Part shown: positions 1 to 64,000 of the stretch, piece by piece
How positions within the stretch are numbered: position 1 is the first letter of the stretch
How the letters are laid out: each line of letters opens with the position of its first letter
Virus record (IMG/VR): IMGVR_UViG_3300012000_000002
Location: 32,001-96,000 of that record
DNA: 64,000 bases
Source: a virus
Strand: one strand, 5' to 3'
Position numbers and translations under genes: made by a program
Notes under the pieces: generated by a model
The model's input: only the letters and a program-made list of their open reading frames with translations
Databases searched by the model: none
Told to the model about the DNA's origin: nothing

Positions 1-1
1 T

Positions 2-670
2 TGTGGGATATGGATCAGTTGTTGTTGACGCATTGAAGTCTACAATAATACCAGAACCAGATGTTACAGAAAACGTGGTTGTTCCATTTGTAGTAGAAAG
101 AACACCGCCATGAAGTAGACCTGTTGACAGGTTTCCTTCTATCCAGCGTAAACGTGTTGTGTTGGTATAAGGTCCGCTGTATTGCGTAAAATAAAGGTCG
201 TTGGTACTCCCAGAAGTATAAATATATGAAGATGTTGTGTTAGTTGGAATACGAAGCGAACCAACTGGTTTTAGCTGGAGATAGTCGTTTGTTCCGATCC
301 CACCAGAAACAAAGATATCGCCGTTTACAAGCACAGATGATTCTTCTGTTCCTAAATCTGAACGTGAACCAGAAAAAATAATAGAACCACTTGTTGTTAT
401 ACCAACAGAACTACTAATAATAAGTGGTCCAACTTCGTTAACTATAGTACCGGGACTCCCAGTTAAACGTAAATTTGAAGCTGTAAGATCAGCAAATATA
501 CCAGAACTACCACTTATTGTTTCTTGCACGGACCATTCATTAGACCCTGTGTTGAAATAAACTAAGTTGCCTGTGTTTAAATCATAACCAGAAACACTTG
601 CGGTTGTTGGTAAAACTAACTGTTTGTTATCCGATAACGTGCTTAAGATCGCTTTACGTTCTATTGCCAT
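2..670 (-). CDS. Ser/Thr/Gly-rich virion/tail-fibre-associated protein (runs off the left edge)
   Basis: Hand translation from ATG at 670: MAIERKAILSTLSDNKQLVLPTTASVSGYDLNTGNLVYFNTGSNEW..., open to the window edge. TGS/SGS-rich like the neighbouring fibre. TATATA 6 nt upstream. Absent from the ORF track. Confidence 0.7.
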   Translation of the reverse strand, partial: MAIERKAILSTLSDNKQLVLPTTASVSGYDLNTGNLVYFNTGSNEWSVQETISGSSGIFADLTASNLRLTGSPGTIVNEVGPLIISSSVGITTSGSIIFSGSRSDLGTEESSVLVNGDIFVSGGIGTNDYLQLKPVGSLRIPTNTTSSYIYTSGSTNDLYFTQYSGPYTNTTRLRWIEGNLSTGLLHGGVLSTTNGTTTFSVTSGSGIIVDFNASTTTDPYPT

Positions 671-694
671 AACGGATATATATCGCTAAAAAAA

Positions 695-730
695 GTTTGC
701 CGCAATCCTTGTTAAAGAACTGCGGCAAAC
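695..730 (-). terminator. Intrinsic terminator after the tail fibre gene
   Basis: 10-bp inverted repeat GTTTGCCGCA/TGCGGCAAAC followed by a T7 run on the minus strand. Confidence 0.75.
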
Positions 731-757
731 AAAGTTAATAGTTGTTACTAGCTAGAG

Positions 758-3700
758 TTAGTAAATAACTTGACCAGAGCTAGATAGAACCATTTTATGA
801 GTTAGTTTGGCCATCCAATATACGGACCCTGCTCCGCTGAGAGAGCCGGTAACTTCAACGTTGGAACCGTTAACGTTAACATCCCAGCTTGCTCCATCTG
901 TTCCAACCAATATATTATCAAGTGCCGTTACACCAGCAACGCTAATAACGTTCGATGAAGCTGTCATTGTTACAACCATTTTCCATGAACCAAAATTTAC
1001 TGCTGCATCATCTGTTGCCACAACATTCATGTCAAACAATCCAATCCCATTAGAAGGCATATTATCTACAAGCAAAGAACCGCTTAAAAGTGTATTTGGT
1101 GCTGCTTGTGAAGTTGTTGCATGATTCCATAATGGTACAATGTTAAAGCTATTTATGTTGAATACGTCTGTGATTGCAGCAACAGAGCCCGTAACGTTAA
1201 ATGACCCTGTAACTTCTACTGATCCAGAGTTAACTCTTAATACATCACGACGATTAGATGCGTTTAGCCCATCTCCAATAACAAACAATGAATCTGTATT
1301 GTTTGCTAGATTATACTTTCCAAAAGATGCTTGTGTTGTTGTTGGTGGATTGTCAGTGGGGCCAGAGCCGGAAGCGATTGTATACAAACCCGCAGCCAAA
1401 GAGCCTGCGCCATATGCTTCTGAACCCCAACCTTGGGCATGAGAATAATTACCTCTAGATTTTGTACTGTAACCTTCAGCATGAGAAGCAGGACCAGAAG
1501 CTATTGTATAAGCACCTTCAGAATGAGAACTATCACCAGAAGCTGTTGTGTAAGCACCTTCGGAGTGAGCATTCCCAGCAGAAATGCTGCCCGCTGATGT
1601 TGAATAACCCTCTGCGTGACAATTATATCCAGAAGCTATTGTGGAAACACCTTCGGCGTGAGAAGCGTAACCCGATGCGGTTGTTAAATACCCCTCGGCG
1701 TGAGATTGATCGCCACTTGCCGTTGTTGCCTGACCTTCTGCGTGAGATTGTGGACCGCTTGCTGCTGTTTGATATCCTTCAGAGTGAGAATATATACCAG
1801 AAGCTGTTGTACCATTTCCTTCTGCGTGAGATGACACACCACTAGCGACAGAACTATTTCCTTCGGCATGGGAATAATTTCCTTGAGCGGCTGTAGAATA
1901 ACCTTGAGAATATGCATACAATCCAGTTGCTGTAACAGAAGGTGCGCCATGTCTGACTGAAGTAAGAATAACTGCTGGAATTGAGCTGGACAGTATAAAA
2001 GAACCTGTTATTTCAGCTCCTGTTGAAGCTGACAAGTATGTCATAGCAACAGAACCAGTTGTTGCAATAGAGTTTAAAGCTATTTCGGTAAAGTAGTTAG
2101 TTCCACCACCTGAGCCCGTAATTTCCCATTGACCAAGAGAATTATAATTTGTTGTTATACCAGTACCAGCAACTATAAAAGGGTTACCTGCAACAGTTCC
2201 ACTCAATGAACCAGTTATTCCACCAAGCACTTCAAGAGAACCTGTTACTTGAACAGAACCACTATTAACTCTTAATACGTCATGACGGTTACTATTGTCT
2301 ATTCCGTCTCCAATAACAAACAAAGAATCTGTGTTGTTACTAATGTTAAATTTACCAAGAGCTGCTTGAGTTGTTGTTGGAACTGCTCCATCAGTCGAGC
2401 CAGAGGCTCTGGTCCCTAAACCAGCAGCAAAAGAACCTGTTCCACTTGCTCTAGTGTTATAACCAACTGCGTGTGCATATTCACCATCTGTAGCTGAATA
2501 TAAACCTTCGGCATGAGAATATGGACCAGATGCATTTGTTCCAAAGCCTTCCGCATGTGCTCCTACAGCAGTAGCAGCAGCAAGAAAACCCTCTGCATGA
2601 GAATAAAAACCAGAAGCTGTGGTTAAATTTCCTTCGGCGTGCGATGCTAACCCAACAGCACTCACCGACCCACCATTAGCTAAAGAGCCCGTAATTTCAA
2701 CGATTCCAGTATTAACTCTTAATATGTCATGACGATTAAGTGCGTCTGCACCATCCCCAACAACAAACAAAGAAACGTTATTACTCAATGTGTTGAATGT
2801 GCCAATAGCAGTTTGATAGTTTGCAAAGGCTTCAGTGTTTAAACCACTAGCATGAGAATAGTCTCCAGCAGCCACAGATCCAGAACCTTCTGCATGAGAA
2901 TATTGTCCACTAGCTAGAGTTTCTCTGCCCTCTGCATGAGCACCATCATCAATAGCTTGTGTTGCGTTACCTTCAGCGTGAGAATATAAGGCCGAAGCAG
3001 TTGTACTTACACCTTCAGCATGGGAAGCTTGCCCTGATGCAGTTGTACTTTGTCCCTCTGCATGAGCATATTGTCCAGAAGCTGTTGTTCCAGAACCTTC
3101 GGCATGAGATTCAATTCCAGAAGCAATCCCTCCGCTTCCTTGGATAAAGCTACCTGTTATTGTTCCTCCATTTGAGGAAGATAAAAACGAACTATGTAGA
3201 TTGCCAGATAGATAAAGTGAACCAGAAGCTTCAATTATATTAAGTGTGTTGGAGAAAAAGAAATCATTTCCTCCACCACCGGAACCAGTTATTTCCCATT
3301 GACCTAATGAATTATAATTTGCTGTTATGTTTGGTCCTGCAACAACAAAAGGATTACTAGCTAAAGTACCACTTAATGAACCAGTGATACCACCATTAAC
3401 AATTAAAGAACCTGTTATTTCTGCTCCTGTAGAAGCAGAAAGATATGTTGCTTCAAAAGAACCTGTGGTATTAACAACATTACTACTAGGAGATGTAAAA
3501 AAGTTAGTTGCTGACCCTGAGATTTCCCATTGACCTAATGAGTTATAATTTGCGGTTATGTTTGGCCCACTAACAAGAAAAGGATTGTTAGAAGCATCGA
3601 TATATCGAAGAGAGCCGGTTAAACCGGCAAAAGAGCGAATAGAACCAGAAGCAACAACGTTTCCACCAAAAAGAGATATAGCAGTTGTAGAGCCAGAAAC

Positions 3701-3856
3701 AAAAAGAAAAACATCTGTGCCGATCCCAGTTGTGGAAAAGTTTATGCCACCTTGAAGGTTTGTTGCGCTACTTGATGGATAAACGTAAATTGGAACGGAA
3801 CCAGAAGAGATAATTCTGTTTAATCTTATTTGGTTTGCTCTAAAATCATATGCCAT
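758..3856 (-). CDS. Tail fibre/adhesin with YadA/Hep_Hag-like beta-roll repeats
   Basis: About 25 ~14-aa ASGxxSHAEGxxT repeats in three blocks, each closed by an SLFVxGDG..R.DVLRVNSG neck-like motif. NPFxVxGxxITxNYNSLGQWEIxGS occurs three times. Confidence 0.8.
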   Translation of the reverse strand: MAYDFRANQIRLNRIISSGSVPIYVYPSSSATNLQGGINFSTTGIGTDVFLFVSGSTTAISLFGGNVVASGSIRSFAGLTGSLRYIDASNNPFLVSGPNITANYNSLGQWEISGSATNFFTSPSSNVVNTTGSFEATYLSASTGAEITGSLIVNGGITGSLSGTLASNPFVVAGPNITANYNSLGQWEITGSGGGGNDFFFSNTLNIIEASGSLYLSGNLHSSFLSSSNGGTITGSFIQGSGGIASGIESHAEGSGTTASGQYAHAEGQSTTASGQASHAEGVSTTASALYSHAEGNATQAIDDGAHAEGRETLASGQYSHAEGSGSVAAGDYSHASGLNTEAFANYQTAIGTFNTLSNNVSLFVVGDGADALNRHDILRVNTGIVEITGSLANGGSVSAVGLASHAEGNLTTASGFYSHAEGFLAAATAVGAHAEGFGTNASGPYSHAEGLYSATDGEYAHAVGYNTRASGTGSFAAGLGTRASGSTDGAVPTTTQAALGKFNISNNTDSLFVIGDGIDNSNRHDVLRVNSGSVQVTGSLEVLGGITGSLSGTVAGNPFIVAGTGITTNYNSLGQWEITGSGGGTNYFTEIALNSIATTGSVAMTYLSASTGAEITGSFILSSSIPAVILTSVRHGAPSVTATGLYAYSQGYSTAAQGNYSHAEGNSSVASGVSSHAEGNGTTASGIYSHSEGYQTAASGPQSHAEGQATTASGDQSHAEGYLTTASGYASHAEGVSTIASGYNCHAEGYSTSAGSISAGNAHSEGAYTTASGDSSHSEGAYTIASGPASHAEGYSTKSRGNYSHAQGWGSEAYGAGSLAAGLYTIASGSGPTDNPPTTTQASFGKYNLANNTDSLFVIGDGLNASNRRDVLRVNSGSVEVTGSFNVTGSVAAITDVFNINSFNIVPLWNHATTSQAAPNTLLSGSLLVDNMPSNGIGLFDMNVVATDDAAVNFGSWKMVVTMTASSNVISVAGVTALDNILVGTDGASWDVNVNGSNVEVTGSLSGAGSVYWMAKLTHKMVLSSSGQVIY

Positions 3857-3875
3857 TGTATCATTGCTCCGATTC

Positions 3876-4589
3876 TTAAGGCTTCACTGCAAAATAGTGT
3901 ATAGAGTTATATACTGGTGCAGAGTAAGTTACTTCTGTTGTTGTTAACCCAAATGATCCAGTATCTACAATAGCGACGTTAGCATCTCCGTTGTTGTTAT
4001 CATCAATCGGTGTGAAGAAAACATATGATGGATTTGTTGCTGGTGCTAGTTGTGAATATGTTGCTGTAAATTCAGTGTTGGAACTAGCTGGTATAATACC
4101 AGCAGAAGCTGTGTAGTAGAAAGAGTTACTAACAACAACACGTTCAATAACAACAGGAAATGTTGGAGATACAATAGCTCTATAAACTAACTGCCCACTA
4201 AAAGGGGCAGATAAGTTTGCAACAAATCCTGTTGTTGACAAATTGTTTGCAAAAAATGATATGTTTTCATAACCAGCAGCAGGAAGAACTTCTAGTGTCA
4301 AGTAAGGAATACTTGAAAATCCTCCTGTTAAGTTGAACGTTGCTGATTCTGTATCTGTCCAAAGAAAATCGATTACGTCTTCATCATACTGAGCAACAAT
4401 TGGTGGCGGCGGGGGAGGTATACCTTGGCTAACCGCTTGTTGAAGTTGATAATACGGACTATCAACCGTGACAAGCGTTTCATCAAAGTATTCAACTTTT
4501 CCATCAACAATTGTTGCAACAACCTTTGAAGGTTGCGAACGATTGAGCGAATAAGTTTTCTTTTTCCTATTTGGATTAAAACCAGCCAT
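3876..4589 (-). CDS. Hypothetical virion-associated protein
   Basis: 237-aa ORF in the operon with the fibre; TATTTA motif upstream. Confidence 0.6.
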   Translation of the reverse strand: MAGFNPNRKKKTYSLNRSQPSKVVATIVDGKVEYFDETLVTVDSPYYQLQQAVSQGIPPPPPPIVAQYDEDVIDFLWTDTESATFNLTGGFSSIPYLTLEVLPAAGYENISFFANNLSTTGFVANLSAPFSGQLVYRAIVSPTFPVVIERVVVSNSFYYTASAGIIPASSNTEFTATYSQLAPATNPSYVFFTPIDDNNNGDANVAIVDTGSFGLTTTEVTYSAPVYNSIHYFAVKP

Positions 4590-4632
4590 ATTCTATACTA
4601 GAACTTAAATAGATATGGCTGTCAATATTCAA

Positions 4633-4971
4633 TCACAAACTAGGAAACACATAGCGTTGCAACAACGGAATCAAGTGTGGTCTTTTCGTAGTACAAGTTG
4701 AAAGAATTCTTTTTTGCTTTTCTTCTTTTGGAAGCTTGTTCCAACTGTCAACATAATTGTTTTGCACAATGAAATTAAACAGCTTGTTGTAGTAGTCCCA
4801 AGCTCTTTGCTCATCCGACATATGTTGAACAGGCTCGGAATTTCCAGAATTCATTTCATTAGCAATTGCTTCTACAGCCATACTACCAAAAAATAGCTTG
4901 CCGAAATCTGTCATCTTATAAGAACTAAACGCAAGTGAAAAAGGATTTGGGATTTCTGGGATTTTTAGCAT
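4633..4971 (-). CDS. Hypothetical protein
   Basis: 112-aa ORF with GAGG SD and an upstream TGcTATAAT extended -10. Confidence 0.65.
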   Translation of the reverse strand: MLKIPEIPNPFSLAFSSYKMTDFGKLFFGSMAVEAIANEMNSGNSEPVQHMSDEQRAWDYYNKLFNFIVQNNYVDSWNKLPKEEKQKRILSTCTTKRPHLIPLLQRYVFPSL

Positions 4972-4987
4972 GTTTTACCTCTAAACG

Positions 4988-5033
4988 ATTATAGCACGCA
5001 GTTATGAAAAAATAAAAGCTAGCTTTTATTTTT
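4988..5033 (-). promoter_or_regulatory. Sigma70-type extended -10 promoter with a perfect 26-bp palindrome over its -35 region
   Basis: TGcTATAAT (-10 at 4988-4993). AAAAATAAAAGCT|AGCTTTTATTTTT at 5008-5033 has no loop. Confidence 0.5.
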
Positions 5034-5050
5034 GATTAAATAGGCAGGTA

Positions 5051-6004
5051 TTACAAAGGTAACAAACGCCACCCTCTTGTGCTTGGTGTCTGACCCTTCA
5101 GAAGTTTCCACAAACATTTCATATTCAATCCATGCTCGTTTGCAAAACCAGTCAAACACTCAATCCTTGTGTAAATCGTTCCGTCAGGAGATAACAACTG
5201 GAATCCTTCGTAAACTTTTGCTGAAGTGCTATTCTTTCCCGCATTCTTCCCTTTGCGACTTACAGATATTTTAGCTTTGACTTCATCAGAAAGTGTTTTG
5301 CCCATATTAGCTTTTCTTATTTTTTCTTTCTTTTCTTCAGAACAAGGAACAGAAGTATATCCGTAAACTCCCTTATTCCAAGGAATGCGATCCTTTAAAG
5401 ATTCTCTCATCTTATTGATAGACTCTTCACTCATATGCTTGCCGTAGTTAGGATGATTCACCCCAGACATCTCGGGCATCTTCATGCCCTTATTCCAGCC
5501 AGCAATCTTCTCAATAGTAGGTCGCAACTTCTCAACATATACTGGATCTTGCCATTTTATTTTTGACTCTTCAGATCGTTGTTTGCGTAACTCTGGATTA
5601 TTTTCAAACCGACGCTTATGAGACTCAGACATTCTTCTTCTTGTCTCTTCTGGATTTTTAAAATCGTGACCTTCTGATGAAGTTGCATTCACTCTAAGAT
5701 TATAACATTTTTCTCCAAAGTCATAATATTCTTTAAGATAGTTTTCCTCTATCAAAAGACGCTCTTCTTTAGTCTTTCCTTCTGTAATTTCCAATACCTC
5801 AAACACAAAAGCCTCTTCTCCACACTTGTTAAAATCAGCTTGAAGAAACTTATTTTGGTGCCTTTGATTGCGAAGAGAAGATGTATGTTGTTTCCATCGA
5901 CGTTTAAACTCTTTGGCAGAACCAACATAGATTCTACCATTTAGTTTATTTGTGATCTTATAAATCCCAGATTTAAGTGAATGGCCTTCGTATTTGTATT
6001 CCAT
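5051..6004 (-). CDS. Free-standing GIY-YIG homing endonuclease with NUMOD3-like repeats
   Basis: SGIYKITNKLNGRIYVGSA..RW..H; C-terminal WNKG / SEE.K.K repeats. Confidence 0.9.
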   Translation of the reverse strand: MEYKYEGHSLKSGIYKITNKLNGRIYVGSAKEFKRRWKQHTSSLRNQRHQNKFLQADFNKCGEEAFVFEVLEITEGKTKEERLLIEENYLKEYYDFGEKCYNLRVNATSSEGHDFKNPEETRRRMSESHKRRFENNPELRKQRSEESKIKWQDPVYVEKLRPTIEKIAGWNKGMKMPEMSGVNHPNYGKHMSEESINKMRESLKDRIPWNKGVYGYTSVPCSEEKKEKIRKANMGKTLSDEVKAKISVSRKGKNAGKNSTSAKVYEGFQLLSPDGTIYTRIECLTGFANEHGLNMKCLWKLLKGQTPSTRGWRLLPL

Positions 6005-6013
6005 GAAACGCTA

Positions 6014-6042
6014 CCCTCTCTAATAGTATATAGTAGAGAGGG
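6014..6042 (-). promoter_or_regulatory. SD-sequestering hairpin with a late-promoter motif in the loop
   Basis: CCCTCTCTA (6014-6022)/TAGAGAGGG (6034-6042); TATATA at 6027-6032 in the loop; the SD-like GAGAGGG is in the 3' arm. Confidence 0.7.
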
Positions 6043-6051
6043 GGCATTTAG

Positions 6052-7443
6052 CTAGAGAATCTCAGCAGAAATTGTAGCCAATTGTGACCTTTCACCTTTA
6101 AGGAAGGTAACGTGACCAGAAATCTTTTGTGATTTAAATCTTTCAATTGCGATTGAAAGACCGTTACTTACTGAGTCAACATAAGTGCTATCAATTTGCT
6201 CAAGATCGCCTGTTAGAACAATCTTGGTATTCTCTCCCACACGAGTAAGAATTGTTTTAATCTCGTGTAGGTTGGTGTTTTGAGCTTCATCAACAATGAT
6301 ATAAGCATTAGCAATTGAACGACCACGAATAAACGTCATGGCTTGAACTTCGATAATACCTTCATCGAAATAACTTTGAAGCACTTGTTCGTCAAACTTT
6401 GGCTGTTCCGATATAATCTTCTTTTTTCTTGTGCCTACGTTTGATTCTTTGGGGGGTTCTGAGGCTCCTAAAAGAAAGCGTAGGTTGTCCTTGATCGGAG
6501 CAAGCCAAGGCTCTAGTTTTTCGTTTAAATCGCCGGGAAGGAATCCGATATCTTTTCCTACGGGCATAACTGGACGACAAATAACAAGCGAACGATATTT
6601 GCGTTGGTTCAATACTTGTTCAAGTCCAGCATCGATAGCAAGAAGAGTTTTGCCGCAACCAGATTTACCTGCAAGAGTTACAAGCTTAACTGTATCATCG
6701 AACAAAAGATCACGGGCGAATTCTTGTTCTTTGTTGCGAGGTGAAATCTTGCTTGAGATTTTTCCAAGAGGAAGAACTGGTTCTCCTTTTGTAATAAAAC
6801 GTGCCATTGCAGATTGTTGACCGTTTTTCATGACAACAAACTGATTTGGAAACAATTCGTCTTCAACGTCGCTTGGCAAAAAGAATTGTTCTTCGTTTGA
6901 ATAAAACTGCTTAACGATTACGTCATCACGTTCAATTGTTTTTACTCCAGAGTAAAGACTGTTAACAGATGTTGCAACGTTAAACTTACGATAATCTTCG
7001 CAAGAAATACCAAGTGCTTGAGCTTTTAGACGAAGAATGGTATCTCTTGTAACAAGAACAACTTGTACGTCTGTATGTTTCTCAATGTAGTTTACACAAA
7101 ACTGTGCAATGGTGTTATCACCGCTTTTTTTAGCTTCCATTTCCATTGGAAGTTTATGAGGCACATGTTCTGGAAAGATATCTTCAATTGAAAGAATTCT
7201 TAAAGTTCCTAAATTCTTTCCAAGCGGAATACCTGTTTTGAAATCTTTGTTGATTTTGGTAAGGTCTGCAAGCTTACGAACAACCTCACGGGCATTTCTA
7301 CCAACTTCATCTTGACGATCTTTATGTCTATCGAGTTCTTCTAAAACGATTAAGGGAAGAACAAGATCGTGTTCTTCAAAACCAAACAAACTGTTGCTAT
7401 CTGAAAGTAAAACGTTTGTATCGAGAATATATGTTTTTTTCAT
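6052..7443 (-). CDS. phoH: PhoH-family protein with N-terminal PIN domain (PIN-PhoH)
   Basis: YILDTNVLL PIN motif; Walker A GKSGCGKT; RP; FIRGRS; Walker B IIVDEAQN; GD..Q.D. Confidence 0.92.
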   Translation of the reverse strand: MKKTYILDTNVLLSDSNSLFGFEEHDLVLPLIVLEELDRHKDRQDEVGRNAREVVRKLADLTKINKDFKTGIPLGKNLGTLRILSIEDIFPEHVPHKLPMEMEAKKSGDNTIAQFCVNYIEKHTDVQVVLVTRDTILRLKAQALGISCEDYRKFNVATSVNSLYSGVKTIERDDVIVKQFYSNEEQFFLPSDVEDELFPNQFVVMKNGQQSAMARFITKGEPVLPLGKISSKISPRNKEQEFARDLLFDDTVKLVTLAGKSGCGKTLLAIDAGLEQVLNQRKYRSLVICRPVMPVGKDIGFLPGDLNEKLEPWLAPIKDNLRFLLGASEPPKESNVGTRKKKIISEQPKFDEQVLQSYFDEGIIEVQAMTFIRGRSIANAYIIVDEAQNTNLHEIKTILTRVGENTKIVLTGDLEQIDSTYVDSVSNGLSIAIERFKSQKISGHVTFLKGERSQLATISAEIL

Positions 7444-7471
7444 ACGTAATCCTAAGTAGGTTAAAAATAAA

Positions 7472-7499
7472 AAAGGGTAGCTGAAAGCAGCTACCCTTT
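7472..7499 (-). terminator. Intrinsic terminator
   Basis: 12-bp stem AAAGGGTAGCTG/CAGCTACCCTTT, 4-nt loop, T-run on the minus strand. Confidence 0.8.
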
Positions 7500-7528
7500 A
7501 CATTATCACTCAATCTGAAAGATATTGT

Positions 7529-7753
7529 TCACTCGGCTTTTGCTGCCTTTTCGCTCTTGCGAGCTTCATCTCCTGCTAGTGTTGCCTTGATAAGTTCTGC
7601 ACCAAGAGCACGAAGCTTGCGAACGCTCTTACGAACACGAACGCCTGCTGATAGATTGCCCTTAGCTGCATTCTTGTGAACGTCTTCTTCAAGTTGCTCT
7701 ACAAGAAGTTTAAACTCTGCCCATACATCTAATGTTAAACGTGATTCACTCAT
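7529..7753 (-). CDS. Histone H1-like Hc1-family small basic protein
   Basis: KNAAKGNLSAGVRVRKSVRKLR resembles the KGNKAAGTRARK core of bacterial Hc1-like proteins; AGGAG SD; TATATA upstream. Confidence 0.65.
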   Translation of the reverse strand: MSESRLTLDVWAEFKLLVEQLEEDVHKNAAKGNLSAGVRVRKSVRKLRALGAELIKATLAGDEARKSEKAAKAE

Positions 7754-7812
7754 ATGATTCTCCTTAAGTTTTCATATATAGCGTGTATGTTAAAAAAACG
7801 TTTGTATAGTGC

Positions 7813-8259
7813 TTAACTGCGTTTAGCTAGCTGAAAAAGCAGATTTCCAACAAAAGCAACAACGGACAAAGCCAATGCCCAATAAATGTTTGCTATACGC
7901 TTACGCAGATTTACGAGAGCCGCCAGTTCTTCTAGTTGTTTCCCGGCGATGCTCTCTATCGCCGTTTGAAATTTTTTTAGGTCTTCTACCTCTTCCTTGA
8001 CAGAAGGCAACTCGTCGCACTTCTTGTCTAAATCCTTGATGTTTGTATCAAGTTTGCTTTCAATGACTTTAACACGAGAAAAAAGACCGTTGTTAGGATC
8101 GTATAAAGCTTCAGAAACTTTATCGAGTTTGTGTCCGCTTTTTTCTTGTTCTGTTTGAACGTGTTCGATCATAACACACAATTTTTCAAAACCAGCAGAG
8201 CTGTCACTTGCTTTTTTAAGCAGCAACTCTAACAGTTCTCTCTCACTGCTCGTAGCCAT
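7813..8259 (-). CDS. Coiled-coil protein with C-terminal transmembrane helix
   Basis: Heptad pattern followed by IYWALALSVVAFVGNLLF. Confidence 0.6.
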   Translation of the reverse strand: MATSSERELLELLLKKASDSSAGFEKLCVMIEHVQTEQEKSGHKLDKVSEALYDPNNGLFSRVKVIESKLDTNIKDLDKKCDELPSVKEEVEDLKKFQTAIESIAGKQLEELAALVNLRKRIANIYWALALSVVAFVGNLLFQLAKRS

Positions 8260-8306
8260 TGTTGCACCTCTTCTCTATAAATAGTTCTTAAACAAAGGTA
8301 TTTTTA

Positions 8307-9686
8307 ATGCAACACAACACTTTTATCGAGAAAAATAACACACAAAAAAACTTGGCTTTGTGCCTTGAAAAACTAGAAACAAACTTAGACAAAATATCTT
8401 TGGCTATTTCAACCGAAAACAAAACCTATCTGCAAAAAGATTCATATCAACTTATCGCAAAACTACTAACACCAAAAAACTCTTGGGAACGAATGCTATA
8501 CCAAGAGTTAATCCAAACATGCTATCAACTAGAACTTAAATGCCATAACACAAGCAACTTGTTTCTTCGATCATTTATCTCTCATGCTTATAACCACATA
8601 AAGAATGAAAATCAAACTCATAAGAGTGTTGTGGAACATAACCAAATAGAAGGAAGCAAGTACCTTCAAAACATATTGCAAAAATGTTATCCAGCAAGTC
8701 CAAGTCAAATCGATTGTATAATCAATGAGATAACCAATGACAAACATATGGCGGTAGCGGTTAAAGAAGCAATAAAGCTAGCTGGTATTGAAGGTAACAT
8801 ATTGCTAGAAGAACACGATCAAGCAAACACAATTGTTGAGCTTCAGTTTGGATATAACTTTAAAGTGTATCCGTTCAAAGGGTTTATTCCTCAGTTTGGT
8901 ACTTGGGCAAGAAACAACACAAAGGTTTTACTTGTTGATGGTATGATTGAAAAAGTTTCTGAGCTAGACAAGGTGTTAACAAAAAGCTTTGAAACAAAAA
9001 CACCAATGGTATTGATTGCTCAAGGATTCTCTGAAGAAGTTATTGCTACTCTTCATGCAAACAACAATAGGGGTAGCTTTGATATCATGCCTATCAGGTT
9101 AGAGCAATCGTTGGAAGCGTTAAACATGCTTAACGACATTGCTGTTGTTTCTGGATGTGATGTTGTTTCAACTTTAAAGGGTGAGTTACTTACATATGTT
9201 AACTACGATTCACTCCCAGTTGTGGACAAAGTATCGTTAACCGAAAAAGTTATTACCATTCATAACAACAACACAAGAGGAAATGTTATCGCTCATTTAA
9301 ACTACTTGAGCAATCGTCGTAAAGATCAAGCTGAAGGCGCATCTGTTTCTGACCTTGCAGATCTTACAACAAAACGAATTCAAAACCTTCTTGCTCACAT
9401 TGTTAAGATTAACATTCCAAAGGGGTCAGCAAACCGTTTTAAAGGCCCAATAGACAACGCTATTAGGGCTTGTAGGACTGCCTATACCTATGGCTTTTGC
9501 AAGCCATTAGAAATCGATTTAGAAGGCTTGGCAACGGATTGGAAACAAGCGCACAACCATATGCTTAACAACACAAAAAATAAAGATGTGTCAAGTATTG
9601 GTTTATATCTTGCGGCGATGTATGGAGCAAGTTTAGCTGGAAGTTACTTTACAGCTTCTGGAGCTGTTATATCAGCTACGGAGTAA
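8307..9686 (+). CDS. Divergent GroEL-like chaperonin paralog lacking ATP-binding motifs
   Basis: Intermediate/apical segments align with GroEL (EAIKLAGIEGNILLEE; KVLLVDGMIEKVSEL; PMVLIAQGFSEEVIATLHAN; MLNDIAVVSG). GDGTTT is replaced by CHNTSN. Confidence 0.7.
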   Translation: MQHNTFIEKNNTQKNLALCLEKLETNLDKISLAISTENKTYLQKDSYQLIAKLLTPKNSWERMLYQELIQTCYQLELKCHNTSNLFLRSFISHAYNHIKNENQTHKSVVEHNQIEGSKYLQNILQKCYPASPSQIDCIINEITNDKHMAVAVKEAIKLAGIEGNILLEEHDQANTIVELQFGYNFKVYPFKGFIPQFGTWARNNTKVLLVDGMIEKVSELDKVLTKSFETKTPMVLIAQGFSEEVIATLHANNNRGSFDIMPIRLEQSLEALNMLNDIAVVSGCDVVSTLKGELLTYVNYDSLPVVDKVSLTEKVITIHNNNTRGNVIAHLNYLSNRRKDQAEGASVSDLADLTTKRIQNLLAHIVKINIPKGSANRFKGPIDNAIRACRTAYTYGFCKPLEIDLEGLATDWKQAHNHMLNNTKNKDVSSIGLYLAAMYGASLAGSYFTASGAVISATE

Positions 9687-10268
9687 TGTTGTAGCTAGTT
9701 GATTGTGTGTTTCGTTTGAAACATATAGACGCATTGATGGAACGCTTTCGCACAAAGCTTTGAGATCTTTCAAAGAAAGTTTTACAAGTTCTTTGGCTAG
9801 CATGTTGACTACTGGTTGAACGTTACCTTCCATAAGTTTATACGCTTGTGATTTCTTAACGCAAAACTCTAAAAGCTGTACAGCGTCTTTACCGTATACA
9901 CCATACATTGTTTTTTCTTGTGAATGTTTTTGGACGGTAAGTTTTACTGCTTCGTTAATGCATTTGTTTAATGACTCGCAGATAAAAGTATAATTCACCA
10001 TTGATGCTTTGATAGCATTTGGTTTAGACTTACCTTCAAGCAAAACGTTAGAATTTTGTTGTACAAACATATGCAACGTTGGAACTTTTGTTTTAAATCT
10101 GTTTGCAACTTCTTCTAATTGTTCGATTTTAGCTGCTGTATTAACTGCTTCAGTGCTTTCCTTAAGAAAAACGTCAAAAGGATACACGCCTTTTTCCAAA
10201 AGCTTTACTCTTGCTTCCATAAGACGATTTGATTGGTATTGATTATAAGCTTGCTTTAATGTTGCCAT
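9672..10268 (-). CDS. Hypothetical protein
   Basis: 198-aa ORF, GGAG SD, TACTTA upstream. Confidence 0.7.
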   Translation of the reverse strand: MATLKQAYNQYQSNRLMEARVKLLEKGVYPFDVFLKESTEAVNTAAKIEQLEEVANRFKTKVPTLHMFVQQNSNVLLEGKSKPNAIKASMVNYTFICESLNKCINEAVKLTVQKHSQEKTMYGVYGKDAVQLLEFCVKKSQAYKLMEGNVQPVVNMLAKELVKLSLKDLKALCESVPSMRLYVSNETHNQLATTLLRS

Positions 10269-10315
10269 GTTTACTCCAGAGTTTGACTATAAGTATCGTG
10301 TTTTAAACAAAACCG

Positions 10316-10343
10316 TTGTAAAATCTTATTTGTGTGTTATCCT
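10316..10343 (+). promoter_or_regulatory. Sigma70-type promoter
   Basis: TTGTAA-16-TATCCT with a TGn extension. Confidence 0.45.
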
Positions 10344-10355
10344 AAAGGTATCAAT

Positions 10356-11048
10356 ATGGAGATCAAGCAAAAAAAATCTATATCACTTGAAGAGCTTATT
10401 GAAATGGATAAGCAACGTCAAGCCGAAGAACAAATAAAAGTTCCTTCCAAGGCTAAAACCTTAAAAGAACAAGAACAAAGTTCAAGTGAAGAAAAAGATT
10501 ATCGAGACAAGTATTATTTGCCTGTATTGAACATTAATCAAAATCATGAATGGGAAAGCAAACCAAAGGAAGAACGTAAACATTTTACGGATGAAGTTGC
10601 AGTTGCAACTTGTCTTGGAAACTGTTGTGGTGTGCCGGGTCTAAAAGGTGCATGTTGTCATTTAGATCCGTTAGATTTAGAACACGTACTTGGTCCCGTT
10701 GACGAAGAATGGATCAAGGATATTGTAAAATGGTTTCGAAAAAAGGGAGTAAACTTTTCCAGACAAGACATTGTAATCGATTATGAAGAAGGCGTTGTTA
10801 TTGGTGACACATTGTTTAAGGATGCACCAAACAACGCTGTGTTTAAAGACAAGAAAGCTTATCCTTTTTTGAGGTTTCAAGTTCTTGGACCAAGGTATGT
10901 TTGCAAATTCATGAATCCAACAACTTATAAGTGTACCATATACGAAGCAAGACCTAATATGTGTAGAACATACTATTGCAATTATATTCAAACAAACTTT
11001 CTTGTAAAAACCAAAGATAAGCCAAACACATGGCGAAAAATGAGATAA
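10356..11048 (+). CDS. YkgJ/FliB-like CxxCxxCC Zn/Fe-S-binding protein
   Basis: CLGNCC..GACC..; C.F....KCTIYEARP.MCR.YYC. The start is placed at the ATG at 10356. Confidence 0.75.
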   Translation: MEIKQKKSISLEELIEMDKQRQAEEQIKVPSKAKTLKEQEQSSSEEKDYRDKYYLPVLNINQNHEWESKPKEERKHFTDEVAVATCLGNCCGVPGLKGACCHLDPLDLEHVLGPVDEEWIKDIVKWFRKKGVNFSRQDIVIDYEEGVVIGDTLFKDAPNNAVFKDKKAYPFLRFQVLGPRYVCKFMNPTTYKCTIYEARPNMCRTYYCNYIQTNFLVKTKDKPNTWRKMR

Positions 11049-11060
11049 AGGATAACAAAC

Positions 11061-11546
11061 ATGAAAAACTGGAAAGACGCTGATGGAACCGTTGTTAGTA
11101 ACGATCATATGATTGATTGGGTTAAGCAAAACTGTCCCTTGTACAAACAAGATTATGAATTGATTGTAGGTGTTGATTCACATCTTCACGGCAACCAATA
11201 TAAATTCGTTGCGGTTGTTTGCGTGTATTACAAAGGTCGTGGAGGGTTTTACTACTACACAACCTCGGAACAAAATCGTAGAGAGTTTAAAGGCATATAC
11301 CCAGCAAGAGTAAAAGCTCGTATGTTTCATGAAACAAGTATTGCTATCGAGCTAGCTACCGAGATTCAAGAAAAAACAGGTAAAACTCCAGTTATTCATA
11401 TTGATGCTTCACCACCGAACGCTGGTGAAGTTACAAGCTTGTTTTCCGATCAACTAAAAGGTTATGTGGTTGCTTCTGGTTTTGAAGCAGTGCTTAAGCC
11501 TTGGAGTTTTGTTTCTTCTGGTATTGCAAATAAGCACAGCAAGTAA
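11061..11546 (+). CDS. YkuK-family RNase H-like protein
   Basis: LIVGVDS; GRGG.YY; R...E...; IHIDA; KGYV...GF...LKP.SF.SS.IANKH. Confidence 0.8.
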   Translation: MKNWKDADGTVVSNDHMIDWVKQNCPLYKQDYELIVGVDSHLHGNQYKFVAVVCVYYKGRGGFYYYTTSEQNRREFKGIYPARVKARMFHETSIAIELATEIQEKTGKTPVIHIDASPPNAGEVTSLFSDQLKGYVVASGFEAVLKPWSFVSSGIANKHSK

Positions 11547-11592
11547 TACATTATTTGCAATTCTTAAAAAGAATAACAACACGGAGAAAAAT

Positions 11593-11919
11593 ATGACTGA
11601 CGAAAATCGAGTAAAGCTAGATACGGCTATTGAAAAAGAAGTACACAAACTAGTTCATTCAATATCTGAAGGAGTGTATGACAGAGTACAACTTCAAGCA
11701 CGTAAACAAAATCTACCTATTGAACCAGAAGTTCTAACTCATATTCTTAAGATGGTACAAATTTCTATCACAGAGTTCGAATTCAAAAACATTGATAGGT
11801 TTCACGCAAACATCAAACAAAAACTTGATGATTATGTAGGCGAAGAAAACCCTACCGATCTGTTGACTACAACCGAGTCAACAACAAAAAAAGTCCGAGC
11901 AAAATCAGCTATAGCGTGA
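11593..11919 (+). CDS. Hypothetical protein
   Basis: ATG at 11593 preceded by GGAG. Confidence 0.65.
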   Translation: MTDENRVKLDTAIEKEVHKLVHSISEGVYDRVQLQARKQNLPIEPEVLTHILKMVQISITEFEFKNIDRFHANIKQKLDDYVGEENPTDLLTTTESTTKKVRAKSAIA

Positions 11920-11961
11920 TAGCTGGTTTGTTGTTAACAATTATAACAGTGCTTGTACGCT

Positions 11962-12420
11962 ATGCTTGAATCAATCAAACATCTAATAACTTGCAACTGT
12001 GTTTTGCGTCAATATCAAGAAGTCGAACCAACAGTTTTTCATCAGTTTGTTGTGTTTTCTGTTATCAATCAAGACGGCAGCATTAAACCGTCATATGCGA
12101 AATGTAACAACTGCGGTGCTATTCACAAAGTAACCGAAGTTAATGTTTCAGAACGCTTGAAAAAAGAAGACAGCCCATTGGTACCAGACGTAGAAGAAAT
12201 AAAATCAACGTTGCCAAAAAAGCTTGTTAGCTTGCTAGCAAAATACGATTTAGCACTACCAACTTGGCAAGAAATCAAATTCAATCACGAAAATCAAAAA
12301 TGGGATCGTCCTGTGATTTTATATCGTGAAAAACAAGGCGAAGAATACCAAGGGAAATATCTTCTTATGGCAGGTAAAACTCTTTGGAAGATTGAATCGT
12401 TTTCAACGGAGGAACTATGA
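11962..12420 (+). CDS. Hypothetical protein with Cys pairs (CxC, CxxC)
   Basis: ITCNC and KCNNCG suggest a Zn ribbon. Confidence 0.6.
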   Translation: MLESIKHLITCNCVLRQYQEVEPTVFHQFVVFSVINQDGSIKPSYAKCNNCGAIHKVTEVNVSERLKKEDSPLVPDVEEIKSTLPKKLVSLLAKYDLALPTWQEIKFNHENQKWDRPVILYREKQGEEYQGKYLLMAGKTLWKIESFSTEEL

Positions 12421-12734
12421 GCGAAGAAAACACAATGCTTACAGATGAATCTGAAGCTAAAGAAGGCGAAGCCTACGTTATTCCAAACTATGTAGAAACA
12501 AAGCTTTCAAAAGAAAAACGTATGGAATGTCGAGGTATTGTAAAAACAATCAATCAATACGGCGTATCCCAACGTATGAAGCTTTATCTCATATATCTTC
12601 TTGCGCTGGAACTTGAAAATCGTGATTCAATGATGAAGATAGCTAAAATCGTCGGTGAATGCAAAGATGCAATCGAAGATAGCAAGCTCATTGTTGATAA
12701 CAAAGAACCTGCCAAAAAACTAATTCTTGGCTAA
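12417..12734 (+). CDS. Hypothetical protein
   Basis: ATGA overlap with the upstream gene; GGAGG SD. Confidence 0.65.
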   Translation: MSEENTMLTDESEAKEGEAYVIPNYVETKLSKEKRMECRGIVKTINQYGVSQRMKLYLIYLLALELENRDSMMKIAKIVGECKDAIEDSKLIVDNKEPAKKLILG

Positions 12735-13495
12735 AGCTTTATAGCCAGTGGGCATCCTTTGTCCTCCCATTGCTTAAGCAATAAACCTAATGTTTCGAAG
12801 TTTGGCTTTTCATCTTTTACAAGATTATAACCATTTTGAAAAGCCAAACAAGCTGTTGAGCTTTTCGTGCCCCAAGATGCGTCAACTTTTACTCCAAGTA
12901 AATGTTGTGCAACAATAACTTGACAACGATATACAACCTTTTTCCATGACTCAACGCTTTTATCTGGGCTAGCTTGAGTTACTGGTCCCTTATACCCAGC
13001 TAAACACAACTCCAGAAACCAACTTGAATTCGGTTTCCAAAAAGCTTCACCTGTTTTGTTATAACGTTTATCTTTTAGATTTGGAACCGAAGGAACAAAT
13101 CGTTCCACCCATTCACGATAAAAGTGCAACGGTTCCACATATCCACGGTAATAAACAATTGCCTCATCGCCAGAAGCAACGTGTCCTTCGTCTTGGTACC
13201 AAGGAGCACTAACCTTGTAATGCTTTTTATATGAGTCCGCATAAGCTTTGTTGATTTTCCAACCACCAAAGTTATAGCCGTTCCAATATTTACCCCATCC
13301 AGTTTCAGAAACAAAGTTTCCAATAATCCAAAATATTTGTTCGGTTGTTAGCGATGAATTACATTTGCGTAAAGACTTATAAGAGCAAAGAATAAACACA
13401 ACACTTTTTGTGAGATCGTCCAGCTTTTTGTAAGCTTCTGGTTGTTGATTGTTCTTTATTTCTGTAGTTGGATCTAGCCAAGATGGTAAAGGCAT
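12731..13495 (-). CDS. GH73/FlgJ-like peptidoglycan hydrolase with C-terminal PG-binding domain
   Basis: FVSETGWG (catalytic Glu) ...YNFGGWK...YYRGY; C-terminal LLGVKVDASWG.KS..A..AFQ. Confidence 0.65.
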   Translation of the reverse strand: MPLPSWLDPTTEIKNNQQPEAYKKLDDLTKSVVFILCSYKSLRKCNSSLTTEQIFWIIGNFVSETGWGKYWNGYNFGGWKINKAYADSYKKHYKVSAPWYQDEGHVASGDEAIVYYRGYVEPLHFYREWVERFVPSVPNLKDKRYNKTGEAFWKPNSSWFLELCLAGYKGPVTQASPDKSVESWKKVVYRCQVIVAQHLLGVKVDASWGTKSSTACLAFQNGYNLVKDEKPNFETLGLLLKQWEDKGCPLAIKL

Positions 13496-13498
13496 GAT

Positions 13499-13735
13499 TT
13501 ATTTCTCCACGGCAACAAGACGTTTTTCTGAACCGTTCTCTTTGATAACTACAACTCCACTAAAAGAGTTATGACTATAGTTTTCGGTATATACTCCTCC
13601 AAGTGTTTGCTTGTCTAGCTTTGTTTGAGTGTTGCCTGTGTTGTCTTGAAAATGAACAAAATGGCTTATAACTTCTTGGTAATAACCATCTTTGCGCTTG
13701 TGATAACTTTTTTCAATACTTGGCCAGATTTTCAT
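13499..13735 (-). CDS. Hypothetical protein
   Basis: ATG at 13735 with AAGGAG SD. Confidence 0.6.
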   Translation of the reverse strand: MKIWPSIEKSYHKRKDGYYQEVISHFVHFQDNTGNTQTKLDKQTLGGVYTENYSHNSFSGVVVIKENGSEKRLVAVEK

Positions 13736-13790
13736 GTTAACACTCCTTTGATATAAGATTACTATGTATAGTGTAAGGTGTTTTGTCAAT

Positions 13791-14855
13791 ATGATCCTAC
13801 TTGAAGATCTTTTATACGAAGAATATGAGAACGAAGGAGCTGGATACGAAGCGCAAGTTATAACTGCTCTTGTGGCAGCGGGGATGAGTCCTAAAACGAT
13901 TATAGGTGCTGGCTCTGATCGTCATAGTGTTGATGCTGAATTCTCATTAAAGGATGGCGACGGTAACGTTGTTGGCCCATATCGATTAGAAATCAAGAAA
14001 GATTTTAAAGCACAACTTGGTGGAAGTAGCTGGGATATAAGCGATCCAAACAACATACGCTTTCTGTCTGATCTTGGCACAAGCAGAGCAATGCTTAAGG
14101 CGCATGATGAAATGAAAGCGGTTCTTGAAGCTGCTCTTGGAACCGGTGGAGCTTTAAAACGTTTGCGGCGATTTCTTAAAAACTTTAAAGCAGGTGCTTA
14201 TGTTGTAAAAGGTAAAAAGTTTAAAGAAACAAAAGAAGGTGAAGCTTACAACCTTGCAGGAGATGGTTTGAAATGCACACGCTTGGCATGGGCAGCAGCG
14301 CAAGAACGAGGTTTGCTTGAAGCATTAAACATAAACGTTCTTGCTCATTCAAAGTTCATGACAACTCTATATTCACAAAAAGGTATATATTACGCACAAA
14401 TTGGTGGTAGAGAAAACGATCACCGAGGATTTTATATTCTTGGTGCTGATCCAGCTAACCTTGCCGCTATTGGTGTTCCTCGTCTATCAACCCTAGCTTC
14501 AAAAAACAAGTTCTTTGTTGAAATGAGAGCCACGCCGGGAGGAAGCGGAACATATCTTTATCTACGTATTCGTTGTCAGGGAAGATTGCATATATCAACA
14601 CCTATTCCAGAAGACTATTCACCTTTCACAGTAGACACACCAGCAGGTGCCAAACATCTCATGAGAACTTATATGGATATATCACCACCAAAAAGAAAAA
14701 GACTGCAAACAGAAGCAAAAGAAACTACATCTTCTGACGTAACCATTGACAGCATCGTGCAATCAGATGAACCAATAGAAGATGCCGAAGTATATACACC
14801 AGACAACGTTGACCTTGATTGGCTATCTCAAGGTGGCTACGAACCAATCACTTAA
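13791..14855 (+). CDS. Putative PD-(D/E)xK-fold nuclease
   Basis: G..YE..V helix, VD and LEIKK motifs; acidic C-terminal tail. Confidence 0.45.
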   Translation: MILLEDLLYEEYENEGAGYEAQVITALVAAGMSPKTIIGAGSDRHSVDAEFSLKDGDGNVVGPYRLEIKKDFKAQLGGSSWDISDPNNIRFLSDLGTSRAMLKAHDEMKAVLEAALGTGGALKRLRRFLKNFKAGAYVVKGKKFKETKEGEAYNLAGDGLKCTRLAWAAAQERGLLEALNINVLAHSKFMTTLYSQKGIYYAQIGGRENDHRGFYILGADPANLAAIGVPRLSTLASKNKFFVEMRATPGGSGTYLYLRIRCQGRLHISTPIPEDYSPFTVDTPAGAKHLMRTYMDISPPKRKRLQTEAKETTSSDVTIDSIVQSDEPIEDAEVYTPDNVDLDWLSQGGYEPIT

Positions 14856-15663
14856 TCAATAAATCGATAGGACGGGAAACCCACATACCATGAAGGTTAC
14901 CGTTCGCTTTTAAAGCTCTTACAGTGGCAGGACCGGGAATACCATCACAATCCTTGTCAGAGAATCCTAAAACCTTCTGACGGACCTTCCAAGTGGCTTT
15001 ATCGTCATCATTGTCGAATGAGTAAGTTTCGTATCCAGCTTTCTTTAAAGCTTGTTGAAGATATGGACCGGGATCGCCATATCCACGATTTGTTGTTTGA
15101 TGATAATGAGCATAAACACCAACAACATCTTTACCATTGTTGCTGCCAGCGATACGTTTAACAACACCTTTTGGTGGACAATCGTTTTTCATATCCCAAG
15201 GTATTTGACGTTGGATTCCCAATTTAGCTGTTAGAAAATCAATAAACTCTACAGCTTTAGCAATTTGTTCTTCGTACAAATCACCATTATCATGTTGTAC
15301 TAACTCAAACCCACAAGTAAACGGATTGACACTTGATGCTTGCCATGTATAGAATTTTGTTGGATCGTTTTGAACCAACCATTCTCCGTTTAAATCACAG
15401 GTAAAGTCCCATGAAACTTGTCTTGTTGTGTTAACTTGATATTTTGCTTGAGCAATATCAATACTTGTGTTTGGTCCCAAACCGGGAAGAAGCTTGCCAA
15501 GTTTACCGTGAATGGTATGACAAACAATTGAACGTAACCACAAGCTTCTTGAATTTTTATTTGTTACTTCTTTTAATCCAAGTGTTTTAGCTTCTGGGTC
15601 TTGCCAAGAAATTGTTTTAACACCGGGGATATCGAACTTTTGCTCGTTAAGGATAATAGACAT
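14848..15663 (-). CDS. Endolysin: Zn N-acetylmuramoyl-L-alanine amidase with C-terminal PG-binding motif
   Basis: IVCHT; WQAS.VN..TCGFE; GVYAH....DPG; DGIPGPAT. Confidence 0.85.
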   Translation of the reverse strand: MSIILNEQKFDIPGVKTISWQDPEAKTLGLKEVTNKNSRSLWLRSIVCHTIHGKLGKLLPGLGPNTSIDIAQAKYQVNTTRQVSWDFTCDLNGEWLVQNDPTKFYTWQASSVNPFTCGFELVQHDNGDLYEEQIAKAVEFIDFLTAKLGIQRQIPWDMKNDCPPKGVVKRIAGSNNGKDVVGVYAHYHQTTNRGYGDPGPYLQQALKKAGYETYSFDNDDDKATWKVRQKVLGFSDKDCDGIPGPATVRALKANGNLHGMWVSRPIDLLIK

Positions 15664-15667
15664 AAGA

Positions 15668-15700
15668 AAACCTCCTATAGCGTTAACTAGTAGGAGGTTT
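15668..15700 (-). promoter_or_regulatory. SD-sequestering hairpin with a late-promoter motif in the loop (endolysin control)
   Basis: AAACCTCCTA/TAGGAGGTTT 10-bp stem; the AGGAGG SD is in the 3' arm, 7 nt from the ATG; TAGTTA (15684-15689) in the loop. Confidence 0.75.
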
Positions 15701-15724
15701 CTATATTAACGATAGTGGTAATTA

Positions 15725-16153
15725 TCAAGTACCAGAGAATGATAGAGAGCCGCTCCTGCCGATAACGAGAAAGCTCTTACCATCTGAAATAAGTGATACC
15801 GAGCTACCGATTACGTTTGCAACAGCCACTTTTGAACCGTTTCCTGTTCCATCGGTGAAAGCTTTTGTTCCGTTTGCTTCTTGTGAGCAAGTAAGAGCGT
15901 TAGCTTGAGCTGTAACAGAGCGGAATGTGAAAACTGAACCGGGGCAACTTGATGCAAGTGGCATCACATATGTTACAGCGGAACCGCCTGTACCAAAAGT
16001 AAATGCACCAGCTTGAGCTGCTGAAATTGTAGCTGCTGTTGTAAGAGCAATCACTGGAGCTTGTAACCCACTGATTGTTACTGTTCCAGTACCTGCTGGG
16101 TCATTTGTTGATACTACACCTAATGTTGCGTCAATTGTTGTTGTAACTGCCAT
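15725..16153 (-). CDS. Small beta-rich virion protein (putative)
   Basis: 142 aa, Thr/Ala/Gly/Ser-rich; AGGAG SD; TAATTA upstream. Confidence 0.55.
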   Translation of the reverse strand: MAVTTTIDATLGVVSTNDPAGTGTVTISGLQAPVIALTTAATISAAQAGAFTFGTGGSAVTYVMPLASSCPGSVFTFRSVTAQANALTCSQEANGTKAFTDGTGNGSKVAVANVIGSSVSLISDGKSFLVIGRSGSLSFSGT

Positions 16154-16211
16154 TTTAAATTCTCCTACCTTTATTTAGGTTACATTTAATTATGACATGT
16201 CGATTGTTTTA

Positions 16212-16460
16212 TCATTGAGACTCATGCTTTTCTTCTTCGGTACCTGTTGCTGTTTTGTCTTCACTCCATCTACGGCCCCAATACAAAGCAAGAATTGGTG
16301 TAAGATAAGCCATAGCTTCAGAACCAGAAAACGCACGAATTTCAATGTTGCCAATTTTGGCTACAATAGAAACAGTAAGCCAAAGAGTTACAACCACAAA
16401 TGCAATAACCATCATTGTGTATGATGCAGATTTAGTACCTGCTGAATTTTTTAACAACAT
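16212..16460 (-). CDS. Putative holin (2 TM)
   Basis: 82 aa, two hydrophobic helices, charged C-terminus; lies between spanin-like genes and the amidase. Confidence 0.55.
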   Translation of the reverse strand: MLLKNSAGTKSASYTMMVIAFVVVTLWLTVSIVAKIGNIEIRAFSGSEAMAYLTPILALYWGRRWSEDKTATGTEEEKHESQ

Positions 16461-16472
16461 AACTTAGTCTCC

Positions 16473-17090
16473 TTAACGACTAAGTAGGATGATTGCAGCA
16501 GTTGTTCCAGAAGCTAAAGCAATACCACCAACGGTTAAACCAACAACAAACCATACATTACTTGTTGGTGATCTACGCAAAGTTTCTATTGTTGCATCAG
16601 CTTCACGCAAAGCTATGTCTCTTTGATTTACACGGGCTTGATAAGCTGCACGCAACAAACCAAAATCATTTTGTAACAAATTGATATCACGAATAGCATT
16701 TGCACCTATTGTTTCCAATTGAGTGAAGTTGTTTTCGTTTACGGTTCTTATAGCTTGCCTTGTAGACGCATCAATATGAGCCAATGATACATTATTAACA
16801 CACACGCCGGGAAAAGGACCAACAACGTGATTTCTAGGTATTCGTAATATCCCTTCATTGATTTGTGCTCTTGTATACATTTCAATTCCAACAGCTTCTG
16901 CTGGAGCTTGTCTTAACAAAGACCTTGTATCAACTGTGATATCTTGTCTTGGTCTTTGTGGGCGATAACGATTTAAATCAACTTGAGTTAAAGCAACTTC
17001 TGTTTCGTTTGCAAATCTTCTTTGTGTTGAACTAGTTGTTGCATTGCAAGCAGTCAAAGCAAGCAACAAAGCAGAAACAAGTTTTTTCAT
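16473..17090 (-). CDS. Lipoprotein with an additional C-terminal TM (o-/u-spanin-like)
   Basis: MKKLVSALLLALTAC lipobox; coiled coil; VWFVVGLTVGGIALASGTTAAIILL. Confidence 0.6.
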   Translation of the reverse strand: MKKLVSALLLALTACNATTSSTQRRFANETEVALTQVDLNRYRPQRPRQDITVDTRSLLRQAPAEAVGIEMYTRAQINEGILRIPRNHVVGPFPGVCVNNVSLAHIDASTRQAIRTVNENNFTQLETIGANAIRDINLLQNDFGLLRAAYQARVNQRDIALREADATIETLRRSPTSNVWFVVGLTVGGIALASGTTAAIILLSR

Positions 17091-17092
17091 AA

Positions 17093-17515
17093 TCAACCTC
17101 TATCAATTCTTATGCCATAAGTTTCAAACAAACTTTGAGACATTTGTTCGGGGTTGTTTTGATATCTAGCAATCAATTCTTTGATTTCTTTTTCCTTAAG
17201 CTTAAGGATATTTTCCATTTCTTTTTCGTGTCGTTGTTGAATGTCTCTTAAGAGTTGTTGATAATCGGATTCAATCTTTCTGCGCTTGATAATTTCTTGT
17301 TCAATTTGTTGAGCTAGTTCATTAATGTTTCGTTGATTTGCTTCACGGGTTCTTTGTTGTTCGTCAATCATACGATTGATAACATCTTGCTTTTGTTTCA
17401 AAACAACAACAGCGTAAAACAAAACCAAAGCAAAACCAATTTCTAACCAATGGTTTTTTAAGAAAGCTTTTACTTTTTCAAAAAACAACTTAACTTCTAA
17501 TTTTTTCAGTTCCAT
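17093..17515 (-). CDS. i-spanin (Rz-like) candidate
   Basis: N-terminal TM WLEIGFALVLFYAVVVL followed by a long coiled coil; directly upstream of the lipoprotein. Confidence 0.6.
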   Translation of the reverse strand: MELKKLEVKLFFEKVKAFLKNHWLEIGFALVLFYAVVVLKQKQDVINRMIDEQQRTREANQRNINELAQQIEQEIIKRRKIESDYQQLLRDIQQRHEKEMENILKLKEKEIKELIARYQNNPEQMSQSLFETYGIRIDRG

Positions 17516-17841
17516 TTTTTATCGTTCTTTTCTGCGGTGGCCGTTTCAGCTTCTTCTTCGGGTTCATGATATGAAGAAGGTTCCGACGCACCAATGTTGT
17601 TTAGTAGTTCTTCATGTGCCAAACTCAAATAAGCAACGTGTTGCTTGATATCTTTTAACAAAGATCGATCTATGATTTGAGCTTTTTGTATGCCTGCTAT
17701 ACTACTTTCTATCACTTTAAGACGATCCAGTAAAGCTTTATTTTCAAATTCTTTCAATCTAGCGAACAATTCTTCGATGTTGATATCTTCTCCCGATAGG
17801 ATTTTTGGTGTTTCATCAACCTTTTTTTTCTTGTTCGCCAT
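17506..17841 (-). CDS. Hypothetical coiled-coil protein
   Basis: 111-aa ORF in a tight operon, AAGGA SD. Confidence 0.6.
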   Translation of the reverse strand: MANKKKKVDETPKILSGEDINIEELFARLKEFENKALLDRLKVIESSIAGIQKAQIIDRSLLKDIKQHVAYLSLAHEELLNNIGASEPSSYHEPEEEAETATAEKNDKKWN

Positions 17842-17845
17842 AATG

Positions 17846-18136
17846 TTATTCCTTACTGTTTTTCAATGGATCTTTTTCGTTCAAAGCAGCGTAAATTGCT
17901 TTAGGGTTTGTAAAAATCAATTGACGCTTCTTGTTTGCAAACTTTTCTTTTTTTGCTGATTCTAAAATGCTTTTGATTCTTGGATCTTTGTTTTCCATCA
18001 TCACAATGATTTGAGAAAACAACTCTTGAAGCGAAACGCCGTTTTCAAATAACATTTTGCGACAAGCAATCAAAGATGCCTTGGGCAAAGCCAACCAAAG
18101 CCCTATTCTTGTTCGTTCCTCAAATTCTGATATCAA
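17846..18136 (-). CDS. Hypothetical protein
   Basis: 96-aa ORF in the operon. Confidence 0.6.
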   Translation of the reverse strand: MISEFEERTRIGLWLALPKASLIACRKMLFENGVSLQELFSQIIVMMENKDPRIKSILESAKKEKFANKKRQLIFTNPKAIYAALNEKDPLKNSKE

Positions 18137-18141
18137 ACGTT

Positions 18142-18867
18142 TTATCCTCCCCCTCCTCCACCCGGAGCCCCACCACCATTATCAGGTCCAGAGTTTCCTG
18201 CCCTTGGTGCTGGTGGATATTCAGCTTGAACTTCGGATTGTGTTTTTGGTGTAAGATCGAAATCACGTTCCAAAATACTCATGAGTTCTTTAGCCAATCG
18301 TGGTGAATAGTTTTTTGCAATGTAATACATCGCTCTATTTAATATAATCGTTTTTGGATCGATTAATGTTTGATAATTGTTAACAAGTCTTGCTATACCT
18401 TCGGCAAACTTACGAATGTTGATTTTTGGTACAGGAGCAACAGGAGCTTCAGCACCGGGTTCCGGTGTTTCTCCCCCGCCCCCGCCACCAGAATCGTCTC
18501 CACCGGTATCCCCACCAGTATCTCCACCAGCAGGATCATCTTGTTCGAACAACCAACGATAAAGAGACGAACGTTTTCTATAACGTTCCGCTAAAGGAAC
18601 AGGTTGTTCTGCGGCTTGTTGTCTTGCTTCTGGGCCAAGTTTATCTTCGTCGCTTGCATCCAAAGGTACAGCTTCTTTTTCATATTGAAGAAGATAACTG
18701 TCAATCTTTTGATCAACAGACGCATCTTTTTCTGTCATTGAATCAGATGAATCTGGAGTTGTTAATAGTCTTTCTTGTGGAGGAACGTATGGTGGACCCT
18801 TGCTTTCCTCATCTTGTTCACGAACAAGTTTAAACTCGTTTAATCTTTGACGTTTGGAATAAAGCAT
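18142..18867 (-). CDS. Hypothetical Gly/Pro-rich protein
   Basis: 241 aa with GGDTGGDTGG/poly-G linkers; TGATG coupling to the SOD gene. Confidence 0.65.
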   Translation of the reverse strand: MLYSKRQRLNEFKLVREQDEESKGPPYVPPQERLLTTPDSSDSMTEKDASVDQKIDSYLLQYEKEAVPLDASDEDKLGPEARQQAAEQPVPLAERYRKRSSLYRWLFEQDDPAGGDTGGDTGGDDSGGGGGGETPEPGAEAPVAPVPKINIRKFAEGIARLVNNYQTLIDPKTIILNRAMYYIAKNYSPRLAKELMSILERDFDLTPKTQSEVQAEYPPAPRAGNSGPDNGGGAPGGGGGG

Positions 18868-19709
18868 CAGCGACCTCCAAGAACTTCAACAGGTGGCATT
18901 GCTTCTGGTAAAGCAACTCCACGTTCTTTATCGTTTGATATAATAGGTTGAATTGCGTAAATCTGATTAAGCTTTGCCATTTCTGCCGCAAGCATTCTCA
19001 TCTCAACCACATTCCAGTTAATCTCACGCATTGACTTGTTAAGATATTCCATCTTCTCACCGGGATAATCATAGAACCAAGCATGATGCCATGTGTCCAC
19101 AACAAGAACAGGAATGCACATAAGAGGAAGATTGATTGTGTGACCTTCGATAAAACAGTTAAAATATTGTTGTTTAAAAGGATCAAAGTAACAGATTGCC
19201 CAACCTTCTCTCGCTGACATACCGCAAGCACGGAAGTCTAATTGCCAAGCATCAAAGGTTCCCCAATCTCTTGACAGTCGCATAAATGGTGTGCTATCAG
19301 CACGAATCTCTGAATTAACATCTCCAGAGTTGGTGAAGTATAACTCATGCAACTTAACACCATTCATGTTATGAACTTCATCTTGTTTTAATCTGCGAAA
19401 CTCTGAGTTGTTATTGTTGTCAGCATCTGCTCTTGGAACCGTATCAAGCTTGCTGGATATCTTGTTGAAGCTATCGACATAGTTCTTGTAAAGCTTTTCA
19501 TGGTTTTCTTTTGTGGTTGGAGATTGTACTTCACCTTTCATTGAAAAGGTGCGTGGCATGATTATAACAGCTTCTTGTAAAATCTTTTTACCAGCCGCAA
19601 CAACTTGTTTAAACGCAGGCTTTTCCAATACACCACTGTTCGATAACACATTACCAACAGCTTCTTGAATAACTTTTTGCAAACGTTCTTTGTCAATCAT
19701 TTTTGTCAT
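18867..19709 (-). CDS. sod: Fe/Mn superoxide dismutase-like protein with a ~50-aa N-terminal extension
   Basis: Ligand motifs NHEKLYKNYV, LHELYF, VVDTWHHAW; WGTFDAWQ..F; EGWA; INWNVV. Confidence 0.85.
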   Translation of the reverse strand: MTKMIDKERLQKVIQEAVGNVLSNSGVLEKPAFKQVVAAGKKILQEAVIIMPRTFSMKGEVQSPTTKENHEKLYKNYVDSFNKISSKLDTVPRADADNNNNSEFRRLKQDEVHNMNGVKLHELYFTNSGDVNSEIRADSTPFMRLSRDWGTFDAWQLDFRACGMSAREGWAICYFDPFKQQYFNCFIEGHTINLPLMCIPVLVVDTWHHAWFYDYPGEKMEYLNKSMREINWNVVEMRMLAAEMAKLNQIYAIQPIISNDKERGVALPEAMPPVEVLGGR

Positions 19710-19740
19710 GTGATTATACCTTTGCTCATAAGTATAGAAC

Positions 19741-19965
19741 TTATGGGGTTATCTTATATTCCATTCGATCTTCTTGCGGAAACGTTGAATCCCAATCATC
19801 TTCCGGTGAATCTATATCTAAATCCATCGTGTCAACGATATTCAAAAACCCTGCATCTTCAGCATCTACACCTGTTCTAGAAACTCTTCTTGGATCGTTT
19901 CCTAATGTTGGTATAGCACTTTGAGCCGATGGTCCCGTTTCAAATAACACATCAAATAACTTCAT
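19741..19965 (-). CDS. Small acidic hypothetical protein (leaderless candidate)
   Basis: TATTTA 5 nt before the ATG; MKLFDVLFE start. Confidence 0.6.
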   Translation of the reverse strand: MKLFDVLFETGPSAQSAIPTLGNDPRRVSRTGVDAEDAGFLNIVDTMDLDIDSPEDDWDSTFPQEDRMEYKITP

Positions 19966-20059
19966 ATTCTTAAATATGATTACTTCCTTCTATTGGTTAT
20001 GTTCCACAACCATACATAATCCTTTTAACATCTTCATAACAAAAAGCCATCATAATACC

Positions 20060-20323
20060 ATGAGCAAAGTTAAAGTATCACCAAACTATTGGCACAAAAT
20101 CATTGAGTATTATCACAACGTTTTAAACGAAACGTTTTTAAACCAGCCTTTGACTCCTGTAACACAACACTACATGAAACAAAAGTTCGAAGCCGCTGTT
20201 AATGCCGCCAAAAGAAGGGAAACACATCCTGCTTGGCATATCCCGTTAACCTTAAGCTTTGATCTTCCAAGACATCAAGTTATCATTGAAGCTTCTGATC
20301 CGTCATCCATCGATTTCATCTAG
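20060..20323 (+). CDS. Hypothetical protein
   Basis: ORF in the + strand accessory block; start uncertain. Confidence 0.5.
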   Translation: MSKVKVSPNYWHKIIEYYHNVLNETFLNQPLTPVTQHYMKQKFEAAVNAAKRRETHPAWHIPLTLSFDLPRHQVIIEASDPSSIDFI

Positions 20324-20333
20324 CATTTTAACC

Positions 20334-20375
20334 AAGAAAAATAATCTTTAGAATATCGAAACAATATGGTATTCT
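20334..20375 (+). promoter_or_regulatory. Early-type promoter (TTTAGA class)
   Basis: A-rich UP element, TTTAGA (20347-20352)-17-TATTCT with TGn; a 20-bp identical copy lies at 21107. Confidence 0.65.
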
Positions 20376-20398
20376 GTTTAGAGACAGGAAACCAAACG

Positions 20399-20713
20399 AT
20401 GCAATACAAAAACAACGGGCAGGATATCATGAACAAGTGGATTGGTTGGGTGACCGATTCACAAGGTTATATGGTGTTCTTTGTTCCTCCTACCACTCAA
20501 CCTTGGGCAAAACGCAAGGTGCATGGTTTCTTCACGGAAAACCACAAAGAAGCTACATATATCAACGTTGGTTATGCTCTTCGCACGGTATTGCATTCTC
20601 GCAATATTGATGATGATTGGTTTCGTAAGCTTCTAGCTGGCGATAAGCAAAAGCTTCAAGAGCTTTTGGAAATGGGCTTGAATATGGGGATCGTCGGGCA
20701 AACTCCAATCTGA
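20399..20713 (+). CDS. Hypothetical protein
   Basis: ATG at 20399 after an AGGA SD. Confidence 0.6.
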   Translation: MQYKNNGQDIMNKWIGWVTDSQGYMVFFVPPTTQPWAKRKVHGFFTENHKEATYINVGYALRTVLHSRNIDDDWFRKLLAGDKQKLQELLEMGLNMGIVGQTPI

Positions 20714-20723
20714 AAGCAAAATC

Positions 20724-20843
20724 ATGTTTGATTTAATTGACAAGCTTTTTTCCGTTTACCTTGCGTGGCTTTGGTTTAAAGTTATTGCGATTCTTGTGGG
20801 AATTGCTGGTTTGTTTTTGTTTGCTGCTTGGCTATCAAGCTAA
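20724..20843 (+). CDS. 39-aa membrane peptide
   Basis: MFDLIDKLFSVYLAWLWFKVIAILVGIAGLFLFAAWLSS*; fills the gap between two ORFs; below the ORF-track cutoff. Confidence 0.5.
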   Translation: MFDLIDKLFSVYLAWLWFKVIAILVGIAGLFLFAAWLSS

Positions 20844-20849
20844 ACACAT

Positions 20850-21071
20850 ATGAATATCGAAAAAGTGCTTGCTGTATATCGTCAAGAAAACGGCAACGCA
20901 GGAAACAATATTTCTCACGTTAGAGATTTAATCATTGATTTGTTGCATTACGTTGATGCGACCAATCAAGGTATAAGCAGCTACGAACTCTTGGAAATCG
21001 TACAAGATATGTTTACAGAAGAAAAAGTAGAATATTCCGAAAATGCGTCGGAAAATCAATGTGTGGAGTAA
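20850..21071 (+). CDS. Hypothetical protein
   Basis: 73-aa ORF. Confidence 0.6.
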   Translation: MNIEKVLAVYRQENGNAGNNISHVRDLIIDLLHYVDATNQGISSYELLEIVQDMFTEEKVEYSENASENQCVE

Positions 21072-21106
21072 ACAAAGAAACCCCCAAATTTCCAGCAAAA
21101 AATAAA

Positions 21107-21148
21107 AAGAAAAATAATCTTTAGAAAATCGTCAACGTCTGATATTCT
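21107..21148 (+). promoter_or_regulatory. Early-type promoter (TTTAGA class), leaderless arrangement
   Basis: TTTAGA (21120-21125)-17-TGaTATTCT, 6 nt before the ATG at 21155. Confidence 0.65.
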
Positions 21149-21154
21149 AAGACC

Positions 21155-21523
21155 ATGAAGAACGAAGCAAGCAACGGTTACTGGAACAACACGCATCCTC
21201 GGGCTTTCGAGAATATGATCGTGCTGGTTAAGCCATACGCACATTATGTTTCGTGTCCCTTGTGTAAGGGTCATGGTGCTTGGCATCTTGCCCACTATCC
21301 TCACACTCGTAACGGAGTTTATGCGTACTTTGACGCTAGTTGCTCGCAATGCAACGGATGGGGATACATCGATCCTAACAGCATGGATGCGAAGTGTATG
21401 CACTCGTGGCGAGAGCTTTCCAGCGATGACGCTCGAAAGCGTGGGCTGCGTACCGCTAGGTGGTGGCATAACTTTGCTTGCAAGCACTGTAACACGGTTA
21501 TGGCTACCGATTCTTCCGATTGA
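21155..21523 (+). CDS. Zn-finger protein with DnaJ-type CxxCxGxG repeats
   Basis: CPLCKGHG, CSQCNGWG, plus C..H and CKHC. Confidence 0.7.
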   Translation: MKNEASNGYWNNTHPRAFENMIVLVKPYAHYVSCPLCKGHGAWHLAHYPHTRNGVYAYFDASCSQCNGWGYIDPNSMDAKCMHSWRELSSDDARKRGLRTARWWHNFACKHCNTVMATDSSD

Positions 21524-21525
21524 AT

Positions 21526-21560
21526 ATTGCTTTAGAAAAGCAATATCGATATGCTAGAGT
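21526..21560 (+). promoter_or_regulatory. Early-type promoter with an inverted repeat over -35
   Basis: TTTAGA-18-TGcTAGAGT (alternatively TTGCTT-17-TATGCT), 6 nt to the ATG; ATTGCTTT-3-AAAGCAAT palindrome. Confidence 0.5.
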
Positions 21561-21566
21561 AAGAAC

Positions 21567-21830
21567 ATGGCAAAGGTGATTAGACATAGGATTCCAAAGG
21601 TTCCCGACACCGATCTTGGCACAATTACGTTCAAGAACGATTATGAATGTATCGTGTTCGGAACCAAGTTTAATGCCGGTCAAACGGTTAAGGTTGGCAA
21701 GTCAATGCTTACTCCGTTTGGTGAGGCATACTACAAGGTGATGAATACAAAGGTTTGGGTAACTGCCAAAGAAGTTACTGATATCAACGTAAACATGGGC
21801 CAGCGTCGAACGTATCGTTCGGTGCTATAA
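21567..21830 (+). CDS. Hypothetical protein (SH3-like size)
   Basis: 87-aa ORF with strong codon bias. Confidence 0.65.
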   Translation: MAKVIRHRIPKVPDTDLGTITFKNDYECIVFGTKFNAGQTVKVGKSMLTPFGEAYYKVMNTKVWVTAKEVTDINVNMGQRRTYRSVL

Positions 21831-21889
21831 CAATCAACCACTAACAATAAACCGTTTTCAACAACAAAGTTTTCAAAGGTAGGTACATC

Positions 21890-22570
21890 ATGGATAAGCA
21901 CATTCTTCACTCGGTTCTGGAGACTCTCTCCGCTGGTATGACTGCTACTATTAACTTCAACGAGCCTTTCACCGATCTTTCTGGTGATTACACGATTCTT
22001 GCGTCCAAGGTTGGTCGTGGTCGTGGTGGTTCTCGTGTTATCGAGATTGCGCCGGTAAGCAATCCTGACGATGCGTTTGGTGCGCTGGAGATTGACGGGG
22101 TTGAAAAGGCTCTGGGTACTGGTACGTCTCAATACATTGCAACGATGATTATTGATGGCAAGACCTTCGGTATGGAAGATCCGATTGAGGCGTCTCGTAA
22201 GACGGGTGTTCGTCGCCCTCGTAATGCTGGCACCGATGGGCAGTCTGCTGCTCCAGTAACCGCTCGTCAGCGTGAAGCTAGCAAGCGTGCTCGGGTAAGC
22301 AGCGATATCGCTCAAGGTCAGCGAGTTGCCAAGGCTCTTGGCGATATTCTCACCGAGAATGCTGCAACGAATTTCAAGCTTGTTGCCAAGGATCGTACTT
22401 CTCCGATGAATGGTGAATGGAAGGTTGTATCGTTTGAGTATACTGATTCAAACCTGATGATGCATCTTGTTGATCTTGACAATCCGGGGCGAACGTTTGA
22501 GTTTGATTCAATCGTTCACGGTGTTGATGTTCGTGATGTTCAAGTGATTGGAATTGAATCGGCTAGCTGA
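21890..22570 (+). CDS. Hypothetical protein with an apparent tandem domain and basic linker
   Basis: AGGT SD; strong RNY codon bias; two similar halves. Confidence 0.75.
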   Translation: MDKHILHSVLETLSAGMTATINFNEPFTDLSGDYTILASKVGRGRGGSRVIEIAPVSNPDDAFGALEIDGVEKALGTGTSQYIATMIIDGKTFGMEDPIEASRKTGVRRPRNAGTDGQSAAPVTARQREASKRARVSSDIAQGQRVAKALGDILTENAATNFKLVAKDRTSPMNGEWKVVSFEYTDSNLMMHLVDLDNPGRTFEFDSIVHGVDVRDVQVIGIESAS

Positions 22571-23230
22571 TTAATCCAACATCCCCTTAAGCAAAGTTTT
22601 CATACGTTGCTTTAACGCTAGCTTCTCAGGGGTCAATTCAACAACATTAACGGGCTCCGGTATCTTAACTGATATCGGAGCTTCTTGTTTTTGTGGTGTT
22701 GCAAACAAAGCTTGTTTTACAAATTCTTCATCTAAAGCTTTTGCAATTTCTTCTAGCTTGGTTTTCTTTTGTTCGGCTATGGTTATAGGAGCTATAACAG
22801 CCAACACATCTTCAATATCATCGTCTGCCTTAGAATCGTCATTTAAAGACTGTTCTAAGGCTTCTGAATCATTAACGTCCTCTTCTTCATCTTCCAAGTT
22901 TTCGGGCTCTGTTAAGCCTTCTAAATCGATTGTGCAACGAGAAATGACGGGAGTAAGAAGTTGGTCTTCCAAAGCAAGTTCAGCCTTTAGAATATAAGTT
23001 TTCGAAGGGTTAAAAATGCAAAGTTGTTCTGGGAGATTGAATGATATTTCTTTGTTTGTTTTTAACTCAGCAGGAAGCACTATACCAAAATCGTGTTCAT
23101 CTTGAATTATTACACGGCAAGTATATACAGCATCATCTAAAAGCGAAGACAAGCTTTCATGAAAAGCTTCTTCCACAGATAACAAAGTTAAATTGTTTGG
23201 TTTGATTGATAAAACAGAAAGCTCTTCCAT
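22571..23230 (-). CDS. Hypothetical acidic protein
   Basis: 219-aa ORF. Confidence 0.65.
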   Translation of the reverse strand: MEELSVLSIKPNNLTLLSVEEAFHESLSSLLDDAVYTCRVIIQDEHDFGIVLPAELKTNKEISFNLPEQLCIFNPSKTYILKAELALEDQLLTPVISRCTIDLEGLTEPENLEDEEEDVNDSEALEQSLNDDSKADDDIEDVLAVIAPITIAEQKKTKLEEIAKALDEEFVKQALFATPQKQEAPISVKIPEPVNVVELTPEKLALKQRMKTLLKGMLD

Positions 23231-23231
23231 A

Positions 23232-24026
23232 TTAGCCTTTTAAGATTCCACGGCCATTGTGATTTGGATAATAGTTTTGTTGTGGATGTTGGCGGGCGTC
23301 GGTAATCATTTGTCTACCATTGCCATATGGACCGGGAGCAACAACAGCTTCCCGTGGTACAAGCAACGGTCCAAGAGAAGCCATTGGTGGTGCATGTACT
23401 TCAACCAATGAAGAAAGTAAATGTGGATTACGTTGAATCTCATTAATGTTAACTTGCGTTTGATGTTGAGGAACAACATAAGCTTGGATTAATCCCTTCA
23501 TAAGAAAGGGTTGATTAGCTAATTGGTTGTTAACAACTCCAACTTCTCTTGCAAGAATAAATGCATTTCCAAAAGCTTGTTGAATTGCACGATACACTGG
23601 ATATCCTTCACGCAAAACAACTTGTTGAGGATTTTGTTGTGGTTGTTGATGATGACCGGGAAGAGGTTGTTGTGGTGCAGCTTGTCTTCCTTTGTTGAAG
23701 ATCATATCTAAGTCTGCTTCACCCACAGGATTCACTCCACCAGTTTGTTGAAGTAGTTGTTGTTGACGAGCAAAGGCTTCCATATCAACGTTGGTTTTTA
23801 CTTCTTTTTCTAGGGGGATAGGGCCATAATGAGGTTGTTGCGCTCGTTTAGCAACAAGATCACGAATATAAGGATCATGAATTTCAGCTTCTTTTGCCGA
23901 TTGATCTTTATAAGTTACACGTTGGTCTAATGGATTGGTATTGCGTTGATTGTGACGTTGTTGAGCACGCATACGCATTTGTGCGTCAAACCAAGCTTGG
24001 CTACCGTCATCGTACTTGTTGGACAT
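23232..24026 (-). CDS. Gln/Pro-rich hypothetical protein
   Basis: 264 aa, GGAG SD. Confidence 0.65.
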   Translation of the reverse strand: MSNKYDDGSQAWFDAQMRMRAQQRHNQRNTNPLDQRVTYKDQSAKEAEIHDPYIRDLVAKRAQQPHYGPIPLEKEVKTNVDMEAFARQQQLLQQTGGVNPVGEADLDMIFNKGRQAAPQQPLPGHHQQPQQNPQQVVLREGYPVYRAIQQAFGNAFILAREVGVVNNQLANQPFLMKGLIQAYVVPQHQTQVNINEIQRNPHLLSSLVEVHAPPMASLGPLLVPREAVVAPGPYGNGRQMITDARQHPQQNYYPNHNGRGILKG

Positions 24027-24061
24027 TTATATTCTCCAACCAAAGAGGATAAGAGATTATA

Positions 24062-24358
24062 TCAAACTTTTACAAAACCTCGACGCACAAGAAGACGTTC
24101 AAGTAGCACTTCATCAGATGTGGATACATCAAATTGTAGATGTGCATAGCTGCTATCGATATCTTCTTTGATAACCTTTGCATGTGGCAAGGTTGAGCGA
24201 AGTTCTTGTTGAACAGATATAAACTCACGACGAATGTCTTCACGTTTGCAAAATTTTGGATATTGTTTCACAAACATATTGCTTTGACCTTTGCCGCTAA
24301 TAGCAGGTTGTTCTGAACGTTCGTGGAACTCGCTTTGTAATGGAACTGCGTATCTCAT
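24062..24358 (-). CDS. Hypothetical protein
   Basis: 98 aa, AGGAG SD with an adjacent ATCGACTA/TAGTCGAT hairpin. Confidence 0.6.
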   Translation of the reverse strand: MRYAVPLQSEFHERSEQPAISGKGQSNMFVKQYPKFCKREDIRREFISVQQELRSTLPHAKVIKEDIDSSYAHLQFDVSTSDEVLLERLLVRRGFVKV

Positions 24359-24401
24359 TGTTTAACTCCTATCGACTAACCTAGTCGATTGATGATTCTC
24401 C

Positions 24402-24914
24402 TCACTCATAAAGAGTATCATCAGTATCTTCTTCTAAATAGCTTTCCGATTTAACTTTTGCTTTTTTTGTGTTGGCCACAAATTGTTTGCGGCCACCTTT
24501 TGATTTGCTTTTCTTTTTCTTTGCTGTAGCAGCTCGTTCTTTTTTAGACAGGGAATAAGCCTTAGAAGCAGGAAGACAACGATCTGGATTGCTGGTATCT
24601 TTACTTGAACCGCATTCACCTTTCACTTCTCCAGAAGAGCTTATGCGTTTCCATTTTTCCTTAAACCAATCACGTAAGTCTTCCATAATGATTTCTTTAA
24701 GAGCTTCATTTAACTCTAAAGATTCATTAGCTTTCTTTTTTTTCTTTCTCCAACCGCCACCTTTGCTTTTATACCATTTAGAAGCCCACGCATTAGCATA
24801 AGCACTGGGGTATTTAGTGAATTTACTTCTGGCAGCAGCTTTTGCTCTTGACCATAGCTCGGGATTTGTTGGTGCATTCTCGCCTTCAAAAAGAATATCG
24901 TCGTCGTCTTCCAT
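24402..24914 (-). CDS. Basic two-module phage protein (leaderless candidate)
   Basis: PTNPELWSRAK...KYPSAYAN.W..K.YK..GG.W and LRDWFKEKW..I...CG...RCLP; TACTTA 6 nt before the ATG. Confidence 0.7.
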   Translation of the reverse strand: MEDDDDILFEGENAPTNPELWSRAKAAARSKFTKYPSAYANAWASKWYKSKGGGWRKKKKKANESLELNEALKEIIMEDLRDWFKEKWKRISSSGEVKGECGSSKDTSNPDRCLPASKAYSLSKKERAATAKKKKSKSKGGRKQFVANTKKAKVKSESYLEEDTDDTLYE

Positions 24915-24993
24915 ATTGCTTAAGTATAGAAGCTAACGCTTTATTGATATTGTTGCAAAAAATAACATACCCAACAATATCAAAACCACAAAA

Positions 24994-25362
24994 TCAAGAT
25001 ATATTGGTATTAACTCTTTCAAAAGAAGCATATCCATCATCTAACACATAAAGTATTTGATCTTCAACCAACAACTTAAAATATACAGCTTGTTCAATAA
25101 TTGGTTGCAATTTAAAATGCATTATGCTGGTAACGAATTGTTCTAAATAAACAACCAATGTACCGTTAACAATGGTTACACCAGCGTCTTCAACATCATG
25201 ATATGGATCTTTTGTTGCAAAAACAAAAGTGCTAAAAGGTGCAATAACAGCATCTTCTTCATATCTTAAAGAAGAGTAAATTATATAAAGTTTTCCACGT
25301 TCAAGCTCTTTCATGTTAACTTGTAAAATAGCTTTGTAATGATTTATGCTTAAGCATAACAA
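24994..25362 (-). CDS. Hypothetical protein (start uncertain)
   Basis: ORF; likely start at MKELERG. Confidence 0.5.
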   Translation of the reverse strand: MLCLSINHYKAILQVNMKELERGKLYIIYSSLRYEEDAVIAPFSTFVFATKDPYHDVEDAGVTIVNGTLVVYLEQFVTSIMHFKLQPIIEQAVYFKLLVEDQILYVLDDGYASFERVNTNIS

Positions 25363-25372
25363 GGATAACTAT

Positions 25373-25738
25373 ATGACAACAAACAACCAAAACAATTCTG
25401 AAGAACAACAAGCTGCAAAAAGCTTTGTAAGTTTTTTCTATAACTTGATAGCTTTTGCTGGTGCTGGACTTATTGTTAAGCTAGCTTGGAATTTGGGCAT
25501 AGCTTCTTTGTTTCCCGGCAAGATACCGGTAATCAATTATATTCATGCTATGACATGGCTTACCATGCTTTATATCGCAGCAAGAACTATTGCGGCTGGA
25601 TTTATGTCTGAGGTAGAAAAAACTGTTTCAAACCTTGTTGATCAATTCGAAGGTTTTATAAAAACAGCTCAAGAATATTTCGATGTTGCTAGCTCAAAAA
25701 CTGCTGGCGATAACAACGATCATTCCAACTTGAATTAG
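25373..25738 (+). CDS. Membrane protein
   Basis: Two hydrophobic segments; AAGGA SD; TTGTAA-18-TATGCT upstream. Confidence 0.6.
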   Translation: MTTNNQNNSEEQQAAKSFVSFFYNLIAFAGAGLIVKLAWNLGIASLFPGKIPVINYIHAMTWLTMLYIAARTIAAGFMSEVEKTVSNLVDQFEGFIKTAQEYFDVASSKTAGDNNDHSNLN

Positions 25739-26043
25739 CCGATAAGATAACGTAGGCGTAGAATGTTTCCAATGCCATTACGTGTTTCTCTTAAATAACC
25801 AACAAGACTTAAAATCACACGGCGACGTTCTGTTGCTGCCGTGTTATGAAAATAGTTTTCACGAAGAAGTGTTTCACCTTCTTCTGCAAGTTCATCAGCA
25901 CTAGCAAAAGTTTCATTCAAAAACTTTTCTACCTTTTTGTTGTATTCGGATAATCCACCTTCTCCACCAGAAAGAAGGATGGAATCAACATCTAGTGCTT
26001 CTTTGATTGCAGCTTTAAGTTGGTTGCGAAGTTTATTGTTCAT
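25735..26043 (-). CDS. Hypothetical protein with an LKAAIKEA leader
   Basis: TACTTA at 26062-26067 upstream. Confidence 0.6.
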   Translation of the reverse strand: MNNKLRNQLKAAIKEALDVDSILLSGGEGGLSEYNKKVEKFLNETFASADELAEEGETLLRENYFHNTAATERRRVILSLVGYLRETRNGIGNILRLRYLIG

Positions 26044-26088
26044 AGCCAATACCTTTTGTGATAAGTAGTGGCATATATCGATTTTAAA

Positions 26089-26415
26089 CTATTTTCGCAA
26101 CACTAGCGGATTGTCTTTGGGATGAATCTTCCAATATTGTTCTTCTAATGGAGGTGGTTCTCCCTTGCGAAAGAACATTAATTGGCGGCCATTTGCTTTG
26201 GTGCTGGGATACACACCTATGATAACAATGTCGCCGGTATGAACAAGGCTATGACAAATAGCACAAAGGACAGCCAAGTTGTTCAAGTTATTTGAACAAC
26301 GAGAATCTGCCCTTGGGATTATATGATGAATATGAAGAGCGTCGGGATTGTTGTAACTGCAAACTTCGCAAGAAACCTTTTTCAAGGTTTCACCTGTGCG
26401 CTTCTTACGTTGCAT
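26089..26415 (-). CDS. HNH endonuclease
   Basis: CEVC...HIHHIIP...NNLNNLAVLCAICHSLVH. Confidence 0.85.
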   Translation of the reverse strand: MQRKKRTGETLKKVSCEVCSYNNPDALHIHHIIPRADSRCSNNLNNLAVLCAICHSLVHTGDIVIIGVYPSTKANGRQLMFFRKGEPPPLEEQYWKIHPKDNPLVLRK

Positions 26416-27259
26416 CTACATAATGCTCCAAGCAAGAACGCAAAGTGTTTTCATGCAACGAAAGAACCTTAGAGATTGGGTCTTGATAACCTCCAGCAAG
26501 ATTCCAAACAATCGGCTTTTGATGCTTGGCAGCGAACTGAAACACGATATCATCACGAAGCTTCATTTGTTCAGTGGTCAGATATCCACCAAGAGGATCG
26601 TTGATGTGAGGATCGGCACCGGCTTGATAAAGCAAGATATCACAATCACGGAAGTTTGCATTGAGATATGCAGGAAGCTTTAGAAGCCAATGATCGAAGT
26701 TATCACCGTTATGTGCAAACTCACCAAAGGTGTAGTGTTCGATAAGCTTGTTAGCTCCCTCAAACCGATTAATGATATCGTGCGTACCATTTCCATAATG
26801 GGCATCAAAATCGATGATACCGATTCGTCCAACACCCTGCTTCCAAAGCTGGAATGCTGTAACCATCAAGCCGTTGAAGGTACAAAACCCTCCGCAGCTA
26901 CTATAGCAACTGTGATGAAATCCGCTTGTGGGACTCATTGCAACAGTATCATTTACCAGCGCATATTCAGCGGCACGCAAAAAGCTACCAACCGTATAAG
27001 GCAAGCTATTCGCTACAGCCTCCAAGGTGTTACCAAACCCATTCATTCGACGCAACGACAAAATATCGTCAACAAACTTAGGATCGTGAGCAACAGCGAT
27101 TTCGTGCTTACTCACTGGCAACCAATCGTTTACTACATCAATTCGCTTGCTCTTATTGAAAAGCTCTACAACCTTTTCGGGCTTTCCTGCGCTCGGAGAA
27201 AAACTGGTGTTGGTGCTAACAGACTGCTTTGGAGAATAAAAGACCTTGAGATTCGACAT
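26405..27259 (-). CDS. Zn-dependent histone deacetylase-family (HDAC/AcuC-like) amidohydrolase
   Basis: GFHHS, GFC.FN, DFDAHYGNGT, YQAGADP...DPLG, GGY all intact. Confidence 0.9.
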   Translation of the reverse strand: MSNLKVFYSPKQSVSTNTSFSPSAGKPEKVVELFNKSKRIDVVNDWLPVSKHEIAVAHDPKFVDDILSLRRMNGFGNTLEAVANSLPYTVGSFLRAAEYALVNDTVAMSPTSGFHHSCYSSCGGFCTFNGLMVTAFQLWKQGVGRIGIIDFDAHYGNGTHDIINRFEGANKLIEHYTFGEFAHNGDNFDHWLLKLPAYLNANFRDCDILLYQAGADPHINDPLGGYLTTEQMKLRDDIVFQFAAKHQKPIVWNLAGGYQDPISKVLSLHENTLRSCLEHYVDAT

Positions 27260-27281
27260 ATGCTTTATTTCCTTTAGTATT

Positions 27282-27310
27282 ATAATAACACGTTTTAACA
27301 ATATTCTAAA
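27282..27310 (-). promoter_or_regulatory. Early-type promoter (TTTAGA class) for the deacetylase
   Basis: Minus strand TTTAGA (27305-27310)-17-TGtTATTAT (27282-27287). Confidence 0.6.
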
Positions 27311-27319
27311 AGAAATAAA

Positions 27320-27347
27320 AAAGGCTTTTTGTTTCCAAAAAGCCTTT
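27320..27347 (-). terminator. Intrinsic terminator after the tail tube gene
   Basis: AAAGGCTTTTTG/CAAAAAGCCTTT stem with T-run. Confidence 0.75.
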
Positions 27348-27382
27348 GTTTTAAGGGTGTTTAGCGATTTTGAGAAAGAATA

Positions 27383-27874
27383 TCAATATTGCATTACACA
27401 GTTGTCGAAACGTAGGGTAAGAGAAATTTCTGCCATATCTGCGGTGCTATCGTATGAAAGATCACCGAAACCTGCTGTTGTGCAGAAAGCTCCTTTGATA
27501 TCCCAAAGTTGGATTACTGTACCAACTGGGTCAAGCATTTTAAGTTGAATGTCACGCTTGTAGAAGTCTGGGTAACCAGCACGACCTGATACAGATTCAA
27601 AGCAAAGGCGAACCCATTCCATTACTTGTTGAGCACCAGATGGTGCTATTGGATCGTGAAGGGTTACAGCGAGGGTACCGAAGGTTGTTTTACCAGCAAC
27701 ATAGCGTGTGCTGTTAATCCAGTTGATTGTTACTTCTTCGGTTGTGATTTCTGGTCTTGCTGCTGTTTTCACCAAGAATGCGTCAATACCTTCGATAGCG
27801 AAGATAAACTGACGTTTCATCATTGGGGTAAACTTAGCTGGAAGCATTTCCGTTACTGATAATGTTTGTGCCAT
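27383..27874 (-). CDS. Tail tube protein (T4 gp19-like)
   Basis: 163 aa directly after the sheaths; YVAGK, L.VTLHDP, QVMEW, YKRD..LKMLDPVG....W..KGAF. Confidence 0.85.
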   Translation of the reverse strand: MAQTLSVTEMLPAKFTPMMKRQFIFAIEGIDAFLVKTAARPEITTEEVTINWINSTRYVAGKTTFGTLAVTLHDPIAPSGAQQVMEWVRLCFESVSGRAGYPDFYKRDIQLKMLDPVGTVIQLWDIKGAFCTTAGFGDLSYDSTADMAEISLTLRFDNCVMQY

Positions 27875-27925
27875 TGACTTAAACTCCTATTTTCTTTAAG
27901 TTAAATATTGCTTGTTTTCTATTTT

Positions 27926-30900
27926 TCAACCACCAACAAAGTTATTGCGGTTTGTTACGAAGAAGTCGATTGTGAAGAACTCTAGAGATGTGGTTGGGAT
28001 TAGATAAATCTTGCCACGAAGAGTTTTGTTATCTAGATCGGCTTGTGTTGTTGTTGTTGCATCGATAACAACACGATAACGTTCAACACCACCAGCGGAT
28101 TGATAACGTGCCATGATTGGTTGAACAGCAGCGTTAAATGCTTGTAGCGTTGTTGATTGAGCTGGTTCGAACAAGAAGCGTGTTGCAACTTGACGTACAT
28201 CACGACGAATTGCAATAAGCAATCTACGAACGTTTACACGGTTAAGCAAACTGTCTTTGTTGAGAAGAGTTTTTTGACCCCACACAACTGGACCAACACC
28301 TTGTTTTGAAAGCAAAAGGTTTATTCTTGCCACATAAAGGGTGTCAGAGTTGGCTTGATTTAGTGCAACAGCAAAGTCTGTTACGTTAGCAAGTGTGCCT
28401 CTTGTAAAGCCTGCTGGTGCGTTGAATGGTTGACCAACTGTATCGTTTTTAGCATATGCACCAAGTACAGCAACAGATGGTGGTACTTTTTCATAAACAG
28501 AACCGTCGTTTGTTACAATGTTTACGTCTGGGAAATAAGTTGCTGCAAAGCTGCTGTTTACTCCACGAGTAACGAATTGTTGCGCTGTTTGTGAAACGTT
28601 AACTGCTTCATAAGAACCAGTAAGTGATGTACCATTAGAATCATATTGTTCTGGATCCATGATGTAGAAACAGTCGAAGCGATCATTTTCTACAGCGTTG
28701 ATTGCTGTATCTGTGACATAACGCACACGGATACCGGGCATTGTAAGAAGTTGGATGTTAACATCGTTAACATCTGAGATAATTCCAATGCTCTTCAAGT
28801 AGCTTTGTACGGTTGGACCGTTTGTTAGACCACGGCTTGTTTGTGTGATTTCTTGAGCAACGGCTGCGTTTTTAAGATAACGTGTATCTGGATTAAAGAT
28901 ACGAGTACCATCGAAACCACGTTCTAGATAAAAGCTGAACTTAGCCAAGCGTTGTACTGCGGCATTTTCAACAAGGTCGTTCACTGAAAGAGCTCTTGTT
29001 TTTGTTGCTTCGTCAGCGGCAATGTTTCCTGCACGAACATAACTCCAGCTTAGAAGTGCTGCTGTGCTTGTGTTTGGTACGTCGCCGCTACCCGTTACAA
29101 TCTTAACTTTTTCTAGAGAGAAAAGGTTGTTGTTAAACAAGTCTGAGTCAATGATACCGTTTGCGGTTGTGGTAGCTGCGCCATTGTTATCAAACACTGC
29201 TGGTTGCACATTTGTTGAGCCTTCAAGATTTGGATAATACTTGCTGAATCCAAGTAAGCTTGGATTAAAGATAGAACTTCCATTTGGATCGGTAAGGCTT
29301 GTTACGTTTTGGAATTGTACACCCCAATAAAGACCTGTGTCAACACCAGAAGAAGCAGATAGCTTCTTAATGTTTAGACGCATTGGAATAGGTGGTTGCG
29401 ATGCGTTGTAAAGTGGTACGCCCCCGCCAGCAAAGTATGGGAAAGCTGGGGCTAGTAAATCGCCTTGCTTGATGTTATAAAGTGAGCTTGACCCTTGTGT
29501 TACAAGGTGTTGCGGACCACGGAAACCAAAAGGCATCGCTGAAGGATCAAGTTCACCAGCGTCTACTGCATCTGCAATTTCAACACGAACATAACGAGAA
29601 TTGTTTGAATAAGATCCATCTGTTGTTACTTTTTGTGAAGCTGTGTCTGTGTCGAAGTTAAAGAACGTGTTTATGTTGCCGATTTTCTTGGCAATATAGT
29701 TTGGTGAAGTTGGATCAAGTGAGCAGTTTGTAAATGTTTCCAAAGCTGCATCGTTATCGGTTGAAGTCATCGAACGAACAAGAACTGTAAACACACCATA
29801 TGGTTGTGTTGCTGTTCCGGGTTGAATGTTAACGATAGATATCTTTACCTCACCATTGCTTGCTTCACCATCTGAGAGACTGTGGAAACGGAAAAGATTT
29901 TGTGGAACTCCACCGAATCCTTGAGAAATAACCCAAGGTGAGAAAGCGTGGCCATAACGATCTTGGAAGCCTTCGAAGTTTGGTGTGATTGCTGAACCAA
30001 CGTTTGATGTGTGGGTAGCGTTCGAACCAGATGAAGGAACAAGGAACGCAATGTTTTGTTTGGTACCGTAAGCAGAGCCAGAAGAAGCCACAATAACACC
30101 AGAACCTGTTGGAACTGCAAGGGCAGAGAATACATCAAAGCTACCATAAAGCAAGTGACCAGCTTCTTCTGTTTTAAGCGGATCAGTATTCAAAACACTT
30201 GGGAAATAGTTCACGGCTTGTGGATCGAAACTTGCAGTAATAACGTTCGGATAACGTGCATCTGTTCCTTTGTGACCATTAAGAATCATCACAAAGCTTT
30301 GTTGGCCAGAGGCAAGTTCAACTGACCCAGTAAATGCACCACTGAATGACATTTCAGTAGCTACAAAGCTTGAAGCTGGAGCTGGTGAATTTTGTGCTGC
30401 TGATGATAGACGAAGCACAACTCCAGACGGAGCAAACAGCACACCACGAACGATTGGTACTGAGCCTGTTGAAGTTTGCAAGCCTGCATCAGAAAACACA
30501 GTAGAGCCAACTGATTCACTCATGAAGCAACCAAGCATATACACAGAGCCGGTCACACCACCTGCGTTTGCAAACACGTTGTTTCCAAGAGCACCAGTGC
30601 TTCCACTTGGCTGTTGAGAACCAACAACGAAACCTGCATCTGTTACAGTTCCGTTAGTATTTCGTGCTAAACCTTGACCAGCTCCAAGCACTCTTAGTTG
30701 CATGAGAGGTACACCAGTGTTACTAAACCATTCTCTCGCTGAAAGATAACCTAGTGGAGTATTTGAGTTAACACCACCAAACACTGACACATATTGTGTT
30801 AGTGTTGTTGCCATGATAGGAACAAATGCTGGTCCTTTGGCTGTTGTAGATATTACCAACGCAGGAACTCCTGATGGTGAGCGAGTTGTTGGTTGACTTA

Positions 30901-30943
30901 TATCAAACTCTCTTGCTAGTACGCCGGGGCTTAATAGTGCCAT
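27926..30943 (-). CDS. Tail sheath protein 2
   Basis: LSPGV..RE N-terminus; GPAFVP; APAGF.RG; WGQKTL; RVNVRRLL; RF.FEP. Confidence 0.9.
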   Translation of the reverse strand: MALLSPGVLAREFDISQPTTRSPSGVPALVISTTAKGPAFVPIMATTLTQYVSVFGGVNSNTPLGYLSAREWFSNTGVPLMQLRVLGAGQGLARNTNGTVTDAGFVVGSQQPSGSTGALGNNVFANAGGVTGSVYMLGCFMSESVGSTVFSDAGLQTSTGSVPIVRGVLFAPSGVVLRLSSAAQNSPAPASSFVATEMSFSGAFTGSVELASGQQSFVMILNGHKGTDARYPNVITASFDPQAVNYFPSVLNTDPLKTEEAGHLLYGSFDVFSALAVPTGSGVIVASSGSAYGTKQNIAFLVPSSGSNATHTSNVGSAITPNFEGFQDRYGHAFSPWVISQGFGGVPQNLFRFHSLSDGEASNGEVKISIVNIQPGTATQPYGVFTVLVRSMTSTDNDAALETFTNCSLDPTSPNYIAKKIGNINTFFNFDTDTASQKVTTDGSYSNNSRYVRVEIADAVDAGELDPSAMPFGFRGPQHLVTQGSSSLYNIKQGDLLAPAFPYFAGGGVPLYNASQPPIPMRLNIKKLSASSGVDTGLYWGVQFQNVTSLTDPNGSSIFNPSLLGFSKYYPNLEGSTNVQPAVFDNNGAATTTANGIIDSDLFNNNLFSLEKVKIVTGSGDVPNTSTAALLSWSYVRAGNIAADEATKTRALSVNDLVENAAVQRLAKFSFYLERGFDGTRIFNPDTRYLKNAAVAQEITQTSRGLTNGPTVQSYLKSIGIISDVNDVNIQLLTMPGIRVRYVTDTAINAVENDRFDCFYIMDPEQYDSNGTSLTGSYEAVNVSQTAQQFVTRGVNSSFAATYFPDVNIVTNDGSVYEKVPPSVAVLGAYAKNDTVGQPFNAPAGFTRGTLANVTDFAVALNQANSDTLYVARINLLLSKQGVGPVVWGQKTLLNKDSLLNRVNVRRLLIAIRRDVRQVATRFLFEPAQSTTLQAFNAAVQPIMARYQSAGGVERYRVVIDATTTTQADLDNKTLRGKIYLIPTTSLEFFTIDFFVTNRNNFVGG

Positions 30944-30992
30944 GTTTTATTCTCCGTATATCAAACGTTAACGATAAATAGAAGAATAAAAA

Positions 30993-31020
30993 AAAACTGC
31001 CACCTTTCGATGGCAGTTTT
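30993..31020. terminator. Intrinsic terminator between the sheath genes
   Basis: AAAACTGCCA...TGGCAGTTTT stem, GAAA tetraloop on the minus strand, T/A runs on both sides. Confidence 0.8.
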
Positions 31021-31057
31021 TCTTTTGTGCTAGTTTCGTTCTAGCGTATTAATGTAA

Positions 31058-34000
31058 TCAGATAGAAACTCCGCTTGGAAGAACAACGAAATCCATTACG
31101 ATGTATTCGATTGCTCTTGTTGGAAGCACTCTAATTTGAGCATTCATACGGTTGCTGTTAACGTCTTCAGCAGTATTGTTACGATCATCACAGATAATCG
31201 CAAACTGTTCAATACCTTGTTGGGCTTGAACTGTTGCAAGTACCAATGCTGCTTCGTTAACAAAACGTGTGCGAAGTGCTGGTGTGTTTTGTTCGAAGAG
31301 CAAACGGTTACCGATTGCAACAATTTGACGCTTGATTTCTAGTAACATTCTTTTAACGTTAATAGATTCCAAAGCACTTTCTGCTTGTTGCAATGTGTTT
31401 TGTGAGAAGAACACATAGTTGGCACCGGGGAACTTCACGATTGGGTTAATGTTGGCATCGTAAAGTGTGTTGCGATCATTTTGGTTTATTCTTATTGAAG
31501 TAAGAAGTACGAAACCAAGAGAACCACGATCAAATCCTGCTGGAGCAAACCAAGGGAACTTAACACGGTCGTTATAGCTCAATGCTGAAAGAGCAGCAAT
31601 AGAAGCTGGGAGTTGTACACGGCGAGTGTTAACAGTGTCTTCGATAACGATGTTGGGGAAGTATGCTGCACCACCGTTGTTATCCAATGCACGGTTTATA
31701 AACGCATTTGATGTTTTGTTGATGGAGATTGATCGATTTGATTCACCATCAAAGATACGAACATCGTCTTTGTCGTATGGTTGAAGGTCTAGAAGATAAA
31801 AACTCAAACCGTAATCTGTGTTTTTCTCTAGTGCGTAGTTTGTGATAAGTGGATCACGTTGACCGGGCGTTGCAAGAATGTTGTTGTTTGCAAGGCTTGG
31901 GTTGGTTGCAATATCAAGTGCTGTGCGATAAGCAACAACGTTTTGGTTAGAAGCACCAACGCCAGTATAGTTGGTTGCTGATGGAGCACCGGGAGATACA
32001 TAGCTTGCATTAGCAAGACCATATACACCACCAGCACCAGCTTCTGTAGATGTTGATTGATCTGTAAAGCGAGCAGCTTGTTTGTCAAAGATGTTTACAC
32101 CATCCCAGCCACCTTGCATAAAGGTTGTGAATTTAGCGTAGTTAGAGAAGTTGTTAAACTGAACTGCGCTGCTGCTGTTAACCAACGAAGCAAAAGTAAT
32201 ACGGTTGCTGTAGTTTGTTGCAACGTATGTTGTTGGATCGATTGTTGCGTTACGAAGATATGCAGCAGACTTCATAAGTGTTAGAATATCTGTTGAAGCT
32301 ACCGTTGTCATTGAAGTTTCGTTTAGCGCAACATTTGCAAGGGTGAACTTGTTGTTGTTCAAAAGATCGCTTGCTGAACCAGTTGTAAGCACACCTAGTT
32401 TTTCAATGCCAGCAAATTTAGAAAAGTTTGCAACAATTGGGTTAATCGCTGCATTAACGTTAACGTTTAGAACGTCATTGTTGTTTCGTTCTAGTTTAAC
32501 GCCCCAATACAATCTTCCGTCTACAACTGTTTGAGCACCGGGAGCACCAAACACTGTACCAGAAGCAGTTAGTGGGTTGCGTGTAACTGTAAATCGATAT
32601 GGAACAGGTGGAACAATTGATCCAGATAGCAAAGCACCATTTGGAACTGTGCTTGAAGATACACCACTTATTCTTGCAAGTGTTGGCAAACCACCTTGAT
32701 CGCTCAAAGCTACGTTTGTCAAAAGCATTTGGTGACCACGGAAACCGAATGGAAGAGCTAGTTCTGGCACTTCGTCGTTTTCAAGTTGTGAGCTTGGAAC
32801 CACACGAATAAATCTGCTGCGATTACCGTATTTTCCTTCAACTACAACACCACGGTCTTCTGCTTCAACTTGATCAAAATCAAACTTGGTGCGTTTATCA
32901 CCAATAACTCTTGCAATATATTGGCTGCTTTTTGGATCAAGTGATAGGTTGTTAAATTGTTCTAGAATTTGTGGTTGTTCGTCGGTGTCATTGAACGCTC
33001 TAACAGACAAAGTAAATGAACCATATTTTGATGATGGATTTGTTGATGCCAACAAGTTTGAAATGCTGATTTTATACTTGCTGTTTGCATATTCACCGTC
33101 ATCACGGCTTTCTACATAAAATAGATCATACTCGATTCCACCAAAAGGTTGTGAAACAAAGTATGGAGTTTTTGGTGCTGTATAACGTGTGTTAAAGTAA
33201 CCAAATACTTCACTGTATTCAAGACCAAGTGAGTTTGTGTTGGCAGATCCAGAAAGAACCGCAACGGTTGGAACAGTGTTGCTAGCGGAAAGAGTTGCAA
33301 CTTGTGCATCTACAGCATAATCAAGATAAAGAAGATGTTTTTTTGTTGCAAAGTTTTCTGGGTTTGTGTTTAAGATTTTTCCAACGTATTGATCTGAGTC
33401 TGGATCGAATGATGCTGAGAAGATTTGAAGACCTGCAACACCATCATCGGAAGAAAATGAAGAACCAGCAGAGCAAGAAAGAACTAGTTTAAACATTCCT
33501 TGCATTGGTCCAGTTGTACCAACTTGTGCTGCTTCGTATGTGCCGCTTCCTCCAAATGCAGCAGTTGGATCATAAACACCACCAGAATCTACTGCACCAC
33601 TTAAAACAAGAAAGCGTGAATCCGGTGCAGTGAATAGAACAGCACGAACAAGATTTACACTATCATTGTCTGGTGTAAAGCCGCTAACGTTATAGCTGTT
33701 GTTGTTGGTAAACATTGGATATCCAAACACTTCGTTGTTTTGTACAAAGTGCTTACCAACCAAGAATTGTACACGGCCTTGCAACGCACCAGAAACGAAT
33801 ACTGTTCCGTTACCGACAACTTGCATACCGGCGTTTGTAACAGTGCCGCTAACTTGTGTTTGTGTTATATCAATTGAACTACTATTGGCACCACAACCAA
33901 GAACACGAATGTAGTTAACTGAAGCTAGCTCAGTGCCTTTTGCTTCTAGAAATTTTTGTACACCATATGTACCAACATATTTCGAGTTTACTGGTCCAAA

Positions 34001-34168
34001 CTTGTTTGAAAAATCTGTGTAACTTCCAAGGGTTATTGGCACAAAGGCTGGGCCTTTTTCTGCACCACCAATAATGGTTGCTGGCGTTCCACCAACAGGG
34101 ATTGTACGTTCGGTTAAGTCGAACTCTCTATCGAAATAATTGGGGGCTTTTAATACTGTTTCTGGCAT
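31058..34168 (-). CDS. Tail sheath protein 1
   Basis: LKAPNY..RE; GPAFVP; WFAPAGF.RG; INVKRMLL; LLFEQN; P.RAIEYI..DF. Confidence 0.9.
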   Translation of the reverse strand: MPETVLKAPNYFDREFDLTERTIPVGGTPATIIGGAEKGPAFVPITLGSYTDFSNKFGPVNSKYVGTYGVQKFLEAKGTELASVNYIRVLGCGANSSSIDITQTQVSGTVTNAGMQVVGNGTVFVSGALQGRVQFLVGKHFVQNNEVFGYPMFTNNNSYNVSGFTPDNDSVNLVRAVLFTAPDSRFLVLSGAVDSGGVYDPTAAFGGSGTYEAAQVGTTGPMQGMFKLVLSCSAGSSFSSDDGVAGLQIFSASFDPDSDQYVGKILNTNPENFATKKHLLYLDYAVDAQVATLSASNTVPTVAVLSGSANTNSLGLEYSEVFGYFNTRYTAPKTPYFVSQPFGGIEYDLFYVESRDDGEYANSKYKISISNLLASTNPSSKYGSFTLSVRAFNDTDEQPQILEQFNNLSLDPKSSQYIARVIGDKRTKFDFDQVEAEDRGVVVEGKYGNRSRFIRVVPSSQLENDEVPELALPFGFRGHQMLLTNVALSDQGGLPTLARISGVSSSTVPNGALLSGSIVPPVPYRFTVTRNPLTASGTVFGAPGAQTVVDGRLYWGVKLERNNNDVLNVNVNAAINPIVANFSKFAGIEKLGVLTTGSASDLLNNNKFTLANVALNETSMTTVASTDILTLMKSAAYLRNATIDPTTYVATNYSNRITFASLVNSSSAVQFNNFSNYAKFTTFMQGGWDGVNIFDKQAARFTDQSTSTEAGAGGVYGLANASYVSPGAPSATNYTGVGASNQNVVAYRTALDIATNPSLANNNILATPGQRDPLITNYALEKNTDYGLSFYLLDLQPYDKDDVRIFDGESNRSISINKTSNAFINRALDNNGGAAYFPNIVIEDTVNTRRVQLPASIAALSALSYNDRVKFPWFAPAGFDRGSLGFVLLTSIRINQNDRNTLYDANINPIVKFPGANYVFFSQNTLQQAESALESINVKRMLLEIKRQIVAIGNRLLFEQNTPALRTRFVNEAALVLATVQAQQGIEQFAIICDDRNNTAEDVNSNRMNAQIRVLPTRAIEYIVMDFVVLPSGVSI

Positions 34169-34248
34169 ATTTATCCTCACTTTACAGTTAGTTAAAGTTC
34201 TACGGCATAAATAGAGACAAGAAACCGGTTTACCTTAAAGAACCAAAG

Positions 34249-35457
34249 TCACTTATTATCGATAAAGAAATCATACAACGCTTGTTGGTCTGAAGCGGTA
34301 TAAACCGTTTCGCCTTGTTTTTGATTGTTTGATACTTCTTTTACATACTTTGTTTGTGTAACGTTTTGGTTGAATGGATCACGATAAACTCTTTGAAAAA
34401 CAAGCTTGTCTTGTTCTGGTGGAGTTTCTTTTGTTGCTGGGTCTTGTTCAATGTCTGTAAGCACAAACTGGTTTTCTTTGGTGAAATCGTTTTTTGTTTC
34501 GTTGTATTGATCTTTGGCTGGTTGAGAGAAAACTTCGCCGGGAGCCACATAAGTTTCAAACGATATGTTGACGTTTGAAAGATAACGCTTGAATGGCACT
34601 CTTTGACCGGGAGCGTTTGGAGCAAGTAAATAACCCCGTACTGTGATGTTAAAGCTATACTTGATTAAACGTTCTGCATCTGTTATATCGTCAAAATTGT
34701 CTTGAGCATTTAATCCAGCATCAACTGTTGCAGCAAACCAATATCCTTTTTCAGTTTTGAGATAAAAACCTTTGCCGGGAGTTATTTGGCTGGCAAGAAA
34801 CGTTTCAATCAAATAGTTCATATGTTGGGTATAGTTCGTCCAAAACACAATCTCATACGTTGCCGTGAAAAATTGAGGAAACGGGATTGCAATAATCTCA
34901 TAAATGTGATCGGCTCTTAAACGTTTTGTTTTATCGTCCAACAACATTCCTTCAACAATAGAAGGGTCTTTTGCATTTTCTCCCTTGCTTTGCCTCAAGG
35001 TGTCTGGAGGAGTTGGAGTGTTGTTTAAAAGCAAACGATTAATCAACGATTGATAATCTTTGTCAGATTCATCTAATCTGCGTTTGATTGTTAACTCTCC
35101 AACAAAAGTATCTCCAGAGTTTTGTTCTATACCTGTTCTACGCAACGATATCGCTGGTAGCAACAAAACACCGTTACGATCACGAAAAGGCTTTAAACGC
35201 TTGGCAAGAGCAAATCTTTCGCCTGTTGCCAAAATAACAAACGGTTTCTTTAAGTTGATTTCTTTTTCATAGCTTGTGTTTATTTGATATGTTTGAAAAG
35301 GAATCTCTTTATCAAACAAGCTATGCATTCCGGCATCAACGTCTTCGATTCCACAAGAAGGAATGTAATAAGTTGATGGGTCATTGTTGCGAAGATCGTA
35401 GCCCGTTGGTTGTTGATCTTTGCCTTCTAAAAAAGGAACGTTAAAACGTGTGGTCAT
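34249..35457 (-). CDS. Tail terminator/completion protein (T4 gp15-like)
   Basis: Position between neck and sheath; LPAIS..R.GI; Y.I.FWT.Y...MN..IE; RLIKY.F...V.GYL. Confidence 0.55.
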   Translation of the reverse strand: MTTRFNVPFLEGKDQQPTGYDLRNNDPSTYYIPSCGIEDVDAGMHSLFDKEIPFQTYQINTSYEKEINLKKPFVILATGERFALAKRLKPFRDRNGVLLLPAISLRRTGIEQNSGDTFVGELTIKRRLDESDKDYQSLINRLLLNNTPTPPDTLRQSKGENAKDPSIVEGMLLDDKTKRLRADHIYEIIAIPFPQFFTATYEIVFWTNYTQHMNYLIETFLASQITPGKGFYLKTEKGYWFAATVDAGLNAQDNFDDITDAERLIKYSFNITVRGYLLAPNAPGQRVPFKRYLSNVNISFETYVAPGEVFSQPAKDQYNETKNDFTKENQFVLTDIEQDPATKETPPEQDKLVFQRVYRDPFNQNVTQTKYVKEVSNNQKQGETVYTASDQQALYDFFIDNK

Positions 35458-35476
35458 ACCTTATAAGTAGCCAACA

Positions 35477-36196
35477 CTATTCGTCATATAATCCTTTTTT
35501 GGGAGGCAACGGATCATTGTTAAAGCTTTGAGTTTCGCCTTCAATAAAATCTCCACCGTCATCAACGTTTGGCTCAACACGACGTTGCCCTGTGCCAAGA
35601 GCAATAGGAGCCATATCGTGTCCAAGACGTTCACGCATTTCACGAACATCTCCTGTTGGATCACCATCGTTGGTTATTGGTAAGCCACGTTGTTGTTCGT
35701 ATACTCTTTCAATGTCATCTGGAGCAAGGCGTGGGTTTGGAATGTTTGGCACATCAATTTGATTAAGTCTTGCAGAACGTGCTGTGATTTTCCATGACAC
35801 GTTATATTCAGCAAGACCAAAGATGTTTTTACCAGCGTTGGTAAACGTAAGAACCTCGTAAAGAATATCGTCGTAAGAAAAGAAATCTCCCTCGCTTAAT
35901 ATGATACCTTTATCTTGAAGATCTTTATATTGAATCAACACTTCAACCTTGGCTTCAATGTCTGGGCCAAAGTTTGTTGTTTTACTTGAATATTCTGGCA
36001 TTCCAACAAGAGCGGGAATCATGATTGGGTTTTCGAAAATCTTTTGTAAAGATTCGTTGTATATCTTGTGTACAGAGCTTTTAATGGTTGAAACTGGGAA
36101 GTAGTTTATAAACTGCCCTGCAACGTCTTTTATAAACTCTTTCGTCAAGTCGTTTATGAACTGTACTTCTCGTTGACCTATGAATAATCTTGCCAT
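35477..36196 (-). CDS. Neck/head-closure protein (T4 gp14-like)
   Basis: Synteny; Y.E...K.F..P; L...EGDF..Y....YE. Confidence 0.55.
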   Translation of the reverse strand: MARLFIGQREVQFINDLTKEFIKDVAGQFINYFPVSTIKSSVHKIYNESLQKIFENPIMIPALVGMPEYSSKTTNFGPDIEAKVEVLIQYKDLQDKGIILSEGDFFSYDDILYEVLTFTNAGKNIFGLAEYNVSWKITARSARLNQIDVPNIPNPRLAPDDIERVYEQQRGLPITNDGDPTGDVREMRERLGHDMAPIALGTGQRRVEPNVDDGGDFIEGETQSFNNDPLPPKKGLYDE

Positions 36197-36233
36197 TGTT
36201 TATCCTGTTAATATAGAGGGCAGGTTTTACAAA

Positions 36234-37490
36234 CTAGAATATACCGATTGCGTACTTGGGTGGCATTGGTATAAACGCAAGTTGCTTAACTGCATTTTCT
36301 GCTTTAGACGCTTCACGTTCAGCGATTTTATCATACGTTAAGTTATCCAAGGTTTCTTTCAAGCTTGTCATAAGCTTTTCTTTGTCTTCTTTGCCTTGAG
36401 ATATTAGATCGTCACCGTTAAGAGAAAGGTCGGCACCGGGAATAGGCATCGATTTAAACTTGCTTCTGATACGTCCAAGTTGGATAGTGCATAGCGCAAG
36501 AGTCATTTGAGCAATCCAGTTTCTGCTCCACATGTTTAACGAATCGTAGTTTAATGGACCGAAAGGTGCGGTAAATGGTCCGTTAACACCATAGATTTTA
36601 TCTTCTTGATAAGCTCCAGAGCTACCCGATCCAACAGGAGAAAAGCTAGAACCACTATTGACTATGGTGTTAGCTAAAGTTGGAAAAGGTTGTCTGGTGA
36701 ATCTAACCCGAATCCAAACACGATTGTTATAGCCGGGAACAAGACTGTTTGGTGTTGGGTATATTCTTATACTGCGGCCAGAAATCTTGTAGCTATAATG
36801 TGATCTTCTTACTCTTTGAGCAGCTTCTAACATTCCTGCTCTTAATACGTCTTCAAACAATGGAAGAACGTAGAAACGTGTATCTGGAATGTAAGACTCT
36901 ACAGGAAGACCTGTTGCAACGAAGTTGCTAGCAAGGTTAGAGTTAAACACATATTGTACAGGTGCGTTGTGAAACACTTCAACAACTTGCATAGAACCAA
37001 CAGAACCACTTGGCTGCAAGTTCCATATAGGTGTTCCATTCTTGTCAACTAAATCAGTATATAAATCGTATTCTTGTTTGGTGTTTTGCATTGTAAGATA
37101 ACCAAGATAAGTTTGCTCGTCTTGGGCATAACCTACAACACCTGCATATGGAGCTGCAAGAGTTAACAAAAACTCTAAGTTTTGTTGCACGTACATATCT
37201 GTAACGTTTATGCTGGGAGTTCCGTTTGCGTCAATGCTTCCTGTTGGTGAACCAAGAAGGTTGGCAAGATTGGATATGTTTTGATATTCAATCATTTTGC
37301 CGTTGAATTCACGGGTTGCTTGCTCAAAGTTATCCCAGATTTGACGTTTGGTTAGCTCAACAGATAAAACGTCTTCACCAAGAAACCTTAAGACGAATGT
37401 AACCATATTGTCGGCGTCTTGCTGAAACAGTTGATATTTGTCGTAAAAACCAAAGCTTGTTGGTTTTAATGTTGTGTTGAACGTGCTCAT
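36234..37490 (-). CDS. Neck/head-tail adaptor (T4 gp13-like)
   Basis: LG..V.SVELT; W...TLA.C..QLG.IR.KF...P.PG..L.LNG..L...G. Confidence 0.7.
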   Translation of the reverse strand: MSTFNTTLKPTSFGFYDKYQLFQQDADNMVTFVLRFLGEDVLSVELTKRQIWDNFEQATREFNGKMIEYQNISNLANLLGSPTGSIDANGTPSINVTDMYVQQNLEFLLTLAAPYAGVVGYAQDEQTYLGYLTMQNTKQEYDLYTDLVDKNGTPIWNLQPSGSVGSMQVVEVFHNAPVQYVFNSNLASNFVATGLPVESYIPDTRFYVLPLFEDVLRAGMLEAAQRVRRSHYSYKISGRSIRIYPTPNSLVPGYNNRVWIRVRFTRQPFPTLANTIVNSGSSFSPVGSGSSGAYQEDKIYGVNGPFTAPFGPLNYDSLNMWSRNWIAQMTLALCTIQLGRIRSKFKSMPIPGADLSLNGDDLISQGKEDKEKLMTSLKETLDNLTYDKIAEREASKAENAVKQLAFIPMPPKYAIGIF

Positions 37491-37506
37491 ACTTATAATT
37501 ACAAAC
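37491..37506. promoter_or_regulatory. Bidirectional palindromic late-promoter candidate
   Basis: CAT-actta-TAATTA-caaac-ATG: the hexamer is 5 nt from each divergent start codon. Confidence 0.7.
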
Positions 37507-38037
37507 ATGAACGTAAGATTAATTAAGCCCGTAATAAAAGCGATACTTTTAGAAGCTTTAGCAAAAGCAAAAACTCTTTATGTGTTTGACTTCGATCATA
37601 CCATCGCAAAAACGTATGAAGAAAACATACGTTTGCCAAATGGTAGAATCGATTTACGTGCTTTTTCTAACTTAAGCGACGAAACAAAACCAAACGGTGA
37701 AATATTCGATATGTTTGCCGATAAAGTTGAAAGCGATCCTGATACAACATTTATTCTCACCGCTAGACCTATAGGAGTTAAAAACCCAATGATCGAATGG
37801 TTGAAAAGCCAAGGAGTTGATATCGATCCCGCAAAGATCGTATGTCTTGGAGATGGTGCCGCAGGTAAAAAACGAGATTGGATCAAAGAAAAAATTTTGA
37901 AAACCAAAGCAAAAAAAGTTATGTTTTGGGATGATAGAGAAAGAAATACAAAAGCAGTTGACAGCTTAAACGATAAAGAAAAGCATCCAGAATTGGAAGG
38001 CGTTAAAGTCAAAACAACAACGGTGGTAAAGTCATGA
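37507..38037 (+). CDS. HAD-family phosphatase (Pnk 3'-phosphatase-like)
   Basis: YVFDFDHT; ILTAR; K; FWDDR..N. Confidence 0.8.
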   Translation: MNVRLIKPVIKAILLEALAKAKTLYVFDFDHTIAKTYEENIRLPNGRIDLRAFSNLSDETKPNGEIFDMFADKVESDPDTTFILTARPIGVKNPMIEWLKSQGVDIDPAKIVCLGDGAAGKKRDWIKEKILKTKAKKVMFWDDRERNTKAVDSLNDKEKHPELEGVKVKTTTVVKS

Positions 38038-38708
38038 ACAAAAACTTAAAACAAATCATTAAAGCGGTTATCTTAGAAGTTCATGAAGAAGAGTTTTTAA
38101 AACTTGGAGTGCCTTCTGAAAAAACTGGATTGAAAACTCTTCGTGTGTTTGATTTCGATGACACTCTTGCTAAAACCAATTCAAAAGTTGGTGTAACTGA
38201 ATTCGATAAAGAAACTGGCAGGCAAATCAAATCAGAATATATGATTACTCCCGCCGAATATGCAACGTTTAAAGTAGATGTAGCAGAAAAGAATCCTGAC
38301 ATTGAATACGCATACGATTATCGTGAATTCGCAGAAGTTAAAGATCCAAAAATAATTGATTGGACTTTTGAAGTTTTAAACAAGATTGTTCGAAAGTTAA
38401 GAGCTAGCGAAAACATTCCCGCCGTTATTCTAACAGCAAGAGGTCATGGCGCAAACAAAAACATTCGTGAGTTCTTAAGAGAAATGGATATCAACATTCC
38501 TGTTAAAACCCTTAATGGCTCTGCTCCAGAACTAAAAAGCGAATGGATCAAACAAACAATGCTTGATCGCAACATTCCTCATATTGAGTTCTTTGACGAT
38601 AGCAGACTTAATGTTGCTGCTGTTAAACAACTAAACGATGATTTAGAGCTGTTGGCAAAGTTTAAACAAGACCTAAAAGTTCGTTCTCGTCTTGTGCAAG
38701 CAGAATGA
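38034..38708 (+). CDS. HAD-family phosphatase (paralog 2)
   Basis: RVFDFDDTL; ILTAR; K; FFDDS..N; ATGA overlap. Confidence 0.8.
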   Translation: MNKNLKQIIKAVILEVHEEEFLKLGVPSEKTGLKTLRVFDFDDTLAKTNSKVGVTEFDKETGRQIKSEYMITPAEYATFKVDVAEKNPDIEYAYDYREFAEVKDPKIIDWTFEVLNKIVRKLRASENIPAVILTARGHGANKNIREFLREMDINIPVKTLNGSAPELKSEWIKQTMLDRNIPHIEFFDDSRLNVAAVKQLNDDLELLAKFKQDLKVRSRLVQAE

Positions 38709-38711
38709 AAA

Positions 38712-38739
38712 AAACTCTTGATGGAAACATCAAGAGTTT
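38712..38739. terminator. Terminator between convergent genes
   Basis: AAACTCTTGATG-GAAA-CATCAAGAGTTT. Confidence 0.8.
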
Positions 38740-38771
38740 ATAAAAACAAGCTGCATACTTGGAAAAAAGTA

Positions 38772-39089
38772 TCAGCGACGGGATGAGCGACCTTTGCGGT
38801 AACCGGCACGATAAGCTGCTGCTACTGCTTCTTTTAAAGATTCGGAATAACCAGAAAGTTCAATGCTTGATGGGCCTTCGCCACGTTCTTCTCTACTTTT
38901 GTAGGTATATTCTTGATCACGTTGTCTGCGGCGTTGATCTTCGTAGCTTTCTTTTTCGCCTGAATCCCATGAGTCGCCGTGACGATTTCCACCTTCACCG
39001 CCTCTTGAATAGCTTCCAAATTGTTCATCCATAGCTTCTTCAGAAGCTTCACGAATTAATGCTTTTAGTTGCTTAACTGTAATTCTCAT
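38772..39089 (-). CDS. Small putative internal head protein (paralog A)
   Basis: MRITVKQLKALIREASEEAMDE ... EAVAAAYRAGYRKGRSSRR. Confidence 0.7.
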   Translation of the reverse strand: MRITVKQLKALIREASEEAMDEQFGSYSRGGEGGNRHGDSWDSGEKESYEDQRRRQRDQEYTYKSREERGEGPSSIELSGYSESLKEAVAAAYRAGYRKGRSSRR

Positions 39090-39103
39090 AACAATATCTC
39101 CAA

Positions 39104-39319
39104 TCAGCGACGGGTGGCACGGCCACGACGATAACCTGCACGGAAAGCTTTGGCAACTGCTTCTTGAAGGGCTTCTTCCATGCCAGCACCTTCGTCTTTG
39201 CCATGATCCATAGCTTCGTCCATATCTTTACCTTCGTCTTCTTGCTTCTTCATTTCGTCCATAGCTTCTTCTGTAGCTTCACGGATCAATGCTTTTAGTT
39301 GTCTAACTGTAACTCTCAT
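39104..39319 (-). CDS. Small putative internal head protein (paralog B)
   Basis: MRVTVRQLKALIREATEEAMDE ... EAVAKAFRAGYRRGRATRR; AAGGAG SD. Confidence 0.7.
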   Translation of the reverse strand: MRVTVRQLKALIREATEEAMDEMKKQEDEGKDMDEAMDHGKDEGAGMEEALQEAVAKAFRAGYRRGRATRR

Positions 39320-39361
39320 GATAAAACTCCTTTGGCAGATATAATAGCCATACTTAATTAT

Positions 39362-39589
39362 TCACGCTTTTTCTTTTTGTTTTTTTAAACCCATATTTTT
39401 CATGATCTTGGTGGCCGTACCATATATTGCTGCTTCGTTGTCACCATAACGGGGTTTAAGTTCTTTTTTGATAATCTTTTCTACTTCTGCTGGGAAGTGT
39501 ATTTTGCCCTTACGTTTCTTTTTACGTTTTTCTAAAAGAACTTCTTGAATAATCAAACTTATAAGTTCTTCTAAGATTACTTCCTTCAT
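39362..39589 (-). CDS. Small basic hypothetical protein
   Basis: LIIQEVLLEK leader followed by KRKKKRK; GGAGG SD. Confidence 0.65.
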   Translation of the reverse strand: MKEVILEELISLIIQEVLLEKRKKKRKGKIHFPAEVEKIIKKELKPRYGDNEAAIYGTATKIMKNMGLKKQKEKA

Positions 39590-39604
39590 ACTGGTTATCC
39601 TCCA

Positions 39605-40141
39605 CTATGAAGTAAATAGTAGCACAATTTCAGAGATGTTATTTTGTACAAGAGATATATTAGGCAAAGCTTCACGAAGTTTTACACGATTGCCTTCGGC
39701 AAGATATGTGCGTGTATCTGTTCCAGAAATACGCTTTACACCTTTGCCAGCTTTCACAGGAGAAAGAATCTCAACACGAATCTTGTTGTTTTTCACAAGA
39801 ATCGGAAAGTTCTTTTTCAATGCTTCGGGACGATACCTGTCTTTAGCATCCTCAACACCAGCAAACAAATATACTTCGTTATTCCTATCCAACGTTTCAA
39901 TCATTGAATACATCTCACCTACAGGTGATCCGTTAATGTAATGAAAAACAACGTTAGGCAACGTAGGAGCAACATACTTCTCAACATATTGCTTGCACGC
40001 CAATCCACTTAGCTCTCCTCGATTTTTTACACTCATAAGCACATGAAGTTCATCCACACACTCACACATAGAAACAATTGATTGATAATGCCCACGATGA
40101 AGTGGCTTAAAACTACCGGGAAAAAATCCAATCTTATTCAT
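39605..40141 (-). CDS. HxGH nucleotidyltransferase (cytidylyltransferase-like superfamily)
   Basis: FFPGSFKPLHRGH; ISGT.TR. Confidence 0.85.
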   Translation of the reverse strand: MNKIGFFPGSFKPLHRGHYQSIVSMCECVDELHVLMSVKNRGELSGLACKQYVEKYVAPTLPNVVFHYINGSPVGEMYSMIETLDRNNEVYLFAGVEDAKDRYRPEALKKNFPILVKNNKIRVEILSPVKAGKGVKRISGTDTRTYLAEGNRVKLREALPNISLVQNNISEIVLLFTS

Positions 40142-40147
40142 ATTTCT

Positions 40148-40213
40148 ACAATATCAAACAAAAAAGAATAAGTCAAAGAATATCTTTAGAAATATATTTG
40201 AGTTTGTTACACT
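40148..40213. promoter_or_regulatory. Back-to-back sigma70-type promoters
   Basis: Minus: TTGACT (40171-40176)-17-TGaTATTGT, 6 nt to the ATG. Plus: TTTAGA (40185-40190)-17-TGtTACACT. Confidence 0.7.
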
Positions 40214-40235
40214 GGGGCAAAGGCAGGAAAAGTAA

Positions 40236-41261
40236 ATGGGTGGAGCAGCAGGACATATGAAGCATCCGTTTGACATTGTTGCAAACGGAAACGAACTACA
40301 TAACTTGTTCATGCGTGCGTATACGCATATCAATAACAACAACAACGCTTGTGTTAAAATCGATGGATTGAATATTAGCGTAAAGCTCGTAAACGGCTCT
40401 ACAAGGCACGGAAAGCAGTTTGCCATAGATCGGGGTAGCGCAAAAGAACTTGACGTTCTAGGCGTCACCAAAAACGATCTCAAGGCACGATTTGGCGAAC
40501 ATCATGGTATGATGACCAAAGGTGGTGTTGTGCTTGATATCTTGAACCAAGCTATTCCTAATATCAAAAACGAACTTAAGTTGCTTGGTATGTGGGATAA
40601 CAATAATCTTGTTTTGAATATGGAATATGTTGAAGGCAAAAGCAACGTTCAAGATTACGGTTGCAACTTTTTGGCTGTACATGGTTTGTTGGGTATGAAG
40701 TTTGTTACTAACAAGCGTAGAGCAAGTTATGAAGTTGACTATGCGGCTGTTACCATGCGATCATTGATTGATAAGCTTAACACTGTTTCAAGCAACTTTG
40801 GTTTCAAGGTAGTTGGTTCCATTGGTGTTGAAAACGTTAACAAGCCTAACTTTGATGTTGAGCTTAACAAGCATTATACCGTTTGTTACAACAAGAACAA
40901 CAAGGTAACAAAGACTTTGCGTGATTGGTTGTATGGTGTAACATATGTTCCACACAACGTTAAGATCAATCTCAAGAATGGTAGAAAAGTTGATGCTTTG
41001 AGCAAAGAAGTTTTTGTAAGCATCCTTGAAGGCATTAACTTGCATGAATATATGCAAGATGATTGTACTGATGCTGTTAATGGTTTTGTTTGTTATCTTG
41101 CCACAATGAAGCTTGGTGAAGCATTTCTACAATCTTATACTTCTGAACTTGGAAACGTTAGCGAGCAAGAAGGTTTGGTTGTAAGAAATATGTTCAACGA
41201 ACCGTTTAAGATTACTGGAAGCTTTATCCTACGAGGTATGAATAGCTGTTTCCAGAAGTAA
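40236..41261 (+). CDS. KxDG covalent nucleotidyltransferase (ATP-dependent ligase-like)
   Basis: GGAAGHMKHPFD; motif I VKIDG; III LNMEY; IV EGLVVR; V PFKITG. Confidence 0.6.
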   Translation: MGGAAGHMKHPFDIVANGNELHNLFMRAYTHINNNNNACVKIDGLNISVKLVNGSTRHGKQFAIDRGSAKELDVLGVTKNDLKARFGEHHGMMTKGGVVLDILNQAIPNIKNELKLLGMWDNNNLVLNMEYVEGKSNVQDYGCNFLAVHGLLGMKFVTNKRRASYEVDYAAVTMRSLIDKLNTVSSNFGFKVVGSIGVENVNKPNFDVELNKHYTVCYNKNNKVTKTLRDWLYGVTYVPHNVKINLKNGRKVDALSKEVFVSILEGINLHEYMQDDCTDAVNGFVCYLATMKLGEAFLQSYTSELGNVSEQEGLVVRNMFNEPFKITGSFILRGMNSCFQK

Positions 41262-41307
41262 ACAACATAACACCATATATATAAACTACTCACAAGGAGA
41301 ATATCTT

Positions 41308-41622
41308 ATGAAAGCTGTATTAAATGGTGAATATTCTGGGTCTGGTGGAAAACAACATATTTCTATCAAAGGTGATTTAAGCGTTGAAGGATTGAATGTA
41401 GAAGCTTTGCTAGGTAGAATTGCACAACTTGAAGCTCACGTTGTAAAGCTTGAAGAAATTGTTTCAAGACTTCAAGAGCAAAGCATTCGTTCTTCTACAA
41501 AAGAACTAGCTAAAGCTTTGGAAGAAGTAAAAGTCGAAGAAGCCGTTTCTGAACCAGTTGTAGCTCCAGTACAAGAAGAAGTTAAGCCAGTAGCTTCAAC
41601 CAGCAAAAAGAAATCAGCATAA
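41308..41622 (+). CDS. Hypothetical coiled-coil protein
   Basis: AAGGAG SD; TATATA upstream. Confidence 0.65.
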   Translation: MKAVLNGEYSGSGGKQHISIKGDLSVEGLNVEALLGRIAQLEAHVVKLEEIVSRLQEQSIRSSTKELAKALEEVKVEEAVSEPVVAPVQEEVKPVASTSKKKSA

Positions 41623-41628
41623 TTGCAA

Positions 41629-42000
41629 TTATTTATTCATTGGGATGCCTTGGGGACATTTCTCCAAGGCATCTTGCTTTTTAGTTAAAGCATTTAACGC
41701 ATCTTGCACAACGTTTGGATTTTCTTTTTTCCAACTACCAAGATGACCAACGTTTAAATGACATTGATATTCTTTGTTTTCACAAAGAGTTATAAGGTTT
41801 GAATTCTCTAATTCAAGTTCTGGATAAAGATGAAATGGTTTGATGTGATGAACTTGAAGTTGTTGTTCACAACCACAAGCCGCACACACTGGAAACGATT
41901 TTAAATGCCTTTTGCGGACAGTTTCCCAACGAGGTGAACGTAGCTTTAATGGTTTACCTTTAACAGCCTCTGTTAAGGCTTTAAACAGTCTTTTAATCAT
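41629..42000 (-). CDS. HNH endonuclease
   Basis: CAACG....QVHHIKPF....N..TLC....CH...GH. Confidence 0.85.
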   Translation of the reverse strand: MIKRLFKALTEAVKGKPLKLRSPRWETVRKRHLKSFPVCAACGCEQQLQVHHIKPFHLYPELELENSNLITLCENKEYQCHLNVGHLGSWKKENPNVVQDALNALTKKQDALEKCPQGIPMNK

Positions 42001-42025
42001 CTGGATATAACTCCAGATGTAAATA
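41998..42025 (-). promoter_or_regulatory. AUG-occluding hairpin abutting a late-promoter motif
   Basis: CATCTGGA (41998-42005)/TCCAGATG (42012-42019); TATTTA at 42020-42025. Confidence 0.6.
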
Positions 42026-42036
42026 GTATAAAAGCA

Positions 42037-42066
42037 GAAAGGCTGCCTTTTTAGGGGCAGCCTTTC
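42037..42066 (-). terminator. Terminator after the major capsid gene
   Basis: GAAAGGCTGCC/GGCAGCCTTTC stem followed by CTTTT. Confidence 0.75.
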
Positions 42067-42095
42067 CTAACCTTTTATAAGGTCTTTTGTGTCTA

Positions 42096-44048
42096 TCAGA
42101 TGATGGACATATCGAGGCAGGTCACGGTGGCGTAGAAGTCTGCACGAACCATCTTCTTCCCGTAGCGGGTCATGATGCCCTTACGTGGGGTGAAGTCCTC
42201 TTGTCCGTAGATTACGGGGGTGAGGATAAGTGGAACGTATGGAGCGTAGATATAGCCGCTTTCAAGGAAGCTTGAACCCTTAAGACCGATAAGGATCTTG
42301 TTTACTGGGAAGTATGGGTCAACGAATACTGAGTAGCGACCGTTTACTGTACCGACTGCTTCTGCACCAATGCTCATGTTGTCACGAACTTGGCCGTCTG
42401 AGTCGATTTTGTAGTTGGCACGGTAAGCAACTGTTGCTTCAAGGATTGTGCCCACTTCTGGTGAGCAGACGATGAAGTTACCTGAGCCACGGAGGGTCTT
42501 CTTGTGGATGACGTTGGCTGCGTCTGTGATGGTTTCGATAAGTGTTTCGTACCATTCACGGACTGTGCCGGTGAATTGTGGACCGGGGTAAACGGTGTTG
42601 GTACGAGCAACTTCGGTGCCTGTGTATTTGTTGACGAAGCGACCGGGGGCACGGCTCCAGTAGTAGTTAGCTGCTTGAGCTTGTGTGAGGAGGTCGTTGA
42701 GAATTTCACGGTCGATATCCAATGTGATCATTTCAGAAAGGATATTTGTGAGATTTGCTTCTACGTCGATTGAGTAGAATGCTGTAAGGTCTTGAGCCAG
42801 TTCTGGTGACCAGCGAGCACGTAGCTTGCGGGTTGTGGCTGTTACAGCTACTGAATCGATTTTGATGTCAACGTCTGGGATGCGTGGTGATGCATCAACA
42901 GCGAAGTTTGATTCAAAGCTTGGAATTGTCAATGTTGAACCATCAGCATTGACTGAGAGGGAGTCAGCAATTGGAATAGAAGCTGTGATTTGTGTTGATG
43001 CGTTGCCAAGATAAACGGAGCTAACGCTTTGTGCGTTTGCAAGACCGAGAGCAACAAGGATGTGTGAACCGCCGAATGGATCTGGTGTGAATGTTGAGCT
43101 TGTGCCAGCATCGGTCCAGTTACCACGCTTGGTGAAGCGACGGAAGTTAAGAACGCCTTCGCCTGCTTGGTAGGTTAGTGGAGGTGCTGTGAAGCTTGAG
43201 CCTGACAAACCAAGACCAACAACTGCGAGTTGTTCAAGTGATGTAAGGTCTGCACCATTGATTGCGTTTGTTACTTGTGAAGCTGAGAACACCAAGAAGG
43301 TATAGTCGAGCACATTGCTTTCAACGTCTGCTGCAAGAAGTGGATCATAATCAGTGAAGCGTGCGTTGTAACCAACGTTTGCTGATGCTGAAGCAACTGA
43401 TGATTGTGATAGCCATGTTGTGCCTTGATACCATGTACCGAGAGCAACTACGCCTGTTGCAAGTTTGGATTCTGAGTGAACCTTTGAGTAACCAGAACCG
43501 ATAAGGTTGTATTGACCACCGGCAGCGAGTGAACCGCTGGTACGGATCAATGAACCGGATGGGTTGGTGTATACTGATTGACCACGGGCATATGTTGCTG
43601 CGCCGGGATCGGTACCAGTTGCAAATTGGTTAGCTGCTGTACCTGCATCACCACCGACGTATGAGCCGTAGGTGTAATCTAAGTAGAAGAGTAGACCTGA
43701 TGGAAGGCTCATTGGTTGAACGCTGACGATTTCGTTAGCAACGAGGCCAGCGAACACACGACGAACGATTGGGAATGCTACGTTTGTAAACCCAGCAACT
43801 TGTCCAGAGGATGCAAGTGATGCACCACCTGTTGAAAGTGAAAGGCTTTCATTGAGCATTGATGAGCCGCCCTTAAGAACTTCTACTGCTTGGTTTTCAA
43901 GGAGGCGAGCCATCTTTTGCTTGCCAGTATCTGAAAGACCTTCTAGAAGACCTGTGCGTGACCACTTGCCTACAATGCGGTCATCGCCATTTGCTGCGGT
44001 ACGTTGAATACCTTCAGCTAGTTGTGAGAGTGTTAGTGTACGTGACAT
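42096..44048 (-). CDS. Major capsid protein (T4 gp23-like)
   Basis: KW..TGLLEG; LLENQ; FP.VRRVF..L.A.EIVSVQPM..PSGL.FYLD; V.A.TRKLRA.WSPE.AQDL; E.....EIDREI; YAPYVPL; G.MTRY. Confidence 0.95.
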   Translation of the reverse strand: MSRTLTLSQLAEGIQRTAANGDDRIVGKWSRTGLLEGLSDTGKQKMARLLENQAVEVLKGGSSMLNESLSLSTGGASLASSGQVAGFTNVAFPIVRRVFAGLVANEIVSVQPMSLPSGLLFYLDYTYGSYVGGDAGTAANQFATGTDPGAATYARGQSVYTNPSGSLIRTSGSLAAGGQYNLIGSGYSKVHSESKLATGVVALGTWYQGTTWLSQSSVASASANVGYNARFTDYDPLLAADVESNVLDYTFLVFSASQVTNAINGADLTSLEQLAVVGLGLSGSSFTAPPLTYQAGEGVLNFRRFTKRGNWTDAGTSSTFTPDPFGGSHILVALGLANAQSVSSVYLGNASTQITASIPIADSLSVNADGSTLTIPSFESNFAVDASPRIPDVDIKIDSVAVTATTRKLRARWSPELAQDLTAFYSIDVEANLTNILSEMITLDIDREILNDLLTQAQAANYYWSRAPGRFVNKYTGTEVARTNTVYPGPQFTGTVREWYETLIETITDAANVIHKKTLRGSGNFIVCSPEVGTILEATVAYRANYKIDSDGQVRDNMSIGAEAVGTVNGRYSVFVDPYFPVNKILIGLKGSSFLESGYIYAPYVPLILTPVIYGQEDFTPRKGIMTRYGKKMVRADFYATVTCLDMSII

Positions 44049-44110
44049 TTTATTAATCTCCTTATTACTTTGTTTTTACCTTAATTGGTAACTTATCTCT
44101 AACTATGCGC

Positions 44111-46354
44111 TTACTTTGCGTTTCTCTTCATACCAGCAAGTATTTGCCAGCGTGAAGTATCGAAGCTTGGTTCTACAACTGATTCGGTGATATATCTTAC
44201 TACTGGACGTTGTGCTGATTCTTTAATCATTGCACCGTTTTTCTTGCCAGCATCTAGAACACGCACCAAACGGCTGTAGATTTCTTTTGCTTCTGCAATT
44301 GTGCGAGCACTGTCGAGATACTCAACGATTTTGCGTTTTTGTGTCCCTGTCAATTCGTCTCTCACGAAAAGCTTGTTTACATACAATGAACGTGCTGTAA
44401 GAAGTTGTGTTTCTGAAAGATGACCACGAAGAGCTTTGTTTTCGTTAACAGCCTTGCTAATCATTCTACGTGATTCCTTGACTAGCTCTTCTACTTCTTC
44501 AACTTCTTCATCAGAAGAATCTTCTTCTGAATCATCTTCTTCTGATGCTTCTTCTTCGTCCATTTCAACTTCTAGTTCTTCACCATCAAGTGAAACATTA
44601 ACGTTTTGAACATTAGCACCAGAAACACCATCTAGATCGATGGTAAGAGAAAGTTTTTCTTCTGCTTGTTCACGAAGAGCCTTGAGACGAGCACGGGCTT
44701 TGCGTGCTTCCATCATTACTTCTTCGTCTGCAAGTTCAAGAACAACTTCATCTTCTTCGTGCATACCTTCATCGGTATCATCACCCATTTCGGCCATGAG
44801 CTCACCAATTTCTTCTTCAAGTTGTTCTAGAAGAGATTCTGGGGATGGTTTACCGGGCCATTCTTTCTTTTGTTTGGTGCGGAACGGAGCAGCTTCGGCT
44901 TCGGCTTTAACACCTTTTGGATTGCCAGAAACTTTATGGGCGTGTTCTGCTGAACCGCCTTCTGAGTCACCAGCAGGATCAACCTTGCCTGCTTCGTCTT
45001 CGAAACCTTCTGCGCCTTCAAAAAGCGCACGAACTAATTCTTTCAATGAGTTATTTTTCATATTTTTACCCTTTACTAATGGATTTTGCTTATAACTAGT
45101 GATTACATTTAAATTTTCGTGAAGCAATCCCAATCTGTCTTCATTGAAAGAAAATAGTCTAGGGGATATTGCATTTTTTGCTTTTAAACTAAGGAGGTTG
45201 TTGTAAAGTGAAAAAAGATGCTTTTCATAAGCTTCTTTCACAAACATCAAATTTCCGCTTTCGCTTTTGTTACGAAGGGATTGAATTAAAACTTCTGTAC
45301 GTTCAAGATTTTGTTTAAAATTCTTGTATTCGGTTACAGGAGCAGGAGCAGCCGGGGCAGCAGGAGCACCAGCAGCGGTTGGTGTTGGTGTAACGGGGGG
45401 TGGTGCTGCGCCTGTTGCATCGGGTGTTGCAGGAGCACCAGCAGCGGGGGGTGCAGGGGCAGCAGCGGGAGTTGCTGGGGCACCGGGAGCAGGAGTTGCA
45501 CCAGCGGCAGCATTTAAATCTGTTGGAGCCCCAGCCGCAGGTGCAGGGGCGGCTGCGGCTGGATCAGGAGTTGCTGGTGGAGTTGCTGGGGCTGCTCCTG
45601 CGGCTGGTGGAGCTGGTGCGGCAGGGGCAGGTGCGGCTGCTGCTGGATCGGGAGTTGCTGGAGCTGCGCCTCCTGCGGGTGGTGCTGGTGGAGCTGCTGC
45701 TGCTGGATCAGCGGGAGGAGTTGCGGGAGCAGCAGGGGCAGCAGCTTGTTCTCTTAAAAGCTTTTGCACAGCACGATAAATTTCAGAAATTGATTCTGGT
45801 GTTGCTTCTGGAGAAGGAGGAGGAGGAGGAGGGGGAGGTGCAGAAGCATCTGGTGTTGGTGCCGTTTCCATAGCAGCGGGAGTTGCTTCTGGTGTTGCGG
45901 TTGCTGCTGAAGCTGGTGATGTTTCTTTTTGAAACAACGCATCAACAGGAATAACAATTTGTTGTTCACCTGACGGACCAAGATCAATTTTTCCAATAAC
46001 ATCTGTACCGGGAGTTTTTATTGGTGGAGCAGCAGCAGAAACTGCTGGTGTCATTCCGGGCATTGGTGGTTTTGATTCAGCACCAGCAGGAGGAGTTGCT
46101 TCAACTGGACCTGTTGAACCTGCATCTGGTGATGGGGTTGGAGGTGCAGGAGGAGGTGCGTCTGCTGACGCTGCATCTGCTGGTGGGGGAGGTGGTTCAT
46201 CTTGTTCCAAAATAATGCCAGAAATTTCTTTGTCGATCATTTGTTTGATCAATGGAGACACTGCTTCTAAAACTGCATTCTTTGCTTCTACTGCTGCTGC
46301 ATCACGCAGCTTTTTAGCTTCAATAAGGGCTTCTTGGTACAAAGGTGTTGACAT
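44111..46354 (-). CDS. Prohead scaffold/core protein with a Pro/Ala-rich insert
   Basis: LY.EA..EAK.L...A...AK N-terminus; acidic coiled coil; L.E..LL.AR.LY.NKLF; RWQILAG C-terminus. Confidence 0.75.
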   Translation of the reverse strand: MSTPLYQEALIEAKKLRDAAAVEAKNAVLEAVSPLIKQMIDKEISGIILEQDEPPPPPADAASADAPPPAPPTPSPDAGSTGPVEATPPAGAESKPPMPGMTPAVSAAAPPIKTPGTDVIGKIDLGPSGEQQIVIPVDALFQKETSPASAATATPEATPAAMETAPTPDASAPPPPPPPPSPEATPESISEIYRAVQKLLREQAAAPAAPATPPADPAAAAPPAPPAGGAAPATPDPAAAAPAPAAPAPPAAGAAPATPPATPDPAAAAPAPAAGAPTDLNAAAGATPAPGAPATPAAAPAPPAAGAPATPDATGAAPPPVTPTPTAAGAPAAPAAPAPVTEYKNFKQNLERTEVLIQSLRNKSESGNLMFVKEAYEKHLFSLYNNLLSLKAKNAISPRLFSFNEDRLGLLHENLNVITSYKQNPLVKGKNMKNNSLKELVRALFEGAEGFEDEAGKVDPAGDSEGGSAEHAHKVSGNPKGVKAEAEAAPFRTKQKKEWPGKPSPESLLEQLEEEIGELMAEMGDDTDEGMHEEDEVVLELADEEVMMEARKARARLKALREQAEEKLSLTIDLDGVSGANVQNVNVSLDGEELEVEMDEEEASEEDDSEEDSSDEEVEEVEELVKESRRMISKAVNENKALRGHLSETQLLTARSLYVNKLFVRDELTGTQKRKIVEYLDSARTIAEAKEIYSRLVRVLDAGKKNGAMIKESAQRPVVRYITESVVEPSFDTSRWQILAGMKRNAK
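45311..45760 (-). repeat. GC-rich low-complexity Pro/Ala repeat inside the scaffold gene
   Basis: Repeated PATPDPAAAAPAPAA units. Confidence 0.8.
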
Positions 46355-46406
46355 ACGATAAACTCCTAATAGCGTTAATTTTTATATATGCAACGATTTG
46401 CAAATA

Positions 46407-47030
46407 TCATGTTGGTGGACGGGGGAATTGTCCTCTTGCTGCGGGAATTGATGTACCAGTTGCTGCACCAGAACCAACTCCTAGTTTAAATCTACGTACT
46501 GCTCCAACGTTGTTAACGTTTGTTGTAGAATCTGTATTTTGGTGTTCAGCGTCTGCTGGATTATCTTTGTTAACAGGCCCAGCTTGCAATACTTGTGTTG
46601 CTTGACTTTGTACGGAACGTAGAGCTTCTGGATTGATTCCTTGACCTTCACCGGGAGAATCGATTGTTGGTGTAAATGCATTTCCAACTTTGAGTCGGTT
46701 TCTTTCTTCTTCACTCAAATCGATTGGTTTAACTCTTGGTTCAACATATTCTTCTGTAAGGCTACCACCAGCAGGAACAAAGTTTCTGCGATATTGTGGA
46801 AACATTGAGTTTTGACCATTATCTTCTGGGCGGTCGAGAGTTGCTCTTGCATTAGTCAATGCTGTTTGTTGAGAATCATTGGAAATACCAACTCCTCCAA
46901 CAAATGCGGCTTCAAGACCGGTTTGGTTTCTTACACCCAGAGTTCCTGCTGCTGTTCCCGTGCCATAACCGGGACGAGTTTCGGGTGAAACGGTTGATTC
47001 GTATTTTGGGGGTGGGGTTGCTGCTGGCAT
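46407..47030 (-). CDS. Hypothetical head-module protein
   Basis: 207 aa, low complexity; AAGGAG SD inside a hairpin. Confidence 0.65.
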   Translation of the reverse strand: MPAATPPPKYESTVSPETRPGYGTGTAAGTLGVRNQTGLEAAFVGGVGISNDSQQTALTNARATLDRPEDNGQNSMFPQYRRNFVPAGGSLTEEYVEPRVKPIDLSEEERNRLKVGNAFTPTIDSPGEGQGINPEALRSVQSQATQVLQAGPVNKDNPADAEHQNTDSTTNVNNVGAVRRFKLGVGSGAATGTSIPAARGQFPRPPT

Positions 47031-47076
47031 GATCTATACTCCTTGTAGTTATTTCTACAAGGATAACTATAGATCA
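47030..47076 (-). promoter_or_regulatory. Two-segment SD-occluding hairpin with a late-promoter motif in the 5' arm
   Basis: Stems 47030-47038/47068-47076 and 47040-47048/47055-47063; TAGTTA at 47064-47069. Confidence 0.7.
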
Positions 47077-47090
47077 AATCTAGTTTTAGA

Positions 47091-47585
47091 TTATTCGAAA
47101 CTACCTTTTTTAGAGCCGGGAAGATGTCCACCACCACCAAATCCACCACCAGATTGTGCTGGACGGTTTGATATTGGCTTGTTAAACGCTAAACGTGCCC
47201 ATGCACTTGTAGGATTTTGAACTTGTTGCTGTTGATATTGTTGTTGTAGATTTGCAACAGCTTGTGGATCTCTTGGAGGAAGAGGATTACGTCCTTGTGG
47301 AGCAGCTTCTCCTAGCATTGCAAGGTTAACGCCTGTGGCTAGCGGCATACCATGTTGTTGTTGAGGAAGACTTGTTACAGCAGTATCGGCAAATATTTGT
47401 TCCATGATTGGATTGCCACCAGCAGCCATTTTAATTCTTGGGTCTTGAAGCAAAGCTTGCTGTTGAACAACTTGTGAACGTTCAGCTAATAAGCCACTAA
47501 CCATATGATCTAATGCACCTTCAGCAACAAGCTCTTTAAGGCACTCTTTGATAATCGCTTTAAACTCTGTTTTTTGTATTTTCAT
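47091..47585 (-). CDS. Gln-rich hypothetical protein with an FKAIIKEC leader
   Basis: 164 aa directly after the protease. Confidence 0.7.
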   Translation of the reverse strand: MKIQKTEFKAIIKECLKELVAEGALDHMVSGLLAERSQVVQQQALLQDPRIKMAAGGNPIMEQIFADTAVTSLPQQQHGMPLATGVNLAMLGEAAPQGRNPLPPRDPQAVANLQQQYQQQQVQNPTSAWARLAFNKPISNRPAQSGGGFGGGGHLPGSKKGSFE

Positions 47586-47627
47586 GTTAACTTGCTTCTT
47601 ATTGTTTTTTAGAGATTGAAGAATTGA

Positions 47628-48239
47628 CTAAGGTTTTTTGCGAAGAGCTAATATTTCGTTTGCTGCACGATCAACAAGATCGCTTTTTGTAAAAATATTC
47701 TTGGTAATGCTTGCGTCATATTGTTTTGCTTCGGCCATCATAAACGCACCGGGAGTGCTTGGTTCGCTAACAAAGTCCCAACAAATAATTTGTAAGTCAT
47801 CTTGAACAACGTTTACATTGTTTTCTCTTTGAAGAGAACCTAATGCTCTGCTAGAAATGCCGGGTTTGCATTTTGCTTTAATAATGCTTTCGATTATTTT
47901 ACCGCAAGGTGTATCAAGGATTTCTACCTTGCCGTATACTACGTCGCCTTCCATCCAAATCTCACGAATAACGTGAGAAATGTTTTTCATATTGACAATT
48001 GGTTCGTTAGCATGGTCAAGTTCACCAAACGCACGATTCTCACGAATAAGTTTTTCGTAGTTACGAATCTCACGTTCAAGGATGTGACGAGGATATACAC
48101 GACCGTTTTGGTTTAATGTGTTAGCTTTTTGAAGGATACCATTTAAAACAAGTGGCTTTCCTTCTTCACGTTTATCTAAATCAGAGTCGTTATATTCAAA
48201 GGCTGTGAATTCTTTGAGTAGAAATTTTTTGTCGGTCAT
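47628..48239 (-). CDS. Prohead core protein protease (T4 gp21-like)
   Basis: NQNGRVYP; A.GELDH; GISSRALGS; WDFV.EPSTPGA. Confidence 0.92.
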   Translation of the reverse strand: MTDKKFLLKEFTAFEYNDSDLDKREEGKPLVLNGILQKANTLNQNGRVYPRHILEREIRNYEKLIRENRAFGELDHANEPIVNMKNISHVIREIWMEGDVVYGKVEILDTPCGKIIESIIKAKCKPGISSRALGSLQRENNVNVVQDDLQIICWDFVSEPSTPGAFMMAEAKQYDASITKNIFTKSDLVDRAANEILALRKKP

Positions 48240-49108
48240 TTTGCTTTTACCTCTCCTTCTAGTTTCGATAAGCCAAGATAGAAGGTTACAAGCTCTTCAG
48301 TAACAACTGAAATATCGCTAAAATCTTTTTGCAGTGTGTTGCGAATCTCGTTTAGTTTGTTTGACAAAACTTTATCTTCAGCAAACTCATGAGAGTGAGC
48401 GGCAACTGTTCCAAGAAAACGTTTCTTAAGAATGTCTAGTTTTTCTGCAAGTTGTTTCTCTGCTTGAGAATCATCTTTGCTAAACACATACAAACGAATG
48501 ATATCTTTTTGCTCTAGGTTAAGGTTGTTATAACGCTTGTTAACTTTTTCTGTCATGATGTTGACAACAAGACGATCAACGTCTTCATTTGTCATTTTTG
48601 CTGCTTCATTAGCTTGCTCTTCTGTTTTACGTTTTTCAAGCATATGCTCGATAAGACGTTCTTCTAGTTGAACAGTTTCAGAAACCGATTCTTTTAAGGT
48701 TTCATCCCGCCATGTGTTAAGAAGCACTTGAATGGTTGCAAGCTTTTTATAATCTGGAATTGCTTCTTCAAAGAACAAGTTTGCATTCAAGTTTGCGTTA
48801 ACTTCATGAATAAGAGAAGTTTTTTCTAATTCAAGTCGAGCTTGACTTTGAAACTTTACGGCATCACGCACACGATTAACCATATAAATTGCTTGCTCAC
48901 GTTGAGCAAAGCTACTTTCAGACAATGCTTTAAAGAGTTTGAGTTCTTTGTAAATGTCTGTGGTTTTGTTGAAATGTTTTTTCAACAAAGTTTTGGCTTT
49001 GGATATATCGTTGTCTCGCCCTTCTAAAATAGCTTTGCCGATATAACGGGCGAAGAACTCGTAAAGCAACCCAGTGTTTCGTTTTTTGTTGTGTTTTAGC
49101 TTTTGCAT
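48236..49108 (-). CDS. Conserved head-module protein between portal and protease
   Basis: MQKLKHNKKRNTGLLYE; helical; syntenic. Confidence 0.7.
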   Translation of the reverse strand: MQKLKHNKKRNTGLLYEFFARYIGKAILEGRDNDISKAKTLLKKHFNKTTDIYKELKLFKALSESSFAQREQAIYMVNRVRDAVKFQSQARLELEKTSLIHEVNANLNANLFFEEAIPDYKKLATIQVLLNTWRDETLKESVSETVQLEERLIEHMLEKRKTEEQANEAAKMTNEDVDRLVVNIMTEKVNKRYNNLNLEQKDIIRLYVFSKDDSQAEKQLAEKLDILKKRFLGTVAAHSHEFAEDKVLSNKLNEIRNTLQKDFSDISVVTEELVTFYLGLSKLEGEVKAK

Positions 49109-49173
49109 TTTTTACCTTGCTTACAGATATATTAGATAGCTGCTTGCCGCTAGCCGATTTATAAGTAGAATAC

Positions 49174-51189
49174 CTATTCCGATTTCAACTCTTTTTCTAT
49201 AAGGAATAATTCGTCTGTATCATTCAATGATTGAGTTTTTTCGGTAACTATTTTTACTTGTTTTTGTGAAAACAAACTTTCGTTTAACTGACGAAGGCAT
49301 GTTTGCATTTCTCTAGAAATTCCGATTGGTAAACGATTTTGTGTATCAAACAAATCTTTTTCCATTTCGTTTTCTTCTAACACAAACTTGCGAATCGATT
49401 CAACGTCAAACGGATCTTTGCTGTATCGATTGTTGGTAATATCCAGCATCTTTTTAAAGTCTGGCATCACAAGTGCTCTGTCCCCTGTAAAAGACTTGTT
49501 TCTTCTGGATTTCCTAAAGCTTTTATCTAGGTTTGGTGTTGGGCTAAACCTAATTGGAATTCCACCTTGCGATCCAGCATTTTCTTCACGTTCCTTTTCA
49601 CGGCGAGCTTGATGTTCTCGCTCTTGCTCATGGTTTTGTTGTTCGATTTTACGAACTTCTTTTTTATCGGGAGCAAATGGTGAAGTAGGAACGCTATAGT
49701 TGCTTGGATCAAAGATATCGATATTGCTATCAATGCTTTTATCGAATGGTGGATTCTCTGCGATCTTTTTAAGTTCGGCCATTGTAACTTGATCTTGTTT
49801 AGCTTCTTGCCGAATAATGTTGATTTGTTCTGGGCGAAGACCTAGAATCTCTTTTTGAATATAGTTGAAGCTTAACAAACCAGTTTCTTTTGATAGTTCT
49901 AAAGCTTTTCCGGCAATCTCAAGCTTACTAGAAATCAAAGCTAGTTTTTGTTGCACCGCAACAGTTGATGGATTGCTAAACTTTAAATCAAAGTTCAAAA
50001 GATCGTCACCGGAAAATCCAAGAGAATAAAGATGAATCATTGCAAGTTTGTTAAGTTCTGCAATCAAAATCTTTTGCAAATGTGCAATGGTTCTAGAAAA
50101 TCGAATATCTTCCTGTGCTAGCGTTGCTTTAGAAGAAATAGCTTCGTCATAGGTAAGATAAGCTTTTGGTACCATCAAAGCAGCAATAAGCTTCTTGTGA
50201 ATATATTCTACGTCTTCGATAGCTGTTGCGTTTTGTCCTCCAGCCAACGATTCAATCTTGGTTTGATTGTTTGGTCTGGTTGGCAAGAAATAATCTTCAT
50301 CAATAGCAAGAGGGTTATATCTAAAATCTTGTCTACCTGTTTGTTGTTCAATAACAGAAGCTCCACGCATAGACTCTTTAACAGCTTCCATATAGCTTGG
50401 AATATCGTTTGGATGTACGGCTGATACGTCTACATAAAACACTCTACGTTCTGGAGAGCGTACAAGACGATATACCAACATGCTGTCTTCCATCATGGTT
50501 AGCTGTCTCCAAGGTCTTCTTGCGGACTCTAGAAAGCTTGTACCATATGGAAGAAACAAATCGTTGCCAAGAATACGGAAATGAAGCATTTGCCAGTTTT
50601 CTAGATACTTGCCACCTCTTGTGATAAGACGGAATCTAACGGCATATGGGTCATGCTTGTCAAATCCTTCTTCACGTTCTACTTCATTTACTGGAAGCGG
50701 TTCTACGTTGATTACACCGTAGTCTGGTACAACTTCAACATACATGAAGTAATCACCGTTTTTAACAAGGTTACGAACCATACGTCTGGCATTGAATTCA
50801 ATGTTTAGTACGTCATAAAACAGTTCTTCTAACGCTCGTTGTATTTGTGGTGTATCGCTATAAATGTGGAATGTTTTACCGTTTTCATCTGTTGCACAAG
50901 ATTCATCAGCGTATACGTTTAATGCTGTTGCAATATCCGCTGTGTTTTCCATTTCAGCAAACTCAGCATAACGAGACATACGATCAAGAATACCGTATGC
51001 GCCCATTACCGAGAATGGAGAAGCTTCACGTTTAAATCCGGCAGCACCATAGTAGCCAAGATTGTTTTGAACAACTTGATTATCGTAGAAGTTTTTGTAA
51101 TCTTGTCCTCTAACTTTACGACGTATTGCTGGACCGCTGCGGAATAAACGAGTTAGCCTTTGATAAAAGGATTTTTCTTTTTTGGCCAT
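49174..51189 (-). CDS. Portal protein (T4 gp20-like)
   Basis: L..MED..LVYRL.R.PERRVFYVDV; EDYFLP.R; I..L.GG; YI.KKL..AL.VPK. Confidence 0.93.
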   Translation of the reverse strand: MAKKEKSFYQRLTRLFRSGPAIRRKVRGQDYKNFYDNQVVQNNLGYYGAAGFKREASPFSVMGAYGILDRMSRYAEFAEMENTADIATALNVYADESCATDENGKTFHIYSDTPQIQRALEELFYDVLNIEFNARRMVRNLVKNGDYFMYVEVVPDYGVINVEPLPVNEVEREEGFDKHDPYAVRFRLITRGGKYLENWQMLHFRILGNDLFLPYGTSFLESARRPWRQLTMMEDSMLVYRLVRSPERRVFYVDVSAVHPNDIPSYMEAVKESMRGASVIEQQTGRQDFRYNPLAIDEDYFLPTRPNNQTKIESLAGGQNATAIEDVEYIHKKLIAALMVPKAYLTYDEAISSKATLAQEDIRFSRTIAHLQKILIAELNKLAMIHLYSLGFSGDDLLNFDLKFSNPSTVAVQQKLALISSKLEIAGKALELSKETGLLSFNYIQKEILGLRPEQINIIRQEAKQDQVTMAELKKIAENPPFDKSIDSNIDIFDPSNYSVPTSPFAPDKKEVRKIEQQNHEQEREHQARREKEREENAGSQGGIPIRFSPTPNLDKSFRKSRRNKSFTGDRALVMPDFKKMLDITNNRYSKDPFDVESIRKFVLEENEMEKDLFDTQNRLPIGISREMQTCLRQLNESLFSQKQVKIVTEKTQSLNDTDELFLIEKELKSE

Positions 51190-51209
51190 ACTTTAACCTT
51201 ATTGTTGCT

Positions 51210-51219
51210 TAAGTATTTA
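51210..51219. promoter_or_regulatory. Overlapping divergent late-promoter motifs
   Basis: TAAGTATTTA = TACTTA on minus (towards the portal gene) overlapping TATTTA on plus (towards 51248). Confidence 0.5.
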
Positions 51220-51247
51220 AAAGAAAGGCTAAAAACGATAATCTATT

Positions 51248-51616
51248 ATGCCTCTATCGGATTACGCTAAAGAACGAATCGAATATGTTGCGTCATATGT
51301 ACAAGGTAGTGTAACAGATTGGTTTATTTTAAAACGAATAATATTGCAAGGTATACCGGGACAACATCGCAAGTCTATAGGAATGTCTAAAAGGCATCGA
51401 AGCACCAAAAAAATGATAATCAACGATGTTGATCGTGAAGTGATAGCTTATTGGGAACTAATTACAGGTGTAAAGCTTTGGATTGACCCAGCAAGATTGC
51501 ACGATCCCAACTGGATATATCGACCAAAAGGATGGGCTTTAAATGGTGGCAAACAAAAAGTTCTTGAACAAAAAGTTAAACGAGAAGCGAATGGAGATTC
51601 TTCTTCAAATCATTGA
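51248..51616 (+). CDS. Hypothetical protein
   Basis: 122-aa ORF. Confidence 0.65.
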   Translation: MPLSDYAKERIEYVASYVQGSVTDWFILKRIILQGIPGQHRKSIGMSKRHRSTKKMIINDVDREVIAYWELITGVKLWIDPARLHDPNWIYRPKGWALNGGKQKVLEQKVKREANGDSSSNH

Positions 51617-52595
51617 AGAAGAAATTGATATTGCTCATGAACAACTTATTGAACAATATGATGATTATTCGGACGGCAGTGGTACCGGGGGGCCGTTGCG
51701 AAGAGATCGATTCGTTGGCCAACTATTATCGCCTATTACCGATATATGGAATGCCATAAAGTTCAGAGCAGGAGAAATCGGAATCAAAGCAGTTAGAACA
51801 GTTGGTCAATTAATTTCGAACACTGTTTCTGGTTTGTTGCCATTTAATGAATACAGCAGAGAAAAGCTAAATGATTATTTTGAAAACTGGGAAGATAAAG
51901 CTTTAAGTGGTTTAGATCGTCAATTTGCACAAGAACGCAAACAAATGGACGAAGGTTGGGAAACGTTTAAAACCGATTTTTGGGGTATTGGTTTTGTTGC
52001 TTCTCCAATGAATGCTATAGCTGGTCTTGCGGTTGGTGGCAAAGCTTTAGATACAGCGTTCTCTATTTTAAACGTTGCAAGTGGAGGAAGAGCTGGAGCG
52101 ATATACGATCTTATAACTGGAGAGCGTACAGAAAGAGGATATCGTTACGAAGCATTAGAACCAAAGAAAGATGCATTTAAAGATTTACCAGAAGACGAAA
52201 AGAAAAAAATCTTTGATGAAATCATAGACAACCCAGAAGTTATAAAAGCAGTAAATAAATGGAGCGCAAAAAATTTGCCAAAAGTTATGGGCAGCATCGT
52301 TAAAGATATGAACCAAGCAATAACTTCTGGTAAAGCTGGCAACATCACTTCTAAAGAAATCGAAAGTTACAAAGAAATGGCTCCAAACTTTGTTACAACC
52401 ATATTCGATAAAATAAAAGGCAAAAACAAAAAGTTTGATGTTGAACCTTCAAAAGAAGCTTTGGCAGCCGCAAATCGAGTTGTTGCTGACGAAATTATAA
52501 GTATGCCCGACGTTGTGGTTGAGCCAGAAGAACCAAAGGCTATAGCTTCAACACCGGCTCCACCAAAGCCTGTTGCGGTAAAACCCCAACGATAA
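51591..52595 (+). CDS. Hypothetical protein
   Basis: Likely start MEILLQIIEEEI; Pro-rich tail. Confidence 0.7.
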   Translation: MEILLQIIEEEIDIAHEQLIEQYDDYSDGSGTGGPLRRDRFVGQLLSPITDIWNAIKFRAGEIGIKAVRTVGQLISNTVSGLLPFNEYSREKLNDYFENWEDKALSGLDRQFAQERKQMDEGWETFKTDFWGIGFVASPMNAIAGLAVGGKALDTAFSILNVASGGRAGAIYDLITGERTERGYRYEALEPKKDAFKDLPEDEKKKIFDEIIDNPEVIKAVNKWSAKNLPKVMGSIVKDMNQAITSGKAGNITSKEIESYKEMAPNFVTTIFDKIKGKNKKFDVEPSKEALAAANRVVADEIISMPDVVVEPEEPKAIASTPAPPKPVAVKPQR

Positions 52596-52655
52596 GTTAT
52601 ACAAAAAGTTAAAAACCCAAATATGATATGCATATCCACAAGGATAGGCATAAAC

Positions 52656-52928
52656 ATGGGAAGAAAACAACAAGTTGAACCAGACGAGATGCCGGAAAAT
52701 CTCGCTGAACTTAAACCGATTGTTAACGAGTTTGTTGACAGAATGAGAACTCTTGAAAACGAAGAAGTAACTCTTCGTGAAGCAAAGAAAGAACTCGTTG
52801 ATGAATACGCTTCAAAGCTTGACACAAAAACTTTAAAACTTGCTTTGCGGTTGGTTGATCTCAAAAAGAAAGTGCAACACAAGCACTACTTCGACCTTTT
52901 CCTTGAGATTCTTTCCGATGACCAATGA
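52656..52928 (+). CDS. GapR/DUF2312 (T4 DsbA-like) small DNA-binding protein
   Basis: LKPIVNEFVDRMRTLENEE..LREAKKELVDEY...LD.KTLKLALRL matches the family pattern. Confidence 0.55.
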   Translation: MGRKQQVEPDEMPENLAELKPIVNEFVDRMRTLENEEVTLREAKKELVDEYASKLDTKTLKLALRLVDLKKKVQHKHYFDLFLEILSDDQ

Positions 52929-53815
52929 TACTTATTGGTATGGCATATACCGTTTATCGAATCAAAAGAAAAACAGTCGAAGATAATCGCTCATATATCG
53001 GTGTCACGGGTGTAGAGTTAACAACTCGCCTCTCAAGACATAAGCATGGAAACAACAAAAAACTTGTCGCATGGTTAAAAAAGTATTGGGACGATATCAT
53101 AATCGAATCGATAGCTTTTTTTACTTCTTTGGAAGATGCGCTGTCTTTGGAAAAAACGCTAGTGCCAGCCAAACAAGAAGAACGTGATAAACTAGGTTTA
53201 TTAAATCTAACAGAGGGTGGTGGATCGCCGGGACATTGGGATAATCTATCTTCTGAACAACAAAAGATTAGAAAGACAATATTGTCAGAAAAGCTAAAAG
53301 GAAAAAAAAGATCAGCAGAACAAAAAAAGAGAATGTCAGAAGCTCATAAAGGCAAAAAACAAACACAAGACCAAATAACGAAAAGAATGCAAAGTTACGT
53401 AAAATCCGAAAAACTAAACAGACAAATAATGTTGATATCTCCTGCTGGGGTGAGCGTAACAGAAAAAAATCCAGCGATATTCGCAAAAAAATACAACTTA
53501 GACGATTCTTTGCTGCGTAGGCTTTTAAAGAAAAAGGTTCGCCACTATCAAAACTGGAGTCTTAATGGTGTCCCAGTTTATATTGTTTGTGCGCCTAATG
53601 GAGAAAAGTATGCGTTTTGCAACAAGAGCAAATTTGCTAAAACGCATAACTTGTCACAGGTTGGCATCAGTCATCTTGTAACCAAACGTATACAATCCCA
53701 CTGTGGATGGACTCTTATAAAAGTATCTAGCAACATTATTTTATACGATTCCGATCCAGAGCATTATAAAATATTCCAGAAATATCTGAAAACAGAAGAA
53801 AGAGATGAACCATGA
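52925..53815 (+). CDS. GIY-YIG homing endonuclease with NUMOD-like repeats
   Basis: YTVYRI...SYIGVT...R...H; N...GG; SEAHKGK; two similar C-terminal modules; ATGA overlaps at both ends. Confidence 0.8.
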   Translation: MILIGMAYTVYRIKRKTVEDNRSYIGVTGVELTTRLSRHKHGNNKKLVAWLKKYWDDIIIESIAFFTSLEDALSLEKTLVPAKQEERDKLGLLNLTEGGGSPGHWDNLSSEQQKIRKTILSEKLKGKKRSAEQKKRMSEAHKGKKQTQDQITKRMQSYVKSEKLNRQIMLISPAGVSVTEKNPAIFAKKYNLDDSLLRRLLKKKVRHYQNWSLNGVPVYIVCAPNGEKYAFCNKSKFAKTHNLSQVGISHLVTKRIQSHCGWTLIKVSSNIILYDSDPEHYKIFQKYLKTEERDEP

Positions 53816-54300
53816 GCACAGCAAAGCAAAATCGTAAACTAGACTTTATTCCAGAGATTCTTTATGAATCACCAAGTTATCCCGGTGAAAAAGTTTCTCC
53901 AATTCCTTATATGGTTATTCCAAAAGACAAGGATATGCCTGTAGGATTGTTTCTTATGCGTTATACACAAACAGGTGAATACGAAGTTGGTGATTCTGGA
54001 AAGCCAGAAGAAATCATGGATGGACCACATCCTCATATGTTTGTTGACTTTAAACACGTTGAAGCTGTTCTTCATGAATCTTTCCCCAATCTTCATATGG
54101 GAGATGCTGTTGACAAGATTCGTGTTGGTTTAGGTCTTAAGCCTCTTGCCAAAGCTCGCAAAGATGGTAATGATCTTCTAGAACGTGTTGTCGCTAAAGC
54201 AAATGACATTGCTAGCGTTGCTTTTGAAAAACAACAAGAACGTAAAGCACAATATGAAAATCAACTACAAAAGGATATTGCGGAGGATCAAAAACAATGA
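53812..54300 (+). CDS. Hypothetical protein
   Basis: Coupled operon gene. Confidence 0.7.
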   Translation: MSTAKQNRKLDFIPEILYESPSYPGEKVSPIPYMVIPKDKDMPVGLFLMRYTQTGEYEVGDSGKPEEIMDGPHPHMFVDFKHVEAVLHESFPNLHMGDAVDKIRVGLGLKPLAKARKDGNDLLERVVAKANDIASVAFEKQQERKAQYENQLQKDIAEDQKQ

Positions 54301-54704
54301 AGTTTCATGCCAGTGTTATTGAAGACATTATTTTGAATTGTAGAAACTTTGGTGGTCATGCATCAGAACGTAAACTTCGTGAGGTTCTTGGAGCCAAACG
54401 TTATGCAATTTACGTTGGTGATAGAAGAGATATGGTATTGGTTGATGCTGAACGTTATATGAAAGAAGCATTTCAACGTGGACAATCAACAAATCAAATT
54501 GTACCAATGACTCTTCATCCAAAAGCATTTGAAAAAATCATGTATTTTTTCGATTTGTATTCTGGATATGATACCGAAGCCAAGCTAAGACAGTCTTTGG
54601 TTAGTATGGATTTTACTCCATACGAACGTAAGCTTGGAGGAAGTCACGATACCATTCTTGTTCTTACGGAAGATTATACTAAGGCATTACAAGGATCACC
54701 ATGA
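54297..54704 (+). CDS. Hypothetical protein
   Basis: Coupled operon gene. Confidence 0.7.
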   Translation: MKFHASVIEDIILNCRNFGGHASERKLREVLGAKRYAIYVGDRRDMVLVDAERYMKEAFQRGQSTNQIVPMTLHPKAFEKIMYFFDLYSGYDTEAKLRQSLVSMDFTPYERKLGGSHDTILVLTEDYTKALQGSP

Positions 54705-55237
54705 GCTTTGCAATCGGACAAGTGATTTATGTTCTTAGCGACAAAACGCAAACTGTTTTGCCGGGAATCGTTCAAGAAGAAATTCATCACCGAACCATTG
54801 ATGGAGAAAAAGTTTCTTATCGTGTTGCTATCGGTCCACCAAACAAACAACGTGTTGTAGACCTTGCAACCGTTGATGGTGAAGTATATGGAAATCTAGA
54901 CGAAATCCGAAACGTTTTAATCGCTCGTCTTACTGCGTTTGTTGACGATCTTTGTAACACAACAAACGAAAGAGTTAATCAATGGTATCACGCTAATACT
55001 AGAACGCAAACAACAACTACAAACAATGGAAAACTTGATCCGGCAGCTTTAATGAACGAAGTAGCTCCTACTAATGGAACAAACGTATATCAAACGCAAC
55101 AAAAACCATTGGTAAATGGAATCGTTAATGGATTAAATGGTTTGAGAACGGCTTTAGCCGATCCAGACCTAAACACTCGTGAATTCATCGACGCTGACGG
55201 AACAATCCGCAAAATTTCAATCAACATACCACAGTGA
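54701..55237 (+). CDS. Hypothetical protein
   Basis: Coupled operon gene. Confidence 0.7.
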   Translation: MSFAIGQVIYVLSDKTQTVLPGIVQEEIHHRTIDGEKVSYRVAIGPPNKQRVVDLATVDGEVYGNLDEIRNVLIARLTAFVDDLCNTTNERVNQWYHANTRTQTTTTNNGKLDPAALMNEVAPTNGTNVYQTQQKPLVNGIVNGLNGLRTALADPDLNTREFIDADGTIRKISINIPQ

Positions 55238-56964
55238 AACATATGAACAAAAACGTTGAAAACGATTCGAATAGCCAAGAAGTTACATTTGGTCAAGATG
55301 CACACGAACAGCTTTTAGCTGGTGCCGCAATACTTTATAAAGCTGTTAAAAGCACAATGGGTCCAAGTGGTCATAACGTTATTATCGATAACGGACAAAC
55401 AGCACCGTTGATTACAAAAGACGGTGTAACTGTTGCAAAGAGTATTAATCTCAAAGCTAAACTTCCAAGCTTGGGTGCTGAACTTATAAAAGAAGTAGCT
55501 AGCAAAACAAACGAACTTGCTGGTGATGGTACCACCACTGCTACCGTTCTTGGCTATGCCATGCTTCAGCAAGGTATTAAAATGACTGCCACAGGACGTT
55601 CTGCAATTGAAATCAAACGTGGAATGGAATGGGCAACAAATAAAGTTATTGATTGGTTAAAGCAACACGCTATATCAATTCGTAACAACGAAGATATCGT
55701 TAACATTGGAACCATTTCTGCTAACGGAGACAGATCGATTGGTGAACTTCTTTGTGATGCAATCTCGAAAGTAGGACAAGACGGTATCATCACAATCGAA
55801 CCAGCGAAAAGCGTTAAGACAACATTAGACGTTGTTGAAGGTATGCAGTTTGATTCTGGTTTTGTTAGTCCTTATTTCGTAACAAACCAAGAAAAGATGT
55901 CAGCAGAGTTAACCGATCCTTACATCTTAATCACCAACAAAAAGATATCTTCGCTTCAAGAAATTCTTCCTGTGTTGGAACTTGCAGCCAACGCCAGCAA
56001 GCCTCTTTTAATCATTGGTGATGAAATTGAAGGTGAAGCTCTTCACACAATGATTGTTAACAAGATGAAAGGAGTTCTTTTCACTTGTGCAGTCAAAGCT
56101 CCAAGTTACGGTGAAAATCGTACAGATATTCTTTCTGATATTGCTCTTGTAACTGGCGGCAAAGTTTTTGATGCTAGTTCAGAAAAGCAAATCAAGAATG
56201 CTGTACTTTCTGATCTTGGAAAATGCAAACGAGCTATTATCACCAAAGGATCAACAACTCTTGTAGGTGATGATACAAGCCGTAAAGATCTTATTGCTGA
56301 ACGTGTTGAACAACTAAGAAATCTTCTTTTGGCTAATGTTGGAATCGATGATCTTAAACGTGAAAACACAAAAAAGCGTCTTGCCAAACTTGCTGGAGGT
56401 ATCGCCGTTATCAAAGTTGGTGGAAGTACAGAAGTTGAAATCTTTGAAAAGAAAGATCGTGTTGAAGACGCTTTAAATGCCACCATAGCGGCTGTTCAAG
56501 AAGGAATCCTTCCCGGTGGTGGTACAGCTCTTTTCTACGCCTCAGAATGGCTGCAAAGAGAAATGCAAAGCACTTCTGAATTCACAGAAGATGAACTAGC
56601 TGGAGTAAAGGTTATATACGAAGCTTGTCGTCAACCTTTAAGAGTTATTGTGGAAAACACAGGTAAGAGTGCTGATGTTGTAATGAACGAACTACGTTCA
56701 TATGACAATAAAAAGCTTGTTAGCTTTCTTCATGATCTTGCTGGAGATACAAACCGTCCAGAAGAATTAGTTGAAAAGAAAGCAGAGATACTATTAAGCA
56801 AACGTTTACGTCAAGGATATGATGCAAGTCGTCATACGTATTGCGACTTGATTGAACATGGTGTAATCGATCCTCTTAAAGTTGAACGTTATGCTATTGA
56901 ACATGCTTGTTCGGTGGTTGGGTTGTTGCTTACCACAAACTGTGTTGTAGTTGTAGAAAATTGA
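55234..56964 (+). CDS. groEL: Chaperonin GroEL
   Basis: TMGP.G.NV; ITKDGVTVAK; AGDGTTTAT; EGMQFD.G; KAP.YG; RLAKLAGG; RVEDAL.AT.AA..EG..PGGG; GVIDP. Confidence 0.95.
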   Translation: MKHMNKNVENDSNSQEVTFGQDAHEQLLAGAAILYKAVKSTMGPSGHNVIIDNGQTAPLITKDGVTVAKSINLKAKLPSLGAELIKEVASKTNELAGDGTTTATVLGYAMLQQGIKMTATGRSAIEIKRGMEWATNKVIDWLKQHAISIRNNEDIVNIGTISANGDRSIGELLCDAISKVGQDGIITIEPAKSVKTTLDVVEGMQFDSGFVSPYFVTNQEKMSAELTDPYILITNKKISSLQEILPVLELAANASKPLLIIGDEIEGEALHTMIVNKMKGVLFTCAVKAPSYGENRTDILSDIALVTGGKVFDASSEKQIKNAVLSDLGKCKRAIITKGSTTLVGDDTSRKDLIAERVEQLRNLLLANVGIDDLKRENTKKRLAKLAGGIAVIKVGGSTEVEIFEKKDRVEDALNATIAAVQEGILPGGGTALFYASEWLQREMQSTSEFTEDELAGVKVIYEACRQPLRVIVENTGKSADVVMNELRSYDNKKLVSFLHDLAGDTNRPEELVEKKAEILLSKRLRQGYDASRHTYCDLIEHGVIDPLKVERYAIEHACSVVGLLLTTNCVVVVEN

Positions 56965-56977
56965 AAGGAATGATATC

Positions 56978-57331
56978 ATGGCTAAAGGAGATCATGTTAG
57001 AGTAGGTCACGGCAGTACAGTTCATGGAATCGCACCAGACAACGTACCCGTTTATGAACTTGAAAAAGATGAATGGGGAAATGTTCGCTGCGATATCAAT
57101 GGATGTGCATTTCCAAGACCTGTTGGTGGAGTAAAAGGAGGTTCAGCAGCTACAATTGCTGGTGACCCCATTAAAGTCCAACGTGGATATGTTGAACGTA
57201 TGAGCGAAAGCACTAAATCATTTGGTGGTGCTGACTTTGTAATGCTGTTTCCTGTTTATTTCACTCACTATCAAAAAACAGCATACATTCAAGCCAATCA
57301 TATGCATTTAACTCATGGACAACTTACCTAA
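56978..57331 (+). CDS. Hypothetical protein downstream of GroEL
   Basis: 117 aa, AAGGA SD; no GroES motifs recognised. Confidence 0.65.
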   Translation: MAKGDHVRVGHGSTVHGIAPDNVPVYELEKDEWGNVRCDINGCAFPRPVGGVKGGSAATIAGDPIKVQRGYVERMSESTKSFGGADFVMLFPVYFTHYQKTAYIQANHMHLTHGQLT

Positions 57332-57333
57332 AC

Positions 57334-57636
57334 ATGGAACCTAAAAAAGATTGCAAGCTTTGTGAATATGCTCCAGTTATATCTTTGATTGCGTTAGATT
57401 TCGTTGGAGCTTTTAATGGTTTATCGATGAACGTATATTGGTATATGTTTGAAATGATGTTTGCTGCGCTTTATCTAAGACACATAACATCTATCAACGA
57501 TATCTTTACAAGAAAACCAAACGGCTCAATCAAATATAAACCACATGGAATATTGCTTGCTATTATGTTTGGAATATCAATGAGAACATTGATTATGCTT
57601 TCCTTCTCTTCTATTGGTTATGTTCCACAAGGTTGA
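57334..57636 (+). CDS. Membrane protein (3 TM)
   Basis: Three hydrophobic segments. Confidence 0.6.
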   Translation: MEPKKDCKLCEYAPVISLIALDFVGAFNGLSMNVYWYMFEMMFAALYLRHITSINDIFTRKPNGSIKYKPHGILLAIMFGISMRTLIMLSFSSIGYVPQG

Positions 57637-57642
57637 TAATAA

Positions 57643-57909
57643 ATGTTACCTCCTATAACCGAACAAGAAAAAGCTGTATATACTCTTAAATTACAACTAC
57701 AAAAAGCTACTGAAGAGCTTTTAGCTGAAGCTTATGAGTCTGGATATAACGGTTACATTGATATATGGCCTATTGTTACCAACAACAAAAAGCAGTTGAT
57801 ATTAGAAGTGTCTAGCAAAAAGGTATTAGTTGCTTCATCTGGTTTAAGTCATAACGAAGCAATGCGATATCATGTGCAACAAGGCAAGGGTTGCAAGCGC
57901 ATTAAATAA
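57643..57909 (+). CDS. Hypothetical protein
   Basis: 88-aa ORF. Confidence 0.6.
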   Translation: MLPPITEQEKAVYTLKLQLQKATEELLAEAYESGYNGYIDIWPIVTNNKKQLILEVSSKKVLVASSGLSHNEAMRYHVQQGKGCKRIK

Positions 57910-57912
57910 CTC

Positions 57913-57941
57913 TTGACTTTTGGTATTAATGCTTGTACCCT
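57913..57941 (+). promoter_or_regulatory. Sigma70-type promoter for the primase
   Basis: TTGACT-17-TACCCT, 7 nt before the in-frame ATG at 57949. Confidence 0.55.
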
Positions 57942-57948
57942 ATGTACA

Positions 57949-58908
57949 ATGCATACACAAGGTCAAGCAATTACATTTATTGAACGTTGCTTTGGTCCAG
58001 CAAAACTTACAAACGCTGGATTGAATGCAAACGTTTGTTGTCCTGTATGCGGAGATACAGACAAAAAGAAACTTGCTATTCGTACCGATAACTGGTTAAC
58101 AAAATGTTGGAAGTGTGGTTACAAAGCAAGAAGCATTTATGGTCTATTAAGGCGTTATAAGCCCGTACAAGCCGAAGAGTTTATCACTCAGTTCGATGGT
58201 GCATCTCTTGTCTCTGACGCCGAAGAAAATGCCTTTAAAAAGGAACTAGAGGTACTTCAATTACCAACAGGGTTTCAGCTATTAGCGGAGTGGTTAGATA
58301 ATGAAGATACTCCAGCTCATATCAGACAAGCAACGAAATATCTTGAAAGTCGTGGACTAACAGAACGTGATTTTTGGTATTTCAAGTTTGGTGTAACGGA
58401 CTTAGATAAATCTTATAAGAATCGTGTTATTGTTCCTTCGCACGATATAGAAGGTAACTTAAACTTCTTTACCGCAAGAACCTACAAAAGCTTTATCAAA
58501 CCAAAGTATTTCAATCCAAGGTTTCGTAGAGAAACTGTTGTGTTTAATGAAATCAATATCGATTGGGAAGAAGAACTAACAATTGTTGAAGGGCCATTCG
58601 ATATGTTCAAGGTAAATGACAACGCAACTTGTTTGTTGGGAAAAGAACTTACAAAGCAATGTGCATTGTTTCAAGCTATTGTATCTCATAACACGCCTGT
58701 ATTGCTTTGCTTGGACAACGATGCATTAAGAGCAACGCTAGATACCGCCAAGCTGTTGTATGAATATAACATCAACGTAAAGATATTAGAACTTCCCGAA
58801 GATATTAAAGACCCCGGCGAAATATCAAAAAAACGATTTTTAGAGTTGCGTGAAACAAACAGTGTAGAATTTGATGAAATGTATTACTTGAGAAACATTA
58901 TCAAGTAG
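57949..58908 (+). CDS. dnaG: DNA primase (Zn finger + TOPRIM)
   Basis: CPVC..; CWKC; RVIVP; F.AR; KY.N; VEGPFD; LDND; KDP. Confidence 0.85.
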   Translation: MHTQGQAITFIERCFGPAKLTNAGLNANVCCPVCGDTDKKKLAIRTDNWLTKCWKCGYKARSIYGLLRRYKPVQAEEFITQFDGASLVSDAEENAFKKELEVLQLPTGFQLLAEWLDNEDTPAHIRQATKYLESRGLTERDFWYFKFGVTDLDKSYKNRVIVPSHDIEGNLNFFTARTYKSFIKPKYFNPRFRRETVVFNEINIDWEEELTIVEGPFDMFKVNDNATCLLGKELTKQCALFQAIVSHNTPVLLCLDNDALRATLDTAKLLYEYNINVKILELPEDIKDPGEISKKRFLELRETNSVEFDEMYYLRNIIK

Positions 58909-58934
58909 TATATGCTTGACTCTGGAGAAACCTT

Positions 58935-61900
58935 ATGCCTAAGTTTGCCTTTGTTTCTGATATTCACTGGAGAGGTATCACTCGTCACGATGAATATTCT
59001 CAGGTATTTACCGAACTTTTTCGTCAATTGCGAGAAGAAGTTAAACCAGATTATATTCTTTGTGGGGGTGATATCTTTCACACCAAAACTCAAGGTATTA
59101 CACCAGAAGTAATCGATAAAATCACATGGATGTTTAATGAACTTGCATCCATTGCTCCTGTGTATTCCATTCTTGGTAACCACGACGGTAACTTAACCAA
59201 CGATAACCGTCAAGATACCATTTCTCCTATTGTTGCCGCAATCAACAATCCAAGAATCACTTTGTTCAAAAAGAGTGGAAACCAAATCATTCCAAAAACA
59301 AACATAAACCTATGTGTTCTATCATGTTTTGATGAAGCTGGATGGAACAACGTTCAAACAGATCATGACTTAATCAACATTGCAATGTTTCACGGCTCTG
59401 TAAGAGGCTGTGCAACAGATAGCGATTGGGTTATGACTCATGGAGAAGCTGAAATCTCTATGTTTGAACGCTTTGATTTTGCTTTGCTGGGAGATATTCA
59501 CAAGCAACAGTTTCTTGGTTATCGTTCACACGATGGTATTACAAGAGATATGAAACCTTGGATTGGGTATCCCGGCTCTCTAATCCAGCAAAACTATGGT
59601 GAAGACATTGTTAAAGGATATCACGTTTGGGATATTCGTTCTGCTGATGATTGGGATGTAACTTTTCATCAAGTGCAAAACGATTATCAGTTTATCACCG
59701 TTGATTGGAAAGGTGATGTAGCTTCTACCGTATCAGAAGCATTAAAAGTTGCAGGGAAAACCTTGCAACATAAACGTGTTCGTATTGTTTCAGATCAAAC
59801 AGTGTTTCATCTTCAAATGAAAGAACTGTATGATGAACTCAAGAACAAGCACAAAGCTTCCGAGGTTGTGTTTAAAGCGGGTAAAAACGAAAATATCAGC
59901 GAAAGTGGATCTGATGAAGATACACATCAAAAAGCAACAAGTCTGCGTAATGCACCAGAAGTGCTTTGTGAACTTTATGATTCGTTTATCGATAAAGACT
60001 ATAAGATTGCGTTGTCTTTGGAGCAAAGAGAACAAGCAAAAACGCACATTCAAAAGTCTTTGGAAAAAGTACGTCAATCAGAAGATGATGTAGCCAGAGA
60101 TGTTGTGTGGTCTATCAAAGAAATGCAGTTCTCTAATCTATATCGTTATGGAGAACATAACTACATCAACTTTTCTAACCTTAGTGGGATTACAGGTATC
60201 TTTGGACCAAACAAAGTTGGCAAAAGTTCTATCGTTGGCTCTCTTATGTTTGGGTTGTTCAACACCACAGATCGTGGCCCTGTAAAAAGTGCTTATATCA
60301 TCAACAAAAACAAGCGTGAAGGTTATTCCCGTATTACCTTGAATGTTTCTGGGGTAGACTATGTTGTTGAACGTAGTGTTGCTAAAGCTTCAAAACGTGG
60401 CGGCAGATTCGATGATGAAAAAGCAGCAACAAAGCTATGTTTATCTCGTTTGGAAAGCGATGGAACAGAAGTAGAACTTGTATCCGAAAACAGTGAATCC
60501 AGAACAGATACCGACAAAGTTATTCGTAAGCTTATTGGTACATCACAAGACTTTTTGCTTACTGCTTTTTCAAACCAAGGCGGCATGAATCGTTTTATCG
60601 ATGAAGGTGCAACTCAACGTAAAGCTATTCTCAATCGTTTTCTTGATCTCGATATCTTTGAAAAGCTTTACAAGATGGGAAATGAAGAGCTTCAAGGATT
60701 TAACGTTCTTAGCAACAAGTTCCGTAACGTAAACTGGAACGAAGCAAAGAATGAATGTGAAGCTTCAATTGCTGCTTGCAACCAAGATATTCTTCTAGCA
60801 AAAGACGAGTTAGACACAAAGCAATCAAAGCGTGAAAAGCTTCGTGGCTGGTTGCAACAACATGGTGCAGACAAGCAAGCTGATTTACGTCGAAAGACTG
60901 TTGACGCTTTTGACAAGGTAGAACGAGTGCAAGGCAAGCTTGCGATGCGTCAAGTTGAAGTTGACAATCACAAACAAACTTGTGAACAGCTTAAGCAACG
61001 CATTGAAGATATAAACAACGAAATAGCTAGTGTGCAACTTGCTGATCTTGAATCAAAAGCATCAAGGCTAAAAAGCCTTGGTCAACAATACAACGATCTA
61101 AAAGTTGAAGTTTCTCAAGAACAACAAAAGCTTGTTGCTCAAGTTAAAAGCATCAAAAAGCTTGATGTTGTTCCTTGTGGTGATTCATTTCCAACTTGTC
61201 ATTATATCAAAGACAGTCATGCCGACAAAGCTTCGCATGAAGCTCAAAAGAAAATCGTGGAAGATATTCTTGCAGCATACGAAGCAATGAAAACTGATTT
61301 TGAGTCTCTTCAACAAGAAAAGATTGAAGAGCAAATCAAGTCATACAATCGTTGGGAAAAAGAGCTTGAAACCAAGCAACAACAACTACAGTTTACAGAA
61401 ACCTTGTTGAAAGGTAGCTTGGATGCTATTGGAAATCTCCAGCAAGAACTTGAAGCAATAAAAGCAGAACACAAAACTCTTGTAGATGAATTAAACAAGC
61501 AAGAAGATCTTGGAGCAGCTATCGAAGAAGAAAAAGCGTTGGCAACTGTTATAAAAGATATAGAGTCAAAGCTTCAACAACTTTATGTTAAGCTTGGAGG
61601 ATATAACAACAAACTTGAACAACTAAACAAAGAATCAGAAGATGCGGCAAAGATTATCAAAGAGCAAAAAGTATATGACTCAATTGTTCAAGCATTTTCC
61701 AAGAACGGTATTCCGGCTTATGTGTTGAAGAACAAGCTCCCAGAAATCAATTCAGAGTTAAACAACATTCTTGCTGGTATTGTTTCATTCCGTATCTTTC
61801 TGGAAACAGAAGTAGGAAGCAACACACTTGATGTGTTTATCGAAGATAAAGACTCTAGAAGGGTTATAGAGCTTGCTAGCGGTATGGAAAAGATGATTGC

Positions 61901-62147
61901 ATCACTTGCTATTAGAGTGGCTCTAATAAGCCTCTCAAGCCTTCCAAAACCTGATATCTTTATCATTGATGAAAGCTTTGGAGCGTTGGATAGTTCGAAC
62001 TGTGCAAAGGTTATTGAGTTACTTCAAACAATCAAAAACAGGTTTAAGAGCATTCTGATAATCTCTCACGTTGAAGAGATTAAAGAAGCTGCAAGTAACA
62101 TTGTAACGATTTATGACAATGGAACAGAAAGCAGTGTTAACTGCTGA
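58935..62147 (+). CDS. Fused SbcD(Mre11)-SbcC(Rad50) nuclease/ATPase
   Basis: SDIH, GDIFH, GNHD, FHG, GDIH, YPGS; Walker A GPNKVGKSS; coiled coil with PCGDSFPTC; ASGME; IIDESFGALD; ISH. Confidence 0.92.
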   Translation: MPKFAFVSDIHWRGITRHDEYSQVFTELFRQLREEVKPDYILCGGDIFHTKTQGITPEVIDKITWMFNELASIAPVYSILGNHDGNLTNDNRQDTISPIVAAINNPRITLFKKSGNQIIPKTNINLCVLSCFDEAGWNNVQTDHDLINIAMFHGSVRGCATDSDWVMTHGEAEISMFERFDFALLGDIHKQQFLGYRSHDGITRDMKPWIGYPGSLIQQNYGEDIVKGYHVWDIRSADDWDVTFHQVQNDYQFITVDWKGDVASTVSEALKVAGKTLQHKRVRIVSDQTVFHLQMKELYDELKNKHKASEVVFKAGKNENISESGSDEDTHQKATSLRNAPEVLCELYDSFIDKDYKIALSLEQREQAKTHIQKSLEKVRQSEDDVARDVVWSIKEMQFSNLYRYGEHNYINFSNLSGITGIFGPNKVGKSSIVGSLMFGLFNTTDRGPVKSAYIINKNKREGYSRITLNVSGVDYVVERSVAKASKRGGRFDDEKAATKLCLSRLESDGTEVELVSENSESRTDTDKVIRKLIGTSQDFLLTAFSNQGGMNRFIDEGATQRKAILNRFLDLDIFEKLYKMGNEELQGFNVLSNKFRNVNWNEAKNECEASIAACNQDILLAKDELDTKQSKREKLRGWLQQHGADKQADLRRKTVDAFDKVERVQGKLAMRQVEVDNHKQTCEQLKQRIEDINNEIASVQLADLESKASRLKSLGQQYNDLKVEVSQEQQKLVAQVKSIKKLDVVPCGDSFPTCHYIKDSHADKASHEAQKKIVEDILAAYEAMKTDFESLQQEKIEEQIKSYNRWEKELETKQQQLQFTETLLKGSLDAIGNLQQELEAIKAEHKTLVDELNKQEDLGAAIEEEKALATVIKDIESKLQQLYVKLGGYNNKLEQLNKESEDAAKIIKEQKVYDSIVQAFSKNGIPAYVLKNKLPEINSELNNILAGIVSFRIFLETEVGSNTLDVFIEDKDSRRVIELASGMEKMIASLAIRVALISLSSLPKPDIFIIDESFGALDSSNCAKVIELLQTIKNRFKSILIISHVEEIKEAASNIVTIYDNGTESSVNC

Positions 62148-62149
62148 TA

Positions 62150-62341
62150 TCACTCTTCGTCTTTTTTAGACTTAGCTTTGCTGCGACGACCGAGTTTTTC
62201 GAAATCATCGCCTGTTAGCTTACCAAAAGGAGGAGCAACATCAAGTTCATCTTGATCTCCTTTTAGTTCATCTTTTTCTTCCATTACTTCTTCAACAGCT
62301 TCACGAATAAGTTGCTTTAGTTGTTTTACTGTAATACGCAT
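62150..62341 (-). CDS. Small putative internal head protein (paralog C)
   Basis: MRITVKQLKQLIREAVEE leader; AGGAG SD; TATATA at 62359-62364. Confidence 0.7.
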   Translation of the reverse strand: MRITVKQLKQLIREAVEEVMEEKDELKGDQDELDVAPPFGKLTGDDFEKLGRRSKAKSKKDEE

Positions 62342-62468
62342 AGATAACTCCTAAACAATATATAGTTTTCGAAATGTCTTTACTTTCAAATATTGATTTG
62401 GCATTATGAGTATGTAGCCGATGGGTGCTACAAAGTTTTTAATCGGTTCATAAAAGAGATACAATAAT

Positions 62469-62753
62469 ATGGCAAAATCAGTTCGTCTATCAGAAGCAGA
62501 TCGTTTTCTTCTTGAAACACTTGGCAAGTTTTGTGTTCGTGCTCGTCATTCAAGCTGGCAAGACCTAACATATTCCAACGATGCAGAGGCTGTTGGTCTA
62601 ATGCGAGAAATGAGTCCACTACTTACTGCATCTGAGTATCGTAACCTTATGGAAGGATGGGGAAACATTCGAATCAACAACGATCAAAAAATGCTAAATG
62701 AAGCTGTAGAACATATTACACAAAGGCTTCAACAGCGTGTAGAATCATACTGA
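62469..62753 (+). CDS. Hypothetical protein
   Basis: 94-aa ORF. Confidence 0.65.
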   Translation: MAKSVRLSEADRFLLETLGKFCVRARHSSWQDLTYSNDAEAVGLMREMSPLLTASEYRNLMEGWGNIRINNDQKMLNEAVEHITQRLQQRVESY

Positions 62754-62806
62754 TTACACTAGTTACATAACACATACGCAAGAGAATGTAAAACTTCTCT
62801 TGTTTC

Positions 62807-62879
62807 GGGCTCATAGCTCAGTTGGTAGAGCGTCAGATTTGCATTCTGAATGTCGCAGGTTCGACTCCTGTTGGGTCCA
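62807..62879 (+). tRNA. tRNA-Ala(UGC)
   Basis: Canonical cloverleaf; G3:U70; A73; anticodon TGC at 62840-62842; CCA not encoded. Confidence 0.92.
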
Positions 62880-62887
62880 CAAACAAA

Positions 62888-62959
62888 ACCATCCTAGCTT
62901 AACTCTTAAAGCCCTATCTTGTTGATGGGAAGATAAAGGTGAAAATCCTTTGGATGGTA
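62888..62959 (+). tRNA. Non-canonical tRNA-like element (anticodon uncertain, UGU by best register)
   Basis: ACCATCC/GGATGGT acceptor; GCTT/AAGC D-stem; AAAGG-TGAAAAT-CCTTT T-arm; loop CTTGTTG. Confidence 0.5.
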
Positions 62960-62961
62960 TT

Positions 62962-63042
62962 GCCGGGTTTGCATAGAGGTCGATTGCACCACTTTTGTAA
63001 AGTGGCATTTAAACACCGTGGGTTCGAATCCCACACTCGGCT
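62962..63042 (+). tRNA. tRNA-Thr(UGU) with a 12-nt variable region
   Basis: GCCGGGT/ACTCGGC acceptor; CCACT-TTTGTAA-AGTGG; GTGGG-TTCGAAT-CCCAC; U73. Confidence 0.8.
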
Positions 63043-63051
63043 TTAAACAAC

Positions 63052-63086
63052 AAAGGCACCAAGGCAATACCTTTGGTGCCTTTTGT
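63052..63086 (+). terminator. Terminator after the tRNA cluster
   Basis: AAAGGCACCAAGG/CCTTTGGTGCCTTT followed by T. Confidence 0.75.
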
Positions 63087-63224
63087 GTTATAAACTGCCT
63101 TTGGCAGTGGTCTAAGGGCCAAAAAGAAGTTTGGTTTTGAGCGCACTATATATATGTAGCCGATTTGGCTTTTGATTTCGCAAAGCGTATGATACGCTAG
63201 AAATCGACAAAAAAGGAAATAAAC

Positions 63225-63710
63225 ATGATTACAGCAGCAGAAGTAATAACTGCAATCCTCGTTTTGTACCCACACATGTCAGGAAATAACCGACAATGCA
63301 TTATGGAACGTCGTTCACAAATCGAACAAGTGCTTGTAGAAGCTCAACGTCAATATCCAGAAATGCCAACCGAGGTATTTGCAACTATTGGCTTTATGGA
63401 AACTCATCTTGGTTGCGATCAAGGTGAAGGTGGCAACTGGGGAGCACCATTGTCTCCTCAACAAAGACATATAGCTGGAGCACCTATCCAAGCAGCTACA
63501 GCATTGTGGCGTTCATATCAAGTATGCGGCACATGGAATGGTGCAGCAAGAAGGTTTAGAACAGGTCTTTGCCGTCCAACAGTTATCGGTACAAGATATT
63601 CAACAATCGCAAATCAAATAACCAACAGAATCAGACTTAATGTTGATTCATCCAGAGAACATTCAAGAAGACTGTGTTTAAACTCTCCAATGGAATGTAG
63701 ACCACTATGA
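63225..63710 (+). CDS. Possible lysozyme-fold/transglycosylase-like protein
   Basis: ATIGFMETHLG (helix-Glu-Thr) resembles the lysozyme-like catalytic segment; AAGGA SD. Confidence 0.4.
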   Translation: MITAAEVITAILVLYPHMSGNNRQCIMERRSQIEQVLVEAQRQYPEMPTEVFATIGFMETHLGCDQGEGGNWGAPLSPQQRHIAGAPIQAATALWRSYQVCGTWNGAARRFRTGLCRPTVIGTRYSTIANQITNRIRLNVDSSREHSRRLCLNSPMECRPL

Positions 63711-64000
63711 AACAAACCGTTTATCAATTCATCAAAAATGTTATATTTGGACTTGCTATAGGCGTATTTTTTCCTATAGGAGTTATATACACTCTTTTCA
63801 AAAGAGAAATAAGTCCTTTTGCAACTATTCTAGGAACCGCAATCATTATGTTGGTTGCAATTTTTGGTGGTACGTATCTTCACCAAATTACTCAACTGCC
63901 TCGTAACCTAACAATCGGATTGTTGTATTTCGGAATGTGCATTAGCTTTGCTGTTGCAACAAACGTAAGTTCTCAAAACAATACCGAAAATACCGAGAAA
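63707..64000 (+). CDS. Membrane protein, 3 TM (runs off the right edge)
   Basis: MKQTVYQFIKNVIFGLAIGVFFPIGVIYTL...; ATGA overlap; no stop before 64000. Confidence 0.6.
   Translation, partial: MKQTVYQFIKNVIFGLAIGVFFPIGVIYTLFKREISPFATILGTAIIMLVAIFGGTYLHQITQLPRNLTIGLLYFGMCISFAVATNVSSQNNTENTEK

Follow-up and report, generated by a model that had tools for sequence, protein, structure and literature searches.

Chaperonins are textbook examples of ATP-driven folding machines. GroEL forms heptameric rings in which the N- and C-terminal strands and a stem-loop hairpin knit neighbouring subunits together, and these rings stack back to back through equatorial contacts made by E434, R452, E461, S463 and V464. 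The isolated apical domain of GroEL has ATP-independent chaperone activity in vitro. For phages, the literature that we found covers the ATP-dependent chaperonins of EL, OBP and AR9 and surveys of viral GroEL and GroES (PMC5649160; PMC7824862; PMC7185714; PMC9598537), and some jumbo-phage chaperonins work without a co-chaperonin (PMC7185714; PMC9598537). Diverged chaperonins have been described in cells. In BBS6 and BBS12 the ATP-hydrolysis motif is degenerate, and the two proteins are believed to hand a specific client to the active chaperonin CCT rather than to fold it themselves (PMC5534436), and the chlamydial GroEL2 and GroEL3, found beside a canonical GroEL1, are diverged in the regions that bind ATP and GroES (PMC1892554). 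Our literature search returned no paper describing a phage GroEL paralogue that lacks the nucleotide site, in agreement with the original prediction on this DNA, which had not recognised the protein discussed here as part of a described system.

This protein is encoded in a window of 64,000 nucleotides (positions 32,001 to 96,000 of the IMG/VR record IMGVR_UViG_3300012000_000002), to which all coordinates given here refer. The complete record measures 119 kb and has a CheckV completeness of about 35%, implying a phage of roughly 340 kb. An uninterrupted open reading frame on the plus strand (8307-9686) specifies 459 amino acids plus a stop, and its product is a GroEL-fold protein without an ATP site, which we call mini-GroEL. 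The GroEL likeness had been proposed from the letters alone and was borne out by the reading frame, by profile matches and by two structural comparisons; it is far above chance. A phmmer search of PDB sequences matched GroEL over residues 138-396 (E=1e-11), and a family profile built from 51 homologues extended to GroEL entries of the PDB with E=1e-33, spanning GroEL residues 54-414. The protein is also matched by PHROG 5725, 'chaperonin groEL' (E=4e-22). A Pfam search with the 459 residues gave no family at E<=1, and the gathering score of PF00118 was not reached. An AlphaFold2 model made from the 51-homologue alignment has a pLDDT of 85.9. With this model, Foldseek retrieved GroEL/Hsp60 chains only (best E=3e-23, TM 0.75), VIA-align superposed 452 of the 459 residues (residues 2-459) on GroEL/Hsp60 with a Z of 27.4, and both programs recovered the three-domain arrangement of equatorial, intermediate and apical domains.

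All five segments of this fold can be placed along the plus strand. The N-terminal equatorial segment (residues 1-127; 8307-8687) has a degenerate nucleotide pocket and leads into the first segment of the intermediate domain (residues 128-181; 8688-8849), which hhalign pairs with E. coli 134-190. The apical domain follows (residues 182-362; 8850-9392) and is the best-conserved part of the protein; residues 182-363 of the model superpose on isolated Cpn60/GroEL apical domains with a Z of 23.6 and an rmsd of 1.9 A. The chain then returns through the second intermediate segment (residues 363-397; 9393-9497), in which D398 is replaced, to a shortened C-terminal equatorial remnant (residues 398-459; 9498-9683) that has lost GGG414-416 and carries a valine in place of D495.

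To describe the nucleotide site we used a global hhalign alignment (probability 99.8%) of the mini-GroEL family with 12 canonical GroELs, namely those of E. coli, of this phage (55234-56964) and of ten related phages. The residues lining the pocket, and their roles, we take to be those known from GroEL crystal structures, and the 12 canonical proteins show little or no variation at any of them. In mini-GroEL the T30-K34 loop (the TLGP phosphate loop, E. coli 29-34) is deleted. ITKDG has become L-QKDS, with K51 and D52 kept in part only (K44, D45). The GDGTTT region (G86-T91) reads HNTSNL, so that T89-91 are lost, and the D87 column holds an Asp in just 9 of 261 family members and otherwise a Gly or Asn. 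VEDAL is replaced by IDNAI, which turns the catalytic D398 into N384 in the query and into Asn, Ile, Val or Thr across the family. GGG (G414-G416) has given way to PLE and is absent from all 261 members; D495 corresponds to V428, and to Val, Ile or Leu elsewhere in the family; and the pocket element N479-A481 is replaced in the query and its 261 relatives alike. The original prediction had listed four of these changes from an alignment by eye. Its reading of ITKDG, of VEDAL with Asp398 and of the lost GGG motif agrees with hhalign, and so does the loss of GDGTTT; only the pairing of that motif with CHNTSN did not hold, being one residue off, which leaves the conclusion unaffected. The list was incomplete rather than overstated, since the T30-K34 deletion, the change of D495 to Val and a loss of about 53 residues come on top of it. 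As judged from these substitutions, mini-GroEL should be unable to bind or hydrolyse ATP in the way GroEL does. It may nevertheless possess a non-canonical nucleotide site: D383, which stands in the E397 column one position before the lost D398, is nearly invariant (244 of 261 members).

The missing residues, about 53 of them, belong to the C-terminal equatorial half. E. coli GroEL residues 419-447, 455-461 and 463-477 have no partner in the alignment, and the stretch after the conserved glycine (E. coli G410) has a median of 61 residues in the mini-GroEL family versus 138 in E. coli. E434, E461, S463 and V464, which we take to be ring-ring contacts, fall in the deleted stretches. In addition, R197 is deleted and E386 is replaced by Ala, Ser or Pro; these two residues form the inter-subunit allosteric salt bridge of GroEL. 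In the model a strand is still present at either terminus (residues 2-8 and 452-458), as is the stem-loop hairpin (33-42). These predicted elements suggest that a ring could still be formed, most likely a single one.

One could ask whether such a protein is simply a copy of the phage GroEL that is decaying or has lost its function, as the loss of every catalytic motif and the lack of a PF00118 match even at E<=1 might indicate. We regard the chance of this as negligible. The reading frame is intact, the model is confident and the family alignment has 14 invariant columns. A pseudogene is ruled out by dN/dS values of 0.09-0.20 among six close homologues (approximate, as dS is high) together with the size of the family and its constant length. 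A word-indexed search collected 118 homologues that are 25-89% identical to the query and nearly all 440-490 aa long; with HMMER run exhaustively, the number of clusters (50% identity) at E<=1e-30 came to 724. Among the best 150 of these 724 clusters lengths range from 243 to 509 aa and no fused forms occur. The hallmarks of the family, 430-490 aa, a GroEL fold and no nucleotide motifs, are all found in the query, and conserved apical motifs (DG.IEKVSELDKIL, GFSEEVIATL..N and LN.LNDIAVV) run through its members. With hundreds of diverged full-length homologues, the family shows conservation; pseudogene-like decay, which would have spoken against the original prediction, is not what is seen. 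No member was detected among 50,697 GenBank phage records, which yielded canonical GroELs only (<=27% identity), nor by a motif search through 185,579 prokaryotic species genomes, nor in BFVD, where the best structural match is the GroEL of AR9. Neighbours in the ESM Atlas are unnamed virus clusters. The mini-GroEL family is therefore large and old, and known from phage/virus or metagenome DNA only. Automated pipelines already label some of its members 'chaperonin GroEL'.

Where selection acts on mini-GroEL is equally telling: purifying selection is strong and falls mainly on the apical domain. Column entropy is lowest there (1.57 bits versus 2.4-2.7 in the equatorial parts). The most direct comparison comes from 11 genomes that encode both proteins, in which the mean pairwise identity was calculated domain by domain. 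Canonical GroEL reaches 55% in the N-terminal equatorial segment, 65% in the intermediate domain, 50% in the apical domain and 48% in the C-terminal equatorial segment, whereas the values for mini-GroEL are 21%, 28%, 41% and 23%, respectively. The pattern is the reverse of that of canonical GroEL, with the apical domain conserved best. The groove between helices H and I, which we take to receive clients and GroES through L234, L237, L259, V263 and V264, is partly kept (L237 corresponds to L224, L259 to an Ile or Val at 246, F204 to Phe or Met) and partly polarised (L234 is D221 in 45 of 51 members, V263 is Lys, His or Tyr), with Ala, Thr or Val in place of V264. On these grounds the apical domain is probably the functional surface, with a narrower specificity than that of GroEL; because the groove is altered at L234 and V263, it is not certain that hydrophobic clients are bound as promiscuously as by GroEL.

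Taken together, mini-GroEL reads as a protein derived from a group I chaperonin subunit, still functional but free of nucleotide. Our preferred reading, to which we give a probability of about one half, is that it would serve as an ATP-independent chaperone or adaptor that binds through its apical domain, likely together with a neighbouring protein, and acts upstream of the phage GroEL. The original prediction had described a GroEL-fold pseudo-ATPase with a retained apical domain beside an intact GroEL, a description that stands, and had offered three mechanisms: a subunit of mixed rings, an ATP-independent holdase and a hijacker of host GroEL. Since constraint is highest in the apical domain, the holdase or binder fits best among these three.

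The intact GroEL is encoded on the plus strand at 55234-56964. The product has 576 aa, matches PF00118 at E=2e-63 and possesses every nucleotide-site residue. Its last residue corresponds to E. coli ~526 and it has no GGM tail, which agrees with what had been seen in the letters. The gene sits in a conserved block in which proteins of 162, 135 and 178 aa precede GroEL and one of 117 aa follows it. Co-occurrence of the two chaperonin genes in relatives, a check suggested at the outset, was indeed seen: a canonical, motif-complete GroEL is also present in nine out of ten related IMG/VR records that are at least 45% complete, and one relative (61% complete) has mini-GroEL without GroEL. The converse fails. 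In an alignment-based scan of IMG/VR, 14 GroEL-bearing records outside the clade have canonical GroEL only and no mini-GroEL, among them a complete genome of 319.5 kb and others that are 81%, 68% and 66% complete. Co-occurrence is hence one-way, with nearly all of the more complete mini-GroEL phages having GroEL and not vice versa. Mini-GroEL belongs to the core genes of a single clade of uncultured T4-like jumbo phages, and its co-occurrence with GroEL and with its neighbour may reflect shared descent in this one syntenic clade alone.

This companionship raises the possibility that both proteins build mixed hetero-heptameric rings, in which mini-GroEL subunits would adjust allostery, the size of the cavity or the range of clients. 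Hetero-oligomeric chaperonins have well-known examples in CCT and in the Cpn60 alpha/beta of chloroplasts, and the strands and hairpin needed within a ring are predicted to be retained, in phages most of which supply a canonical partner. We nonetheless find mixed rings unlikely. Within mini-GroEL, conservation is lowest in the equatorial segments (21-23%, versus 48-55% for the co-resident GroELs of the same 11 genomes), about 53 equatorial residues and the R197/E386 bridge are missing, and the two genes lie 46 kb apart in different conserved blocks. The family profile scores 120 bits against Thermus GroEL and 99 bits against E. coli GroEL, but only 59-85 bits against co-resident phage GroELs. 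As the co-resident proteins score below the bacterial ones, mini-GroEL does not appear to be a recent copy of its genomic companion, and the scores support neither a recent tandem duplicate co-adapted to it nor, more generally, a recent duplication of the co-resident GroEL as the source of mini-GroEL.

Food for thought is how the phage GroEL might be capped. The original prediction had seen no GroES, and for Pfam Cpn10 this holds throughout the 119-kb record, which is ~35% complete; a co-chaperonin of the T4 gp31 type would escape the Cpn10 model. With the same proviso on gp31-type proteins, Cpn10 is absent from four of five near-complete relatives, and the fifth carries both Cpn10 and mini-GroEL. 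Directly downstream of the canonical GroEL lies a gene for a small beta-barrel protein of 117 aa (56978-57331, plus strand; model pLDDT 80), adjacent in 8 of 11 relatives. It was considered as a possible GroES or gp31. Its model matches only generic SH3/KOW-like barrels (Foldseek E >= 0.14; VIA Z <= 7.1); the protein has no Pfam or PHROG match, and neither Cpn10 nor gp31 occurs among the matches listed. On the minus strand (42096-44048) the window encodes the major capsid protein, 650 aa long and T4 gp23-like (PF07068, E=5e-64). Its nearest relatives come from uncultured huge phages and distantly T4-like phages, and it is a candidate chaperonin client. T4 gp23 itself requires GroEL plus a phage co-chaperonin (cited in PMC5649160).

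These observations could be joined into a proposal in which a mini-GroEL ring docks on the phage GroEL as a lid, replacing GroES or gp31 and enlarging the chamber for the 650-aa capsid protein. The capsid protein is large and gp23-like, gp23 needs its co-chaperonin, Cpn10 was found neither in the record nor in most near-complete relatives, and the phage GroEL has no cavity-filling GGM tail. Yet we consider a lid very unlikely: the proposal is purely inferential, no element resembling a mobile loop was identified in mini-GroEL, one relative combines Cpn10 with mini-GroEL, a gp31-type protein would go unnoticed by the Cpn10 model, and some phage GroELs function without a co-chaperonin (PMC7185714). 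A broader version is doubtful rather than remote. A nucleotide-free ring, tethered or loaded by the neighbouring protein, might form a two-component system that acts as client adaptor or lid for the phage GroEL. If true, it would allow folding or assembly of the oversized, gp23-like capsid protein with no need of a co-chaperonin of the GroES type.

Alternatively, mini-GroEL may be directed at the host, by inserting into or capping host GroEL rings and thereby redirecting or blocking folding. Phages are known to retarget host GroEL, as T4 does with gp31, which provides a general precedent, and GroEL-like ring-forming elements are predicted in the model. Such a role seems highly improbable to us, considering that the equatorial parts of mini-GroEL evolve fastest while the interfaces of host GroEL are highly conserved, that these phages bring a complete GroEL of their own and that no signal of host-specific matching was seen.

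Returning to the apical binder that we favour, its possible partner is found next door. Mini-GroEL belongs to a block that runs from a PIN-PhoH protein and an Hc1-like protein through a 148-aa protein to mini-GroEL, with proteins of 155 and 105 aa further downstream. The gene of the 148-aa coiled-coil protein (7813-8259, minus strand) is directly upstream of mini-GroEL in 35 of 42 related loci according to a profile search; the two genes point away from each other in close relatives and share a strand in distant ones. Two motifs of the 148-aa protein, LNGGFD and LYDPDNGL, are conserved, its coiled coil is variable and its C-terminal helix is hydrophobic. Searches of Pfam, PHROGs and PDB profiles gave no informative match for it, only coiled-coil noise, and a Prefoldin_2 match at E=0.098 was distrusted as such. 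The 155-aa protein is Cys-rich, has no family match in Pfam or PHROG and is a conserved downstream neighbour (11953-12420, plus strand; 38 of 43 related loci) that lies closer to mini-GroEL in distant relatives.

The 148-aa gene and mini-GroEL diverge from a spacer of 47 nt (8260-8306). It holds an A/T box, CTATAAATAG (8274-8283), that relatives share amid variable flanks, and whose reverse complement belongs to the most enriched class of upstream hexamers in the window. The enriched motif is that reverse complement, CTATTTA(T), and would serve the divergent 148-aa gene. A T4-type late promoter upstream of mini-GroEL was also considered: TATAAATA at 8276-8283 is conserved, but its frequency in the window (two copies) is at chance level and it is absent at the capsid gene, and we rejected this candidate.

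How could such a protein work? The apical domain of mini-GroEL might bind one or a few phage proteins without ATP, as a holdase or as an adaptor, and its partner would probably be the adjacent coiled-coil protein with the hydrophobic C-terminal helix. Clients would then probably be passed to the ATP-driven phage GroEL, or be handled upstream of it, by a logic that may resemble that of the ATPase-degenerate BBS6 and BBS12 feeding CCT. What is said here on oligomeric state, client, expression timing and any association with GroEL or the neighbouring protein is inferred throughout.

A virus-only family that has neither an ATP site nor a ring-ring interface amounts to a natural experiment on the GroEL fold minus its motor, and provides a small system in which a passive holdase or adaptor role can be put to the test. 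Moreover, mini-GroEL may be the prokaryotic-virus counterpart of the relationship between BBS6/BBS12 and CCT, and could explain how very large capsid proteins are folded in distantly T4-like jumbo phages. For annotation, it follows that the automatic label mentioned above overstates the abilities of family members. What the window itself adds is the pairing with a neighbour, the one-way dependence on GroEL, the inverted constraint seen in matched genomes and the context of a T4-like capsid.

Bacterial GroEL/Cpn60 (E. coli, PDB 1AON/1KP8; PF00118) shares its fold with mini-GroEL from the N- to the C-terminus, and the apical domains agree to an rmsd of 1.9 A. Unlike the bacterial protein, mini-GroEL lacks the ATP pocket, D398, GGG, the ring-ring contacts and the GGM tail, has a shortened C-terminal equatorial half and shows inverted conservation. 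The chaperonins of Pseudomonas phages EL (gp146) and OBP (gp246) and of Bacillus phage AR9 (gp228) are likewise GroEL homologues of jumbo phages. However, they are full-length (511-609 aa) and ATP-dependent, and their counterpart here is the product of 55234-56964 rather than mini-GroEL; the intact ATPase site of the EL gp146 type is present in the former and absent from the latter. Chlamydial GroEL2 and GroEL3 resemble mini-GroEL in being extra group I paralogues beside a canonical GroEL, but they are full-length, cellular and have lost their motifs in part, whereas mini-GroEL is viral and its loss is complete. The closest functional analogy may be with BBS6/MKKS, BBS10 and BBS12, which are diverged chaperonin paralogues as well. 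These are eukaryotic group II proteins (CCT8-derived) that have gained insertions where mini-GroEL has suffered deletions, and homology between them is at the level of the superfamily only. Finally, the isolated apical domain of GroEL (the 'minichaperone', PDB 1KID, 1FY9) is stably folded on its own, and its activity supports the idea that mini-GroEL could be a passive binder. The minichaperone is a laboratory fragment, whereas mini-GroEL is a natural protein in which the intermediate domain is retained and the equatorial domain persists in reduced form.

Beside the mini-GroEL gene, which encodes the GroEL-fold protein lacking an ATP site, stands a conserved gene (window 7813-8259, minus strand) for a coiled-coil protein of 148 aa whose C-terminal helix is hydrophobic. 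It lies directly upstream of mini-GroEL in 35 of 42 related loci, flipped orientations included. Its product carries an invariant P55/G58 pair and the motifs LNGGFD and LYDPDNGL, and gave no informative match in Pfam, PHROG or the PDB. Further out on the same strand are a 74-aa protein resembling the histone-H1-like Hc1 (7529-7753; PF07432, E=4e-8), found near mini-GroEL in 29/43 loci, and a PIN-PhoH fusion protein (6052-7443; PF13638 and PF02562), found in 39/43. On the other side, two plus-strand genes separate mini-GroEL from its conserved downstream 155-aa neighbour: they encode a Cys-rich protein of 238 aa without a family assignment (10332-11048) and an RNaseH-like protein (11061-11546; PF04308, E=5e-24), each present in 21 of the 43 loci.

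Across the non-coding upstream regions of the window, CTATTTA(T), read in the sense of the gene, belongs to the most enriched hexamer class, with TATTTA seen 7 times against 0.4 expected. Copies at 30974-30980, 34207-34213 and 8277-8283 precede, by 18-31 nt, the start codons of two large genes on the minus strand and that of the 148-aa gene, and others occur in further upstream regions. We propose the motif as a candidate promoter element for the phage.

The canonical GroEL gene of the window sits in a five-gene block (162aa-135aa-178aa-GroEL-117aa; 53812-57331) that is kept in 8 of 11 relatives. For the 117-aa product, structure prediction gave a small SH3/KOW-like beta-barrel; the motif GGVK.GS.G.I.G.P is conserved in it, and neither Pfam nor PHROG matched it to a known family. 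We regard this protein as a candidate GroEL accessory protein. Just upstream, a GIY-YIG-like ORF of the homing-endonuclease type (52925-53815, plus strand) adjoins the block and has homologues in none of the 11 GroEL loci. A similar ORF at 5051-6004 (minus strand) has homologues in only 7 of the 43 mini-GroEL loci, and both look like mobile insertions. A related phage (contig IMGVR_UViG_3300020577_008610, IMG/VR record G011) has a canonical GroEL that is itself enlarged to an open frame of 964 aa (locus L055:2808-5699) by an in-frame insert of ~400 aa, which falls between positions 62 and 63 of Pfam Cpn60. The insert contains Hom_end and LAGLIDADG_3 domains and looks like an intein within a phage chaperonin gene.

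The gp23-like capsid protein of the window (650 aa; 42096-44048, minus strand) aligns with the Pfam Gp23 model as two separate segments, at model positions 1-88 and 122-356. Since ~630 nt of coding sequence lie between them, the split match indicates a large insertion domain, which would set the window protein apart from T4 gp23.
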